DNA from: an uncultured delta proteobacterium
Lineage (GTDB): Bacteria; Desulfobacterota; Binatia; DP-6
NCBI GenBank assembly: GCA_963815115.1
Contig: CAWFFN010000008.1
Coordinates: 640,001-704,000, forward strand
Direction of reading: 5' to 3'
Length of the DNA: 64,000 nucleotides
Under the pieces are notes generated by a model. That model saw nothing but the letters and a program-made list of their open reading frames with translations, was not told the DNA's origin and did no database searches. Shown piece by piece: positions 1 through 64,000 of the stretch. The number at the start of each line of letters is the position of its first letter. Within the stretch, counting starts at the first letter, position 1. The position numbers were made by a program, and so were the translations under genes.

Positions 1-747
1 GGAGTTGCCGGGATTGATCGCCGCGTCGGTCTGGATGAAGTTGTCGTACGGCCCCTGGTTGATGTGCCGCCCGACGGCGCTGACGATGCCGACGGTGACC
101 GTGTTCTCGAGGCCGAAGGGATTGCCGATGGCGACCACCCATTCGCCGACGCGCAAGCTGTTCGAGTCTCCCAGCTTCACCGCGGGCAGGTCCTTGGCGT
201 CGCCCTTGATCTCGATGAGCGCGATGTCGGTCTTCGCGTCGCGCCCCGCGACCTTGGCCTTGAACTCCTTGCCGTTCGAGAGCTTGACGACGATCTCGTC
301 GGCGTTCTCGACGACGTGATTGTTGGTGAGGATGTAGCCGCTCGAGTCGATGACGAAGCCGGAGCCGAGGCTCTTGGCCTTGAACGGCTTGCGTGGCTGC
401 CCGAAGAAGCGCTCGAACGGTCCGTAGAATTCGCCGAAGGGATCGTCCTCGCCCTGGCCCTGGCCCGGTCCCTGTCCGCCCCCGGGACCCTGCGGGCCGC
501 GCGACTTCACCTCCTGGGTGCTCGAGATGTTCACGACCGAGGGTGACATGTGCTCGGACAGGTCGGCGAAGTCCGGCAGCACGACGGCGGGGGGCGGCCC
601 ACCCGACGGCTTCTGCTCTCCGCCGCCGAAGAGATTGAGCGCCTCGCTGCGTGAAACCAGATCGTACCGCACGCTGACGGCGCTGCCGACCACGAACCCG
701 ATCAGCGCCGTCGCGACGAGCGCCCGGCGGTTGGTGCCTCTGCTCAT
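1..747 (-). CDS. degP: HtrA/DegP/DegQ family serine endoprotease, N-terminal part (runs off the window edge)
   Basis: The minus strand reads ...[23 protein letters not shown]...[18 protein letters not shown]. The ATG at 747 overlaps the upstream stop (ATGA). N-terminus is hydrophobic. Confidence 0.92.
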
Positions 748-1190
748 GCCTCCTCCTTCGGTGTCCCTCGCACGAGCTCCACGTACCGCATGCGAAGGTC
801 GTAGAGGACGGCCTCGAGCAACTGGGCCTCCGCCTGCTCGAGATTGTTCCTGGTCTTGGCCTCGAGGATGCCGAGGATGTCGATGACGTGCCGGGCCGCG
901 CCCAGATCGCGCTCCACCTGGCCGCTCACCGGGCTCTCGATGTCGCCCAGGTGGAGCAGCGCCTGCGTGCTCAGTCCGAGGATGAAGGTGGAGAAGCTGA
1001 CCGGCTCCTCCGGCGCGCGATCGCCGGTCGGCCCGGGCTCGGGGGCCGATTCGGCCTCGGGCGCCGGCTCGATCCCGGCTCCGGACGACGCTTCGGTCTG
1101 CTCCTCGGCCGGATGCGCCTCGCCCTCGTCTGCAAAGCGCCGACGATCGGTGACGCGGAAGCCGCGTGACGAGTCCTTGTCCTCTTCCAT
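744..1190 (-). CDS. DUF1844 domain protein
   Basis: Motifs [10 protein letters not shown] and [17 protein letters not shown]...[19 protein letters not shown]...[10 protein letters not shown]. Start taken at MEEDK. Confidence 0.85.
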
Positions 1191-1450
1191 CGTCGATCCC
1201 TCGTCCCTCAGCTCCTCGACGGGACGCACGCTCGTCGGCGGCCCCGGCCGACGTCACCTGCCTGCCGCGCCCGGTTCAACGAGGATGACGTCCGCCGACC
1301 GCAGCCCACACGGCAGCCGCCCCGACAAGGACCGCGACCTGCGCGCCTGGCGCCTTCACGGTGACGAGCTTCGGCGCGCGGCACGGACACGTCTTCCGGG
1401 GTTGCGTGAGATCGTGGGTGCAGCCTGGGGGGAGCCTCTTTATGGCGCGG

Positions 1451-1479
1451 ACGCTAGACCCGGGGTCGGTGCTTGTCAA
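1451..1479 (-). promoter_or_regulatory. sigma-70-type promoter for DUF1844-degP
   Basis: TTGACA (1479-1474), 17 nt spacer, TAGCGT (1456-1451) on the minus strand. Confidence 0.6.
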
Positions 1480-2996
1480 GGATTGGACCCGGCAGAGCCG
1501 GGCTCGACGAGCGCCGCGATGCGACCGCCGCGCTCCCGGGCTCGCCGCCAGTCATCGGCGGAGACGACGAAGCGGACGGGGCGCCCGTCCACCGTGTTGT
1601 CGGGGAAGACGGTCACGAAAATTCCGGCCCATCCGGGCAGGCGACCCGGCAGGAAATGCAGGATGAACTGCGCGGGCAGGAAGGTCTGGTTCTCGATCCG
1701 CACGGCGGCGCCCGGCGGCGAGGCGGCGACTGCCTCGCGGACGGTCCCGACCACCCGCGCGGTCTCGGCACGCTCCCAGTCGTGGTGGTCGATGGGGAGG
1801 GGCCGGACGAAGAGGACGATCGCACGGGCGAGCGCCCAGAGCGCGGCGGTGGCGTACACCGCCCGGCGCGCGGGCCGGCTCCGGATCGCCAGCGCGGCGA
1901 TCGCGATCGAGAGCAGCAGCGTGAGGAGCGCCAGCGGCAGGTACTGATAGCGCGGCGCCAGGGCGGCGGTGAGCACCGGCTCCCGGTAGAATGCGAACAG
2001 GCTCGCACGTCCGACGGCGGTCATCCCGTCGACGGCGGCCAGCAGCAATCCGAGACCGAGGAGCTGGCGGCGCACCACGGGCCCGGATCGGCGCCACCCG
2101 AGGACGAGCACACCGGCGACGACGGCGGCCGCGGCGACGCCGAGCGGGCTCGGGTAGCCCCGGCCGAGACCGAGGAAGCCGAGCACCAGGGTGCAGGCGC
2201 CGAAGGCGAGCAGATGCATCCCGAGCACGACCGCCCCGGGGAGCGCGGCCACGGTCGCCCGCCCGGTGAGCGCCTCGCGAAACGGCACGTCGGCGTCGGA
2301 CGACTGCGCGCGCAGGACGCCGTACACGGCGAAGATCGCGAGCGCGGCCAGGATCAGGATGCCGATGCTCCGCGGGCCGCGCCGCTTCGCCGGCAGCGCG
2401 AGCAGGACGGTCAGCGGGAACGCGGCGCAGATGGCGAGGCCGGCCGTGTAGCACGTCGCGCCGACGGCGAGGAGCGCACCCCACCACAGGGCGCGGCGGG
2501 GCTGCAGGATCTCGTCGCGCGCGACCGTGGTGCCGAGGGCCGCGAGCACCGCGAGCACGAGGGTCGTGAGAAGCACCTGGCCGTAGGCGGAGTACCACCC
2601 GAGCGCACCCTCGAGCACCGGAGACGTGCCCCAGAGCGCGGCACCGACGCACGCCAGCACGAGATCGCCCGTGAAGCCCCGGATCGCGCGCGCGAGCAGG
2701 AGCACGTTCACCAGGTGGGTGAGCAGCATGCTCCAGAAGTAGGGCCGCGGATCCGGTCCGAAGACGTGGAACAGGCCCGCGAAGACGAGATTGCGGACCA
2801 GGTAGAACTGCCCGATGAAGAGCTCGCTCGAGAAGCTCCAGAGCGTCCGGGTGGCGATGTCGTAGAGGTGCACGAAGTCGTCGTTCCAGAAGTAGTTGTT
2901 GCGGATCGGCGCCCAGACGGCCGCCGCGGCCACGAGCGGCAAGACCGCCAGGAGCGCCGTGACGATCGCGGAGCGAGCGGAGTGGTGCGCTGGCAT
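1476..2996 (-). CDS. Polytopic membrane protein, GT-C (PMT/ArnT-like) glycosyltransferase-like
   Basis: About 10-12 hydrophobic segments. An acidic 'WNDDF' motif follows the first TM, and 'RY' occurs near the last TMs. Lies next to dprE1/E2-like genes. Confidence 0.6.
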   Translation of the reverse strand: MPAHHSARSAIVTALLAVLPLVAAAAVWAPIRNNYFWNDDFVHLYDIATRTLWSFSSELFIGQFYLVRNLVFAGLFHVFGPDPRPYFWSMLLTHLVNVLLLARAIRGFTGDLVLACVGAALWGTSPVLEGALGWYSAYGQVLLTTLVLAVLAALGTTVARDEILQPRRALWWGALLAVGATCYTAGLAICAAFPLTVLLALPAKRRGPRSIGILILAALAIFAVYGVLRAQSSDADVPFREALTGRATVAALPGAVVLGMHLLAFGACTLVLGFLGLGRGYPSPLGVAAAAVVAGVLVLGWRRSGPVVRRQLLGLGLLLAAVDGMTAVGRASLFAFYREPVLTAALAPRYQYLPLALLTLLLSIAIAALAIRSRPARRAVYATAALWALARAIVLFVRPLPIDHHDWERAETARVVGTVREAVAASPPGAAVRIENQTFLPAQFILHFLPGRLPGWAGIFVTVFPDNTVDGRPVRFVVSADDWRRARERGGRIAALVEPGSAGSNP

Positions 2997-3135
2997 GCGA
3001 GGCGAGCGCGCGGACGCGCCGGCTGCGGCTTGCTAGCATGCTCGTCACACGAGGCTCAATGGCCGCGGCAACGCCGCGGCCGCCGGCCGTGTTTCGTTGA
3101 CGCCGCCAGGCGGCGGCGATAGTTCGCTGGCGCCA

Positions 3136-4473
3136 ATGGAGGGGGCCGCCCAGATCACCCTGCAGAGCTTCGGCCGTACCTGCCGGGCCACGGTGCGCGC
3201 GCTCCGTCCGGAGCGCGAGCGCGAGCTGCTCGCCGCGGTGCGGGCCGGAAGTCCCGGCGGCTTTCTCGCCCGCGGATCGGGCAGGAGCTACGGCGACTGC
3301 GCGATCGCCACCGAGGCCACGGTGGTCCTGATGCAGCGCCTCGACCGGCTGACCGCGTTCGATCCGGAGCGTGCCGAGATCGTGTGCGAGGCCGGCGTGG
3401 AGCTCGGCGAGCTGGTGCGCCTGTTTCTGCCGCGAGGCTTCCTGGTTCCCGCCTGCCCCGGTAGCGCGCAGGTGACCGTCGGCGGTGCGATCGCGAACGA
3501 CGTGCACGGCAAGAACCAGCTGGCCGAAGGCTGTTTCGGACACCACGTGCGCTGGATCGATCTGGTGCTCGCCTCGGGCGAGGTGGTCCGCGTGTCACCG
3601 AGCGAGCGCCGGGAGCTCTTCGAGGCGACGATCGGCGGTGTCGGCCTCACCGGCATCGTGCTGCGCGCGTGCTTCGGGCTCGAGCGCGTCCCGTCCGTCG
3701 CACTCCGCTGGCGCGCGCGGCGGATCCCCGGCTTCGACGCCTTCCTCGACGCGCTCGACCGCGCTGCCTGCGAAGCGGCGTACGTCGTGGGGTGGGTGGA
3801 CGGCACGGCGCGCGGCGCGGCGCTCGGCCGCGGCATCCTGGAGACCGCCGAGTTCACTTCCGCCGCGGGGAGCGTCAGGCTGCCGCCGCACCGGGCGACG
3901 GGACGCGGACTCGCCGCTCCCGGCCCGCCATTCGCGCGTCAGGCCGTCGCGGCGTGGAACGCGCTGCGGCTCCTGCGCGTCCCTGCCCAGGGCATGACGC
4001 GGACGCTCGACGTGGCGCGCGTCCTGTTTCCGCTCGATGCGAACTCGCTCTATGGCCGACTGCGTCTTCGCGAGCTGCACGCCGTGTTCCCCGAGATCGA
4101 CGCGGGCGCCGGCCTGCGCCGCGTCCTCGCGGCGCTGGCGGAGTCCTCGGTGCCGCCGCTGCTCGTCGCCCTCAAGCGCTTCGGCCGCCCCGGCATCGGG
4201 CACCTCTCCTTCGCCATGCCGGGGCACTCGCTGGTGATCGACATGCCGGCGGATCGCCGCGCGGAGGCGTTGCTGGGCCGCCTCGAGGCGATCGTGCTCG
4301 AGCACGGCGGACGCATCTATCTCGCCAAGGACGGCACGCTCGCGGCCGAGTCGTTCGCGCGCATGTATCCGAGGCTGGGCGATTTCCGGCGCGTGCTCGC
4401 GACGGTCGATCCCCAGGGGGTGTTCCGCTCCGATCTCGCGCGCCGCCTGCGCATTCGTGAAGCCGCCGAATGA
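3136..4473 (+). CDS. FAD-binding oxidoreductase, DprE1-like (polyprenylphosphoryl-ribose oxidase family)
   Basis: Motifs RGSGRSYGD, TVGGAIANDVHGKN, GGVGLTG, GGRIYLAKD, DPQGVFRSDLARRL. Confidence 0.85.
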   Translation: MEGAAQITLQSFGRTCRATVRALRPERERELLAAVRAGSPGGFLARGSGRSYGDCAIATEATVVLMQRLDRLTAFDPERAEIVCEAGVELGELVRLFLPRGFLVPACPGSAQVTVGGAIANDVHGKNQLAEGCFGHHVRWIDLVLASGEVVRVSPSERRELFEATIGGVGLTGIVLRACFGLERVPSVALRWRARRIPGFDAFLDALDRAACEAAYVVGWVDGTARGAALGRGILETAEFTSAAGSVRLPPHRATGRGLAAPGPPFARQAVAAWNALRLLRVPAQGMTRTLDVARVLFPLDANSLYGRLRLRELHAVFPEIDAGAGLRRVLAALAESSVPPLLVALKRFGRPGIGHLSFAMPGHSLVIDMPADRRAEALLGRLEAIVLEHGGRIYLAKDGTLAAESFARMYPRLGDFRRVLATVDPQGVFRSDLARRLRIREAAE

Positions 4474-5210
4474 CGGAGGACACCTGGCTCGTCCTGGGGG
4501 CGTCCTCCCCGATCGCCCGGGCGATCGCTCGTCGCGTCGCCGAGCGCGGCCAGCGTTTGCTCCTGGCCGGCCGCGATCGCGAGGATCTGTCCCGGATCGC
4601 CGAGGACCTCGCGGTGCGCGGCGCCGCGCGCGTCGAGGTCCTGGCGTTCGACGCCGCCGACCTGGAGAGTCACGCCGGATTCGCCGCCCGGTGCGCCGAG
4701 CTGGCCGGCGGGGGCGCGCTCGCGGTGCTGGTCGCGTTCGCCGTCATGCCCGAGCAGCCGGACATCGACGGCGACCCGTCGCTGGTCCGCCGCACCATCG
4801 ACACCACGTTCACCGGCGCGGCCTCCGTGCTGCACCACCTCGTGCCCCAGCTCGAGCGCGGCGGGCGCGTCGTCGTCCTGGGCTCCGTCGCGGGCGACCG
4901 CGGGCGGCCGCGCAACTACGTGTACGGCGCGGCCAAGGCGGGGCTGCACGCCTACCTCCAGGGCTTGCGCGGACGCCTGCATCGGCGCGGCGTGCCGGTC
5001 ACCACGGTGAAGCTGGGCTTCGTCGACACCCCGATGACCTTCGGACGTCGCGGCACCTTCCTGGTCGCGTCACCCGACGCCGCCGCGGCGGCCGTGCTCC
5101 GCCACGCCGACCGCGGCACCGACGTGTGCTACGTCCCGGCCTTCTGGCGTCCAGTGATGCTCGCCATTCGTCTGGTTCCCGAGCGCTGGTTCAAGCGGCT
5201 CGACCTGTGA
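4470..5210 (+). CDS. SDR oxidoreductase, DprE2-like
   Basis: Motifs LGASSPIA, SVAGDRGRPRNYVYGAAKAG (YxxxK), GFVDTPMT. Overlaps the upstream gene (ATGA). Confidence 0.85.
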   Translation: MTEDTWLVLGASSPIARAIARRVAERGQRLLLAGRDREDLSRIAEDLAVRGAARVEVLAFDAADLESHAGFAARCAELAGGGALAVLVAFAVMPEQPDIDGDPSLVRRTIDTTFTGAASVLHHLVPQLERGGRVVVLGSVAGDRGRPRNYVYGAAKAGLHAYLQGLRGRLHRRGVPVTTVKLGFVDTPMTFGRRGTFLVASPDAAAAAVLRHADRGTDVCYVPAFWRPVMLAIRLVPERWFKRLDL

Positions 5211-5283
5211 GGGTCGTCCGCGGCCGTCCTCGCGACGCCGCCGGCTTTGCAGCCGGAAGTCCTCTCGCGTATCAGGACGCCCC

Positions 5284-6726
5284 GTGGCCGCCCCCCGCAT
5301 CGGCGTGATCGCCGCCGCCGGCCAGGGACGCCGCATCCATCCGCGCAGCGCGAGCGTGCCCAAGGTGATGCTCGACGTGGCGGGAAAGCCGCTCCTGGTG
5401 CGCAACGTCGAGCTGCTCCGCGATGCCCTCGGGGTCCGCGAGGTGATCGTGGTGATCGGCCATCTCGGCGCCGTGGTCCGCGAGCGGCTCGGTGACGGCA
5501 GCTCGCTCGGCGTCGAGCTGCGCTACGTCGAGAACCCGCGCGCCGACGACGGGCTCGGCACGATCCTGCCCGCGCTCGAGCCGCACGTGCAGCAGCCGTT
5601 CGTGCTCCTGCTGGGCGACGAGCTCTATCTCGAATCGAACCATGCCGGGCTCGCCGGTGTCACGGCGCCGTGGGTCGCCGTGTGCGCCGTGCACCGCACG
5701 GACGACCCCGAGGTCGTCCGGAAGAACTACGCCGTCGAGGTCGTCGACGGCCGCATCACGGCCCTGATCGAGAAGCCGCCCTCGCCCCACGGCGGCCTGG
5801 TCGGCTGCGGCACCTTCCTGCTCGATCCCGAGATCTTCACGACCGCGCGTGGCACCCCGCCCTCGTCCCGGACCGGTAAGCTCGAGCTCATCGACGTGAT
5901 CGACCGTGCCGCGCGCGAGGGCGGTCTGGTGCGCGCCTACGAGCTCACGGGGCACTATCTCAACGTCAACTCGGTGGACGATCTGAATGCCGCCAACTTC
6001 CTCGCCCGCTCGCTGGAGTTCGAGCACCGGCGCGTCAGCGTCGTCATCCCCGCTTCTCAGGAGGCCGCCTCGATCGGCGGCGTCATCCGCGACTTCCGCG
6101 AGCACGCGGACGAGATCATCGTCATGGACAACCGCTCGCCGGACGGGACCGGCGACATCGCGCGCGAGCTCGGCGCCGTCGTCCACTCGCGTCCGTTCGC
6201 CGGCTACGGCGACGCCTGCCGGCAGGGCCTGGACGCCGCGACCGGCGACATCCTCGTGCTGGTCGAAGCAGACGGCACGTTCCGGGCGCACGACCTGGGC
6301 AAGCTCCTCGAGTACCTGAAGGACGCCGACATGGTCATCGGCACGCGCACGACGCGCCAGATGATCCAGCAGGGCGCGAACATGGACGGGCTGCTGCGCT
6401 GGGGAAACGTGGCGGTCGGCAAGATCGTCGAGGCGCTGTGGTGGAAGCTCGAGCCGCGCCTGACCGACGTCGGCTGCACCTACCGGGCGCTGTGGCGCGA
6501 CTGCTACCGCAAGATTCGACCGTACCTGGCCGAGGACGGACCCGCCTTCTCGCCGGAGATGATGATCGAGGTGCTGCGCATGGAGGGCCGGCTCATCGAG
6601 GTGCCGGTGAACTACTACCGCCGCCGGGCCGGCGAATCGAAGCACTCGGCGAGCCGCCGGCACAGCATGCGCACCGGCCTCACGATGCTGAACCTGATCG
6701 TGCGCAAGCGGCTGAACCTGCGCTGA
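5284..6726 (+). CDS. Sugar-phosphate nucleotidyltransferase fused to GT2 (polyprenol-phosphate glycosyltransferase-like)
   Basis: N-terminal AAGQGRR...PK, LGD, IEKP. C-terminal VSVVIPA, MDNRSPDGT, GYGDAC, EADG, LTDVGCTYRA. Confidence 0.85.
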   Translation: MAAPRIGVIAAAGQGRRIHPRSASVPKVMLDVAGKPLLVRNVELLRDALGVREVIVVIGHLGAVVRERLGDGSSLGVELRYVENPRADDGLGTILPALEPHVQQPFVLLLGDELYLESNHAGLAGVTAPWVAVCAVHRTDDPEVVRKNYAVEVVDGRITALIEKPPSPHGGLVGCGTFLLDPEIFTTARGTPPSSRTGKLELIDVIDRAAREGGLVRAYELTGHYLNVNSVDDLNAANFLARSLEFEHRRVSVVIPASQEAASIGGVIRDFREHADEIIVMDNRSPDGTGDIARELGAVVHSRPFAGYGDACRQGLDAATGDILVLVEADGTFRAHDLGKLLEYLKDADMVIGTRTTRQMIQQGANMDGLLRWGNVAVGKIVEALWWKLEPRLTDVGCTYRALWRDCYRKIRPYLAEDGPAFSPEMMIEVLRMEGRLIEVPVNYYRRRAGESKHSASRRHSMRTGLTMLNLIVRKRLNLR

Positions 6727-7618
6727 GGCGCGCCAGCGTCCGACAGACGCGGTCGAGGAACGGCCGCCCGTGGTCGCCGGCCCGAGCGCGCAGCGCGACG
6801 AGGCGCGCGCCGAGCGGGCGCCAGCGTGCCGGATCCGTCGGCCCGAAGAGCACCGCACCGCACGCGCCGACCGCGCCGGCCAGATGGCTCACGCCGCTGT
6901 CGTTGCCGATGTAGGCGTCGCTCAGGGCGAGCAGAGCCGCAACGTCGGGAAGGCCCCATCCGCCGGCGACGGCGGTACCCTCGAGCGGCGTCTCACCGGT
7001 CTCCGCGGGGCCGAGAAGCTCGACGACGTCGCCGTGCGATCGCCGCCACCACGCGGCAACGGCGGCGAAGCCCGCGGGCGCCCATCGCTTGGTGTGCGAG
7101 CCCGCCCCGCGATGCATGGCGAGCAGCGGCCGTCTCAAACCGGCGACGAGGGTCTGGGCACGCGCCGATGCGGGGGGCGCGACACCGCCATCCACGGCGA
7201 GCCGCCGCCGATCCGCCGGAACTCCGGCCGCACGCGCGTACGCCACCGCGGCGTGCACGCGACCGGGACCGCGCTCGACGGAGAGCAGGAGGGCCGCGGC
7301 CGCGGCGCCCGCCAGGCGGGCGCGCAGCGTCGCATCGCGCGTGCCGAGCCAGCTGAAGACGGTCGCACCGGGCGCGAGCCAGCGCGGCGTCGTGTCGCCC
7401 CCGAACAGCCACGCCGCGCCCGCCTCGTCGAGGCTCGCGACGGTCTCGGCGACGCCGGCGAGGCGCGCGAGGCCGCGTTGCGGCTCGGGGACGACGAGCG
7501 TCGTCCGGGCCGGACGATGGCGGCGCCGTAGCCGGCGCAGGGTCGGGAGCACCAGCAGGAGATCGCCGAGCGCGCCCGGGAAGATCAGCACCAGCTCCTG
7601 AATTGACCCCGCGCGCAC
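6680..7618 (-). CDS. Glycosyltransferase family 9 (heptosyltransferase-like)
   Basis: Motifs PGALGDLL, HRGAGSHTKRW, YIGNDSGVSHLAGAVG...LFGPTDPARWRP. Start uncertain (GTG at 7618). Confidence 0.85.
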   Translation of the reverse strand: MRAGSIQELVLIFPGALGDLLLVLPTLRRLRRRHRPARTTLVVPEPQRGLARLAGVAETVASLDEAGAAWLFGGDTTPRWLAPGATVFSWLGTRDATLRARLAGAAAAALLLSVERGPGRVHAAVAYARAAGVPADRRRLAVDGGVAPPASARAQTLVAGLRRPLLAMHRGAGSHTKRWAPAGFAAVAAWWRRSHGDVVELLGPAETGETPLEGTAVAGGWGLPDVAALLALSDAYIGNDSGVSHLAGAVGACGAVLFGPTDPARWRPLGARLVALRARAGDHGRPFLDRVCRTLARLSAGSAACARSGSAS

Positions 7619-7661
7619 GCCGCGTATATGCTCATGCGCGCCGATCGCGGACAACGCATTC

Positions 7662-8606
<945 letters not shown>

Positions 8607-8611
8607 CGCGC

Positions 8612-9463
8612 ATGACGCTCGACGACAAGCTGGCGCGCCTGCGCGGCCTGCTGGCGGAGCTCGACTCGGCGCTGGTCGCGTTCTCGGGAGGCGTCGATTC
8701 CACCTTCCTCCTGCGCGTGGCGCACGAGGTCCTCGGGGCGCGCTGTGTCGCCCTCACCACCGTCTCTCCCACGACGCCCGCCGACGACCTCGCCGAAGCA
8801 CGTGCGCTCGCCACCGCACTGGGCGCCGAGCACGTGATCGTGGGCACCGACGAGCTGACCATCGCGGGCTACGCCGAGAATCCGACCAACCGTTGCTATT
8901 TCTGCAAGGACAACCTGTTCGTCATCTCGTCCGCCGAGGCGGCGCGCCGTGGGCTGGGGACGGTGCTCGACGGCGCCAACCTGGACGACCTCGGCGATCA
9001 TCGGCCGGGGCTCGTCGCGGCGAGCGAGCACGGCGTTCGCCATCCCCTCGTCGAGGCCGGCTTCTCCAAGGCCGAGATCCGCGAGGCGAGCCGGGCGTTG
9101 GGGTTGCGCACCTGGGATCGCCCCGCGAGCCCGTGCCTGTCCTCGCGCTTTCCCTACGGCACCAAGATCACGGCGGACGGCCTGGCCCGCGTCGCCGCCG
9201 CCGAGGACTGGCTGCGCGCGCGCGGCATCGGCGAGTTGCGGGTCCGCTTCCACGACGCCCTCGCCCGGGTCGAGGTCGCTCCCGCCGACATGCCGCGCGT
9301 GCTCGCGCTGCGTGCGGAGCTGGTCGAGGCTTTCCGCCGATTCGGCTTCACCTGGGTCGCGCTCGACCTCCAGGGCTTCCGCAGCGGTAGCCTGAACGAA
9401 GCGCTTCCTCCCGGAAAACACGAGGGGCCGGGGGACGAACCCCCGGCCCCTCGCCCCCGCTAG
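8612..9463 (+). CDS. larE: ATP-dependent sulfur transferase LarE
   Basis: PP-loop AFSGGVDS, plus NPTNRCYFCK, DDLGDHRPG, SPCLSSRFPYG, GFRSGSLNE. Confidence 0.92.
   Translation: MTLDDKLARLRGLLAELDSALVAFSGGVDSTFLLRVAHEVLGARCVALTTVSPTTPADDLAEARALATALGAEHVIVGTDELTIAGYAENPTNRCYFCKDNLFVISSAEAARRGLGTVLDGANLDDLGDHRPGLVAASEHGVRHPLVEAGFSKAEIREASRALGLRTWDRPASPCLSSRFPYGTKITADGLARVAAAEDWLRARGIGELRVRFHDALARVEVAPADMPRVLALRAELVEAFRRFGFTWVALDLQGFRSGSLNEALPPGKHEGPGDEPPAPRPR
9413..9453 (-). terminator. Intrinsic terminator for carD (overlaps the 3' end of larE)
   Basis: Perfect 14-bp stem 9421-9434/9440-9453 with a 5-nt loop, followed on the minus strand by TGTTTTCC. Confidence 0.65.
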
Positions 9464-9495
9464 GCACGCGGGAGGGCCGCAGCGGTGCGGTGATC

Positions 9496-9978
9496 TTAGT
9501 TGGCGAAGATCGTGCGCAGCTCCTCCATGATCTTCTCTTCGCTGAAGGACTTGGCGATGGCCAGCTCCTTCACCAGGAGGTTGCGCGCGGTGTCGAGCAT
9601 CTTGCGCTCGCCGAACGAGAGCTCCTTGTCACCCTTCAACACGAACAGGTCGCGGAGCACCTTGGCGATCTCGAGAACGCTGCCGGTCTTGATCTTCTCG
9701 GTGTACTCCCGGTAGCGCCGGTTCCACGTCTGCTGGTCGATCTCGACCTTCTTGTCACGCAGGATGCGGTAGACCTTGGCGACCATGTCCTTGCCGATGA
9801 TGCGGCGGAGTCCGACCGCGTTGACGTTCTCGGTCGGGATCATGATCGTCATGTCGCTGTCGAGGATGCGGAGCATGTAGAACTTCCGCTCGGAGCCCGA
9901 AACCACCCGCGTCTGGATGCCCTCGATGACACCGACGCCATGCGCCGGGTACACGACCTTTTCCCCTATCTTGAACAT
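9496..9978 (-). CDS. carD: CarD/CdnL family RNAP-binding regulator
   Basis: MFKIGEKVVYPAHGVG...TWNRRYREYTEKIKTGS...LSFGERKMLDTARNLLVKELA. Confidence 0.95.
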   Translation of the reverse strand: MFKIGEKVVYPAHGVGVIEGIQTRVVSGSERKFYMLRILDSDMTIMIPTENVNAVGLRRIIGKDMVAKVYRILRDKKVEIDQQTWNRRYREYTEKIKTGSVLEIAKVLRDLFVLKGDKELSFGERKMLDTARNLLVKELAIAKSFSEEKIMEELRTIFAN

Positions 9979-10419
9979 ACCGGTCATTCGAGTTGGCCTC
10001 CGGAAGCGTGCGGATGAGCCCCCGCATACTAGCTGACGACCCCCTTTCCGGTCAACGAACGGCCGCTTGCACGCGCCCGGGCGGCACCCGGAATGTCGCC
10101 CCATGACCGCGCGGACGCCATCAGGCAACCTCCTGACTTCCTTGCGAAACTTCCATGCGTGCGGGGCCGTCGGACGGGCCGCGGCACGGGCGGAGAGCGG
10201 CACGCGACCGCGTGCCGGCAGGCACACACATCCCGTGCCATGCAAAGCTCGATAGAGCCCGGCGCCCGCTAGCGAACGGCAGCTAAGGAAGCCTTTGGCT
10301 AGCTTTCCCGCATCCGTCAGAGGCTTGGTTGCGAGCGCAGTTCTTTTGTGACACAAGCGGCGTTGCTTTACCTAGACCACCCCGGGCCTCCCCGCCCGGG
10401 CCAAAGGGAGGTGCGAGGG

Positions 10420-10638
10420 ATGAAGGCACGCAAGTTGGGTGCGAGCATCGCCACGCTGGCGCTCGTGAGCACGATGATGGTTGGATGCGCCGGCAAGAAA
10501 GAGGTCGAGCAGGCGAACGCGGCTGCCGCTCGAGCTGAGGATGCGAGCCGTCGGGCAGAGGCCGCAGCGAGCAGGGTCGATTCCGCAGCCGCGCGCTGCG
10601 AAGCGGCCATGAGCTCCGGCAAGACCCTGCGCAAGTAG
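10420..10638 (+). CDS. Alanine-zipper lipoprotein (Lpp/OprI-like)
   Basis: RBS GGGAGG, signal peptide with lipobox MVGC, Ala-rich heptads, C-terminal Lys. Confidence 0.8.
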   Translation: MKARKLGASIATLALVSTMMVGCAGKKEVEQANAAAARAEDASRRAEAAASRVDSAAARCEAAMSSGKTLRK

Positions 10639-10678
10639 TGCGCGTTACTTCCCACACGTTTACAAGGAGGTGATGCGC

Positions 10679-10900
10679 ATGAAGAAGGCATTGGCAGGCA
10701 TGGGGTTGCTGCTGTTCGTCGGCGCGTTCGGAGCGGGATGTGAACCCATGAGCAAGGTGAAGGAGCCGCTCCAGCGAGCCGAAGCGGCCGCGACACGCGC
10801 TGAGGATGCGGGACGCCGGGCAGAAGCCGGCGCCTCCCGGGCCGAGGCAGCGTGCGATCGCTGCGCGGCGATGGCCGGCAAGGGCTCGATGCACAAGTAG
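10679..10900 (+). CDS. Second alanine-zipper lipoprotein (Lpp/OprI-like)
   Basis: RBS AGGAGG, lipobox GAGC, RAEAAATRAEDAGRRAEA similar to the upstream gene, C-terminal Lys. Confidence 0.8.
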   Translation: MKKALAGMGLLLFVGAFGAGCEPMSKVKEPLQRAEAAATRAEDAGRRAEAGASRAEAACDRCAAMAGKGSMHK

Positions 10901-10925
10901 AGTGCCATCGATCCCTTGATCGTTC

Positions 10926-10964
10926 AAAGAAGGCGAGGGCGATGAGCCGTCGCCTTTTTTGTTT
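10926..10964 (+). terminator. Intrinsic terminator, possibly bidirectional
   Basis: AAGGCGAGGGC-loop-GCCGTCGCCTT followed by TTTTGTTT, with an A-rich run upstream. Lies between convergent genes. Confidence 0.75.
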
Positions 10965-10987
10965 GGTGCGCGAGCCTCCTGGTGGCG

Positions 10988-12181
10988 TCAGCGCAATTGC
11001 GCCAGGGCGTCGCCGATCCGCCTGATGCCCTCCTCGAGCACCTGGCGCGGCGCCGCATAGGAGAGGCGGATGTGGCGCGGCGCGCCGAACCCTTCGCCCG
11101 GAACGGTCGCGACGTTCGCGTGGCGCAGCAGGTGGGTGGAGAGTTCGTGAGCGGACGCGACGATCCCGTCGGGTCCGCGGCGGCCGAAGACCGAGCTCAC
11201 GTCGGGGAAGACGTAGAAAGCGCCTCCCGGCACGGTGGTGCGCACGCCCGGGATGGCGCCGAGGCACGCGATGACGAGGTCGCGCCGCGCCAGGAACTCG
11301 CGCGCCATGGCTCCGACGCACTCCTGCGGCCCGGTGAGGGCGGCGACCGCCGCCGCCTGCGCGATCGACGTCGGATTCGACGTGCTCTGACTCTGCAGCG
11401 CGGTCATGGCCGCGATGGCCTCGGCCGGCGCTGCCACGTAGCCGATGCGCCAGCCCGTCATCGAGTACGTCTTCGAGACCGAGTTGACGACCAGGAGCCG
11501 CGGGCGCAGCTCCGGCACCAGCGCACCGATGTTCTCGATCGGGTGCTCGGCGATGTGCTCGTAGATGTCGTCGGTGAACACGATCAGTCCGCGGCGCAGC
11601 GCCACCTCGCCGATGGCGCGAACCTCGTCCGACGAGTAGACGGCTCCCGTCGGGTTGCTCGGGCTGTTCAGGACGAGGCCCTTGGTGCGCGCGCCACAGG
11701 CCGCCTCGAGCTGGGCGGCGCTCATGCGGAAGCCCTGCTCCGGGGTGGTCTCGACGACGCGGGTGGTCGCGCCGGCGAGCGTGAGCATGTCGGGGTAGCT
11801 CACCCAGTACGGCGCCGGGACGATCACCTCGTCACCCTCGTCGAAGAGGGCCTGGAAGGCGTTGTAGAGGACGTGCTTGCCGCCGCAGCTCGCCATCACC
11901 TCGGCGCGCTCGTAGGCGAGGCCGTTCTCGCGCCGGAGCTTCTCGCGGATGGCGTCCTTCAGCTCGGGGGTGCCGCCGACGGCCGTGTACTTCGTGAGCC
12001 CTCGGGCCAGGGCCTCGCGGGCCGCGGCCTTGATGTGCTCCGGGGTCTCGAAGTCGGGCTCGCCGGCAGAGAGGTCGACGATGTCGCGGCCCTCGGCGCG
12101 CAGGGCTGCCGCCTCGGCGGCCATGCCGAGGGTGGGTGACGGCTTGATGCCGCGCACGCGCGCGGCGAGCTCGAGAGTCAT
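10988..12181 (-). CDS. aspC: PLP-dependent aminotransferase class I (aspartate aminotransferase)
   Basis: Motifs GEPDFETP, PYWVSY, NSPSNPTG, DDIY, SKTYSMTGWRIGY. Confidence 0.9.
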   Translation of the reverse strand: MTLELAARVRGIKPSPTLGMAAEAAALRAEGRDIVDLSAGEPDFETPEHIKAAAREALARGLTKYTAVGGTPELKDAIREKLRRENGLAYERAEVMASCGGKHVLYNAFQALFDEGDEVIVPAPYWVSYPDMLTLAGATTRVVETTPEQGFRMSAAQLEAACGARTKGLVLNSPSNPTGAVYSSDEVRAIGEVALRRGLIVFTDDIYEHIAEHPIENIGALVPELRPRLLVVNSVSKTYSMTGWRIGYVAAPAEAIAAMTALQSQSTSNPTSIAQAAAVAALTGPQECVGAMAREFLARRDLVIACLGAIPGVRTTVPGGAFYVFPDVSSVFGRRGPDGIVASAHELSTHLLRHANVATVPGEGFGAPRHIRLSYAAPRQVLEEGIRRIGDALAQLR

Positions 12182-12675
12182 GATCGGCGCTCCCGGACGC
12201 GGGCCAGCAGGCGCGACAGGACCTGGTCCGGCAACAGGCCGGCGACGTTGCCGCCCAGGCTCGCGACCTCCTTCACGAGGCGCGAGCTGACGTAGAAGTG
12301 GGATTCCCCGGCGACCATGAAGATGGTCTCGACCTGGGGCTTCAGGTGACGATTCATCGAGGTCATCTGGAACTCGTATTCGAAATCTGCCACCGCGCGC
12401 AGACCGCGCACGATGGCGGTCGCGCCCCTGGCGGCCGCGTAGTCGACCAGGAGTCCCGAGAAGGCATCGGCGCGCACGCGCTCGCCGTCTGCGGCGAAGG
12501 TCTCGCGGATCATCCCCACCCGCTCCTCGGGAGTGAACCAGGCCGAGTCCTTGTCCGGGTTGAAGGCGACGGCGACGATCACCTGATCGAAGACCTGGAG
12601 GCTGCGGCGAATGATGTCGACGTGGCCGTTGGTGATGGGGTCGAAGGAGCCGGGGTACACGGCGATCCGGTTCAT
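12178..12675 (-). CDS. coaD: Phosphopantetheine adenylyltransferase
   Basis: Motifs YPGSFDPITNGH, RGLRAVADFEYE, SSRLVKEVA. Confidence 0.97.
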   Translation of the reverse strand: MNRIAVYPGSFDPITNGHVDIIRRSLQVFDQVIVAVAFNPDKDSAWFTPEERVGMIRETFAADGERVRADAFSGLLVDYAAARGATAIVRGLRAVADFEYEFQMTSMNRHLKPQVETIFMVAGESHFYVSSRLVKEVASLGGNVAGLLPDQVLSRLLARVRERRS

Positions 12676-13244
12676 GCCGTCACCTCCGGGCGCTGCAGCA
12701 GGGTGAGAGCCGTGTCGCCATGGCGGCGGCAGGCCACCGGGACGAGCCCCGGGCGCTCCGCCGGCGTCTCGTCGAGGGCGTGCTCGACGGCCAGCCAGCC
12801 CTCCTGACCGAGGACCTCGCCCGCGGCCACCTGATCGACGAGGCGCTGGACGCAGCCCGCGCGGTAGGGCGGATCGGCGAGGATGCCGTCGACCCGCACC
12901 CCGCGCCGTCCGAGCGTGCGCAGCGCGCGATCCGCCGCCATGGGCATCACCTCCGCGCGTCGGGTGAAGCCGCTCACCCGCAGGTTGCCGCGCAGCGTCC
13001 GGACGACGACCGCCGAGGCCTCGACGAAGACCACGGCGCGTGCGCCCCGCGACAGCGCCTCGATGCCGAGCGCACCGCTGCCCGCGTAGAGGTCGATCAC
13101 GCGCGCGTCGGTCAGCCAGCCTCGGTGTTCGAGCATGTTGAAGAGCGCTCCTCGCACCAGGCTCGAGGTCGGACGCGTACGGCCACCCGCCGGAACCCGG
13201 AGCCGCCGACCGTGCGCGCCTCCCGCGATGATCCTGAGCGCCAT
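12672..13244 (-). CDS. rsmD: 16S rRNA m2G966 methyltransferase
   Basis: Motifs LRIIAG, RPT, DLYAGSGALGIEALSRGA, DPPY. Directly upstream of coaD. Confidence 0.93.
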   Translation of the reverse strand: MALRIIAGGAHGRRLRVPAGGRTRPTSSLVRGALFNMLEHRGWLTDARVIDLYAGSGALGIEALSRGARAVVFVEASAVVVRTLRGNLRVSGFTRRAEVMPMAADRALRTLGRRGVRVDGILADPPYRAGCVQRLVDQVAAGEVLGQEGWLAVEHALDETPAERPGLVPVACRRHGDTALTLLQRPEVTA

Positions 13245-13297
13245 GATCGTCGGCCGTGGAGCTTATAGCGGGTGCGCGATGATCCGGGCAACCGACG

Positions 13298-13417
13298 TCA
13301 CTTCTTCTGTTGCATGTCGGCGCCGCAGCAACGCAGCGTACCGCTGCCGGCCTTGGTGACGATCACCTGCGAGCCGCAGGCGCTGCAGACGTAGATCTTG
13401 CCGATCTGGCTGGGCAT
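13298..13417 (-). CDS. Desulforedoxin-like mini-protein B (39 aa), absent from the ORF track
   Basis: MPSQIGKIYVCSACGSQVIVTKAGSGTLRCCGADMQQKK* has CxxC...CC. AGGAGG RBS upstream. Confidence 0.85.
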   Translation of the reverse strand: MPSQIGKIYVCSACGSQVIVTKAGSGTLRCCGADMQQKK

Positions 13418-13448
13418 GACGCTGTCGTCCTCCTCGACGGATGGGTTG

Positions 13449-14216
13449 CTACCGTCCCTCGTAGCGCGGCGGGCGGCGCTCGAGGAACGACCGCACCCCT
13501 TCCCGCCGGTCGCTGGTGGTCTGGAGCAGTACGTAGAGATCGTGCTCGAGCCGCACGCCGTCGTCCAGCGGGAGGTCGAGCGCGCGCCCCACCGCTTCCT
13601 TGGCCAGGCGCAGCGCGAGCGGACCGCGCTCGACGAGGCCGCGCGCCAGCGCGCCGGCGGCCGAACGCAGGCGCCGGGGAGCCACCACGCGCGACACGAG
13701 GCCCCACGCCGCGGCGGTGTGCGCCGCCACCGGCTCGCCGAGCAGCAGCATCGAGAGCGCCCGCGCGGTACCGACCAGGCGGGGAAGCCGCTGGGTCACC
13801 CCGCCGCCCGGCAGCCGGCCGCGGGACACCTCGGGCAGCTCCAGTACCGCGGTCGTCGCCGCGACGCGGAGGTCGCATGCCAGAGCCAGCGCGAGCCCCC
13901 AGCCTCGAACCGTCCCGGCCAGGCAGCCGATCACCGGCTTGGTCACGCCGGCGACCGCCGCCACCCCGTCCGGCCAGCCGGCGGGCGGCCACGCGATCCC
14001 GGCCGGCAGGCCGGCGCAGAAGTGCTCGCCGGCCCCCGACATGACCATCGCCCGCACCCGCCGGTCGTGCTCGACCGCCTCGCAGGCGTCGGCGAGCGCG
14101 CCCATCATCTCGTCGTCGAGCAGGTTGCGCCGCGCCGGACGTGCCAGCGTCAGCCAGGCGACGCCATCCTCGACCGCCGTCTCGACCGCGGGACGGCGTG
14201 CCGCATGGCGGCTCAC
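13449..14216 (-). CDS. Enoyl-CoA hydratase/isomerase (crotonase) family protein
   Basis: Motifs [43 protein letters not shown] start overlaps the ligase stop (GTGA). Confidence 0.88.
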
Positions 14217-15763
14217 GCGCCCTCGACCTGCGCGCGCAGCTCGCGGCGGAGCACCTTGCCCATCGGGTTCTTCGGCAGCTCGGGGAGGAAGCGGATCACC
14301 TCGGGCTTCTTGAAGCTCGCGAGGCGCTGCCGGCAGAATTCGCCCAGCTCCTCGGCGGTCGCCTGGGCATCCGGGCGCAGGACGACGAACGCGCCGATCC
14401 GCTGTCCCCACTCGACGTCCGGCAGCCCGACCACCGCCACCTCCTCGACGGCCGGGTGCGCTCCGAGCACCGTCTCGACCTCGGCGGGTGCGATGTTCTC
14501 CCCGCCCCGGATGATCATGTCGTCCTTGCGGCCCGCGACGTAGAGGTAGCCGTCCGCATCCACCCAGCCCAGGTCCCGCGTCGGGAGCCAGCCGTCGGCG
14601 GTGAACGGGGAGTCCCCTCCGCCGGCGTAGCCCTTCATCGCACGCGGCGTGCGGACGTGGATCTCCCCCACCTGATCGGCTCCCAGCTCCTCGCCCTCCT
14701 CGCCCACGATGCGCACCTCGACGTCGGGCAGCGGGCGACCGATGGAGCGCAGGCGCCGGAGCGTGCGCTCGACGTCGTCCGGGCCGCCGTCGAGGCGGTG
14801 ATCCTCCGGCCCCAGCACGGTCAGGGTGGAGGTGGTCTCGGTCTGCCCGAAGGCGTTCACGAAGCCGACCGCCTTCGGGAGGCGCTCGATGGCGCGGCGA
14901 ATGACCGGGAACGGCATGGGCGCGCCGCCGTAGGCGAGCACCTCCAGGCCGGCGAGGTCGCGCCGCTCGAGGTCGGGTTGATCGAGCAGGTGCTTCATCA
15001 TCGTCGGCACGACGAAGGCGTGCGTGATGCGCTCGCGCTCGACGAGATCGAGCCAGGCGCCTGCCTCGAACTGCGCCATGATCACGAGGCGGCGCCCGGT
15101 CCACAGCGTCGTCATCATGTTGGTCGCGCCGGCGATGTGGTAGAGCGGCGCGCACAGCAGCGCCGCGCCGCGCGGCGTGCCGTCGGCCAGCTCGACGTTG
15201 GCCGTGACGTAGGCGCTGAAGTCGCCGTACGTGAGCAGCACGCCCTTCGGCAGCGACGTCGTGCCGCTCGTGAACATGAGGATCGTGGTCTCCTCGTCCT
15301 CGACGTCGGCTTCCGCATCGAACGGCTCCGCGGCGGCGAGCAGACTCTCGTACGCCGGCAGATCACCGTGCGGGGCGTCGAAGCCGATCACCGTCCGCAG
15401 CGCGGGCAGCCCGGGACGCAAGGCCGTCACCGCGGGCACGTAGCGCCCGCCGACCAGCAGCACGCTGGCCTCCCCGGCTCGCAGCATGTGCTCCAGCTCC
15501 GGCTGCTTGGCGCGATAGTTGACCGGGATGAACACGCCGCCGAGGAGGGCGGTGGCATAGTAGGCCTCGACGTAGCGGTGCGAGTTGGTGTCCAGCGCCG
15601 CGACACGCGTGCCGCGACCAACGCCCAGCCGCGCGAGCGCGCCAGCGAGGCGCCGGACCCGGGCCTCGACCTCCGCGTAGGTGAAGCGCTGTCCGTCGAA
15701 GACCACCGCCTCCTGCTCGGGAACGATGCCCGCAGGGATGGTGAGGAAGGCGACGGTATTCAT
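14213..15763 (-). CDS. AMP-dependent acyl-CoA synthetase/ligase
   Basis: Motifs [45 protein letters not shown]. Confidence 0.93.
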
Positions 15764-16494
15764 GGCGTCGCGCCTTCTAGCCCGAGCGCGAGCCGGCGCT
15801 CAAGGGCGATGCCGTCCTCGAGCGACAGGTCGTGGGCCGCGCGCACGCAGCGCCGGGCGGCGCGGGCAACGCGCGGCGGTACGCGCGCCAGCCGGTTCGC
15901 CAGGGCGCGCGTCGCGGCGTCGAGGCGCGGCCGCGGCACGACCCGCACGACCAGCCCGAGGCGCTCCGCCTCGCCGGCGTCGATCCGCCGGCCCGTCAGC
16001 ACCAGGTCGAGCGCCCGGCCGACGCCGACCCGCCGCGGCAGGGTCTGCGTCCCCGCCACCCCCGGGATCATGCCGCGCCCGGTCTCGGGAAGCGCAAAGC
16101 TCGCGTCGGCCGCGGCGATGCAGAGGTCGCAGAGGAGTGCCATCTCCATACCGCCCCCCACCGCGAGCCCATGGACCGCGGCCAGGGTGACCGCGCGCAG
16201 CCGCAGGAGCTGGCCCCACACGTCGCGCTGCCAGCGTACCTGGCGGGCGATGAACGGCGACGGTGCGCTGCCGAACTCGCGCAGGTCGCCGCCGGTGGAG
16301 AACGCCGGCCCACGGCCGCGCAGGACGAGGACGCGGACGTCCGGGTCCGCGTCGGCAGCGGCGAGCACGGCGTGCAGGTCGTCGCGCATCGCCATGCTGT
16401 AGGCGTTGAGCACCTCGGGCCGGTCGAGGCTCACCGTCGCGACCGCGCCCCGGGTCTCGTAACGCAGCGTCACGTACGGCCTCACGCGCGTCAC
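15760..16494 (-). CDS. Enoyl-CoA hydratase/isomerase (crotonase) family protein
   Basis: Motifs [34 protein letters not shown] start with a GGGGAG RBS. Confidence 0.9.
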   Translation of the reverse strand: MTRVRPYVTLRYETRGAVATVSLDRPEVLNAYSMAMRDDLHAVLAAADADPDVRVLVLRGRGPAFSTGGDLREFGSAPSPFIARQVRWQRDVWGQLLRLRAVTLAAVHGLAVGGGMEMALLCDLCIAAADASFALPETGRGMIPGVAGTQTLPRRVGVGRALDLVLTGRRIDAGEAERLGLVVRVVPRPRLDAATRALANRLARVPPRVARAARRCVRAAHDLSLEDGIALERRLALGLEGATP

Positions 16495-16619
16495 ACGATC
16501 TCCCCGCCGATCCTCGTCAGGCGGACGCGCGCGGGCGCGACCCTCGTCCGGCGACGCGGATCGGCCTCCACGACGACTCGATCGGCCGGACGGGTTCTCC
16601 AGGCTGCAGGAGTCGTGCG

Positions 16620-16763
16620 TCAGTCCGACGACGGGAGCGGCTTCGCTTCCTTGAGCTTCATCTCGTGGTCGCAGCAGGTGAGCTCGCCGCCGCCGGGCTT
16701 GTTGCACAGCACCTCTGCGCCGCAGGCGTCACACAGGTACCGCTTGCCGAGCTGGGTGGACAT
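16620..16763 (-). CDS. Desulforedoxin-like mini-protein A (47 aa), absent from the ORF track
   Basis: MSTQLGKRYLCDACGAEVLCNKPGGGELTCCDHEMKLKEAKPLPSSD* has CxxC...CC. Confidence 0.85.
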   Translation of the reverse strand: MSTQLGKRYLCDACGAEVLCNKPGGGELTCCDHEMKLKEAKPLPSSD

Positions 16764-16827
16764 GGCCCGTCTGGTAGCAGACAGGCACGCCGCGGCTCAA
16801 GGAGGCGGCTCCGACCGTCTCGTGCGG

Positions 16828-17877
16828 CTACGCGAGGGGCCAGGTCGCGACCCGCGCCACCGTGACCGCGTGACCGCCGCGCACGGCGAGCTCCGTGCCC
16901 GGCTCCCAGTGCTCGCGGCGCACGAAGCCCAGCCCGGCGAGCGTGCCGGCGCCGAAGGCACGCGCGATGGTGGTGAGGTGCCCGACGTCCTTGCCGTCGC
17001 GCACCAGCGCCGCGCCGCTCGCCGGTGCCGGTCCGGCGAGCAGGAGCGGGACCAGGCGGCGGTTGACGTGCCCCCGGGCCGTCCCGCGCGCGACCACCTC
17101 CTGCCCGAGGTAGCACCCCTTCGTGATGCTGATCGCATCCTCGACCGGCACCTCCAGCGCCAGGGTCTTCTCGCCCATGTCGAGGCCGACACGCGGCACC
17201 CCGACCTCGACGCGCCGGCCCTCGAGCGCCTCCATGCCGCACGGCCTCGCGCCTGCAGCGCCGAGGGCGTCCCACACCGCGGCAGCGTGCGCGCGCGGCA
17301 CGTGCAGCGCGAAGCCGTCACCGCGCACCTCGCTGGTGCGCTGGATGCGGACGTCCACCCCGGCGATCCGGGCCTGCGCGTGTGCGAACGGCGCCAGCGC
17401 CGCCGCGACCCCGGCGAGGAGCCGCGCGGCCCCGGGTCCCTCGACGCCGACCAGCGCCGGCGGATCGGCCGGCGCGAGCAGCTCGACGTCGTCCGCGATG
17501 AGGAGCGCTTCCAGCGCGGCGACCATCCCGTCGCGGGCGCGGACGTCACAGTCGAGCAGGATCTCGTCCGCGAGCGCGGCCAGGCGGAGATCGGCGGTGA
17601 CGCGCCCCTGCACCGTCAGTAGCAGCGCCGGGCAGCCCTCGCCGGGGCCGAGGCGGGCGACGTCGTTGCTCAGCATGCCCTGGAGGAAGGACGCGCGGTC
17701 GGGGCCGGTGGCGCGCATCAGCGTGCGGAAGCCCAGGTCGATCAGCGCCGCTCCCCGGGTGAGCGCGCCATACTCCGCCTCCGGGTCGCCGAAATGGCGC
17801 GGCAGCGCGACGCCGCGGTCGTCGTCGTGCGACGCGCCGGCCGCCACGAGATGGGCGTGCAGGGCGGTCTCGATCAT
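16828..17877 (-). CDS. ygfZ: YgfZ/GcvT-like folate-binding protein
   Basis: Motifs [15 protein letters not shown] and the YgfZ signature [12 protein letters not shown]. Confidence 0.88.
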
Positions 17878-17942
17878 CGGAGACCACCGTGCCCGGCTCC
17901 TTCCGGCTTGACAAGGGAGGCGAAGACACGGAAAGCGCAAAC

Positions 17943-18743
17943 GTGGGCGGTGCGCCGGCGATCTACGAGGACATCCTCTACGAGTCACGGGACGGCATCG
18001 CCTGGATCACCATCAACCGGCCCGAGGTGCTGAACGCCTTCCGCGCCCGGACGGTCGACGAGCTCATCGCCGCCTTCCGCACCGCCTGGCACGACGCCGG
18101 CGTCGGCGTCGCCGTGCTCACGGGCGCCGGCGAGCGCGCCTTCTCCAGCGGCGGCGACCAGACCGAGCGCAGCGACCAGGGCTACGGCGGCGGCGGCGGC
18201 GGTCCGGGGCTCGACGTGCACGGGCTGCACGGCATCCTCCGGGCGATCCCGAAGCCGGTGATCGCCATGGTGAACGGCTGGGCGATCGGCGGCGGTCACG
18301 TGCTCCACGTGCTGTGCGATCTCACCATCGCAGCCGACACCGCACGCTTCGGACAGGTCGGGCCCCGGGTCGGATCGGTCGATCCCGGCTTCGGCACCGC
18401 GTATCTGGCGCGCGTGGTGGGCGAGAAGAAAGCGCGCGAGATGTGGTACCTCTGCCGGCAGTACACGGCCGAGCAGGCGCTGGCGATGGGCCTGGTCAAC
18501 GCGGTGGTGCCCGCGGCCGAGCTGCGTGCCGAGACCGAGCGCTGGTGCCACGAGCTCCTCGAGAAGAGCCCGACCGCCCTCAAGCTCGCCAAGCAGTCCT
18601 TCAACGCCGACACGGAGCACATCGCGGGCATCACCGAGCTGGGCTTCGCCGCGCTCGAGCTGTACTATCGCACCGACGAGGCCGAGGAGGGCCGGCGCGC
18701 CTTCCTCGAGCGGCGGCCGCCCCGCTTCCGGCGCTTGCCCTAG
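17943..18743 (+). CDS. MenB/BadI subfamily crotonase (naphthoate synthase or 2-ketocyclohexanecarboxyl-CoA hydrolase)
   Basis: Motifs [59 protein letters not shown]. Start approximate. Confidence 0.85.
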
Positions 18744-18773
18744 CCCGATCCCTCACGAGGAGAACGAAAGACG

Positions 18774-20144
18774 ATGTCGAACCGCCGGCTCCCTCTCGCG
18801 ACCTGGCTCACGACCGGCATGGCGCTGGCGGCTGGCAGCGCTGCACAGGCCGTCATCACGCTCGAGGATCCGGTCAATTTCCAGGTGAAGAACACCTTCA
18901 GCGCCACGACGCTCGGCGTGCCCGGGCCGCTCGGCGGACTGATGTTCTCGCCCGACGGCACCGTGCTCTACCTCGTCGGCGCCTCCGAGCTCACCACCAG
19001 CGCGCTGTACCGCATCCCCGTCACCCGCGATCCGGCGACGCACCAGGTCACCGACCTCGGCCCCGCGGCCGCCATCACCAAGGCCTTCGACGGCAATGCG
19101 GCGACGCCCGGCCTCGACACGGGACTCGAGCTCGGGCCGGGCGGCACGCTCTTCTACACCTACTGGAGCTCGAACTTCCTCGGCGAGCGTCCCGGCGGCG
19201 TCGCCGGTGCGGAGACGCAGTTCAACATGGCCCCCATCGGCGTTCCCTCCTCCATCGCCGGGCTCACCTTCTCGCCTCATCGGACCGATCCGGGCACCGG
19301 ATTCGGCCGCATGCAGATCAGCTCGTGGCAGGGGGCGAATCTCTACGAGGTGCCGCTCACGTCCGGCGCCGGCGGCATCTTCACGCCCGGGGCCGTCACG
19401 CTCTTCGTCACGTTGCCACAGCAAGGCACGGGTGCCATCCAGTACGTCCCGTCGGGCCCGCTGGCCGGCAACCTCATGTACGTCAACTGGAACTTCGGCG
19501 AGGTGCGGCTCCTCACCATCGACCCGGCGACGGGTCTTGCGGTCGACAAGGGCACCGGGCAGCCGACGCTCGGAACGACCGATCCCGTGGACGCCCGCTT
19601 CGCCTCCGGCCTCGGCGTGGGACCATGGGGACTCGAGTTCGATCCCCTGACCAACGACTTCTTCGTCGCCACCTTCCGTGGGGACCCGGCCAACACGATC
19701 GTCCAGATCGGCGGCGCCGGCTTCCCGCCGCCCGAGAGCACGACGACGACCACCGCCACCGTGACCACGACGACGACCACCACCACGCTGCCGTCGGAGT
19801 GCGGCGTCCGTGCGGCCACCTTCGAGTCGATCGATTGCCGGCTCGACCTGCTCGTGGTGAAGGTCGGCGCCGCGCAGGACCTCGGCAGGGGAAAGAAATT
19901 CCTGCTCGCCGGCGTGACCGCGGCGCGAGCCAAGAAGCAGGACGCCGAGGCCGACGTCGCGGCGGGCCGCGGCAAGCCCGCGAACAAGGCCCTCGGGAAG
20001 TCCATCCGGAAGATGATCAACTTCGCGCACCGCCTGCGCTCGCTCACGTCCCGCAAGAACATCCCGGGTACGACGCGAACGGCGCTCCTCGACGACGCGA
20101 ACCCGATCCTGGAGGACCTGAAGACCCTGCGGCAGCAGTTCTGA
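18774..20144 (+). CDS. Secreted protein: beta-rich domain, Thr-rich linker, basic helical C-terminal domain
   Basis: RBS GAGGAG, signal peptide (...SAAQA), propeller-like repeats (GLMFSPDG, GLTFSP, GLEFDP), poly-Thr linker. Confidence 0.75.
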   Translation: MSNRRLPLATWLTTGMALAAGSAAQAVITLEDPVNFQVKNTFSATTLGVPGPLGGLMFSPDGTVLYLVGASELTTSALYRIPVTRDPATHQVTDLGPAAAITKAFDGNAATPGLDTGLELGPGGTLFYTYWSSNFLGERPGGVAGAETQFNMAPIGVPSSIAGLTFSPHRTDPGTGFGRMQISSWQGANLYEVPLTSGAGGIFTPGAVTLFVTLPQQGTGAIQYVPSGPLAGNLMYVNWNFGEVRLLTIDPATGLAVDKGTGQPTLGTTDPVDARFASGLGVGPWGLEFDPLTNDFFVATFRGDPANTIVQIGGAGFPPPESTTTTTATVTTTTTTTTLPSECGVRAATFESIDCRLDLLVVKVGAAQDLGRGKKFLLAGVTAARAKKQDAEADVAAGRGKPANKALGKSIRKMINFAHRLRSLTSRKNIPGTTRTALLDDANPILEDLKTLRQQF

Positions 20145-20183
20145 GCTGGACGCGTCTCGCCGCCGTGGCGTGAACCGACGACG

Positions 20184-21002
20184 ATGAGTGCGAGCCGGGA
20201 GCGCGGGCTCCACACGGCCGCCGGCCGACCCATCAACTGCTCCGCTTATGAGCGGTACATCGGTCGGTGGTCTCGTCTCTTCGTACCCTCGCTCCTCGCG
20301 GCTGCCGAGGTAGCGCACGGATACCGGGTGCTCGACCTCGCCACGGGACCGGGCGAGGCGGCCCTCGAGGCGCTGTCCACCGTCGGACGCTCGGGAGCCG
20401 TCGTCGGGGCCGACATCTCGCCGTCCATGCTCGCGGCAGCCCGCGCTCGACTGTCGGGCGCGTTTCGACCCGTGGTCACGGACGGCCAGGCCCTGGCGCT
20501 CCGCGATGCCAGCTTCGACGCCGTCGTCTGCCAGCTCGGGCTGATGTTCTTCACCGACCCCGGGCGAGGCCTCGCAGAGGTCCGGCGCGTGCTCCGTCCG
20601 GGCCGGTGTGCCGCGGTGTGCGTCATCTCCACGCCGGACCGGGCGCCGATGTGGGGCGTCCTCGCAGAGACCCTCGGCCACTACCTTCCCGAGCATCGCG
20701 AGGCGCTGCACCTCTCGTTCGTCCTGGCAAACGCCGACAGGCTCGAAGCGATGTTTCGAGCGGCAGGCTTTCGCGAGGCGCAGGTGAGACGAGAGACGCG
20801 TGACGGTGTCGTCGACTCGTTCGACGACTACTGGGCCCCCATCGAGGAAGGGACCGGGCAGATGCCGCAGATCTATCTGACGCTCCCCGAACCGAGCCGA
20901 CGAGCGGTACGTGAAGAGGTGCGCGCGGGCCTGGCACGGTTCGAGTCGGAGGGACGGCTGGTGATGGGCGTGGAGATGCTGATCGCGAGCGGCAGGGCGT
21001 AG
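20184..21002 (+). CDS. Class I SAM-dependent methyltransferase
   Basis: Motifs VLDLATGPG, GADIS, FDAVVCQLGLMFF, RVLRPGG-like. Confidence 0.88.
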   Translation: MSASRERGLHTAAGRPINCSAYERYIGRWSRLFVPSLLAAAEVAHGYRVLDLATGPGEAALEALSTVGRSGAVVGADISPSMLAAARARLSGAFRPVVTDGQALALRDASFDAVVCQLGLMFFTDPGRGLAEVRRVLRPGRCAAVCVISTPDRAPMWGVLAETLGHYLPEHREALHLSFVLANADRLEAMFRAAGFREAQVRRETRDGVVDSFDDYWAPIEEGTGQMPQIYLTLPEPSRRAVREEVRAGLARFESEGRLVMGVEMLIASGRA

Positions 21003-21008
21003 GCGCGC

Positions 21009-21493
21009 TCAGCTACCGCGCCGGGCGCGCAGGAAGCGCTCGTCGTCCGCAGCAGCTGATCCCGCTTCAGGTCCCACTCCCACGGCCCCCGCGTGGTCTC
21101 GTCGAAGTCGTCGATGTCGAAGACGAGGTGGCCGTCGGGCGCTGCGAAGGCGCCCAGGTTGCGGACGTGCGCGTCGCCGCAGATCTGCACCGCGAGGCCG
21201 GTCACCGGCAGCGTCGCCAGGTCGGCCGCCATGATCGGCGCCGCGCCGCGGAAGAATCCGAACGGCGACGCCGCCATCCGCCCGTGCTTGATCGGCAGCA
21301 GCGCCGTGAGACGGCCCTGCTCGGCGCGCTCGATGGTCTCGACCGGATCGGCGCGCCCCGGGTCGGGCTGCCAGGCGCCCTGGGTCTGACGCGGCACCCG
21401 CTTGCGCAGCGCGCGCCCGCGGGCGCGGCGTTCCTCGAGCGACGCGTGATGGCGCGGGGCGATGAGACGCACGGTCCGCTCCCGGGGCGCCAC
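21009..21493 (-). pseudogene. DUF2252 family gene with a large internal deletion
   Basis: N-terminal DUF2252 motifs (RMAASPFGFFRG, CGDAHVRNLG, VFDIDDFDET...WEWDLKR) stop abruptly at about 21062, then a short C-terminal-like piece follows (DQ../DDERFLRARRGS*). Confidence 0.75.
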
Positions 21494-21627
21494 GACCCTG
21501 GTCAGCTACTACACCACCGGCAACGGGGCGAGCGAGGCGCAACCGTTGATCTCGGCGAGCGCACTGACATACAGCAACGAGGCGCCGGGCTCATCCCGGG
21601 GGGCGCAAAGGGACGGACGGGGCCGCG

Positions 21628-23292
21628 ATGCTCGACCTGGTACTGCGTGGCGGAACGGTGTGCGACGGGAGCGGCGCACCCGCGCAGACTGCCGACGTCG
21701 CGATCGAGGGCGGGCGCGTCGTGGCGGTCGGGCGCGTCGCCGAGGCGGCACGGCGCGTCGTCGACGTCGCCGGCCTGGTGGTCGCGCCGGGCTTCGTCGA
21801 CGTCCACACGCACTACGACGCCCAGGTCACGTGGGACGGGCTGTGCACACCGTCGTGCTGGCATGGGGTCACCACGGTCGTGCTCGGCAACTGCGGCTTC
21901 GCGCTCGCGCCGTGCCGGGCGGGCGATCGGGATCGCCTGCTCCGCATGCTCGAGTACGTCGAGGGCATGCCGCTGGAGAGCCTGCGGGCGGGCGTGCGCT
22001 GGAGCTGGGAGACGGTGCCCGACTACCTGGCCATGTTGCGCGCGGCGCGACTCGGGCCGAACGTTGGCGTGCTGGCCGGCCACTCGGCGCTGCGCGTGTT
22101 CGTCATGGGCGAAGCGGCCTACGACCGGGCCGCCACCGACGAGGAGATCGCCCGCATGCAGGCGATCGTGCGCGAGGCCATGGCGGCGGGTGCGCTCGGC
22201 TTCGCGACCTCGCGTTCCGCGGGTCACGTCGGGGAAGGCGGGCGTCCCGTGCCCAGCCGGCTCGCGACGCACGACGAGCTGCGCGCGCTCGCCGGCGCGA
22301 TGGCGAGCGGCGGCCGCGGGGTGCTGGAGATCACGCCCGAGACCTTCCCGATCGCCGAGCACGAGCTCTCGTTCCTGCAGGACCTCGCCGTCGAGAGCGG
22401 ACGCGCGGTGTCCTTCAGCGCCATCCTGGACCTGCCCGAACGCGACGGCGTCTGGGAGCCGGTCTGGGCGCGCGTTCGCGCGGGCCACGCGTGCGGCGCT
22501 CGCGTCGTTCCGCAGGTGTCGTGCCGGCCGATGCGTTTCGAGTTCGATCTCGTGACGGGCTGCGCCTCGCTCGACGCCCTGCCCGCCTGGAAGCGCTTCC
22601 GCGAAGTGCGCGATCACGCCGCGGTGCTCGCCGATCCCGGGTTCCGGGCCACGGTCAAGGACCAGACGCTCGGCCGGCCCGATACGCCGTCGAGCAAGCG
22701 CTGGGCGACCGTCGTGGTGGAGGAGGTGCGAGACCCGGCTCATGTCCGGTTCGCCGGCAGGACGCTCGCGGACGTCGCCGCGGCACGCGGCGGAGACGTC
22801 ATCGACGCGCTCTTCGATCTCGCACTCGCGGACGACCTCGCGACGCGTTTCTCGATGCTGCTGCTCAACTACGACGACGAGCGGGTCGCCGATCTGCTGC
22901 GGCAGCCGGAAGGCCTGATCGCGCTCTCCGACGCTGGCGCGCACGTCTCCGTTCTGTGCGACGCCGGCTACGCGACGCACCTGCTCGGGTACTGGGTGCG
23001 CGAGCGCGGCCTCCTCCCGCTTGAGCAGGCGATCCACAGGCTCACCGCGATGCCCGCGGACGTCTACGGCATCCCCGATCGCGGCCGTCTCGTGCCCGGC
23101 GCCGCCGCGGACGTCACGTGCTTCGACCCGGCACGGATCGGCTCGCGGGCGCCGGAGCGCGTGACCGACTTCCCGGCCGGTGCGCGGCGCTGGATCGTGC
23201 GCGCCGACGGGATCGCCCACGTCCTCGTCGGCGGCGTGCCGTTCATCGAGAGCGGGGAGCTGACGGGGAGCCGTCCCGGCCAGGTGATCTGA
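21628..23292 (+). CDS. Amidohydrolase, N-acyl-D-amino-acid deacylase family
   Basis: Motifs PGFVDVHTHYD, GNCG, SDAGAHV, DRGRLVPGAAADV. Confidence 0.92.
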   Translation: MLDLVLRGGTVCDGSGAPAQTADVAIEGGRVVAVGRVAEAARRVVDVAGLVVAPGFVDVHTHYDAQVTWDGLCTPSCWHGVTTVVLGNCGFALAPCRAGDRDRLLRMLEYVEGMPLESLRAGVRWSWETVPDYLAMLRAARLGPNVGVLAGHSALRVFVMGEAAYDRAATDEEIARMQAIVREAMAAGALGFATSRSAGHVGEGGRPVPSRLATHDELRALAGAMASGGRGVLEITPETFPIAEHELSFLQDLAVESGRAVSFSAILDLPERDGVWEPVWARVRAGHACGARVVPQVSCRPMRFEFDLVTGCASLDALPAWKRFREVRDHAAVLADPGFRATVKDQTLGRPDTPSSKRWATVVVEEVRDPAHVRFAGRTLADVAAARGGDVIDALFDLALADDLATRFSMLLLNYDDERVADLLRQPEGLIALSDAGAHVSVLCDAGYATHLLGYWVRERGLLPLEQAIHRLTAMPADVYGIPDRGRLVPGAAADVTCFDPARIGSRAPERVTDFPAGARRWIVRADGIAHVLVGGVPFIESGELTGSRPGQVI

Positions 23293-23515
23293 GACACGGA
23301 CCCGTGCCGCCACGGGCGATCGATCGAGGTCCGCGATTTCCCTTCGAGCCCGGCGCCATTCTCGAGCAGATGAACGCCTGGCGCCGCCGCCTGGCGAACG
23401 GCGGCGGCACCAGCTTCGACGGACGATGGGCAGAGACCGCCGAGCCCGGGCGCCCAGGACCTCGGGCCTCGATTTCGTCTGGATTTCGACACCTCATGCG
23501 TTCTAGTATCGCCCT

Positions 23516-25264
23516 ATGCAACCTTCTGCTGACTCTCTGCAGGACCGCCTCCTCCGCGTTCTTCGGAAGTATGTTGGTTTGAGAGTCATCTCCCTAATAT
23601 GTTTGATCGGAGTGCTCGGACTTGTCGTCACCTTCGTCACTTTCTCGGAGCAGAGGCAGGCATCGGTGGGCACCTACCTGCTCCACGAGCTCGGCAAGGC
23701 CCTGTTCCTGACCGCCCTGGTCTCCTTTGGAGTCAATGCTCTGATCGCCCGTCAATCCGCCGCCCTGAAGCAGGAAGAGCTCGCGCGGCAGGAGCACGAG
23801 ACCAACGCCCACTTCAATCAGCTCACGGTCGGCATCGATGCCCTGCAAGAGCGGGTCATGTCGCAGACGACCCAGCTCGTCGAATCGGTCTCGTCCCTCG
23901 AGGCACTCCGCGAGGCCGGCGTGCAGAAGGTCTATTCTACCCGGGACGATGCCGCCGCCGATCTCCGGGCGGCGCTGGACGACCGCAACGCCACGTCGAT
24001 CAAGATCATCGGCATCTCGCTGAATGATTTCCTGCGAGACGAGCGCCCGCAGCTTCGCTCTCTCTGGCAGGCGATCAAGACCCGACTCCTCGATGCCGCC
24101 GACAACGGCGGCGTGACCCCGAAGGTGCAGATCCTGCTGATCGACCCCCGGTCTCGAGGAGCGTTCCTGCGCGCCGAAGCCGAGCAGGAGCGCGACAAGG
24201 ATTCCACTCGGCTCTACGAGGACGTCACCGTCGCGGTCGATCTCCTGAACAAACTGCGGCGCCGTCTCGCAGAAAGTCCTTCCAGCATCGCATCGCTCGA
24301 GGTCAGGCTCTACCGGACTGCGCCGATCCTCTATCTCGTACGGACGTCAGCAGTCTCGTTCCTGCAGCAATACTACTTCCGGCCAACCCATCTGCAATCG
24401 ATTCCGATTCCAGTCTTCCGCGCCGGAGCGCGGGCGGCCCATCACGGCAACGGATCCTCGCTACACGACGAGCTCGGCTTCCACTTCGATTGGATATGGA
24501 AGCACGCGTCGATCGGGCTCGACGACTACCTGGACGGCGAATGTCACGGACACGATCACACGGCCCATCGCGCTCGGATTCGCAACATCTACTACGATGC
24601 CGGCACCAGCCGGAAACGCATTCTTCATCTGATCAGGGACCCCTCGAACAGGCGGATCTGGATCAAGGGAATCTCGCTGCGGTCATTTTTCCGCCCGGAC
24701 AGCGAGCTGTGCGCTGCGATCATCGAGGCCTGCCGCCGGCGAAAGACCGACGTCCGGATACTGGTCATCGATCCCGATTCGGAGCAGGCCAAGCTACGCT
24801 CGTTTCGTGAGCACCTGATCCACGCGCCACGGGGAGCGAGACTGGAAGGCTTCACGCCACACGACCGGGAGCACCAGCGACTGTACAAGGAGACTCAGGA
24901 AACCATCGAGCAGATCCAGTTCTTGTGCGGGGAGCTAGCAAAACTAAGCATCCCCGCAAGCTTCAGAGCGCAGGCGTTTTCGTCGGCGCCGGAAGCTTTC
25001 GTCTTCCTGACCGACACGGCCGCGATCGTCGAGCAGTACCACTACGGCAAGATTGGACGGGAAGATGGGGACGTCCTCGGTGTTCTCGGCGGCGACGTCC
25101 CCGTAGTCGAGTACGAGGCCTTTGGCGCATCGCACGTCCAGGATCCGTACAGAATCTTCGAGGACCACTTCAAGTTCGTCTACGACCACTGCAGCAGGAA
25201 GATCGCCGAGTGCCCCTCCCGTGAGACCGAGAAGTTCGGGGAAGCAGCCTCGGCGGTGTCATAG
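23516..25264 (+). CDS. Membrane protein with two N-terminal TMs, a coiled coil and two tandem DUF5919/PLD-like domains
   Basis: Internal duplication: IKIIGISLNDFL...VQILLIDPRS...QQY...FHFDWIW versus IWIKGISLRSFF...VRILVIDPDS...EQY...DHFKFVY. More AT-rich than its neighbours. Confidence 0.7.
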   Translation: MQPSADSLQDRLLRVLRKYVGLRVISLICLIGVLGLVVTFVTFSEQRQASVGTYLLHELGKALFLTALVSFGVNALIARQSAALKQEELARQEHETNAHFNQLTVGIDALQERVMSQTTQLVESVSSLEALREAGVQKVYSTRDDAAADLRAALDDRNATSIKIIGISLNDFLRDERPQLRSLWQAIKTRLLDAADNGGVTPKVQILLIDPRSRGAFLRAEAEQERDKDSTRLYEDVTVAVDLLNKLRRRLAESPSSIASLEVRLYRTAPILYLVRTSAVSFLQQYYFRPTHLQSIPIPVFRAGARAAHHGNGSSLHDELGFHFDWIWKHASIGLDDYLDGECHGHDHTAHRARIRNIYYDAGTSRKRILHLIRDPSNRRIWIKGISLRSFFRPDSELCAAIIEACRRRKTDVRILVIDPDSEQAKLRSFREHLIHAPRGARLEGFTPHDREHQRLYKETQETIEQIQFLCGELAKLSIPASFRAQAFSSAPEAFVFLTDTAAIVEQYHYGKIGREDGDVLGVLGGDVPVVEYEAFGASHVQDPYRIFEDHFKFVYDHCSRKIAECPSRETEKFGEAASAVS

Positions 25265-25453
25265 ATCGGGCAGGACTGGGGTCGCGTGCCGGGCTCGTTC
25301 CAGGCATGGCGATCGCCTCGAGGGAGATCTCCAGCCGGCCGGGAGGCTTGCGGCCGTCCTTCGTCCTCGACCTGCTTCGCGCGGCATTGCCACTGCAGCG
25401 GATCGAGGCGGACGATGGCCGCGACCTCCATGACGACGGAGCGCCGGCGCCCC

Positions 25454-25990
25454 TCAGAGTCTCATCATCGGCAAGGGACTGAAGGGATGCGACCGCCACC
25501 GCTGGAGTGACAGCTGAACAAGGCGCTGGTGAAAGCCGGCGTTCGGCCACTCCGAAAAGATCTCGCGCAGCACCCGCCGCTCGAGCCCGAACGTGATCAG
25601 CCCCCTCGAGACGTCCACCCAATCCGCACGGCGAAACGACTCGATGAGCGAGTGCCGATCGCGCCGGCGTGGCGAGATCCCGTGGTGCTCGAGGATCATC
25701 GCCGAGATGTCGGACGTCCACTCCGAGCTGCCGCGGCGAAGAAGGTGGGCGCTCGCCAATCGGACGGACGGATCCAGGTAGTCGAAGGTCCGGTCGGTCC
25801 AGATCCCCACGTCGTGAAACGCCGCAGCGATTGCGATCTTCTCGAGCTGCTCCTCGTTCGGGGAACACAGGGCGACGCACAGATTCGCCACCCGGTAGGC
25901 GTGATTCCTGTAGCCAGGAAGATCGTGACCGATCTCCTCGGCGTGGTCCTGCAACAGCCGCTCGAGAGTGGCGATCTCGGTGAGCAGCAT
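25454..25990 (-). CDS. HD-domain phosphohydrolase-like protein
   Basis: Motifs YRNHAYRV, AAAFHDVGIWT, EHH, ADWVD. Confidence 0.82.
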   Translation of the reverse strand: MLLTEIATLERLLQDHAEEIGHDLPGYRNHAYRVANLCVALCSPNEEQLEKIAIAAAFHDVGIWTDRTFDYLDPSVRLASAHLLRRGSSEWTSDISAMILEHHGISPRRRDRHSLIESFRRADWVDVSRGLITFGLERRVLREIFSEWPNAGFHQRLVQLSLQRWRSHPFSPLPMMRL

Positions 25991-26145
25991 GCGTCAGCTC
26001 CGAGACGGCCCCGGCGTCAGGCGGGAACCCCCTGCGGTCCGGGTCGCCGGAGCCTTGTCCAGAGCGATCCGCCCTGCAACGGTCGGCAGGAAGGGCGAGC
26101 CGGCTTTCGAGCAGCAGGCGGCCGAGCGCGCGCCGGTCGCCGACA

Positions 26146-26862
26146 TCACCGATCGAGCAGCGCGTCGTATCCTTCGGCCATTCCGGTATGCGCGAGGACG
26201 CTCCAGCGGAACGCCCGCCGCACGCGTGCCTGCTGCTCGGCGGTGCGGGCGAACCACTCGACCGCCGTCATCGCGTTCTCGCCGTGCTCTTCCTCGGCCT
26301 CGACGTGAACGGCGTAGAACTCGAGCGTCCGATCGTCGAGGGAGTAGTTCTTCCGGAGCGCGTTGTAGATCACGTCCGCGCCCACGGGACGGCCGGGCAC
26401 CTGCATCTCGACGGCGAGGCCGAAGGCGCCGAGCCCTTCCTCGAACGACGAGCGGCAGAAGAATCCGACCGCGGCGGCCGCGCCGAGCGTCGAGGGAAGC
26501 GGCAGATGCGCGCGTGCCTCGTCGAGCGAGATGCCGAGCCCGTCCAGGAGCTGCTCGTAGAGATCGACGTGCGCCCTCTCCTTGATGTAGCCCAGCTCAC
26601 CGGCCAGGTTGCGCGCGATGGCGCGGAAGATCGTCCGGTCGGGAACGATCGGAGCCAGCGCCAGCCATGCCGCGATGTTCGGGGTCGCCGCCGCCGTGTA
26701 GTAGTAGGCATCCTTGGCCCAGCGATGGAGCTCCGCCGTCGAGCACCTGCCCGCGAGCAGCCGCTGCATGAACACCGCCTTCGGCGCGTGGTCGCGCTTG
26801 AAGGCGAAGCACTCCTCGACGAACTGCTGCGGCGTCAACGCGCGCTCCGGACTCGGCCCCAT
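26146..26862 (-). CDS. Heme-oxygenase-like diiron (PqqC/TenA/CADD-like) enzyme
   Basis: Motifs NLAGE...HVDLY, AVE, HVEAEEEHG. Confidence 0.78.
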   Translation of the reverse strand: MGPSPERALTPQQFVEECFAFKRDHAPKAVFMQRLLAGRCSTAELHRWAKDAYYYTAAATPNIAAWLALAPIVPDRTIFRAIARNLAGELGYIKERAHVDLYEQLLDGLGISLDEARAHLPLPSTLGAAAAVGFFCRSSFEEGLGAFGLAVEMQVPGRPVGADVIYNALRKNYSLDDRTLEFYAVHVEAEEEHGENAMTAVEWFARTAEQQARVRRAFRWSVLAHTGMAEGYDALLDR

Positions 26863-26894
26863 CGTGCGTCCTCCTCGCTCGAAGATGGTGGCGG

Positions 26895-26906
26895 CGACTA
26901 TAGTGC
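26895..26906. promoter_or_regulatory. CGACTATAGTGC motif (palindromic -10-like element), copy 1
   Basis: Lies between divergent genes. An identical 12-mer occurs at 27731-27742. Confidence 0.5.
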
Positions 26907-26933
26907 AGCCGGTGACATCGGGTCCATGACCAG

Positions 26934-27686
26934 ATGACGACGTCCTCCTACGACCTGATCGGCCGCGGCTACGACCAGCATCGCCGCCCCGACCGCCGCA
27001 TCGCGGCGTGCATCCTCGCGGCCCTCGGTGACGCCGGGTCCGTCGTCAACGTCGGTGCGGGCACGGGGTCGTACGAGCCCCGGGACCGCCTCGTCGCCGC
27101 CGTCGAGCCGTCGGGGGTCATGATCGCGCAGCGGCCATCCGATGCGGCGCCGGTGGTGCGCGGCAGCGCCGAGGCGCTCCCGTTCGGGAACGGCGCCTTC
27201 GACGCCGCCACCGCCTTGCTGACGGTGCACCACTGGGCGGACTTCCGGCGTGGCCTCGCAGAGATGCGCCGCGTGGCGCGCCGCCGCGTGGTCGTGTTGA
27301 CCTGGGATCGCGATGGATTCGGTGACGGCTTCTGGCTCGCGCGCGACTACCTCCCCGAGGTGCGCGAGGCCGAGCAGGGTCTCGCCACGTTGCACGAGAT
27401 CGTCGCGGCCCTGGGGACGTGCAGCATCCAGCCCGTCCCGGTGCCGCACGACTGCACCGACGGCTTCTTCGGCGCGTTCTGGCGGCGGCCGGAGGCCTAT
27501 CTCGACGCGGGCGTGCGGGCCTCGATCTCGGCCCTCGCCCGTCTCGGCGAGGCCAGCGTCCGCCCGGCGATCGAGCGGCTCGCGGGCGACCTCGCCTCGG
27601 GCGCGTGGGAGCGGCGCTACGGGCACCTGCGCGTGCTCGAGGAGATCGACCTCGGCTACCGCCTCGTGGTGAGTTCCCGGCCGTGA
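26934..27686 (+). CDS. Class I SAM-dependent methyltransferase
   Basis: Motifs VNVGAGTGSYEP, AEALPF, TVHHW, DCTDGFFGAFWRRPEAYLD. Confidence 0.9.
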   Translation: MTTSSYDLIGRGYDQHRRPDRRIAACILAALGDAGSVVNVGAGTGSYEPRDRLVAAVEPSGVMIAQRPSDAAPVVRGSAEALPFGNGAFDAATALLTVHHWADFRRGLAEMRRVARRRVVVLTWDRDGFGDGFWLARDYLPEVREAEQGLATLHEIVAALGTCSIQPVPVPHDCTDGFFGAFWRRPEAYLDAGVRASISALARLGEASVRPAIERLAGDLASGAWERRYGHLRVLEEIDLGYRLVVSSRP

Positions 27687-27730
27687 CGATGTGCCGGGTC
27701 GCGGTGCGCCTTGTTGCGGCGGCACGCCGC

Positions 27731-27742
27731 CGACTATAGTGC
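27731..27742 (+). promoter_or_regulatory. CGACTATAGTGC motif, copy 2
   Basis: Ends 20 nt upstream of the ATG at 27763. Confidence 0.5.
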
Positions 27743-27762
27743 CTGCTGCCCGCGTGGCCGCC

Positions 27763-28263
27763 ATGCATCGCTGGAACCACGTCAACTACGCCATCCCGCC
27801 GGAGCGCATGCCGCTCGTCGAGCAGTGCATCGACGCGGTCTTCCCCTGGGAGAAGTTCGTCGCCAAGCCCTATCTCCTGGGCTACCGCTTCACGGACGAT
27901 CTGAACGAGGGCGCGCTCTACTTCCGCCCCGTCCCGGAAGCCGGCGTGATCGAAGACGCGCTGCAGCGGCTGCGAACCCAGGACGCGGCGCTCGACGGCG
28001 CGCTCGCGCGGCTCGAGCACATCGAGGCCGACTGGGCCGACCACACCGGGTTCATGGTCGAGAGCGTGGCGGAGTGGGAGGAGCGCGTGGCGGCGATCGG
28101 GCGACTCGAGCACGAGCGACCCGAGTTCGCCGTGCGCATCGTCGACGTGCTGCGACCCGGCGACGGCCGCTCGCAGACGGACTATCTGCACCAGGCGTTC
28201 ATTCGCGTCGGGCTGCTCGGCCGGCTGCGCAACACCTTCGAGATGCAGGCCCGCCGGTCCTGA
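27763..28263 (+). CDS. Hypothetical protein, possibly a divergent VOC/glyoxalase fold
   Basis: Spacing NHV...DHTGF...TFEMQ resembles VOC metal ligands. Coupled to the next gene (TGATG). Confidence 0.6.
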   Translation: MHRWNHVNYAIPPERMPLVEQCIDAVFPWEKFVAKPYLLGYRFTDDLNEGALYFRPVPEAGVIEDALQRLRTQDAALDGALARLEHIEADWADHTGFMVESVAEWEERVAAIGRLEHERPEFAVRIVDVLRPGDGRSQTDYLHQAFIRVGLLGRLRNTFEMQARRS

Positions 28264-29156
28264 TGGAGTTCGGCGTCGTCCTGCCGACCTTCGGACCGCC
28301 GGCGCGCGGCGTGGCCCTGGCCTCGCGGCTGCGGGAGATCGCCGAGGCGGCCGACGAGCTGGGCTACCACGTGGTCTTCACGGCCGAGCACCTGATCTTT
28401 CCGCCGGAGATCCGTACGCCCTACCCGTACGGCGGCCGGTTCCCCTACCCGGTCGACGATCCCGTCCTCGATCCCCCGGCGACGCTGGCGTGGGTCGCCG
28501 CGCTGACGCGGCACGTCCGCCTCGGCGCCTCGGTGATGGTGCTGCCGTATCGCGAGCCGATCGCCCTCGCCAAGGCGCTCGCGACCATCGACGTGCTGTC
28601 GGGCGGCCGCCTCATGGTGGGCGTCGCCAGCGGCTGGCTGCGGGAGGAGTTCGAGCTCCTCGGCGTGCCGTTCCGCGAGCGCGGGGCGCGGACCGACGAG
28701 TACCTCGCCGCCCTGATCGCCCTGTGGACGGAGGAGCGGGTGACGTTCCACGGCCGCTGGGTCGAGCTGGAAGAGGCGGCCTTCTTTCCGAAGCCGATCC
28801 AGAAGCCGTACCCACCCATCTGGATCGGCGGGCGGAGCCCGGCTGCCTTCCGCCGCGTGGCGCGCTTCGGCGACGGTTGGCTCGCGGTGCCACGCACCCC
28901 GGACGAGCTCGCCGCCGACGTGAGTGCGATCCGTCGCGAGGCGGAGGCGGCGGGCCGCGACCCCGGGCGCATCGGCGTCGCCGCCAGCGGCGGGGCGCGC
29001 TCGGTCTCCGAGCTGCTCGACCGGATCCCGGCCCTCGAGCGCGCCGGGGCCACCATCGTCACCGTCCCGGCGATCTTCTGGGCGGCCGGCGTCCCCCAGG
29101 CAATCGAGCTGATGGACGAGTTTGCCGCCCGCGCCGGGCTCGGGCGCCGCGACTGA
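28263..29156 (+). CDS. LLM-class (probably F420-dependent) oxidoreductase
   Basis: Motifs AEHL, LAKALATIDVLSGGR, GWLREEF, PKPIQKPYPPIWIGG. Confidence 0.92.
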   Translation: MEFGVVLPTFGPPARGVALASRLREIAEAADELGYHVVFTAEHLIFPPEIRTPYPYGGRFPYPVDDPVLDPPATLAWVAALTRHVRLGASVMVLPYREPIALAKALATIDVLSGGRLMVGVASGWLREEFELLGVPFRERGARTDEYLAALIALWTEERVTFHGRWVELEEAAFFPKPIQKPYPPIWIGGRSPAAFRRVARFGDGWLAVPRTPDELAADVSAIRREAEAAGRDPGRIGVAASGGARSVSELLDRIPALERAGATIVTVPAIFWAAGVPQAIELMDEFAARAGLGRRD

Positions 29157-29170
29157 CACGGAGTATCGCC

Positions 29171-29488
29171 ATGGCCGCACGAGAAGGCTCATCCGTCATC
29201 GGAACCGCCGAGCTGTTCGAGAACGAGCGCGTGAAGGTGTGGGACTTCGTGCTCGAGCCCGGCGAGGCGGTCCCGCTGCACACGCACCGCCGCGACCACG
29301 TGATCGTCGTGCTCGAGGGCAGCGACCTCGAGGTGGAGTACGGCGACGGCCGCAGGCAAGCGTACTCTCCCAAGCCGGGCGACGTGCACTGGACCCGCGT
29401 CGACGGCGGTCCCGCCCACACCCACGATGCGCGCAACGTCGGCACGACACGCTATCGCAACCTGATCGTCGAGCTGAAGGAGCCGTGA
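29171..29488 (+). CDS. Cupin domain protein
   Basis: Motifs LFENERVKVW, LHTHRRDH, HDARNVG, VELK. Confidence 0.85.
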   Translation: MAAREGSSVIGTAELFENERVKVWDFVLEPGEAVPLHTHRRDHVIVVLEGSDLEVEYGDGRRQAYSPKPGDVHWTRVDGGPAHTHDARNVGTTRYRNLIVELKEP

Positions 29489-30507
29489 GCGCGCTCACCA
29501 TCGTCTCCCTGAACACCGCGCAGCGCGACGAGCTCTTCGCCCCGGTCCGCGCCATCGAGGGCGTCGAGCTCGTGCACGCCGATCATCGCGTGTCGTGGGA
29601 GGAGATCTCCGCCCGCCGGGCGGGACGAGCACAGCCCGAGCCCGAGCCGATCGCGGACGACCTGCGCCCGACGCTGGCGCGCGCCGACGTCGTCTTCGGC
29701 TTCGTGATCCCGCGTGGCATCCTCGCCCTGGCGCCGCGCGTGCGCTGGATTGCCACCCCCGCCACCGGCATCGACCACCTGCGCGGCACCGGCGTGCTGG
29801 AGGGCACGGTTCCGGTCACGACCGTGGGCGGCCTCTTCGGTCCCCTCATCGCGGAGCACGTGTTCGCCGTCATGCTGGCCGTCGCGAAGCGCCTGCCGCA
29901 CTTCGCGGCGCAGCAGCGAACCCGCACCTGGCAGATGTCGCGCGTGGCGGCGCTCGAGGGCCGCACCGTGGGCCTGGTCGGCGTGGGCGCCATCGGCAGC
30001 GCCGTCGCGGTGCGCGCGAAGGCATTCGGGATGCGCACGCTCGGCGTCGGCCGCTGCGATCCGCGCGGCCGCAGCGTCGCCGGAGTGGACCGGCTCCTCG
30101 GGCGCGACGAGCTGGCGACTCTGCTCGCCGAATCGGACTGGGTGGTCGTCGCCGCCGCCGACACCCCGGAGACGCGCGGCATGATCGGCACGGCGGAGCT
30201 CGCGGTGATGAGGCCGGGCGCCGTGCTGGTGAACGTCGCGCGCGGCAGCCTGGTCGACGAGGCGGCGCTGGTGGACGGGCTTCGCGCCGGCCGCATCGCC
30301 GGCGCGGCGCTCGACGTCTTCGCCAGCGAGCCGCTGCCGCCCGGAAGCCCGCTCTGGGAGCTTCCCAACGTGCTGGTCACGCCGCACATCGCGACCAACG
30401 TGCCCGAGTATCTCGCGCGCGCCATCGAGCAGTTCGCCGTCAACGTGCACCGCTTCCTGGCGGGCGAGCCGCTGCTCAACCAGGTCGACCGGCGTCGCGG
30501 GTACTAG
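29485..30507 (+). CDS. D-2-hydroxyacid dehydrogenase
   Basis: Motifs GVGAIG, NVARGSLVDE, LDVFASEPL, TPH. GTGA overlap. Confidence 0.9.
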   Translation: MSALTIVSLNTAQRDELFAPVRAIEGVELVHADHRVSWEEISARRAGRAQPEPEPIADDLRPTLARADVVFGFVIPRGILALAPRVRWIATPATGIDHLRGTGVLEGTVPVTTVGGLFGPLIAEHVFAVMLAVAKRLPHFAAQQRTRTWQMSRVAALEGRTVGLVGVGAIGSAVAVRAKAFGMRTLGVGRCDPRGRSVAGVDRLLGRDELATLLAESDWVVVAAADTPETRGMIGTAELAVMRPGAVLVNVARGSLVDEAALVDGLRAGRIAGAALDVFASEPLPPGSPLWELPNVLVTPHIATNVPEYLARAIEQFAVNVHRFLAGEPLLNQVDRRRGY

Positions 30508-30546
30508 AGGGGCCCGCGGTGCCACATCCCGTGGCCACCGGGTGTC

Positions 30547-30579
30547 TTGCTCCTGTATGCAGGGCGATGCAGAATGCAG
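30547..30579 (+). promoter_or_regulatory. TA promoter with three ATGCAG direct repeats (probable antitoxin operator)
   Basis: TTGCTC-N17-CAGAAT. ATGCAG at 30557, 30567 and 30574. Confidence 0.5.
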
Positions 30580-30581
30580 CC

Positions 30582-30854
30582 ATGGCCAAGGACGCTGCCG
30601 TCACCGTTCGCCTGCCCCAGTCGCTCAAGCGGGCGCTCGAAGTGCGCGCGCGGCGCGAGCGCCGGTCCCTGTCGGCGCAGATCGCGGCATATCTCGAGCG
30701 CGGCGTGGCGGACGAGCCCGCCGTGGCAGATGCCCCGGGACGGCTCCTCGGTCTCTTCGAGGGGGGGCCCGTCCCGTCCGACGCGGACTTCACGCGCGTC
30801 CGCCGGCTGCTCTGGGGCTCGCTCGGCAAGCGACGGAGCCGCCGTGGGGCGTAG
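30582..30854 (+). CDS. Ribbon-helix-helix antitoxin (VapB-like)
   Basis: VTVRLPQSLKRALEVRARRERRSLSAQI. Overlaps the PIN gene. Confidence 0.8.
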   Translation: MAKDAAVTVRLPQSLKRALEVRARRERRSLSAQIAAYLERGVADEPAVADAPGRLLGLFEGGPVPSDADFTRVRRLLWGSLGKRRSRRGA

Positions 30855-31242
30855 ATACGTCGTCGATACGCACGCCCTCGTCTTCATGCTGACGGCGCCG
30901 CGGAAGCTGGGGACAGACGCGCGTGCAGCGCTCGGACGGGTCGAGGCGGGGCGCGACCAGGCGTTCGTCCCGGCTGCCGTCGTGACAGAGATCCTCATCC
31001 TCCGCGACCTCGGCCGCGTACGCGTCGGCCTGCCGGAGCTCCGCAAGGCCACGGAGTCGGCGCCGGGCCTCCGCTTCCTGCCCCTCGATCTCCCGCAGCT
31101 CGATCACTTCGCCGCCCTCGTCGCGCTCCGCGACCCCTTCGACCGGCTCATCGTCTCGGCGGCACGGGCGATGGGCGCTGCACTGGTCACTCGCGACGGC
31201 GACATCGCCGAGAGCGGCCTGGTCGAGACCGTCTGGTCCTAG
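30844..31242 (+). CDS. vapC: PIN-domain toxin
   Basis: Motifs YVVDTHAL, VTE, RDPFDRLIVSAA, LVTRD. Confidence 0.88.
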   Translation: MGRRYVVDTHALVFMLTAPRKLGTDARAALGRVEAGRDQAFVPAAVVTEILILRDLGRVRVGLPELRKATESAPGLRFLPLDLPQLDHFAALVALRDPFDRLIVSAARAMGAALVTRDGDIAESGLVETVWS

Positions 31243-31249
31243 GAGGCGG

Positions 31250-32767
31250 CTACCCGCCAGCACGCAGCGCGCGCAGGAACGCCCTGCCGTAGCGGGCGAG
31301 CTTCGCCGGCCCCACGCCGGAGACGGCGAGCAGCCCGGCCTCGTCGGTCGGCCGCGCCGCGGCCATGCGGGCGAGGACCGCGTCGCTGAAGACGATGTAG
31401 GCGGGCACGCCCTCGGCCTCGGCGAGGCTGCGGCGCAGCACGCGCAGGCGTTCGAAGAGCTCGCCGTCCGGGGCGCCCGGAAGAGCGCCGGCCACGGACG
31501 CGGCCGGCCGCACCAGATCGGCGAGCGACGTCCCGCGGCAGCAATCGCACGCCGAGCCGCAGGCGGCGATGTCCTCGTCGAAGTAACGCACGAGCCGCTG
31601 CCAGCGGCATCCCGGCGCCTCGGCAAGCTCGAACATGGCGACGCTCTTGGCGCGCGCCGTCCGGCGTGCCACCGGATCGTCCAGCGATTCCTGCATGCGC
31701 TGGTGGCCGATGACGTCGGCCCACGAGTAGAGCAGCACGCAGTCGCTCGGCAGCCCGTCGCGCCCTGCCCGCCCGATCTCCTGGTACCAGCTCTCGATCG
31801 ATCGCGGCAGCTCGCGATGGATCACGTAGCGCACGTTCGACTTGTCGATCCCCATCCCGAACGCGATGGTCGCGACGACGACGTCCACCTCGTCGCGCGC
31901 GAAGGCGTCCTGGTGGCGGGCGCGCACGGCATCGTCCAGGCCGGCGTGATACGGCACGGCACGCACGCCCGCGCCGCGGAGGAACTCGGCCAGCGACTCG
32001 ACGTTGCGACGGCTGAGCGTGTAGACGATGCCGCTCTCGCCCCGGCGGCGGCGGATGTAGCTCAGCAGGTCCTTGCGCGAGCCGCCGCCGTCGCCTTTCT
32101 TGTGCGCGGTGAGCACCAGGTTGGGCCGGTGGAACGTTCCCTTGAAGCCGTCCGGCTTCACCATGCCGAGCTGGCGGATGATGTCGCCCACGACCGGCCG
32201 CGTGGCGGTGGCGGTCAGCGCCAGGATGGGCACGCCGCCCAGCTCCGACTTGAGCCCGCGCAACCGGCGGTACGCCGGCCGGAAGTCGTGTCCCCACTCC
32301 GAGATGCAGTGCGCCTCGTCGACCGCGACGAGCGCCACGCGCACCCCGCCGAGCACGCCGCGCAGGCTGCCCTCGAGTCCCTCGGGGGCAACGTAGACGA
32401 GCTCGTACTCTCCGCGCCGCAGGCGCCGGATGCGCTCGTACCTGGTGGGACCGTCGAGCGTCGAGTTCAGCACCGTCGCCCGGAAGCCGGTGCGTTCGAG
32501 CGCGTCGACCTGGTCCTTCATCAATGAGATGAGGGGGCTCACCACCACGACGGTGCCGTCGAGGATGCGCGCGGGAATCTGGTAGGTCAGCGACTTGCCA
32601 GCGCCGGTCGGCATGACGCCGATGCAGTCGCGGCCACCGAGCACGGTGGTGATGATCTTCTCCTGCCCCGGGCGGAAGTCGGCAAACCCGAAGACGTCGC
32701 GCAGGACGTCACGAGGCACGGGGCGCGGGCCGGTCGGATGCGCGTCGATGGGACGGCTCGATAGCAC
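31250..32767 (-). CDS. recQ: RecQ family DNA helicase with HRDC
   Basis: Motifs PTGAGKS, DEAHCISEWGHDFRP, TATA, AFGMGIDK, QEIGRAGRDG, Zn-binding Cys, HRDC (VPAYIVFSD). Confidence 0.93.
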   Translation of the reverse strand: MLSSRPIDAHPTGPRPVPRDVLRDVFGFADFRPGQEKIITTVLGGRDCIGVMPTGAGKSLTYQIPARILDGTVVVVSPLISLMKDQVDALERTGFRATVLNSTLDGPTRYERIRRLRRGEYELVYVAPEGLEGSLRGVLGGVRVALVAVDEAHCISEWGHDFRPAYRRLRGLKSELGGVPILALTATATRPVVGDIIRQLGMVKPDGFKGTFHRPNLVLTAHKKGDGGGSRKDLLSYIRRRRGESGIVYTLSRRNVESLAEFLRGAGVRAVPYHAGLDDAVRARHQDAFARDEVDVVVATIAFGMGIDKSNVRYVIHRELPRSIESWYQEIGRAGRDGLPSDCVLLYSWADVIGHQRMQESLDDPVARRTARAKSVAMFELAEAPGCRWQRLVRYFDEDIAACGSACDCCRGTSLADLVRPAASVAGALPGAPDGELFERLRVLRRSLAEAEGVPAYIVFSDAVLARMAAARPTDEAGLLAVSGVGPAKLARYGRAFLRALRAGG

Positions 32768-32820
32768 GCCGTCCCGGACGGAAACAGTGCGACGACGATC
32801 GAGGCACCGTCATCGGGGCA

Positions 32821-32856
32821 CGCGACGCCGGCATCCCCGGATATGCCGGCGTCGCG
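32821..32856. terminator. GC-rich hairpin downstream of the EF-hand gene
   Basis: Perfect 14-bp stem CGCGACGCCGGCAT/ATGCCGGCGTCGCG. No clear U-tract. Confidence 0.4.
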
Positions 32857-32900
32857 CGAGATCTGTGCTGCCCCGCTACGGGACAGCGCTCAGACCTTCG

Positions 32901-33182
32901 TCAGAAGGGGACTTCCTGCTTGCGACGCTCGCGGTGCGCCTGGCGAGCCTGGTCGATCTCCTGCTGCGTCACCTGACCGTCCTTGTTGGCGTCGAGCTTG
33001 TTGAACCGCTCGGCGGCGCGGGCCTGGCAAGCGCCCGTCACCTCGTCGAGCGTGATGACGCCGTTGCCGTCCTTGTCCATCTCCTGGAACGTCGGGCGGT
33101 GATGGTAGCCGTGGGCGAATGCGGTCGTCGCACCAACGAGGGCGGCGACGCCGAGCATCGGAACGATGAAACGCGGCTTCAT
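32901..33182 (-). CDS. Secreted EF-hand protein
   Basis: Signal peptide (..TAFA), two EF-hand loops DKDGNGVITLDE and DANKDGQVTQQE, GGAGGAG RBS. Confidence 0.85.
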   Translation of the reverse strand: MKPRFIVPMLGVAALVGATTAFAHGYHHRPTFQEMDKDGNGVITLDEVTGACQARAAERFNKLDANKDGQVTQQEIDQARQAHRERRKQEVPF

Positions 33183-33236
33183 GGTTGACTCCTCCGTATC
33201 CATGTGAACGCGTGAATGCGTTCGACGTGATCCGCT

Positions 33237-33252
33237 AGCGAGCACCGTGCCA
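33237..33252 (-). promoter_or_regulatory. sigma-54 (-24/-12) promoter of the EF-hand gene
   Basis: TGGCACGGTGCTCGCT, which matches GG-N10-GC. Confidence 0.75.
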
Positions 33253-33463
33253 TCACCGCCCGGAGCGCGCGGGCAGGTTCGCGGGACGTACCGGGCGTGC
33301 GGGGCTTGCACCGGTGGCGTGCGGGATCCGCAGGGCGATGACCGAGAACCCGCGAGGCCGGCTGCGCCGTACGCCGGCACGTGTCTTGCGTGAGGAACAT
33401 CGCCGTCAGGTCCGGGCGATGGACCGGCGCTGGCGGTTCTGCCAAGGCTCTCGCCGGAATTGC

Positions 33464-34744
33464 ATGGCCTCGCCGGATCACTCGGAGACCACTCGCTCGC
33501 TGCGCCGGGTCCGCTGGGCCCAGATCCTGGTGTACCTCGCGATCGGGCTGGCGCTCGTCGGGACCGCCGTCCAGAGCTACGTCAGCGTGCAGCGCGCGGC
33601 CAACACCGTCGCGATCGCGCAGGGGCGCCGGCTGCTTCGCGTCGTGCGCCGGAGTCTCGGGCCACCGCTTCCGGTGGGCCGGGAGCAGCTCGAGCGCGTG
33701 CTCGGCATGCACGAGGACCTCGGCCTGCGCTGCATCGGCATGCCGGACGACGCCGGCGGTCCACCCCTCGTCGCCGGCGACTGCAAGCTCTCGACTGAAG
33801 AGATCACCCACGCGCTGGACGATCCTCCGCCCCTGGGCGTCATGCGGATCGACCGCAACGTGGGCATGGTCGCCGGCCGTCCGCGCTGGCGACACGGGTT
33901 CGGCGGCGCGCCGCCGGCGGCGGCTCGCTGGGGCGGCCGGCGGCCCGTCCTGATCGTCTTCGAGCCGCTCGAAGCCCATGCGCTCCAGCGCTCGGTCACG
34001 CGCAGCCTCATCGTGGCTCTGGCCGCGCTGGCCGCGCTGATCGCGGCCGCCATCGTGCTGTGGCGGCTCTCGCGCCGCGCCGAGCAGCTGCAGGAGGCGG
34101 CCGAGCGCGATCGCCGCCTGGTCACGCTCGGCGAGATGTCCGCCGTGCTCGCGCACGAGATCCGCAACCCGCTCGCCGCGCTGAAGGGCCACGCCCAGCT
34201 CCTCCTCGAGCGCCTGGACGATGCGGGCGCGCCGCGCGAGAAGGCCGCGCGCGTCGTCGCCGAGGCGCAGCGCCTCGAGCGGCTCACCGAGGATCTTCTG
34301 AGCTTCGTGCGCTCGAGCCAGGTGACGCCCGTGCCGGTCGACCCGGCCGCGGTGCTGCGCGATGCCGTGCGCGACGTCGACGCCGCGCACATCGACGTCG
34401 ATACCGGCGCAGCGCCGTCGAGCTGGCGGCTCGACCCGGCGCGCATGCATCAGGCGCTGGTCAACCTGCTGCGCAACGCGGTGGAAGCGTCGCCGGCCGG
34501 CACGCGCGCCGTGGCCAGCGTGGCCCGCGAGGGCGACGCCCTCGGCTTTCGCGTGCGCGATCGGGGCGCGGGCCTGCCGCCGGGAGACGACGAGCGCATC
34601 TTCGAGCCCTTCTACACCACGCGCGCGCAGGGCACCGGGCTCGGCCTGGCAGTCGCCCGGCGCATCGTCGAGCTGCACGGTGGTGCGGTCACCGCGCACA
34701 CGCATCCGGAGGGTGGCGCAGAGTTTCGGGTCGTGATTCCCTGA
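33464..34744 (+). CDS. Sensor histidine kinase
   Basis: Two TMs, [30 protein letters not shown]. Confidence 0.93.
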
Positions 34745-34755
34745 GCTGCGGAGCA

Positions 34756-36087
<1,332 letters not shown>

Positions 36088-36094
36088 GAGCGGC

Positions 36095-36221
36095 GTCGAG
36101 GCGGGAATCCCGCTCGCTCGCGGTCCTCGGCGCACGCGCGCCTCGGACGCGAGGCGTCCCCCCGATGACCGCGGGCGCGCGCGGCGCCTGCGGGCTCGCT
36201 CGTCGGGACTCCCGCCTCGAC
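36095..36221. repeat. MITE/REPIN-like intergenic element with 18-bp terminal inverted repeats
   Basis: GTCGAGGCGGGAATCCCG (36095-36112) versus CGGGACTCCCGCCTCGAC (36204-36221), one mismatch. Internal hairpins and two GCTCGCTCG motifs. Confidence 0.55.
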
Positions 36222-36248
36222 TTGGCCCGACGGGAGCACGTAGCCGCC

Positions 36249-38126
36249 TCAGGCGGCGGCGCCGTCGCCGAGGTACTCGAGCCGCCAGAGCTCGAAGGCA
36301 AGCAGCGACCAGAGCGACTTGCGATGGTCGCGGGCGCCGCTGAGGTGGGCGTCGACGAGCCGGCCGACCGCGGCCGGATCGAACAGGCCGCCGCGTCGCA
36401 GGCGCTCCGGCTCCAGGACCTCGCGCACGAAGCCGGCGAGCGGACCGCGGAACCACTCGCCCAACGGCACCCCGAAACCCTGCTTGCCGCGCCGGACGAT
36501 CTCCGGCGGCAAGCGATCGGCCAGAGCCCGCTTGAGGAGCTGCTTCAGGCTCTTGAAGCCGCCGAGCTTGAGCGAGGACGGGATGCGGCCCATGAACTCG
36601 ACGAAGGTGTGGTCGAGAAACGGAGCCCGCAGCTCGAGGCCGGTCGCCATGCTGGCGCGATCGCTGTTCACCAGGTTCTGTCCGGCCAGGTAGAGCTTGC
36701 AGTACCGATAGATGAGGCGGTCGGTGGCGCCCTCGGCGGCGCACGACGCCAGCACGGCGGCGACGTCGCCGTACCAGTCGAAGAGCCCGAGGCGCGCTCG
36801 CACGTCGCGCGACAGCAGCGCGGCGCCGCGGGCGGGCGGGATGCCGCCGATCAGGGCCTGGTTGCAGGCGTCGGGATGGTACGCGGTCGCGGCGATGAAC
36901 TCGCCCAGGGGTGCCGCGGCGTGCGGCAGGACCCGTGCACCACGACGCAGCATCCCGAGGAGGCCGCGGGGCAGCCCGCCTGCCGCGCGCTGCCACCAGT
37001 CGGCCGCCATCGTGGGATAGCCGGCGAAGAGCTCGTCGCCGCCGTCGCCGGTGAGCGAGACGGTGACCGTCCGGCGCGCCGCACACGAGAGGAGGTGCAG
37101 GGGCACGAAGCTCATGTCGGCGAGGGGCTCGTCGAGCAGGCGGCCGAGCCGCGCGAGCACGCCGGCCGCGTCGCCGGCCGTGACCACCAGCTCCTCGTGC
37201 CGCGTCCCGAAGTGCCGGGCCACGATCCGCGCCCACGGACGTTCGTCATGGCGCGAGCCGTCGTAGCCCACCGAGAAGGTGCGGATGCCGCTGCGCTGGC
37301 GCGCCGCTGTACCCGCCACCACCGTCGAGTCGATGCCGCCGCTCACGAAGCAGCCGACCGGCACGTCGCTCACCAGCCGGAGCGCCACCGACCGATCGAA
37401 GCGATGCGCAATCTCCTCGAGCCAGTCGCGCTCGTCGACCATCGGCTCGGGCCGAAACGGGATGTCCCAGTAGCGCCGCACGGCGATCCCCCGGGCGTCG
37501 GCGGAGAGCGTGTGGCCGGGCGGCAGCTTGTGCACGCCGAGCAGGATCGAGTGCGGATCGGGCACGTAGTCGAAGGCCAGGTAGCGAGCCAGCCCCTCGA
37601 GGTCGAGGCGCGCGGACACGGCAGGATGCGCGAGCAGCGCCCGGAGCTCGGAGGCGAACACGAGCGTGTTGCCCGCCATCGTGTAGCACAGCGGCTTCTC
37701 CCCCATGCGGTCGCGGGCGAGGAAGAGCTGCTCGCGCCGCGCGTCCCACAGCGCGAGCGCGAACATGCCGTTCAGCCGCTCGACCGAGGCGGCGCCCTCC
37801 TCTTCCCACGCGTGCGCCACGACCTCCGTGTCCGAGCGCGATCGGAAGCGATGGCCGCGGGCCTCGAGCTCCGCGCGACGGGCGGCGAAGTCGTAGATCT
37901 CGCCGTTCAGCACGACGGTGACGGCCCCGTCCTCGCAGGCGATCGGCTGATCGCCGGTCTCGAGGTCGATGACGCGCAGCCGTGCAACACCGAGGGCCAC
38001 CCGGCCTTCGACGTGGTAGCCCATGGCGTCGGGGCCGCGATGGCTCAGTGCGGCCACCATGCGGGAGAGGATCTCCGGATCGGCACGCTCGCCGGGAGGC
38101 GTCACGAAGCCCGCGATGCCGCACAT
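36249..38126 (-). CDS. asnB: Asparagine synthase (glutamine-hydrolysing) family amidotransferase
   Basis: Motifs MCGIAG, HRGPD, RDRMGEKPL, SGGIDS, TGDGGDELFAGY, RAPFLD, KQGF. Confidence 0.93.
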   Translation of the reverse strand: MCGIAGFVTPPGERADPEILSRMVAALSHRGPDAMGYHVEGRVALGVARLRVIDLETGDQPIACEDGAVTVVLNGEIYDFAARRAELEARGHRFRSRSDTEVVAHAWEEEGAASVERLNGMFALALWDARREQLFLARDRMGEKPLCYTMAGNTLVFASELRALLAHPAVSARLDLEGLARYLAFDYVPDPHSILLGVHKLPPGHTLSADARGIAVRRYWDIPFRPEPMVDERDWLEEIAHRFDRSVALRLVSDVPVGCFVSGGIDSTVVAGTAARQRSGIRTFSVGYDGSRHDERPWARIVARHFGTRHEELVVTAGDAAGVLARLGRLLDEPLADMSFVPLHLLSCAARRTVTVSLTGDGGDELFAGYPTMAADWWQRAAGGLPRGLLGMLRRGARVLPHAAAPLGEFIAATAYHPDACNQALIGGIPPARGAALLSRDVRARLGLFDWYGDVAAVLASCAAEGATDRLIYRYCKLYLAGQNLVNSDRASMATGLELRAPFLDHTFVEFMGRIPSSLKLGGFKSLKQLLKRALADRLPPEIVRRGKQGFGVPLGEWFRGPLAGFVREVLEPERLRRGGLFDPAAVGRLVDAHLSGARDHRKSLWSLLAFELWRLEYLGDGAAA

Positions 38127-38130
38127 GCGC

Positions 38131-39129
38131 TCAGGTCTCCGAGACCGGGACCATCGCCTGCGACGGACGTGGCGACCCGGCCAGCAGGAGCAGCCCGACC
38201 CCGGTCCAGGTGGCCTCGCGCACCCGCCGCACGAGGCTGAGCGACAGTCCGGCGGTGGCGCTCAGTCCGAGCGCAACGCAGGCGGCAACCGTCCCTCCCT
38301 CTGCCACGCCGATCTGCGCCGGCACGAAGAAGGCGGCGAATCGCACGCCCGTGCCGAAGGCCTCGATCACGAGCGCCGTCGGAACCGAGACCGGCGCTCC
38401 CAGGAAGCGCAGGATGAGCCAGGTCTCGGCCGCGCTGGCGAGCCAGCCGAGAACGTTGCACGCGATCGAGAGCGCGAAGCGTCCCGGCCGCCTGCGGTAG
38501 AACACCGCCAGGCCGCGATCGACCTCCTCCGCCGCCGCTCCGGCGCGCTCCCCGGTGCGGAAGCCGAAGCGCCGGAGGATGCGCTCGCCGCCGCCGACGA
38601 CTCCCACCATCTGCACGGCAAGGAACCCGATCACCGCCAGTGCCTCCAGCACCAGCAGCCACTCCATGGCGCGGACGAGCGGCGTGTCGAGCGCCAGCGA
38701 TCGGCGCGCGACCACGACGCCGAGGGCGAGGAACAGCCCCTGCGACGCCACCATCGTGGTCTTGACGACGATCAGCGAGACCAGGGTCTCGCGAGCCCTC
38801 ACTCGATCGCGCAGCAACCACGCCTTCACGGCGTCGCCGCCCAGCGTGCCGGTCGGCGTGGTCGCGGTGACCGCCTGACCGGCGATCCTGACCTTCATCA
38901 GGGTGAGCAGCGAGGGCGCATCGCCCGGGAAGGCCAGGCGCCACCCGAGCGTGTCGAACAGCTTGAAGACCAGGCACGGGAACACCAGGACGATGAGCAG
39001 CCGCCAGGAGAGGGTGCGGAACGACGACTGGATGCCCGCGAGACCGATGTCGGCGATCAGGTACGCGAAGAGAGCGGCGCCGAGGAGGAGCAGTGCTCCC
39101 TGCCACCAGCGCGTCGAGGGATGCCGCAC
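38131..39129 (-). CDS. Lysylphosphatidylglycerol synthase TM-region/flippase-like membrane protein
   Basis: Multiple TMs, TP...GGDAVKAWLL, VPAQIGVAEG. Start approximate. Confidence 0.8.
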   Translation of the reverse strand: MRHPSTRWWQGALLLLGAALFAYLIADIGLAGIQSSFRTLSWRLLIVLVFPCLVFKLFDTLGWRLAFPGDAPSLLTLMKVRIAGQAVTATTPTGTLGGDAVKAWLLRDRVRARETLVSLIVVKTTMVASQGLFLALGVVVARRSLALDTPLVRAMEWLLVLEALAVIGFLAVQMVGVVGGGERILRRFGFRTGERAGAAAEEVDRGLAVFYRRRPGRFALSIACNVLGWLASAAETWLILRFLGAPVSVPTALVIEAFGTGVRFAAFFVPAQIGVAEGGTVAACVALGLSATAGLSLSLVRRVREATWTGVGLLLLAGSPRPSQAMVPVSET

Positions 39130-39224
39130 TCCCCGGTCCCTATGCGACCGAGGCCCTCCGATCAACGGGGCCACGTTTGCCGCACCCGCCCGGGAGCGCG
39201 TAGCCTTCGCGCGAGCCGCGATCG

Positions 39225-40079
39225 ATGAGCAATCCGCCCGCGACGATCTCCTCCACGCTGCGCGCCGTGGTGACGCCTCTCCTCCACCCGCGCTTCTTCT
39301 TCGTCAACATCGGCGCCAACGACGGCGTCAGCAACGATCCGATCTATCCCTTTCTCCGCGAGCACGCCTGGCACGGCATCGTGGTCGAGCCGCTCGCGCC
39401 GATGCTCGACGAGCTGCGGCGCAACTACCGCGACTTCCCGGGGATCGTCTTCGAGCACGCCGCCATCGCCGCGACCCCGCGGCCGTTCCACCATCTCCCG
39501 GCGTCTTCGGGATACGAGCGCACCTGGACGAGGCAGGTCGGCACGCTCAACCCGGGGGCGCTCGCGAAGACCATCGACCTCATGCGGACCCACGAGTTCG
39601 ACGGCCCGGTGCCGCCGGACCTCGAACGGTCGGTCGCATCCATCGAGGTGCCGTGCCTCACCTTCGAGGCGCTCATGACGAAGCACCGTGTCGAGCGGGT
39701 CGACTTCCTGAGCATCGACGCCGAGAGCGCCGACTACGAGATCTTCTGCTCGATCGACCTCGACCGCTGGCGTCCCGCGATCCTCTGCATCGAGACGGGC
39801 GACATGAGCGAGCAGGAACGCGCCGACTTCGAGCGCCGCGTGCGAGCCGCCGGCTACGTCTTCCTGGAGCCGTTCGACTTCCTGACCGGCATCTACGTGC
39901 AGCGCGCCGCGGCGCCGCGCTGGCATGCGGTGACCAGGCTGCGCCGCCGGATCGGCGCCCGGCTGCGCGACGTCCTCGGGCGGGGGGGGCCGCCGGTCCC
40001 CGCCCGAGGAGAGCCGAGGGTCAGACGAGATCAAACGGCGAGGTCCGGCACGCCTAGCGAGCACAGCGGAAGCCGATGA
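39225..40079 (+). CDS. FkbM family methyltransferase
   Basis: Motifs NIGANDG, VEP, IDAESADYEI. The 3' tail overlaps the convergent gene. Confidence 0.85.
   Translation: MSNPPATISSTLRAVVTPLLHPRFFFVNIGANDGVSNDPIYPFLREHAWHGIVVEPLAPMLDELRRNYRDFPGIVFEHAAIAATPRPFHHLPASSGYERTWTRQVGTLNPGALAKTIDLMRTHEFDGPVPPDLERSVASIEVPCLTFEALMTKHRVERVDFLSIDAESADYEIFCSIDLDRWRPAILCIETGDMSEQERADFERRVRAAGYVFLEPFDFLTGIYVQRAAAPRWHAVTRLRRRIGARLRDVLGRGGPPVPARGEPRVRRDQTARSGTPSEHSGSR
39973..40010. repeat. 13-bp GC-rich inverted repeat downstream of the FGE/CLec gene
   Basis: TCCTCGGGCGGGG (39973-39985) and CCCCGCCCGAGGA (39998-40010). Confidence 0.6.
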
Positions 40080-40887
40080 AGAAGTCGAAGTCCGACGGGA
40101 AGAAGAAGTCATCGACCGCGAAGACTCCGGCACCCGCGCCGAGGTTGAAGTCGCCGCCGCGATGCACCCCGCCCGGAAGGTTGCTGTTGAGAGACCCTGG
40201 GCCCCCGAAACAGCTGGCGTCGTCGCCAAAGCTCGACGGCCAGGTGGTGCAGCCGTCTGCAAAGTCCCCCCACTCCGCGACCCACTCCGACACGTTCCCC
40301 ACCATGTCGAACGCGCCCCAGCTCGACTTGCAGCTCGACCGCGAACCCGTGTTCACCGCGTCGCCGACGGAGAAGACGTTGCAATCCGTCGTCCCGTTGT
40401 CCGCTTCCCCCGGGTCCGGTCTACCCTGTGCGGCCGCCTGCCACTCGTCGTTTCGCGCGAGCCGCTTGCCGGAGAGCCGACACGCCTGGTTCGCCTGGAA
40501 CCAGGTGATGCACGCGCTCGGGAGCACCCCGGGGATGGAGACGGCGTAGACGCCCGGCGACGGGGGGCTCGATCCCGCGACAGGTGTCCAGTTGCCGGTG
40601 TCCGGGAAGTTGTCTGGGTAGCCCGGCGTGCACGACGATGACGGGCTCAGCTGCGTCGCCCCCCCGCCGGTCAGGCCGGCGAGGGTCGCCTTGCCATCCT
40701 GGATCTTCTTCACGAGCGCCTTGGCGGTTGGCGGAAGCTGCCAGACGCTCGCCTCGTAGAGGTCGATGCAGGCGTTCCCGACCTTCACGGAGTCCCCGGG
40801 GCAGCTGAGCGTCCCGGCTCCCGCGTTCGTGGCGCAGCACAGGGTTGCCACCACGCCCACACGCACCATCGTCAAGAATCGTCGCAT
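40054..40887 (-). CDS. Secreted FGE-sulfatase/SUMF1 (C-type lectin fold) domain protein
   Basis: AGGAGG RBS, signal peptide, IDLYEAS, ACRLSGKRL...EWQAAA, GAFDMVGNVSEWV, RGG...IGFRCAR. Confidence 0.88.
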   Translation of the reverse strand: MRRFLTMVRVGVVATLCCATNAGAGTLSCPGDSVKVGNACIDLYEASVWQLPPTAKALVKKIQDGKATLAGLTGGGATQLSPSSSCTPGYPDNFPDTGNWTPVAGSSPPSPGVYAVSIPGVLPSACITWFQANQACRLSGKRLARNDEWQAAAQGRPDPGEADNGTTDCNVFSVGDAVNTGSRSSCKSSWGAFDMVGNVSEWVAEWGDFADGCTTWPSSFGDDASCFGGPGSLNSNLPGGVHRGGDFNLGAGAGVFAVDDFFFPSDFDFFIGFRCAR

Positions 40888-41178
40888 GGAACGGCCTCCT
40901 TCTTTGGCTGCGGACTCCTGGCTACCGGTCTTCGACGACCCTCCGCGGGCACCTGGTGGCGCGCGCTGGCGCGCGTGGGGCCAGGCCGGCCTCGGCCGGC
41001 AGCTGGACGCTGTCGCGCCCACCCTTCCGGGCCGCGTCGGCATACCGACCATGGCTTCAGCCACGGTTCCTAGCGCGGGAGCCGCATGGACGACACCCCG
41101 TCCCGACGCGGCCATCGGGCCGCTTCGGGTCGCGCCGCGGCTTCGATCAGGTCGCGCGCGCCGAAAGTCGGAACGTCG

Positions 41179-41484
41179 CTAGTCGATCGCGACGAGGACG
41201 TCGCCGCCCTCGACCTTCACGTCGTAGCGCGCGACCTTCAGGTCGTCGGTGATGCTCTCGCCCGTGCGCACGTCGTACTGCCAGGCGTGCCACGGGCAGG
41301 TGACGATGCAGCCCTCGAGGTCGCCCTCGCCGAGCGGGCCGCCGCGATGCGGGCACTCGTTGTCGAGCGCGTAGAACGTCCCGTCGACGTTGAAGAGCGC
41401 GATCTCCTTGCCTCCCACGGTCACGAGCTGGCCCGTCCCGGGCGCAACATCCGAGGCCGCGGTGGCCTTCGAGAACGTCGGCAT
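41179..41484 (-). CDS. Rieske [2Fe-2S] ferredoxin
   Basis: Motifs CPHRGGPL and CPWH. Confidence 0.92.
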   Translation of the reverse strand: MPTFSKATAASDVAPGTGQLVTVGGKEIALFNVDGTFYALDNECPHRGGPLGEGDLEGCIVTCPWHAWQYDVRTGESITDDLKVARYDVKVEGGDVLVAID

Positions 41485-41515
41485 GGCGGGCTTCTGGCAC
41501 GCGCCCCGCGGACCG

Positions 41516-42220
41516 TCAAGCCGCGAGCGCGACGGCGACGGCGGGCAGCGCCGCCACGCGCTCGAGCCAGCGCGCCACCCCCGGCTGCGCGTCGAGCAGG
41601 GGCGCCTCGACGAAGCGGCGCAACGGCGCGAGCTGGGCGAACACGGCGACGTCCGCCACGGTGAGGGTGCGTCCGAGCAGGAAGGCGCGCTCCTGGAGCA
41701 GCGCGGCCAGGGTGCAGAGCTGCCCCACGAGGCGTTCCTCGAAGTGACCGAGACTGGCGGCCGAGTAGCCCGCCGCCCGGTAGCGCAGTCGGAAGCGCGC
41801 GCCGAGCGCCCAGCGCACGATCGGACCGCCGCCGAGCTCGCGCGCCGTCGCGCCAAGGGCGACCTCGCGATTGTCGGGGTTGAGCCAGCGGAACGCTCCC
41901 ATCACGAAGGCGAGCGACCCGTCGGCCCAGTCCTCGACCAGGTCGCAGTACGCCCGCGCCGCCGGCTCCTCGGGGAGGAGCGGCGGATCGGGGAAGCGCT
42001 CCTCGAGGTAGCGCAGGATCACCGTCGAGTCCGCGAGCACGCGGCCGTCGTGCTCGAGCACCGGGACGTGACCCAGGGGGTTCAGCGCCCGGAGCCGGCC
42101 CAGCCCGCGCACCGTGACGGTCATGCGCCGGAACGCGACGCCCTTCAGCGTGAGGCAGATGCGCGCCTTGGTGCAGGAGGGCGAGTCGGTCAGGTCGTGG
42201 AGGAGGGTCTCGGCGGGCAT
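41516..42220 (-). CDS. Glutathione S-transferase family protein
   Basis: Motifs SPSC, NPLGHVPVL, DSTVILRYLE, FLLG...TVADVAVF. Confidence 0.88.
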   Translation of the reverse strand: MPAETLLHDLTDSPSCTKARICLTLKGVAFRRMTVTVRGLGRLRALNPLGHVPVLEHDGRVLADSTVILRYLEERFPDPPLLPEEPAARAYCDLVEDWADGSLAFVMGAFRWLNPDNREVALGATARELGGGPIVRWALGARFRLRYRAAGYSAASLGHFEERLVGQLCTLAALLQERAFLLGRTLTVADVAVFAQLAPLRRFVEAPLLDAQPGVARWLERVAALPAVAVALAA

Positions 42221-42238
42221 GGAGGGCCGGGCCGACGT

Positions 42239-43375
42239 TCAGGATCGGAGCGCGCCGCGCAGCTCGCGAGCCAGCACCTCGACCGTGCCGCGGGTGCCGC
42301 CGGCGAGCTTCTGGCGCCACTCGCCCTCGGTCTCGAAGCGCTGGTCGCCGATCAGCTCGCCCCACGGGGCGATGGCACGCGCGATGGCGTGGGCGTCGAG
42401 GACGTCGTCGCCCGCCTCGCGGATGGCGCGCAGCACGGCGGGCACCACGGCGAGGAACGCGCGCAGCGCCGTGGCGGTCTTGATGCTGTACTTCCGGCCC
42501 GCCCAGGCACGCGGGAAGACCCGTGCGATCTGCTTGAAGTAGTTCAGGAAGAAGCGCGGCGCGGCCTCGCGGAAGCGTTCCGACTGGGCGCCGCCGAGGG
42601 CTTCGAGGCCGGTGAAGATGCCCTTCAGCTCGTCGGCCAGCGGGGCCTGCGCGACACGGCCGTGGCCGACCCCGAAGAGCCTGATCTCCCCGTGCAAGGG
42701 CGACTCGGCGTTCTCGTTCAGCGTGCGGATGATGTCATGGCTGGCCGCGAGCGCCTTGTCCGGATAGAGCCGGCGACCGGCCAGGCTGATCAGGTGGGAA
42801 GGGTTCAGCTTGGTGTGCTTGGCGTTGATGGTGACGAACAGCTCGACCACCTGGTCGGGGGCGAGCGAGTCGAAGATCACCGCCGGGACCTGCACGTCGG
42901 TGGCGCGATCGTCGGCCACCATCTGGTGCATCGCGAGCAGGCGATGCTGCCCGTCGAGGGCGCGCAGCATCCCTCCCTCGGTCGGGATCTGGAGGACGCC
43001 GAGGACCCGGTGGCTGCTCGTCGGCGTGAATTCGAGCCGGCGGTCGGAGACCAGGAGCACCGCGCCCGGCACCGCCGGCAGGTTCCCGGTCTCGGAGCAC
43101 TGGATGTAGTAGTCGACCAGCTCGGCGATCTTCTTGCGGATCACCGGCCGCTGGTACGCCTCCGAGCTCTCGGCGATGCGGCGCTCGAGCAGCTCCCAGT
43201 TGACCCGCGACGGCTTCGCCTTGCGCCCCTTGCCGCGCGGCGGGGCCGGCGGCCCGCCGCCGTCGTAGGACAGCACCTCGAAGCGCACCAGCCGGTCGAC
43301 GTCACGAGCCCCCAGGATCGCCTGGTAGAGCGTGACCCCGAACTGCTTCAGCCGCATCGCCGGGACCGTGATCAT
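42239..43375 (-). CDS. DGQHR domain protein (DndB/ParB-like NTPase superfamily)
   Basis: Motifs YQRP, LDGQHRL, FVTINAK. ATG overlaps the upstream stop. Confidence 0.9.
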   Translation of the reverse strand: MITVPAMRLKQFGVTLYQAILGARDVDRLVRFEVLSYDGGGPPAPPRGKGRKAKPSRVNWELLERRIAESSEAYQRPVIRKKIAELVDYYIQCSETGNLPAVPGAVLLVSDRRLEFTPTSSHRVLGVLQIPTEGGMLRALDGQHRLLAMHQMVADDRATDVQVPAVIFDSLAPDQVVELFVTINAKHTKLNPSHLISLAGRRLYPDKALAASHDIIRTLNENAESPLHGEIRLFGVGHGRVAQAPLADELKGIFTGLEALGGAQSERFREAAPRFFLNYFKQIARVFPRAWAGRKYSIKTATALRAFLAVVPAVLRAIREAGDDVLDAHAIARAIAPWGELIGDQRFETEGEWRQKLAGGTRGTVEVLARELRGALRS

Positions 43376-43587
43376 GCCATTCCCTCGCTTGCGTAGGCTT
43401 CCAGCTCTTCCAGCTTCCGGAGTCGGACCAGCCACACCTCGCGCTCGGCCATCGGCGCCGTCGCCACCTCGACCCGTGCCGCGGCCACCGATGCCGCGAT
43501 GATGTGAAGACAACGGGCGTGGCAGCGTCGGCTCTCGCGCTGCCGGCGCAACCGGATCACTTCGGCGAACCTGACGACCTCTCCCAC
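43372..43587 (-). CDS. Small helical hypothetical protein coupled to the DGQHR gene
   Basis: (M)GEVVRFAEVIRLRR...LRKLEELEAYASEGMA*. ATGA overlap. Start approximate. Confidence 0.6.
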   Translation of the reverse strand: MGEVVRFAEVIRLRRQRESRRCHARCLHIIAASVAAARVEVATAPMAEREVWLVRLRKLEELEAYASEGMA

Positions 43588-43699
43588 GGCGTCGGGGCAC
43601 CGTAGCACGCGGCGGAACGGGAGTCAGCATGCAGCGAAGTCCGCGCTCGGGTTTGCCACCAGCCGGGCCGGCGGCTAGGAGGTCGCCAGGAGGTCGAAC

Positions 43700-44371
43700 G
43701 TGCGCCTGGTCTGCTTCGGCGACATCCACATGGCGTTCCGCGCCATCGAGCGGGTCGGCCCCGCTCTCCGCACCGCCGACATCGCGGTGCTCACCGGCGA
43801 CCTCACCAACTTCGGCGAGCCCGACGACGCGTGGCGCGTGGTCGACGCCGTGCGGGCGCACTGTCCCGAGGTGTGGGCGGTCACCGGCAACCTCGACATG
43901 CTGTGGGTGATCGACGCGCTCCGGACGCAGGGCGTCTCGCTGCACGGCGAGGGGCGTCGGCTGGGCGACCTCGGCGTCTTCGGCTGTGGCGGCTCGAACA
44001 TCACCCCGATGGACACGCCGACCGAGTTCGAGGAGGACGAGCTGCTCGCCGTCCTGGAGCGCGGCCACGCCGCCGTCGCCGATGCCCCCCGGCGGCTGAT
44101 GATCTGCCACACGCCGCCTTACGACACCCGGCTCGATCGCCTGATGAACGGCACGCCCGTCGGAAGCCCCGCCGTGCGCCGCTTCATCGAGACGCGCCGC
44201 CCGCAGGTCTGCGTCGTGGGACACATCCACGAGGGCCGCGGCGTGGACACGGTGGGCGACACGCTGGTGCTGAACGCCGGCGCCCTGCGCGACGGCGGCT
44301 ACGTGGTCGTGGAGGACGACGGCCGCGCGCTCTCGGCCGAGCTGCGCCACGTCCGCGACCTGGCGAGCTGA
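43700..44371 (+). CDS. Calcineurin-like metallophosphoesterase
   Basis: Motifs GDIH, TGDL, GNLD, HTPP, GHIHE. AGGAGG RBS. Confidence 0.9.
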   Translation: MRLVCFGDIHMAFRAIERVGPALRTADIAVLTGDLTNFGEPDDAWRVVDAVRAHCPEVWAVTGNLDMLWVIDALRTQGVSLHGEGRRLGDLGVFGCGGSNITPMDTPTEFEEDELLAVLERGHAAVADAPRRLMICHTPPYDTRLDRLMNGTPVGSPAVRRFIETRRPQVCVVGHIHEGRGVDTVGDTLVLNAGALRDGGYVVVEDDGRALSAELRHVRDLAS

Positions 44372-44382
44372 CCCGCGCTCCC

Positions 44383-45102
44383 ATGGCGCTGCGGGCCGTC
44401 ACGCTCGATGCCGCCGGGACGCTCATCGCCGTCGCCGAGCCCGTGGGCGAGACCTACGCCCGGACGGCCAGGCGGCACGGGCTGCGCGTCGACCCCGCGG
44501 AAGCCGAGGAGGGTTTCCGGCGGGCGTTCGCCGTCGCGCCGCCGCTGGCCTTCCCCGGGGCCAGCCCGACGCGCCTGGACGCGCACGAGCGCGCCTGGTG
44601 GTACACCATCGTGCGGCAGGCGCTCGGCGCGACGGCGCGCGGTGCGAGCCTCGACGCCTGCTTCGAGGAGCTCTACGCGCACTACGCCACCGCGGCCGCC
44701 TGGCGCGTCCTTCCCGAGGTGCCCGGCGTGCTCGCCGGCCTCCGCGCCCGCGGCCTTCGCCTGGCCGTGCTGTCGAACTTCGACGGCCGCCTGGGCGGAG
44801 TGCTCGACTCCCTCGGCCTGCGCCCGCTGGTGGATGCGGTGATCGTCTCGTCGCGTGTCGGCAGCGCCAAGCCGGATCCTGCGATATTCCACGCCGCCCT
44901 GGCGGCGCTCGACGTCCGGGCCGCCGAGACGCTCCACGCCGGCGACGAGCCGGTCGAGGACGCGCTCGGCGCCCACGGCGCGGGCCTCCGTGCGGCCCTC
45001 GTCGGCGGGGGACACCCGACCCGGCCGCTTCCACCCCGCGTCGTCATGCTCGCATCGCTCGCCGACCTGCCCGCTCTCGTCGACGCCGAGACGCTGGCCT
45101 GA
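44383..45102 (+). CDS. HAD-superfamily hydrolase (HDHD3/REG-2-like)
   Basis: Motifs LDAAGTL, SNFD, KPDPAIF, GD...D. Confidence 0.88.
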   Translation: MALRAVTLDAAGTLIAVAEPVGETYARTARRHGLRVDPAEAEEGFRRAFAVAPPLAFPGASPTRLDAHERAWWYTIVRQALGATARGASLDACFEELYAHYATAAAWRVLPEVPGVLAGLRARGLRLAVLSNFDGRLGGVLDSLGLRPLVDAVIVSSRVGSAKPDPAIFHAALAALDVRAAETLHAGDEPVEDALGAHGAGLRAALVGGGHPTRPLPPRVVMLASLADLPALVDAETLA

Positions 45103-45149
45103 CGGCCGCGTCCGGAACCGGACGGCGGGGAGGTCGCAGCCCGGCCGCG

Positions 45150-46319
45150 TCAGCGCTGGCCGGCCACCGCGCGCGCGGATCGTACCCGGCTCGCCAGCCA
45201 CGCGAGCCAGCCCGCCGAGGCCACCTCGCCGTCCGCCACCAGCGTCACGCTGCCGAAACGCTCGGCGCCGCGCCGGACGATCACCTTGCCGACCCGCTGC
45301 CGCCGGGTGACCGGCGCGGGGATCCGGCGCGGCAGCCTGGTCTCGACCACCACGTCGCTCACCGGGACGACCAGCCGCAGATCGTCGCGGGCGACGGCGG
45401 TGACGCTCGCCGCCGTGCCACCGTCGACGGTGACGGCGGCCACCGGCGTCCCGGCCGTCGCCGCCCGCAGGACCCGGTTGCCGGCATAGGCGTCGTCGAG
45501 CAGGCGCGCCGCGGCCTCGAACGACGCCTGCCGCGACGGCAGGCCGAGCACGACGGCCACCAGCGAGAGATCGCCGCGCGTCGCGCTCGCGGTGAGCGAG
45601 AACCCGGCCGACCAGGTGTGGCCGGTCTTGAGGCCGGTCGCTCCCGGCAAGGTGTGGAGCAGCTGGTTCGTGTTCTTCACCACGAAGGTCCCGTTGCGGA
45701 ACCACGCCTGCGTCGTGCCGGCCCAGCGCATCGCGTCCGGGAACCGCATCAGCTCGCGCGCGAGGCGGGCGAGATCGTGCGCGGTCGTCATGTCGGGCGG
45801 CTGTCCCGGCGGCGGCGGCAGGCCGTTCGGGCTGTGGAAGTCCGTGCCGGTGAGCCCGAGCGCGCGGGCCCGGGCGTTCATGCGCTCGACGAACGCCTCG
45901 ACCGAGCCCGCGAGGTGCTCGGCGATGGCGACCGCGGCGTCGTTGGCGGACGGGATCATCGCCGCGGAGAGCAGCTCGCCGAGCGTCATCGTCTCGCCCT
46001 GGGCGAGGAAGATCTGCGAGCCGCCGGTCTTCGCCGCCCGTGCCGACGCCTGCACGGGCTCGGCGAGGGTGTGCCGCGCGTCGCGGACGTCCTCGAGGGC
46101 CAGCAGCACCGTCATCATCTTGGTCATCGACGCCGGCGGCCAGGGCTTGTCGATCTGCGTTCCCGCCAGCTCCATCCCGGTGTCGGCGACCTCCACCACC
46201 GAGGCGACCGGCTCCGCGGGCGGGGCGGGCATCTTCCTCGGTGGCAGCGTCCTCGGGGCGGCCGTGACCGTCGTGCCGACGGCCAGGAGCGCGAGTGCCG
46301 CGCCGATCGTCCTCCGCAT
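45150..46319 (-). CDS. dacA: D-alanyl-D-alanine carboxypeptidase (peptidase S11)
   Basis: Signal peptide, SMTK (SxxK), SAN, KTG. Confidence 0.9.
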   Translation of the reverse strand: MRRTIGAALALLAVGTTVTAAPRTLPPRKMPAPPAEPVASVVEVADTGMELAGTQIDKPWPPASMTKMMTVLLALEDVRDARHTLAEPVQASARAAKTGGSQIFLAQGETMTLGELLSAAMIPSANDAAVAIAEHLAGSVEAFVERMNARARALGLTGTDFHSPNGLPPPPGQPPDMTTAHDLARLARELMRFPDAMRWAGTTQAWFRNGTFVVKNTNQLLHTLPGATGLKTGHTWSAGFSLTASATRGDLSLVAVVLGLPSRQASFEAAARLLDDAYAGNRVLRAATAGTPVAAVTVDGGTAASVTAVARDDLRLVVPVSDVVVETRLPRRIPAPVTRRQRVGKVIVRRGAERFGSVTLVADGEVASAGWLAWLASRVRSARAVAGQR

Positions 46320-46383
46320 CCTCCCTCGAGCCTCCCCGCAGATTCCACCGGCGCCGCGTCGGTTCACGGCGGCGCTCTGTCCG

Positions 46384-46830
46384 CTAGCGCTGCGGCGCCA
46401 GCGCCGAGAGCGCATCCTCGCGCCGGATGAGCTGATCGACCTCGGCGCGGATCACCTTGCCCGGCTCCTCGAGCTCGCCGTCGAGCAGCAGGCCGCCGAT
46501 CTCGCCCGTGCTGCGGAGAAAGGCGGCGAGCTTGTCGCGCGTGAGGCGCTGCGGCACGTAGTCGCGGCCCCCGACGAGCGTCTGCCACGCGGTCCCCACC
46601 GCCGCCTCGCTGGTCCACACGAAGAGCGTCCAGCCCCAGTCCCAGCGACCGCCCAGGTATTCTGCCGCGCCGCGGCGTCCCGGCGGACGCCAGAAGAGCA
46701 GGTACTCGCGCGCACCGGCCAGCGCCTGTCGGGCGGTGACGAAGCGGAGGGGCGCGGGAAGCTGTCCAACCCGGCCACGGCGACGCGCGGTGAAGTCGAC
46801 CTCGATGACCTTGCTCCGCGCCGGCTGCAA
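46384..46830 (-). CDS. Hypothetical protein
   Basis: Protein-like stretch VIEVDF...GGLLLDGELEEPGKVIRAE. Start uncertain (TTG). Confidence 0.55.
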   Translation of the reverse strand: MQPARSKVIEVDFTARRRGRVGQLPAPLRFVTARQALAGAREYLLFWRPPGRRGAAEYLGGRWDWGWTLFVWTSEAAVGTAWQTLVGGRDYVPQRLTRDKLAAFLRSTGEIGGLLLDGELEEPGKVIRAEVDQLIRREDALSALAPQR

Positions 46831-46889
46831 CTTGCAGCGGAAGCTAGCAGCGGCCCACCTGGACGTCAACGAGACGCGCCGCGCGCGTT

Positions 46890-47255
46890 TCAGTTTCCGC
46901 CGTAGCGCGTGTCGGCCTGGAGCACGAGGTGCTCGAGCAGCTTCTGCTCCGCCTGGCGCATGGCGATCACGCGCAGCATCTCCTGCGTCTGCTGGGCGAG
47001 CGGTATCGACGCCACGACGCCGGCCAGCTCGGCCGTCGAGAGCTTGTCGATCGATTCCTTCATCTGATCGAGCACGGGTCGGGGGAGCTCGCGTATCTCC
47101 ACCGATCCCGCCAGCTCGAGCGCCTTGTCGAAGCGCTCCGCGAAGCGCGCTCGCGCCTCCGCGCGCTCCTCGGGCGTCGACGGGATCTTCAGCTTGACGG
47201 CGGCCGAGTCGTAGAGCTCGTCGAAGGCGGCGAGGATGGCGTCGCGTGCCGACAT
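46890..47255 (-). CDS. Hypothetical helical protein
   Basis: 121-aa ORF with typical codon usage and amphipathic helices. Confidence 0.7.
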   Translation of the reverse strand: MSARDAILAAFDELYDSAAVKLKIPSTPEERAEARARFAERFDKALELAGSVEIRELPRPVLDQMKESIDKLSTAELAGVVASIPLAQQTQEMLRVIAMRQAEQKLLEHLVLQADTRYGGN

Positions 47256-47346
47256 GGGCCTTCACGTATACACGATCGGGGCGCATGCCAACCCCGCCGC
47301 CGAACGCGCGCTTGCGCCGCGCGCGGTCACCTTGCTACCAGCGCGC

Positions 47347-49095
47347 ATGGCAGACGGGACCCGCAGCATGGGCGATTCCATCGGACGGCCGTTGCCCGCA
47401 CGCGACGCGACCCGCGTCGACGGCGGCGCGCTGGTCGGCCGCATCCTCGGCGAGCAGGGCATTCGCTACTGCTTCACCATCAACGGCGGCCACATCTGGC
47501 CGATCCTGAGCCATCTCCGCGAGAACGGCGTGGAGATGATCCACATGCGCCACGAGCAGTCGTGCGCCTACGCCGCCGACGCCTGGGCACGCACCACCGG
47601 CGAGATCGGCGTGCTCGCGGTGACGGCCGGCTGCGGCCTGACCAACGCGGTCACCGGGCTGTGCGTCGCCGGGCTGGTCGGCAGCCCGGTCGTCTGCCTC
47701 GCCGGACAGCATCCCACCACCGAGGACTACCTGGGCTCGTTCCAGGAGGCCTACGGCTCCGACATCTGCCGCAGCTTCTCGAAGTTCACCAAGCGCGTGC
47801 TCGACTGGTCGACGATCGAGGTCGACCTCCGCATGGCGTTCCGCGAGGCGATGGGACCGCCGCCCGGCCCCGCGCTGCTGGAGATTCCGACCAACATCCT
47901 CTACCAGCAGGACGACGTCGCCCGGCAGCGGCGCGGCGCGCGCATCTACCCGCCCGAGGCGCTGCGCGGCGCCGCCGATGCCGCGGTGGTCGAGCGGGTG
48001 CTGGAGGCGGTGGCGCGCGCCGAGCAGCCGCTCATCGTCGCCGGCGACGGCGTCTTCTGGTCCGACGCGGCGGCCGAGCTGCGCGCCTTCGCGACCCGCA
48101 TGCAGATCCCCGTGTACACGCGGCGTGCGGCGCAGGGCGCCGTGCCGGAGGACGACGCGCTCGCGGTGCGCGGGGCGTGGAAGAAGCCGTTCACCGGCCG
48201 CGCCGACCTGATCCTGGCCGTCGGCTTCCGCTTCTGGAGCGGCGAGCACTTCGGCGAGCCGCCGACCTGGAACGCCGACGCCACCTACGTGCAGATCGAC
48301 GCCACCCCGTCACGGGTCGGCTGGCACGTCCCCGCCGACATCCCCGTGGTGGGCGACCCGAAGCTGGTGCTCGGACAGCTCACCGCCCGGGCCGAGGCGC
48401 TCGGCCTGGACGGGGAGCGGCGGCGCGGCGGCACGTGGCTCGCGGAGGTGGCCCGCGTGCGGGCCGAGTTCGACCGCGCGCTCGTGGCCCAGGCCGACGA
48501 GGTGCACGCCGCGCACCCGATCCACCCTGCCCGGCTGGTGCGCGAGCTGCTGGAGGTGATGGACCGCGACGCCACGATCGTGGTCGACAGCTTCACGCTC
48601 TCGGGCTGGCTGTCGCAGTGGCTCACGGTGCGCTTCCCGGGCCAGGTGGTCGACGCCGGCCCGCTGGCACCCGTCGGGCACGGCATCGGCATGGCCATCG
48701 GCGCGCAGCTCGCGCGGCCCGGCAAGCAGGTGATCGTCGTCATCGGCGACGGCGGCCTCGGCATCGGCGGCATGGAGATCGAGACCGCCCTCAAACACCG
48801 GCTGCCGGTCTGCACGCTGGTGTGGAACAACAGCTCGTGGGGACCGAGCTTCGATCAGATGCCGATGCTGCGCGGACGCGTGGATCCCTTCGATATGCTG
48901 CCTGACCTCCGCTACGATCGCATGTTCGAGGCGATCGGCTGTCACGGCGAGCAGGTGGCGGCCGCGGACCAGATCCGTCCCGCGCTGGAGCGGGCGCTGG
49001 CGGCGGGAAAGGCGTCGGTGGTCAACGTGATCGGCGATCCGCGCGTCGGCCACGCGCGCCTCGGCGGCAATCTCCTGGGATCGACCAAGGTGTGA
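47347..49095 (+). CDS. Thiamine-diphosphate-dependent enzyme (ALS/2-hydroxyacyl-CoA lyase-like)
   Basis: Motifs RHEQ, GDGGLG...WNN. Start could be 47347 or 47368. Confidence 0.9.
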   Translation: MADGTRSMGDSIGRPLPARDATRVDGGALVGRILGEQGIRYCFTINGGHIWPILSHLRENGVEMIHMRHEQSCAYAADAWARTTGEIGVLAVTAGCGLTNAVTGLCVAGLVGSPVVCLAGQHPTTEDYLGSFQEAYGSDICRSFSKFTKRVLDWSTIEVDLRMAFREAMGPPPGPALLEIPTNILYQQDDVARQRRGARIYPPEALRGAADAAVVERVLEAVARAEQPLIVAGDGVFWSDAAAELRAFATRMQIPVYTRRAAQGAVPEDDALAVRGAWKKPFTGRADLILAVGFRFWSGEHFGEPPTWNADATYVQIDATPSRVGWHVPADIPVVGDPKLVLGQLTARAEALGLDGERRRGGTWLAEVARVRAEFDRALVAQADEVHAAHPIHPARLVRELLEVMDRDATIVVDSFTLSGWLSQWLTVRFPGQVVDAGPLAPVGHGIGMAIGAQLARPGKQVIVVIGDGGLGIGGMEIETALKHRLPVCTLVWNNSSWGPSFDQMPMLRGRVDPFDMLPDLRYDRMFEAIGCHGEQVAAADQIRPALERALAAGKASVVNVIGDPRVGHARLGGNLLGSTKV

Positions 49096-49157
49096 TGCCG
49101 CGCGGACGATCGATGGCGCATCCGGCGGGCTCGATGGCCCTGCTCGAGAGCTCCCGC

Positions 49158-49589
49158 CTACTTGCCGGGCAGCGTGCTCAGGGGGAGTCCGAGGCGTGCG
49201 GCCGCGTCTCGCACGCGGAAGTCGTTGGAACAGAGAGGCCACGATTGGCATCGTTCCGCGGAGGCCAGATGGATGGCGTCGAGCGATCGCAGGGCGACCG
49301 CCGGGTGACAGGCCTGCAGGATGCCGTTGGCCCTGCGGAGGATCTCGACGCCGAGGGGCACGAGGTTCAGACGACGCGCCGCGATGTCGTCCTCGACCTG
49401 CTTCCACGCCTTCCTCCGATGCGAGGCGCCGAGCGCTCCTTCGCGCTCCTTGCGAAGGAGGGCGGAGAAGCACTCGGTCATGATCAGCTGGGACGACCAG
49501 ACGACCTGTCCCTCGACGAGGCCGACATAGAAGCCGCTGTCGGGCTCGCGCACCAGCAGCTTCACGAGGATCGCCGTGTCCACGTACAC
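49158..49589 (-). CDS. vapC: PIN-domain toxin
   Basis: Motifs YVDTAILVK, TE, LRSLDAIHLASA, SND. Confidence 0.88.
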   Translation of the reverse strand: MYVDTAILVKLLVREPDSGFYVGLVEGQVVWSSQLIMTECFSALLRKEREGALGASHRRKAWKQVEDDIAARRLNLVPLGVEILRRANGILQACHPAVALRSLDAIHLASAERCQSWPLCSNDFRVRDAAARLGLPLSTLPGK

Positions 49590-49595
49590 GGGCGG

Positions 49596-49835
49596 TCAAT
49601 CGCGGGCGTCCCGATCCTCGCGCACGATCGTCTCGGCACGTCGCGCATGCTTCCCGGGTCGAACACCCAGTCGGAGCAGCCGCCGGTTGACGCGAAACGT
49701 GGCGGCGGCAGCATCAACACCGATGAGCTTGGCCTTCGGACGGCCATCACACGTGATCACGATCTCTTCTCCGGCGGCGGCGCGGTCGAGCAACTCGGAC
49801 AGGCGGGCCTTGGCGGTGCGCACCGTGGCGATCAT
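49596..49835 (-). CDS. Phd/YefM family antitoxin
   Basis: AKARLSELLDRAAAGEEIVIT..GRPKAKL...EDRDARD. Confidence 0.88.
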   Translation of the reverse strand: MIATVRTAKARLSELLDRAAAGEEIVITCDGRPKAKLIGVDAAAATFRVNRRLLRLGVRPGKHARRAETIVREDRDARD

Positions 49836-49892
49836 GGCCCCACTGTAGCCACCGGTGACTACGGCCGCAAGCGAGCACGTGAGGCCGAGCGC

Positions 49893-51131
49893 GTGACCTC
49901 TCCCCTCAGGGCGTCGGCACACGACGGGATCGGGCCCGCCCATCGTGCGCCGCCTGGCTGGCGCCTGACCCTGGCGATCGCGCTCATCGCCTGGGGCTGC
50001 GGACCGCCCAGGCCGCTGACGCCGACCCCGCCCGACCAGCTGACTCCGCTCGTGGGGTCCGTGACCGCCGAGCCGCGCCCGGTGCTCGGCGCCGACGACC
50101 GCGTCCATCTGGTCTACGAGCTGGTGCTGACGAACATGTTCGCGGCGCCGGCGACCCTGGACGCCGTGGAGGTGCTGAACGACTCGCGGGGCGGCGCCGT
50201 GATCAGCCGGATCGAGGGTCCGGCGCTGGCGCGCATGATGCGGCCCTTCGGCAGCGCGAAGATGGCGACCGGGACCACGCTGGGCCCGGGCCAGTCGGGA
50301 GTGGTCTTCCTGGACGTCACCTTCGGACCGCAGGAGACGCTGCCCAGCAGGCTCTCGCACCGCCTCTCCGTCTTGGCGCGCACCGGCGCGCCGACCGTTA
50401 CCGTCTTCGAGGCGGCGCCGACCCCGGTGTCGCGCCGCCGCGCCGTCGTCATCGGTCCGCCGCTGCAGGGCGACCGCTGGCTGGTGGCCAACGGCTGCTG
50501 CGACGCGCTCAACTCGCACCGCGGCGCCCTCACGCCGATCAACGGTGGTCTCCACGTCCCGGAGCGCTTCGCGATCGACTTCGTCCAGCTCCAGCCGGAC
50601 GGCCGCCTCTACGTCGGTCCGCAGCACGACCTCACGAGCTATCCCTACTTCGGCGCCCCGGTCCTGTCGGTGGCGTCCGGGGTGGTGGTGAACCGCCAGG
50701 ACGACCAGCCCGAGCAGGTGCCGGGCAAGCCCGCGGTCGGGGTCGACGCGGCGACGGCGGGCGGCAACTACCTGGTGGTCGACATCGGGCGCGGCAACTA
50801 TGCCTTCTACGCCCACATGCAGCCGGGGAGCCTGCGCGCCCGGCTCGGGGAGCACGTGGAGCGCGGGCAGATGCTCGGGCTCGTCGGCAACAGCGGCAAC
50901 ACCGATGCGCCGCACCTGCACTTCCACGTCATGGACGGCCCGGCGCCCCTGGCGTCGAACGGCCTGCCCTACGAGGTCTCGGCCTTCGAGGGCCAGGGCG
51001 TGGCGACGGACGACGCGCCGCTCTTCGAGGGCAAGGCCGCGCCGCTCGACGCGGCGGCCCTCGCCGGCCGGCATCGCGATCAGCTCCCGCTCGACCGCCA
51101 GATCGTCAACTTCTCGGTGCCGGCCGACTGA
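49893..51131 (+). CDS. M23 family metallopeptidase, probable lipoprotein
   Basis: Lipobox AWGC, H...FAID, YAHMQ, GNSGNTDAPHLHF. Start uncertain. Confidence 0.85.
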   Translation: MTSPLRASAHDGIGPAHRAPPGWRLTLAIALIAWGCGPPRPLTPTPPDQLTPLVGSVTAEPRPVLGADDRVHLVYELVLTNMFAAPATLDAVEVLNDSRGGAVISRIEGPALARMMRPFGSAKMATGTTLGPGQSGVVFLDVTFGPQETLPSRLSHRLSVLARTGAPTVTVFEAAPTPVSRRRAVVIGPPLQGDRWLVANGCCDALNSHRGALTPINGGLHVPERFAIDFVQLQPDGRLYVGPQHDLTSYPYFGAPVLSVASGVVVNRQDDQPEQVPGKPAVGVDAATAGGNYLVVDIGRGNYAFYAHMQPGSLRARLGEHVERGQMLGLVGNSGNTDAPHLHFHVMDGPAPLASNGLPYEVSAFEGQGVATDDAPLFEGKAAPLDAAALAGRHRDQLPLDRQIVNFSVPAD

Positions 51132-51311
51132 GGAAAGTCCCGACGACCGGCGGCGGGATACTTCGCACGGCAATAGCCGCGACCCGCGCCGACGACTACT
51201 TCGCGATATACTACCCCGCTGTGTATCTGGCAGATTGCATCTCTACCATTGACATTGCGGCCACGTCGCGGTAGACCACCGTCCCACGTCGGCCGGTCGG
51301 AGGGGAATCTG

Positions 51312-52702
<1,391 letters not shown>

Positions 52703-52744
52703 GCAGCCTGGCGTGGACTGCGAGCGCGGTATAGCTCCGACCCC

Positions 52745-53743
52745 ATGGTCGACATCATCTCGCCCCTTCGCGTCTTCGACGCCCTCACCGGCTATCAACG
52801 GACCGCGGCGCTCAAGGCGGCGGTCGACATCGGCCTGTTCACTGCCATCGGCGCCGGGGTGACGACGTTGCCGGAGCTGGCGGCGCGCTGCGGCGCCGCC
52901 GAGCGCGGCGTGCGCGCACTGGCGAACCGGCTGGTGGTGGACGGCTTCCTCACCAAGGACGGCGAGCGCTACGGCCTCTCCCCGGACGCCGCCATGTTCC
53001 TCGACGGCAGCTCGCCGGCGTGCATCGCGTCGGCCGTGCACTTCTTCAGCCAGCCCACCATCCGGGGCGCATTCGACACGCTCACCGACGCCGTCCGGCG
53101 CGGCGGCACGGCGCTCGATCACGACGGCTCGATCGCCCCGGAGCATCCCCTGTGGGTGGAGTTCGCCCGGAACATGGCGCCGCTCTCGGGCCTGGTCGCC
53201 GAGGTGCTGGCTGCGCAGCTCGGACCGGTTCACGGATCCGTGCTCGACATCGCCGCCGGCCACGGGCTCTACGGCATCACCCTCGCCCGGCACAACCCCG
53301 ACGTCCGCCTGACCGCGCTCGACTGGCCCGCCGTCCTCGAGGTGGCCAGGGAGAACGCCCGCACGGCCGGCGTGGCGGATCGCTTCACCACCCTGCCGGG
53401 CAGCGCCTTCGACGTCGACCTCGGGAAAGGGCACCAGGTCATCCTCCTCACCAACTTCCTGCACCACTTCGACCCGGCCACCTGCGAGCGCCTGCTCCGC
53501 CGCGTGCGCGCCGCCCTCGCTCCGGGGGGACGCGCCGTCACCGTCGAGTTCGTGCCCGACGAGTCGCGCGTGTCACCGCCCGAGGCCGCAGTCTTCAGCC
53601 TGACGATGCTCGCGTCGACGCCGGCGGGTGACGCCTACACGCTCGCGGAGTACCGCAAGATGTTCACCGCCGCCGGCTTCTCGGAGGTGGCGCTGCACGC
53701 ACTCCACCCGACGCCGCAGCAGGCGCTGGTCGCCGTCGCCTGA
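52745..53743 (+). CDS. O-methyltransferase (dimerisation plus SAM domain)
   Basis: Motifs LKAAVDIGLF, LDIAAGHG, LDW, NFLHHF. Confidence 0.9.
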   Translation: MVDIISPLRVFDALTGYQRTAALKAAVDIGLFTAIGAGVTTLPELAARCGAAERGVRALANRLVVDGFLTKDGERYGLSPDAAMFLDGSSPACIASAVHFFSQPTIRGAFDTLTDAVRRGGTALDHDGSIAPEHPLWVEFARNMAPLSGLVAEVLAAQLGPVHGSVLDIAAGHGLYGITLARHNPDVRLTALDWPAVLEVARENARTAGVADRFTTLPGSAFDVDLGKGHQVILLTNFLHHFDPATCERLLRRVRAALAPGGRAVTVEFVPDESRVSPPEAAVFSLTMLASTPAGDAYTLAEYRKMFTAAGFSEVALHALHPTPQQALVAVA

Positions 53744-53752
53744 GCCCGGCCG

Positions 53753-54277
53753 TCAGTGTCCGCGCTGCGCTTCGGCGGCGGCGCGGGCGGGCATCGAGGA
53801 GACGTCGCCCTCGCGCGAGAGCGAGGCGGCCGTCGCGTCGAGCACGGAGAGGAATCCGCGCCGCTCGCGCTCCGGGAGCGTGCGGTACATGCTGATGAGG
53901 CGGTCGAGCGCCGGATCGCTCAGGATCGGCGTGGCCGGCTGCTCGTCCTCCTGCATCGGCGGTACCATGTGCTCCGCCGTCTCCAGCATGGTCCGGGCGG
54001 AATCGGTGAGCAGCTCCGCCGGGAGCCGCCGGAGCGCCTGCGCCATCACCCGGTTCAGCTTGACGAAGGTGAGGAGCGGCGTTGCCATTCCCCGTCCGGC
54101 CTCGACCCGGCTCACCGCGCCCTGGCTCACGTCCGCGAGGCGGGCGAGCTGGTCCTGGGAGAGCCCCAGGAACTCGCGCGCCTTGCGGATGCGCTGGCCG
54201 GCATCCCGTATGAACTTCGGCCAGTCGGGCTTCGGCTGGGTGGGGACGGTTAGGTCTTTTCCGAGAAGCGACACCAT
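53753..54277 (-). CDS. XRE-family HTH regulator
   Basis: IRKAREFLGLSQDQLARLADVSQGAVSRVEAG. Confidence 0.85.
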   Translation of the reverse strand: MVSLLGKDLTVPTQPKPDWPKFIRDAGQRIRKAREFLGLSQDQLARLADVSQGAVSRVEAGRGMATPLLTFVKLNRVMAQALRRLPAELLTDSARTMLETAEHMVPPMQEDEQPATPILSDPALDRLISMYRTLPERERRGFLSVLDATAASLSREGDVSSMPARAAAEAQRGH

Positions 54278-54345
54278 CGCCTCCGACTGCAAGCCGCGTG
54301 CCCCCATCCGTGCGCGGGCCTGACTGGCAAAATATTGACGAAGAT

Positions 54346-54392
54346 GGGAACGCGAGTTCTCACCCTCGCAGGCGATGGGTACCGCGGTTCCC
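54346..54392. promoter_or_regulatory. Pair of GGG(A/T)AC-N4-GTTC(T/C)C palindromic operators
   Basis: GGGAACGCGAGTTCTC (54346-54361) and GGGTACCGCGGTTCCC (54377-54392), 31 bp apart and both preceded by GAT. Confidence 0.55.
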
Positions 54393-54437
54393 TCCGGACA
54401 GCCCCGCCGACGCGCCTCGAAGGATGCCCTGCACCGA

Positions 54438-54465
54438 TTGACGGCGTATCACGACGTGATACATC
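54438..54465 (+). promoter_or_regulatory. Promoter with a perfect palindromic operator
   Basis: TTGACG (54438-54443) followed by GTATCACG-A-CGTGATAC (54446-54462), just upstream of the GTG at 54472. Confidence 0.65.
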
Positions 54466-54471
54466 GAGGCC

Positions 54472-54888
54472 GTGCCGGGGCACGAGCCCAAGGAGCGCTG
54501 GCTGCATGCGCGGATCTCGGAGGCCCTCGAGGAGGCCCTCAAGCGCGAGGCGCAGCGCCGCCGCCAGCCGGTGTCGCTGCTGGTGCGGAACGTCCTCGAG
54601 GGCGCGCTCGACCTGGTCGAGGACATCGTCGAGACGAGCCTCGCCGCGTCACGGCTTGGCCGGCGCCGGCGCCCGACCAGCCGGGCCTCGGGCCTGGACG
54701 ACGTCTACGGCTGGCAAGAGCTGGTACTGAACCGCGGGACCGCCTGCGCCCGCTGCGAGGTGCAACTGGCGGCCGGCGACGGCGCCTGGCGCGGCCTGCG
54801 TGAGCGCCAGGCCCCGCCCGTCTTCCTGTGCCCGCCCTGCGTCGGCCGGCTCCGCCGGACCACCCACAACGAGGAGGATTCACCATGA
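54472..54888 (+). CDS. Ribbon-helix-helix plus C-terminal Zn-ribbon protein
   Basis: LHARISEALEEALKREAQRRRQPVSLLVRNVLE, then CARC...CPPC. Confidence 0.75.
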   Translation: MPGHEPKERWLHARISEALEEALKREAQRRRQPVSLLVRNVLEGALDLVEDIVETSLAASRLGRRRRPTSRASGLDDVYGWQELVLNRGTACARCEVQLAAGDGAWRGLRERQAPPVFLCPPCVGRLRRTTHNEEDSP

Positions 54889-55340
54889 CGACCACCGATC
54901 ACCACGGCTGCCACGGCCCGAACGCCGACTGGGAGCAGGTCGGCCGCGCCGCCGAGCGCTTCGCCCGCCGGGTTGCGGATGACGCCAAGCACTTCGCGGA
55001 GCGGGTGGAGGAGCATGTGGTCTCCTTCGCCCGGGATCTGCGGAAGGAGTGGCGGGGGGCTGGCGGGGCCGGGGCCGCGGGTCCTGGCGAAGAGATGCGC
55101 CGCATGTTCGACGACGTGGGCGCAATGGTGCGCGGTGTCGTCGACGGCGTCGACGAGCTGATCTCCGGGCTGTTCAAGGAAGCCGAGGGGGAGTGGGCGC
55201 TGGTCGTCCTCAATCGCGATGCCACGTGTGGTGGGTGCGGGAAGACGGCGAAGACGGGCAGCGAGGCGTGGGTGCGGAGGTCGGCGGTGGGGACGGAGTT
55301 CAGGTGCGGGCAGTGCGGCGTGCCGGGGGAGAAGCCGTAG
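54885..55340 (+). CDS. Helical protein with a C-terminal Zn ribbon paralogous to the upstream gene
   Basis: GAGGAGG RBS, ATGA overlap, WALVVLNRDATCGGC...AWVR...FRCGQC. Confidence 0.75.
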   Translation: MTTTDHHGCHGPNADWEQVGRAAERFARRVADDAKHFAERVEEHVVSFARDLRKEWRGAGGAGAAGPGEEMRRMFDDVGAMVRGVVDGVDELISGLFKEAEGEWALVVLNRDATCGGCGKTAKTGSEAWVRRSAVGTEFRCGQCGVPGEKP

Positions 55341-55387
55341 GCCGCGATGGGCACAAAGGTGCCCTCGAGGCGCTCGACTCGGTGATT

Positions 55388-55462
55388 GGTAGCAGAGCGG
55401 TAGCAAACGCGGGTCAAACGGGCGCGGTCCCTGGGCTACGTGTCCGCTACCGAAGTGCTACC
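55388..55462. repeat. Inverted arrays of GGTAGC units with 11-bp periodicity
   Basis: GGTAGCA at 55388 and 55399. Reverse-oriented GCTAC(C/G) at 55435, 55446 and 55457. Confidence 0.6.
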
Positions 55463-55533
55463 GGGTGTGGCGCGAAGGAGACGACCGTAGTCTCTCATGC
55501 GGGATCAGCGTGAGGCGCGCTAGTCCTCCAGAC

Positions 55534-55562
55534 TTGACCATCATGACCATGCTCGCGATACT
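55534..55562 (+). promoter_or_regulatory. TA promoter with TGACCAT direct repeats
   Basis: TTGACC-N17-GATACT. TGACCAT at 55535 and 55544. Confidence 0.6.
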
Positions 55563-55568
55563 GCCGCC

Positions 55569-55838
55569 ATGGCGCGCTCCTATCCCGTCCATGAGGCCAA
55601 GGCGAAGCTAAGCGAGATTCTTCGCAAGGTGAAGCGGGGACGTGGCGTGGTGATCTCGGACCGCGGACGAGAGGTTGCCCGCGTTGTCCCGATCGAGACG
55701 CCGAAGGCGCTCGGCGAGCGTATCGTCAGGTTAGAGGAAGAGGGGTCCATTCTGCCGCGAGACGGAAGCGCCATGCTGATCAGGCCCGTTGCACGTCGCC
55801 GGGGAGCCTTGCGCCGCTTTCTCGAGTCGCGGGCGTGA
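55569..55838 (+). CDS. Phd/YefM family antitoxin
   Basis: HEAKAKLSEILRKVKRGRGVVISDRGREVARVVP. Confidence 0.9.
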   Translation: MARSYPVHEAKAKLSEILRKVKRGRGVVISDRGREVARVVPIETPKALGERIVRLEEEGSILPRDGSAMLIRPVARRRGALRRFLESRA

Positions 55839-56227
55839 GTATTGCCTACCTGGACACCTCGTTTTTCATCGCGATCGTCCTCGGGGAGCCCGGGGCCGCC
55901 CGCCTGCAGCGGACCCTCGCCGCGCAGGATCGCGTCCTGACGGGCGATCTCCTGGTCGCCGAGGCCCTTGCTGCAGCAGTGCGCGAAGGAGTTGAAATCG
56001 AGCTCCTGCGTCCGGCGCTGAGTGCCGTCACGCTCGTGCTGCCCTCACGATCCCTCGAAGAGGAGATGCGGCAGGCGCTCGAGTTCGGCCGGCTGCGCGG
56101 CGCGGATCTCTGGCACGTCGCCTGCGCGTTGTTCGTGGCCGGGTCCGCGCGCGGCGAACTCAGGTTCCTCTCGCGTGACAGCGTGCAGCGGACTGTCGCG
56201 AGGAGACTGGGGTTCCCCACCCCGTGA
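55835..56227 (+). CDS. vapC: PIN-domain toxin
   Basis: Motifs YLDTS, AE, LRGADLWHVACA, SRD. GTGA overlap. Confidence 0.88.
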   Translation: MSIAYLDTSFFIAIVLGEPGAARLQRTLAAQDRVLTGDLLVAEALAAAVREGVEIELLRPALSAVTLVLPSRSLEEEMRQALEFGRLRGADLWHVACALFVAGSARGELRFLSRDSVQRTVARRLGFPTP

Positions 56228-56365
56228 AACGCCACCTACGTGCCGTGGTGGCAGTCCCATCGCGTCAGGTCAGCCGAGAGCTGCTGTCGCGAAGCCTTGC
56301 GGGCTCGTCCAGGGTTCGGTACTTGTTGCACCTCGCCGGCGCGGGAGGTCGAGGCTCCGGCGAAT

Positions 56366-56438
<73 letters not shown>

Positions 56439-56524
56439 CTCTCGGGCGTCAGCCTGCCGGTCGAAAGATGGTGATGGCGCCCTCCAGGAGGGATGCGCTC
56501 ACGTCGGTGCGGCGGAGCAGGGTG

Positions 56525-56974
56525 TGGAGCATCGAGAAGATGAAGCTTGAGTTCGAGGCAGGGCTGGCCGCCGCTGGACGCGCCCGAACGGCAGTGGAGG
56601 TGAATCTCTGGCCCTGAGTCGCGCCGAGCGGGAACGTGCACGAGGCGATCCACGACGCGCGCCCGACGATGGCCTTCTACGGGGGCATCAAACAGTACGA
56701 ACCCTTCTTCGAGGCCCACGGTTTCGGAGACGTCGCGCGGCGTCTGCAGGCGGGCGTACAACGGGGCGACTACCTGAGCGTGGCCCCTCTGGTCCCGGAC
56801 GAGATGGTTCGCGCGTTCGTGGCGGTGGGGGTCGGCCGACGAGGTGCGCTCGCGGGTCGAGTCGCTCCGGACCTTCGCCGACTCCCTCTGTCCGGTGCCG
56901 CCGGTGTACGGCTGCCGTTCGAAAAGATCGCCCGCTACCACAACGCGATCGCACACACCCTCTACCCGGCATGA
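56525..56974 (+). pseudogene. C-terminal remnant of an LLM-class oxidoreductase
   Basis: ...EAGLAAAGRAR...ARPTMAFYGG...VPDEMVRAFVAVG. In-frame TGA at 56615, frameshifts near 56830 and 56910, and no N-terminal half. Confidence 0.7.
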
Positions 56975-57065
56975 AAGGCGCCGCCACGGCTTTGAGCGGG
57001 CGGCTCCCCGGATCCCGGTTTCCGGGCGCGAAGGGGACCGTCGCCGCTGCACCACGTCCCGCCAG

Positions 57066-57165
57066 CAGCATGCCGCGGAGAGTGAAACCCTCGATGCCCT
57101 GCTCGTCGATGAGCGCGAGCGTGGCGTTGAGCAGCGCTCCGGCGCAGCTCGCCATGGTGCCAGCT
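57066..57165 (-). pseudogene. TetR-family N-terminal remnant
   Basis: WHHGELRR [frameshift] ALLNATLALIDEQGIEGFTLR, then truncated. Imperfect palindrome CTTGACAATGTCGAG at 57198-57212. Confidence 0.6.
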
Positions 57166-57294
57166 CGCGCCATCGCCGCGTTCGTCCGTAGCCTTCTCTT
57201 GACAATGTCGAGCCACCGAAGGCATCTGAACGACGTCAAGAGCGGCCGGGAGGACGTCGACGTCGCCCCCGGCGCGACCAGGGGAGGACAGTCC

Positions 57295-58530
57295 GTGACC
57301 CCCAAGCCCGGCGTCAGGTGGCCCAGCGTGCCGTTCGAGGAGTACGCCGGCCGCATCGCGCGAGCGCGCGAGTGTCTGGCGCATCACCGCCTCGACGCGA
57401 TGATCCTCTTCTCGCCCACCAACTGGTGGTACTACGGCAACTTCACCGATGCCGCGCAGATGCACAACGCCATCTGGCGCACCGCGATGATCGTCTCGCA
57501 GGAGCGTGACCCGGTGGTGGTGACTGACACCTCGTTCGTGTGGACCTTCATGCACACCTCGTGGGTGGAGGACGTCCGCTACCATAGCGCCGCGCCGCAC
57601 CCGCAGGTCAGAGCGATGCGCGCCGACGACGACTTCTATCGTCTGCTCTTCGACACGGTGCGGAACCAGGGGCTGGCGCGCGGGACCATCGGGCTCGAGA
57701 CCGGCGCGGACATCGCCACCTACCTCTCGGTGGACGAGTACCGGAAGATCTGCGACGCGCTGCCTGACGCGACGATCGTCTCGGCGGACGACACGATCTT
57801 CGCCCAGCGCGCCATCAAGACATCCCACGAGCAGGCGATCATCCGCGAAGGCGCGCGGCGCTCCTGCCTGGCCGTGCGGGCGGCGTTCGATGCCATCCGG
57901 CCCGGCATCAGCGAACGCGAGGTCCACCGCGCGTTCTGGCGCGCCGCCGTCGACCTCGACCTCGTCGAGTCGCCGTATCAGGGCAACTGGCTCTGCTTCT
58001 CCACCAACGCCGGCGAGACGGTCTTCGGGCAGCGCTGGATCACGGGACCCGTCGATCGCATCATCCGTGTCGGCGACTACGGCAACAGTGACAGCGGGCC
58101 CTCCTACAAGATGTATCAGTTCGACTTCCAGCGAGCCTTCTACGTCGGCCCGCCGCCGCAGGAAGTGCTCGACTGGTATGCCATCGGCCGCGACGCACTG
58201 TACGAGACCATCGACGCGGTCAGGCCCGGCGTGCGGGCGGGAGACCTCTTCGAGACGTCACTGCGGGCGGTGACGAGGCGTGGCGCGCCCGAGCACCCGA
58301 TCTGCTTCATCGGTCACGGCGAGGGGCTCGCGAACCACGAGCCACCCTGGCTGGTTGCCGGCAACCCCGCGGTCATCGCGCCGGGCATGGTGCTGGCGAT
58401 CGAGGTCGGCGCCTTCCACGAGAGCACCACGTACGTTGGCGCGATGCCCGAGGAGCTCGTCCTGGTCACCGACACGGGCATCGAGAACCTCACCGCTCAC
58501 ATGTCCACCGAGCTCTACGTCGTCACCTGA
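57295..58530 (+). CDS. M24 family (Xaa-Pro peptidase/creatinase-like) hydrolase
   Basis: GGGGAGG RBS, RAIKT..E, D...D, GHGEG..HEPP, IE, EE. Confidence 0.88.
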   Translation: MTPKPGVRWPSVPFEEYAGRIARARECLAHHRLDAMILFSPTNWWYYGNFTDAAQMHNAIWRTAMIVSQERDPVVVTDTSFVWTFMHTSWVEDVRYHSAAPHPQVRAMRADDDFYRLLFDTVRNQGLARGTIGLETGADIATYLSVDEYRKICDALPDATIVSADDTIFAQRAIKTSHEQAIIREGARRSCLAVRAAFDAIRPGISEREVHRAFWRAAVDLDLVESPYQGNWLCFSTNAGETVFGQRWITGPVDRIIRVGDYGNSDSGPSYKMYQFDFQRAFYVGPPPQEVLDWYAIGRDALYETIDAVRPGVRAGDLFETSLRAVTRRGAPEHPICFIGHGEGLANHEPPWLVAGNPAVIAPGMVLAIEVGAFHESTTYVGAMPEELVLVTDTGIENLTAHMSTELYVVT

Positions 58531-58713
58531 GCGCGCAGCGCCGGCAGCCACCTTGCGCACGCTACAAAACAGCGCAGGGCGAATGGAAAACGGCCATGCT
58601 CGCGCGGAATCATCGCGGCGGCTGAAGCGAAAGCGGAGCACTGGACAGCGGCCGCCTGGTCGCTGGAACGCCGCCCTCTCCAGGATCAGAGACGACCGAG
58701 ACGGCAGAGAGGA

Positions 58714-59405
58714 TTACAGCCGTACCGTGTACTCCATGCCGTCTCCGAGGAACAACGTCACCGAGAGAAAACCGTTGAGGGGATCCTGCACGTACGCGAC
58801 GTAGGGTGCGAGCGCCCACCGAAACGTGAAGATATTGTCGGCCAGCACCACGGCGCCCCGCCGCAGACCAGGCGTGAGCATCTTGAGCATCGAGAGGTAG
58901 AGCTGCTTGAAGCCATCGAGGAGCACCATGTCGACCGTCCCGCCGGGATCCTTTAGGGTCTCCTGCGCGTCCCCTTCGCGGATCTCGACGAAGGTACTCA
59001 GGCCGGCCTCCTCGAGGTTGCGGCGCGCGGTCGCGACCTTTCCCGGTTCGAGTTCGGAGCCCACGACGACACCGCCGCCGTTGTCGCGCACCGCCGCGGC
59101 CAGGTACGTCGTCGAGATGCCAAAGGAGGTGCCGAACTCGACGATGCGTTGAGCGCGCAGGGAGCGCGCGACGAGATACAGGAGCTGGCCCTGCTTTGGC
59201 GACACGGGCACGTAGAGATCCTTGAGACGCTCCACCTCCTCCGCCACGGACGGTTCGTGGCCACGGAGCTTGTCGCCGACGAATGACCCCAGCAGACGGA
59301 CCAAGCTCAGGGTTTGCTTGCCCGCGTCCGCGTGCAGGCGATCGAGCACCCTCCGGACGCGCGGGTCGGCGATCGCGCACGGCGCACGGCTCGACGAGTC
59401 CTGTG
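58714..59405 (-). CDS. O-methyltransferase split from its native start codon by IS256
   Basis: Motifs VEFGTSFGIST, GDAQETL, VLLDG, ADN. The native ATG is at 60727-60725, beyond the IS. Confidence 0.85.
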
Positions 59406-60715
59406 GGCCGCGTCCGCGCAAGTGGTGTACGGGCGCCTCGCGGCACCCTCACGTGATCGCTAGGCGGCGCGCTTCGACTTCGTCTCCTTCGGATCGGGCG
59501 CCGGCAGCGAGACCGGCGCCGGCTTGAGCAGCCCGTCCACGGTCAGGTAGCGGCGCACGACCGCCCACTCGTCGTTCTGCTCGGCGAGGACCGCGCCGAC
59601 CAGCCGCACCACGGCGTCGCGATTCGGGAAGATGCCGACGACGTCCGTCCGCCGCTTCAGCTCGCGGTTGAGCCGCTCCTGCGGATTGTTCGACCAGATC
59701 TGCCGCCAGTGCTCCTTGGGGAAGCCGGTGAAGGCGAGTAGGTCTTCGACGGCATCGGCCAACAGCCGCGCTGCGTCCGGCCACCGCGGCTCGAGCTGTT
59801 CGACGACGCGCGCGTGCTGAGCCCGCGTGAGCTCGGCGTCGGGCTGCGCGAAGATCGCCCGGACGAGCGTCGCGACCAGGCTCTGCGCGCTCTTCGGCAC
59901 CTTGGTCAGGAGGTTGCGCATGAAGTGGGTACGGCACCGCTGCCACGCCGCGCCGGGGAGCGTCGCGGCGAGCGCGGTCCGCAAGCCGGTGACGATCTCG
60001 AGCCCGAGCACTTCCCGCTTGCCCTCCGCGTTCACGCCGACCGCGACCAACGCCGCGACGTGCACCGTGCGCCCGCCCTCTCGGCACCGCAGCGCGACGG
60101 CGTCCAGCCACACGTAGGGATACGACCCACCGTCCAGCGGCCGTTCCCGGAAACTCGCCACCATGCCGTCCAGGCTCTTCGCCAGCTCCGACACCTGGGA
60201 CTTCGAGAGCCGCGCAATGCCCAGCGTCTGCACCAGGTCCTCGACCTTCCGGGTCGAGACCCCGAGCACATAGCTCTCGGCCACGACCGCGACGAGCGCC
60301 CGTTCCGCCCGGCGCCGCGGCTCCAGCAACCAGCCGGGAAGTACGTGCCCTGGCGCAGCTTCGGCAGCGCCAGGTCGATCGTCCCGAGCCGCGTGTCCCA
60401 CGGTCGGGTCCGGTACCCGTTGCGGGCGTTCACGCGCTCCGCCGTCCGCTCGCCGTACCCCGCGCCGCACAGGGCATCCACCTCCACCGCCATCAGCTTC
60501 GACACCGCTTCCGTCAGGATCTCGCGCAACACATCCGGTGCCGCGCTCTCCAGCATCTTGTGCAGCACCTCAACTCCCGCCATCCTCTCCTCGGCCATCG
60601 CGTCCTCTCCTCCGTCCTCTCGTTGGGCAACGAGTTCGAAGGAGGGTGCCGCGATGGCCTTCGTCTATCCAGCCGCCGCTACCGGGCCTCGTACACCACG
60701 TCGGCGGACACTAAC
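59406..60715 (-). mobile_element. Defective IS256-family insertion sequence
   Basis: Imperfect 26-bp terminal IRs (..GTCCGC....GTGGTGTACG) and a perfect 8-bp TSD GTCCTGTG at 59398-59405 and 60716-60723. Confidence 0.92.
59460..60598 (-). pseudogene. IS256 transposase with a frameshift and an internal deletion
   Basis: Motifs RNGYR, PKLRQG, YVWLDA, WQRCRTHF, SNNPQERLNRELKRR. Frameshift near 60335. The segment with the second catalytic Asp is missing at about 59988. Confidence 0.88.
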
Positions 60716-60828
60716 GTCCTGTGTCATCTGACGGGGGCCGATCCGCAGGTACACGGGCGCTGTCGCCATCGCAAGACCCGATGAGATTCGGCGCTCATCG
60801 AGAGTCAATAGCGCCGCATCACCTGCTC

Positions 60829-60973
60829 GGCGCTTCACCTGCGCGGCCTGGTCGCGAAGATTCCCCGCTCGCGCCGCTGGCGGATTACCCAATTGGGACA
60901 CGCCGTCCTGAGCGCGGCCATCCAGCTCAGCGAGGAGGCGTTCCCCACCGTCTTTCTCAAGACCGCCGCGTGA
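60829..60973 (+). pseudogene. C-terminal remnant of a putative transposase-like protein
   Basis: LHLRGLVAKIPRSRRWRITQLG...EEAFP* resembles the C-terminal winged-helix of an uncharacterised mobile-element protein family (recognised from memory). Confidence 0.45.
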
Positions 60974-61084
60974 CGCGGCAAAGATCTCCGCACGCTGCAG
61001 AGAACTCGGACAGGAAAACTCCACAGGCCCAAAAAGGCGCGCCCGTGCTGTCTGTGGGATCGCGCGCGCTCCGCGCCAGCGTCC

Positions 61085-62347
61085 TCAGTGTCCGAACAGG
61101 GTGGAGGGGGCCCACAGGATGCTCTTCCACCGCTCGATGATCGGCTCCGGCGTTCCGTGCCCGTGCCGGCCTGCGCGTGGGACATAGCGCACCTGCAACG
61201 CATACTCGTCGCAGAACTGGGCGACCCGGTCCGGCGGACAGTTGACGGGACTGGTGGCGCTCGCGAAATCGGGCGCAGCGATCAGGTTGCGATAGACGGC
61301 GATGCCGGCTGCCGGCGCGAACTGCAGGTTGTTGCCGAGGAACTCGGCGACGTCACCCTCGAAGACGGACGGACCGGAGATCAGGCAGTTGCGGTACCCG
61401 GGTATCGGGCACTGCGGCGCGATGACGACGTCGAAGTACCCCCCAGCGTCCACCTGCACCTCCTCATCGCGCAGGCAGGCCATCGGTCGGGTGAAGGCGG
61501 TGCTGCAGAGCGACCAGTAGCGTGTCTGCTCGGAGCCGTCGCTGCGGCCGAGGTCGTTGACGGCGTCTTCCCGCTGTCGGCGGTACGTCGGGGCCCTGCC
61601 GCTCATGACCACATTGCCCTTCGTCATGTCGTAGAAGAAGAACAGATAGGCGTTATCCTGCGTAGCCGCAGTACCGGCGCCGCCCCCCGCTCGGGTAAGG
61701 GCCGGGGGGCTGCCGATGCCGTCCGGGCCGACCCGATCGGACTCGCCGGAGATCTTTCGCAGCACCGCGTCGGTGGCGTGCCAGCGCGGCGGGCATCCGT
61801 CCGCGCCGACGGGATCCAGCGGACTCCCCGGGGTCGGCGGGCCGGACTGGTCCCCGATCGCGCGGTACGAGACCTTCGGGAGCTCGACCCCGCCGCAGAC
61901 GTCGCCCTCCGGCTCATAGATGCGGTAGAAGATCAGCACCGTGAACGGTGCGACGGATGGGGGCACCGTCAGGCAGTTCTGGACGCCCGTGCAGCTCTGC
62001 CGAACCACGACCTCGTACGTGCCGTCGGGATTTGTCTGGATCTGCGTGTCGTTGAGGCTCGAGAGCTCCGTGCGGCGGGTGCTCACCACCGCGAAGCTCC
62101 AGTAGCGAGCCCGCGGGGCGTTCCCACGCAGCACGGTCTCGCTGCCTTCGGGAGCGTTCCCGTACGAGCGCCAGATCGTCGTGTTGAACGGGTCGCCGAG
62201 CGTGCTCTCCCCGGGCAGGTTCAGGAACTCGAAGAATCGCGGACCGGGGGTCTCCACTGCGCCGACGACCGGCGCCACCAGGCACGCACACATGCCCGCG
62301 AACGCGATCGAGCCGAGCCAGCTCCCGCGGATGCGATGTCCGTCCAT
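61085..62347 (-). CDS. Secreted hypothetical protein (paralog 1)
   Basis: GGAGG RBS, signal peptide, ARYWSF, YRIY, DNAY, RYWSLC, CLRDEEV. Confidence 0.75.
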   Translation of the reverse strand: MDGHRIRGSWLGSIAFAGMCACLVAPVVGAVETPGPRFFEFLNLPGESTLGDPFNTTIWRSYGNAPEGSETVLRGNAPRARYWSFAVVSTRRTELSSLNDTQIQTNPDGTYEVVVRQSCTGVQNCLTVPPSVAPFTVLIFYRIYEPEGDVCGGVELPKVSYRAIGDQSGPPTPGSPLDPVGADGCPPRWHATDAVLRKISGESDRVGPDGIGSPPALTRAGGGAGTAATQDNAYLFFFYDMTKGNVVMSGRAPTYRRQREDAVNDLGRSDGSEQTRYWSLCSTAFTRPMACLRDEEVQVDAGGYFDVVIAPQCPIPGYRNCLISGPSVFEGDVAEFLGNNLQFAPAAGIAVYRNLIAAPDFASATSPVNCPPDRVAQFCDEYALQVRYVPRAGRHGHGTPEPIIERWKSILWAPSTLFGH

Positions 62348-62416
62348 GAGATCCTCCTTACACAGCCCCTCGACACGCGAGGGAGTCCGTCGAGCGCTCC
62401 GTCACCTCCCGGTCCT

Positions 62417-63817
62417 CTAGCGAGCCGTGATCGGCTGGCTCCGCCGCCTCCGGAAGCCACAGCCGAGGCTCTCGAACTCTGCCGGGCTCATGTACGTCGC
62501 GACCGGCAGGTAGTCGCCGATCACCTGCACCTCGGTACCCGGAACGACCACGTTCTGGATCGCCTCGGCAAAGGAGAGGTCGGGCAGCATGTTGCGCATG
62601 AGCAGCAGCCCTTGCGTCGGCCGTCCGGCTCCGTCGCCGTCCGCGCCCCAGTCCAGCCACGCCACCCCGCAGTGCGTGGTGGCGTTCGCCGGCCGATCTT
62701 CGGGCGTGCTGACGACGATCGTATAGAAGCCGTCCTCGTCGAGCGGGACCTGCTCGTCGTAGAGGCAGCCGACGGCCTGCGTCGTCACGAGCGATTCGTT
62801 CTGGCACATCGACCAGTAGCGCAGCTGCGTCCCGCCCTGCATGAACGGGTTCCGCCGGTACGTCTGTGGGGTCGTCGGCATCTTGCCGTACAGGACGACG
62901 ACGTTGTGGGCGTCGGGCGACGGCCCGAAGCGACGGTCGATCGCCGTGGAGGCGTAGGCGTTGTCGATGTTCGCCCACTGGGTCACCGCCTTGGTCGTCG
63001 GACAAGGGGGGAGGGGCAGCCCGGCGGCCGCGAAGAACGGAAACTGCAAGGTGCACCTGTTGAACGCCGCGTACCACCTCGGCGGATTCAACGCCGGGGA
63101 CGTGGGCTGTGCGCCGGGCAGGGTGATCAGCGTGTTGTAGACCGCCGGCGCCATGGTGTCGGGGGACGGGAAGCTCGTGCTGACCTGCAGCACGTCGCAC
63201 GCCTCCTGGCCGGATAGCTGCGTCCCGTCCGCGAGCAGGACCGCCGGCTCGGGCAGCCCACCGTCCCCGGCCAGGTCACGGTTCTTGTCCGGGACGTAGA
63301 CGCGATAGATGAGCTCGACCGGCTGAGCCTCGCCGGGGTTTCCCGTGCCGGCGTAGAGCGTGTTCTGCTCGCGCGGCTGGCCGGCGGACGGCGGGGGATC
63401 GCCGGTCACGGTGACGGTCCACGAGCCGGGATGCGCCGTCCGTTTCGCACCGGGGAGGAAGGGGTTCCTCGATCCCGGGTCGGGCACGATCTGCGTGTCG
63501 TGGATAGCGTCGCTCGGGACGCCCTTGTTGTCCGGCGTCGTGAAATACGAGTTCAGCGACATGTATCGTGCGTGCGGGTAGTCCGCCTGCAACCGCACCC
63601 TCGCGCCCGCCGGGAGCTGGAACCTGTTGTACCAATAGATCGCGTGTGTGTCGGGGAAGCCGATATTGAGCAGGTCGATCGTGATCGGCGGGCTCCAGAA
63701 GCAGCCGCTCGGCGGCGCTTGCGGTTGCGTGGCCGCGCCCGCCCCCCCAGGCGCGAGGACGGCCACCATGCAGGCGGCGGCGATGACCGCGACGGGCCTA
63801 CGACGTGGCTGGTTCAT
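62417..63817 (-). CDS. Secreted hypothetical protein (paralog 2)
   Basis: AGGAGG RBS, signal peptide, ARYMSL, YRVY, DNAY, RYWSMC, CLYDEQV. Confidence 0.78.
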   Translation of the reverse strand: MNQPRRRPVAVIAAACMVAVLAPGGAGAATQPQAPPSGCFWSPPITIDLLNIGFPDTHAIYWYNRFQLPAGARVRLQADYPHARYMSLNSYFTTPDNKGVPSDAIHDTQIVPDPGSRNPFLPGAKRTAHPGSWTVTVTGDPPPSAGQPREQNTLYAGTGNPGEAQPVELIYRVYVPDKNRDLAGDGGLPEPAVLLADGTQLSGQEACDVLQVSTSFPSPDTMAPAVYNTLITLPGAQPTSPALNPPRWYAAFNRCTLQFPFFAAAGLPLPPCPTTKAVTQWANIDNAYASTAIDRRFGPSPDAHNVVVLYGKMPTTPQTYRRNPFMQGGTQLRYWSMCQNESLVTTQAVGCLYDEQVPLDEDGFYTIVVSTPEDRPANATTHCGVAWLDWGADGDGAGRPTQGLLLMRNMLPDLSFAEAIQNVVVPGTEVQVIGDYLPVATYMSPAEFESLGCGFRRRRSQPITAR

Positions 63818-64000
63818 GGATCCTCCTTCTGCCAGGCCGGCGGCCCGCTGTGCGGACCGGCTGATCAATGCACGGTGAGTGAACGCTGACATGCCCGTCA
63901 GAACCTGGACGTGCGTCTGCGCCCCCGGTGGCCCCAGCCGCGGGTTGTAGCACGGCCGCACGCCAGGGACTCGAATTCCTTCTTCGATACGTATTCCCCG

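Follow-up and report, generated by a model that had tools for sequence, protein, structure and literature searches.

Paired and fused desulforedoxin-fold mini-proteins as a candidate small partner of FadD-like acyl-CoA ligases

Two very small genes, miniA and miniB, stand at the two ends of a crotonase–ligase–crotonase block in an uncultured member of the Binatia, and both encode proteins of the desulforedoxin fold. We consider it reasonably likely that their products are the separated halves of one protein, which elsewhere is a single chain of two tandem desulforedoxin-fold domains, and that this family serves one subfamily of FadD-like acyl-CoA ligases as a dedicated small partner. The features discussed here (Table 1) lie within the window, the whole stretch of 64,000 nucleotides that was analyzed.

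Table 1. Features of the mini-gene block and its flanks in the window.
Feature	Position	Strand	Description
coaD	12178-12675	-	Housekeeping; TIGR01510, above cut-off
rsmD	12672-13244	-	Housekeeping; TIGR00095, above cut-off
miniB	13298-13417	-	39 aa, desulforedoxin fold; Cys ligands C11, C14, C30, C31; no tail
Crotonase 2	13449-14216	-	255 aa; PF00378, E 1.4e-46
AMP-forming acyl-CoA ligase (ANL superfamily, FadD-like)	14213-15763	-	516 aa; PF00501 and PF13193
Crotonase 1 (enoyl-CoA hydratase/isomerase family)	15760-16494	-	244 aa; PF00378, E 3.1e-52
Spacer	16495-16619	-	125 nt between miniA and crotonase 1; remnant of a deleted Amidohydro_3 gene
miniA	16620-16763	-	47 aa, desulforedoxin fold; Cys ligands C11, C14, C30, C31
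ygfZ (YgfZ/CAF17-like folate-binding protein, GcvT fold)	16828-17988	-	PF01571, PF25455, TIGR03317

Two conserved mini-genes of the desulforedoxin fold family

The original prediction held that two tiny minus-strand ORFs at the positions of miniA and miniB share the pattern GKxYxCxxCGxxVxxxKxGxGxLxCCxxxM. Both ORFs are present there and both carry the pattern; the two proteins are 46% identical. Each passes the gathering score of 23 bits for PF06397 (Desulfoferrod_N), miniA with 30.6 bits (E 2.7e-07) and miniB with 42.0 bits (E 7e-11). Against the NCBIfam model TIGR00319 (desulf_FeS4 domain, cut-off 36.05), miniB scores 37.0 bits and miniA 20.8 bits. A search of the PDB matches miniB to the desulforedoxin of D. 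gigas (E 1e-06), with its cysteine ligands aligned to the ligands of Dx. The CxxC...CC ligand set, four cysteines with the adjacent pair some 15 residues on, is invariant in the aligned sequences of either protein (50/50 for miniA and 50/50 for miniB). In addition, miniA has a fifth cysteine (C20), the GKRY motif and an invariant C-terminal tail, MKLKEAKPLPSSD. The homology search gave 52 close relatives for miniA and seven relatives for miniB.

miniA and miniB are real, conserved genes and not chance ORFs. Uncorrected pN/pS is 0.28 for miniA (against 49 orthologues) and 0.38 for miniB (against 48 orthologues), and the G+C content at third codon positions (0.92 and 0.90, respectively) and at second positions (about 0.5) resembles that of the real genes of the window. 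That the ORFs are untranslated, or are conserved for a reason at the level of RNA or DNA, is thus extremely improbable: conservation acts on the protein (pN/pS about 0.2-0.38, synonymous sites being near saturation), codon-position G+C is typical of genes, Pfam models match, full-length fused homologues are carried as CDS in RefSeq plasmids, and positions 10000-20000 hold no Rfam match. Such a reading would draw on the lack of a clear Shine-Dalgarno sequence before miniA (one, GAGGAGG, is found upstream of miniB) and on the fact that the ORFs are known from sequence alone.

The block and its conservation in Binatia

The three enzyme genes between the minis are tightly packed. Crotonase 1 starts at GTG 16494 with GGGGAGA in front, its stop codon overlaps the ligase start as ATGA, the ligase stop overlaps the start of crotonase 2 (GTG 14216) as GTGA, and miniB lies 31 nt beyond crotonase 2. 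The translational coupling that had been proposed for the crotonase–ligase–crotonase block is borne out by these overlaps, but miniA is uncoupled and separated from crotonase 1 by the spacer. Crotonase 1 keeps both glutamates at what we take to be the catalytic positions (GGGMEMAL, LPETG); crotonase 2 has alanine at the first of these presumed positions (GWGLALAL) and retains the second glutamate (LPEVS). The ligase scores 466 bits against NCBIfam PRK06187, whose cut-off is 476, and the solved structures nearest to it are Mtb FadD5, a feruloyl-CoA synthetase and FadD13.

Where related loci extend 5.5 kb or more downstream of miniA, the order miniA–crotonase 1–ligase–crotonase 2–miniB is complete in 56 of 62, and miniB is found in 59. 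The block persists in divergent Binatia genomes, where ligase identity falls to 46-58% and that of ygfZ to 31-48%. Synteny with the downstream genes is limited to closer relatives: where at least 2 kb follow miniB, coaD is found in 12 and rsmD in 6 of 54 loci.

The spacer records an earlier gene. Its first ~30 nt align with the start, and its last ~45 nt with the end, of the amidohydrolase gene of two related loci (L001, L002), and in 46 of 70 Binatia loci a gene for ~500-535 aa (Amidohydro_3 by Pfam) sits at this place, directly after miniA and before crotonase 1. The exact bracketing of the block by the two minis, as first described, is seen in the window, but it is in part the outcome of a deletion. 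Upstream, ygfZ precedes miniA by 64 nt (its true start is uncertain) and lies within 600 nt in 73 of 77 Binatia loci; miniA is linked to ygfZ and to an amidohydrolase at least as closely as it is to the ligase.

These neighbors could mean that miniA of Binatia acts together with YgfZ and the Amidohydro_3 enzyme, perhaps to handle metals or Fe-S or as a subunit of the hydrolase, and that nearness to the ligase is secondary synteny. Four loci (L015, L048, L055 and L069) that have miniA and the amidohydrolase, with neither ligase nor miniB in the stretch examined, point the same way, as do the amidohydrolase-family genes that two plasmid loci (L082, L091) have within their 3.5-7 kb flanks. We nevertheless think this improbable, for miniA is intact although the amidohydrolase is missing in the window and in 23 of 70 loci, miniB always lies on the other side of the ligase block, and in none of 17 retrieved plasmid loci is ygfZ beside the fused gene, while a ligase is at nearly every plasmid place inspected (see below).

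Many fused relatives keep a motif and a tail, not the metal site

The original prediction described a fused actinobacterial protein with a 'QVIV..LRCGG.PM' half and a 'TQLGKRY..EVLCTKPG..KEAKPLPSSD' half. Such proteins exist; in P0109, P0116, P0148 and P0153, for instance, the N-half is of the 'LRCGG.PM' type and the C-half of the 'GKRY..EVLCTKPG..KEAKPLPSSD' type. A hand count gives at least two matched stretches in 56 of the 150 miniA relatives listed, out of 457 matches. The fused order is miniB-like then miniA-like, with a total length of ~80-120 aa. P0064 shares 66% identity with miniB in its N-half and 55% with miniA in its C-half, the latter across all 47 residues; miniA shares 42-58% identity with the C-halves of the fused plasmid genes. 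Split forms in Binatia and fused forms in other phyla make the natural pair that the Rosetta-stone idea had called for. A fusion of a mini domain with a ligase was found neither among the 150 listed of 457 matches nor among six matches from nine candidates. Neither a model in Pfam or NCBIfam nor any publication that we found describes the ligase-linked tandem Dx-like family.

Two features mark the family, GKR[YF] and a C-terminal [KR]xLPSxD tail. miniA has both (GKRY, KPLPSSD); miniB reads GKIY and lacks a tail, and in this it resembles the fused N-halves. An alignment of 34 sequences shows no variation in G-K-R or in the terminal Asp, and D is the last residue in 114 of 137 representatives. 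The metal site behaves differently. The miniA-like domain has four ligand cysteines in 71 of the 137 representatives, three in 28 and at most two in 38, with none left in 21, so that metal binding, as originally proposed, does not stand as the conserved property. The loss of the metal cysteines in many fused forms that keep GKR[YF] and the tail argues against redox as the conserved role.

This bears on another reading, that the minis are ordinary desulforedoxins, Fe(Cys)4 redox proteins that supply electrons either to an oxygen-defense enzyme or to some oxidoreductase of the pathway and owe their place in the operon to that role. It would agree with the PF06397 matches, with the invariance of the four ligands in the Binatia sequences of each mini and with ferredoxin genes in the vicinity of some of the plasmid copies (L081 and L093 have fdxA, L084 a ferredoxin). 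It is unlikely all the same: fused homologues next to ligases of this kind lack most or all ligand cysteines, GKR and the tail are conserved where the metal site is not, and the Binatia operon has no oxidoreductase. The absence of superoxide reductase noted at the outset holds, with no such domain among the 38 window ORFs that passed a G+C filter and were scanned with Pfam; TIGR00320 (desulfoferrodoxin/class I superoxide reductase) gave 26-28 bits only, against a cut-off of 146.9.

Mini-genes adjoin one type of ligase on plasmids

Gene context was read in plasmids and Binatia genomes only. PLSDB holds 21 mini-gene places in 19 plasmids. At 18 of the 20 places inspected (15 retrieved loci and three judged from coordinates), in plasmids from Rhodococcus, Streptomyces, Mycobacterium, Sphingobium and Sphingomonas, the direct neighbor on the same strand is a gene for an AMP-binding or class I adenylate-forming ligase, at gaps of 2-59 nt; some plasmids are near-copies, and the independent cases number about a dozen. 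The ligase precedes the mini-gene in five of the 15 retrieved adjacent loci and follows it in ten. With the Binatia loci included, adjacency to the ligase spans three phyla. The two remaining copies (L092, L103) have no adjoining ligase, and two ligases of the plasmid clade (L094, L095) have no adjoining mini-gene, one being found 15 or 28 kb off on each plasmid. As a control, hmmsearch in all frames detected no mini-gene within 2.5 kb of six other plasmid ligase homologues (L097-L102).

The linkage to acyl-CoA ligases claimed at first from a single block is thus seen both in the Binatia loci and on plasmids, whereas that to crotonases is clear in the Binatia block and weaker on plasmids (7 of 17 retrieved loci). 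Homologues with neither ligase linkage nor fused forms had been named as grounds for giving up the idea; since fused forms exist and a ligase adjoins 18 of the 20 places, that refutation failed. A mini-gene is mostly found right beside one type of ligase, and so its product is probably the dedicated partner of that ligase.

Other plasmid neighbors encode acyl-CoA dehydrogenases, CaiB-type CoA-transferases, crotonases and thiolases.

The linked ligases

The plasmid ligases form a single clade (15 rows, SH-aLRT 100) and the six mini-less ligases fall outside it, in an unrooted tree made by a quick method with six long-branched outgroup rows; sisterhood of the Binatia and plasmid ligases is beyond its reach. 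At 18 positions the Binatia-type (50 sequences) and plasmid-clade (17 sequences) ligases have a common residue that at most one of the six other ligases shares; G411, D414 and R419, all in one motif, are among them. The linked ligases probably work in beta-oxidation-type pathways. Separation of the ligases by bit score was not reproduced on a local rerun and was discarded.

Comparison with known small proteins

Desulforedoxin is a dimer of two ~36-aa chains. The minis resemble it (D. gigas Dx, PDB code 1DXG) and the N-terminal domain of desulfoferrodoxin (PF06397) in the fold family assigned from sequence, in size class (39 and 47 aa) and in the CxxC...CC ligands. The PDB entries for Dx have two chains each (six entries, 12 chains), which fits both the dimer and the two-domain fused forms. 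Unlike desulforedoxin, the minis are two distinct paralogues instead of one homodimer, have no superoxide reductase partner, are linked to an acyl-CoA ligase and have lost the metal ligands in many members; miniA further differs by its fifth cysteine, its basic GKRY motif and its conserved tail of 11 residues.

MbtH-like proteins (PF03621) are small, non-catalytic partners of NRPS adenylation domains, needed for their folding or activity. The likeness lies in a protein well below 120 aa, encoded beside an ANL adenylate-forming enzyme and co-conserved with it across taxa. If the minis bind their ligase, the family would be a functional analogue of MbtH-like proteins, not a homologue: PF03621 matches neither miniA nor miniB (E up to 0.01) nor 13 fused or related members (E up to 0.1), the partner is a FadD-like acyl-CoA ligase rather than an NRPS domain, and the mini-protein can be split into two genes.

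DUF35/OB-fold zinc-ribbon proteins scaffold thiolase-type enzymes. They are likewise small, of zinc-ribbon type, structural rather than catalytic and at home in CoA-thioester pathways, and OB-fold and thiolase genes are annotated in four mini clusters (L082, L083, L084 and L085). They differ from the minis in fold and family and are paired with thiolases rather than ligases, and we see no sequence relation.

LysW-type amino-group carriers are zinc-ribbon proteins of ~50 aa whose C-terminal tail is functionally essential. Their match to the minis in the PDB covers 18 residues (E 0.93, not significant), they serve a different class of partner enzyme, and the mini tail, PLPSSD, contrasts with the acidic EDWGE type of LysW. 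With no significant sequence relation and a different tail motif, membership of the LysW type was rejected.

A role loosely like that of LysW may still be imagined, in which the mini-protein serves as carrier or acceptor: Cys20 would receive an acyl group from the ligase, or the ligase would activate the C-terminal Asp, and intermediates would stay protein-bound. The terminal Asp (34/34 aligned sequences, and the great number of representatives that end in D), a cysteine at position 20 in 102 of 137 representatives, including forms whose metal site is gone, and the weak LysW match are in keeping with this. Yet the other 35 have Val or a different residue at position 20, the enzymes listed above as plasmid neighbors all use free CoA thioesters, LysW partners are ATP-grasp and not ANL enzymes, and no ANL enzyme is known to activate a protein C-terminus. 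We regard the carrier role as very unlikely. Under it, a protein-tethered intermediate would be the substrate of the crotonases and, in relatives, of the amidohydrolase as well. This would be a new carrier-protein pathway built on the desulforedoxin fold, and we give it similarly little credence.

A model for the mini pair

Returning to the ligase partner, we propose that miniA and miniB pair as a heterodimer that would mimic the desulforedoxin homodimer; the tandem fusions lend such a dimer indirect support. In Binatia, a structural Cys4 site for Fe or Zn would hold each half together. Binding to the ligase may rely on the invariant elements of the miniA-type half, namely its basic GKR[YF] strand and its C-terminal [KR]xLPSxD tail. 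On the ligase, the pair might touch the hinge that joins the two domains, whose A8 motif is altered in the linked ligases. The mini pair would then be a stabilizing or activating subunit of the ligase, comparable with MbtH-like proteins and NRPS adenylation domains.

Implications

FadD-type acyl-CoA ligases are usually regarded as stand-alone enzymes. The mini family is a widespread, unnamed small protein, and its proposed role, if true, would account for a common 'hypothetical protein' of catabolic clusters in Rhodococcus, Streptomyces, Mycobacterium and sphingomonads. There would be a practical side as well: expressed without their mini partner, such ligases might lack activity or solubility. 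The desulforedoxin fold, whose own physiological role is to our knowledge still unclear, would gain a second, metal-independent role. What MbtH-like proteins are to NRPS, the mini family would then be to this subfamily of acyl-CoA ligases, with which it is conserved in Binatia, Actinomycetota and Alphaproteobacteria.

Two small desulforedoxin-like genes bracket an overlapping crotonase–ligase–crotonase block

The two small minus-strand genes miniA and miniB lie in the window where the original prediction had placed them, at the two ends of a block that comprises crotonase 1, an AMP-forming, FadD-like acyl-CoA ligase and crotonase 2. On the minus strand the order is miniA, a 125-nt spacer, crotonase 1, ligase, crotonase 2, a 31-nt gap that includes GAGGAGG, and miniB; the frames of the three enzyme genes overlap, meeting in ATGA and GTGA. 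A YgfZ/CAF17-like gene is located upstream of miniA, with a MenB/BadI-like crotonase gene divergent from it, and rsmD, coaD and an aminotransferase gene follow miniB. No promoter-like or terminator-like sites were found at window positions 12900–18100, and no Rfam families at 10000–20000. Within the 64-kb window miniA and miniB are the sole ORFs of their type, as is the ligase of its own.

Coordinates of features in the window and of the Amidohydro_3 inserts in two related loci (L001 and L034)
Feature	Position	Strand	Basis or remark
miniA	16620–16763	minus	47 aa, PF06397 match
Crotonase 1	GTG 16494 to 15760	minus	read from sequence
Ligase	15763–14213	minus	ATGA overlap with crotonase 1
Crotonase 2	GTG 14216 to 13449	minus	GTGA overlap with ligase
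miniB	13298–13417	minus	39 aa, PF06397 match
Amidohydro_3 insert, L001	9180–10604		Pfam
Amidohydro_3 insert, L034	9186–10793		Pfam
MenB/BadI-like crotonase	17889–18743	plus	divergent; MenB equivalog score 348.9, cut-off 342.7
456-aa ORF	18774–20144	plus	coding-like composition, no Pfam match, long Thr-rich run near residue 330
Other Amidohydro_3 gene of the window	21568–23292		
Region of lower G+C	24001–26000		G+C 0.63, about 0.70–0.75 elsewhere; no ORF passing the composition filter
PIN-domain ORF	49158–49595	minus	145 aa; possibly VapC-type toxin of a toxin–antitoxin pair
tRNA-Thr (CGT)	56366–56439	plus	the only tRNA of the window

One alternative, a very improbable one, is that the miniA and miniB ORFs are not translated. 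Their third-position G+C (0.92 and 0.90, respectively) is like that of the real genes of the window, and pN/pS is 0.28 for miniA (49 orthologues) and 0.38 for miniB (48 orthologues), with synonymous sites near saturation. Both proteins match PF06397, the Pfam desulforedoxin/desulfoferrodoxin N-terminal domain, with 30.6 bits for miniA and 42.0 bits for miniB at a gathering score of 23; the NCBIfam TIGR00319 cut-off is passed by miniB and not by miniA. MiniB can be aligned with the desulforedoxin of D. gigas at E 1e-06, and the Cys ligands of the two coincide. The two mini proteins are 46% identical, and their family profiles match one another with an E-value of 2e-19 (profile versus profile). 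The profile of miniA orthologues retrieved desulfoferrodoxin (1.6e-4) and desulforedoxin (2.4e-3), with nothing further significant.

Alignment places both glutamates of the hydratase motifs in crotonase 1. Crotonase 2 has Ala at the GGGxE site, where crotonase 1 and the MenB-like neighbor have Glu or His, and it retains the second Glu; these are the positions that we take to be catalytic. On account of this Ala and the retained Glu the two crotonases are probably not redundant, and one of them may be of the isomerase, hydrolase or decarboxylase type.

Conserved gene order in Binatia and loss of an amidohydrolase gene

Close relatives of miniA number 52 (70–96% identity, one of them named Candidatus Binataceae), and miniB has 7 relatives. 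Scanning one genome per species with the close Binatia-type alignment gave 367 matching stretches, 340 of which encode a relative. The best 80 of these 340 loci, nearly all from Binatia or "delta proteobacterium" MAGs, were probed with the window proteins by tblastn. In 73 of the 77 loci with at least 1.5 kb of upstream sequence, ygfZ ends within 600 nt before miniA. Where at least 5.5 kb is available downstream (62 loci), the complete series of crotonase 1, ligase, crotonase 2 and miniB follows miniA in 56, the ligase being present in 58 and miniB in 59. Single genes are absent in L029, L047 and L072, and the whole block in L048, L055 and L069; it is absent too in L015, with 5 kb downstream. 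Across these loci the ligase is only 46–87% and ygfZ 31–73% identical to the window, hence the gene order is conserved over large distances. The MenB/BadI-like crotonase also adjoins ygfZ in the closer relatives; in the window the ORF of this crotonase extends over the 5′ end of the ygfZ ORF, and hence one or both genes probably start further in.

The distance between miniA and crotonase 1 exceeds 1.2 kb in 46 of 70 loci and is at most 400 nt, as in the window, in 23. Pfam assigns the insert, of about 500–535 aa, to the Amidohydro_3 enzymes. The spacer of the window (16495–16619) is the scar of a deleted gene of this kind: it can be aligned to the initial ~30 nt and the final ~45 nt of the copies in L001 and L002. 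The other Amidohydro_3 gene of the window was considered as the missing operon gene and rejected, as it is not an orthologue. The neighborhood of miniA also allows the less probable alternative that it is a partner of YgfZ or of the amidohydrolase: the amidohydrolase still follows miniA in L015, L048, L055 and L069, the four loci from which the ligase block is missing.

Fused forms join a miniB-like half to a miniA-like half

The original prediction had described an actinobacterial protein of which miniA and miniB would be the split halves. Such a protein exists (P0109, P0116, P0148, P0153, P0175 and others among the database relatives of miniA match it), and the search for fusions recovered one-chain forms with the miniB-like half first. 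A phmmer search of the full protein library with miniA gave 457 matches at E up to 1e-3, the best 150 of which were examined; by hand count among the matches listed, 56 of these 150 relatives have at least two matched stretches. In sets of 50 and 60 sequences the fused forms are mostly 80–120 aa, a linker connecting the miniB-like N-half to a miniA-like C-half with the same C-terminal tail ([KR]xLPSxD). In P0064, a 90-aa form with a linker of about six residues, identity to miniB is 66% in the N-half and identity to miniA is 55% in the C-half, across the full 47 residues; it is 44% when the halves are compared crosswise. No Pfam or NCBIfam match was obtained for the five Cys-poor forms scanned (P0109, P0110, P0116, P0129 and P0199), and a cluster search in Atlas with the relative P0047 returned PF06397 clusters only, labeled "hypothetical protein". 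A search for longer miniA relatives (6 matches from 9 candidates) showed no fusion of a mini protein to a ligase; its matches were N-terminally extended gene calls and one chimera. In two database proteins a miniA-like piece is attached to sequence of other origin, P0124 continuing into the amidohydrolase and P0071 having a foreign N-terminus; both look like frameshift or gene-calling artefacts rather than true fusions.

Four columns are invariant in an alignment of 34 single and fused members: G6, K7, R8 and the terminal D47. Cysteines were counted in the 137 representatives that carry the GKR motif, the 13 of 150 without it being set aside. That the mini proteins are true redox desulforedoxins is less probable. 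The predicted metal binding agrees with the Binatia sequences, where the metal-site Cys are kept in 50 of 50, but it does not extend to the whole family: all four ligand Cys are present in only 71 of the 137 miniA-like domains, with three in 28 and at most two in 38 (none in 21). Fused proteins encoded on plasmids typically retain two Cys in the N-half and at most one in the C-half. An extra Cys20 occurs in 102 of the 137 representatives, and the terminal Asp in 114. Conserved in Binatia, the metal site is thus dispensable for the common function of the family. That the metal ligands are lost while the GKR motif and the tail persist suggests a non-redox role of the mini proteins, which would be structural or activating.

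Fused genes on plasmids adjoin acyl-CoA ligase genes

Outside Binatia the gene context was taken from plasmids alone (PLSDB). By tblastn the family occurs at 21 places on 19 plasmids (20 places on 18 plasmids with the fused query P0175), from Rhodococcus (12), Streptomyces (3), Sphingobium (2), Mycobacterium (1) and Sphingomonas (1). Twenty places were inspected, 17 as fetched loci and 3 by coordinates, leaving out the second place on CP130956. The predicted linkage to acyl-CoA ligases, seen in Binatia in the full block, is borne out here as well: in 18 of the 20 places the direct same-strand neighbor is an AMP-binding, class I adenylate-forming or fatty-acid-CoA ligase, at a gap of 2–59 nt. 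Where such an adjacent pair was fetched (15 loci), the ligase precedes the mini gene in 5 and follows it in 10. Several plasmids are near-copies (DK17/DK180, qingshengii/erythropolis, opacus/koreensis), thus the independent cases amount to about a dozen. The linkage to crotonases, also predicted, is seen in the Binatia block and is weaker on plasmids, with a crotonase in the fetched flank of only 7 of 17 loci. Other frequent neighbors of the fused genes are CaiB-type CoA-transferases, acyl-CoA dehydrogenases, SDRs, and thiolase plus OB-fold pairs.

A neighboring ligase is missing for two of the fused mini genes. That of L092, on an R. gordoniae plasmid, lies between alpha/beta hydrolases and two FAD-dependent oxidoreductases; that of L103, on the Streptomyces N50 plasmid, has crotonases nearby and no ligase within 3 kb. 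The same plasmids carry a ligase of the mini-linked clade 28 and 15 kb away, respectively (L095 and L094), with no adjoining mini gene. These two cases hint that members of the family may at times work with a different partner.

The mini-linked ligases share residues

The window ligase is a typical FadD-like enzyme of the ANL family, the nearest solved structures being Mtb FadD5, a feruloyl-CoA synthetase and FadD13. Ligases adjoining fused genes are 37–46% identical to it. For six other plasmid homologues (L097–L102), all frames were searched to a distance of 2.5 kb and no mini gene was found. We built a quick maximum-likelihood tree from the window ligase, 13 of 49 Binatia ligases and 21 plasmid ligases, 35 rows in all. 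One clade of 15 rows (SH-aLRT 100) unites the plasmid ligases, L094 and L095 among them, the Binatia ligases form a separate clade of 14 rows (support 97), and the six ligases without a mini gene stand apart from both (99); with long outgroup branches and no root, the tree does not tell whether the two clades are sisters. A separation of mini-linked from other ligases by bit score was dropped, as local tblastn did not reproduce it.

When 50 Binatia-type, 17 plasmid-clade and the 6 other ligases are aligned, 18 columns show a residue shared by at least 90% of the Binatia-type and at least 85% of the plasmid-clade sequences and found in at most one of the six others. Among them are Y83, Y185, E191, R224, W237, N303 and R323, as well as three sites in the hinge motif. 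The shared residues fit one subfamily for the Binatia-type and plasmid-clade ligases. The hinge motif of the mini-linked ligases is unusual, [14 protein letters not shown] at residues 411–423 of the window ligase (also written [18 protein letters not shown]); positions 411, 414 and 419 are occupied by D, K and S/T in most of the six ligases without a mini gene. It is conceivable, as a conjecture, that the hinge is a contact region for the mini proteins.

Discussion

On balance we favor the simplest explanation, that miniA and miniB are a split two-domain protein of desulforedoxin fold that is the dedicated partner of a ligase subfamily, and consider it fairly probable. Desulforedoxin is a dimer (12 chains in 6 PDB entries), which together with the fused forms suggests that miniA and miniB would pair as a heterodimer. 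The adjacency to the ligase, which persists whichever gene comes first and extends across three phyla, suggests that this pair would bind the ligase. The MbtH-like protein, which serves the adenylation domains of NRPS, would be the closest analogue in function; the mini proteins have no homology to it. To read the mini proteins as a carrier or acceptor protein is less probable.

The accessible text of PMC8262859 mentions complete fatty-acid degradation in Binatota genomes and does not mention a crotonase–ligase–crotonase operon. The literature found on desulforedoxin-like proteins concerns C. difficile only, with nothing on a ligase link, and that on MbtH-like proteins with acyl-CoA ligases concerns natural-product clusters only. 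The literature on PF06397 likewise yielded nothing that bears on the mini proteins. We found no description of a desulforedoxin–acyl-CoA ligase family, of the Binatia operon or of the PLPSSD tail, in a search that covered subscription journals thinly, so that an earlier account is possible. No Pfam-A or NCBIfam model covers the ligase-linked family, its split form, the motif or the tail, and RefSeq labels the fused plasmid genes "hypothetical protein". The desulforedoxin fold itself is already known; what appears to be new is the family linked to acyl-CoA ligases, with its split form, its motif and its tail.
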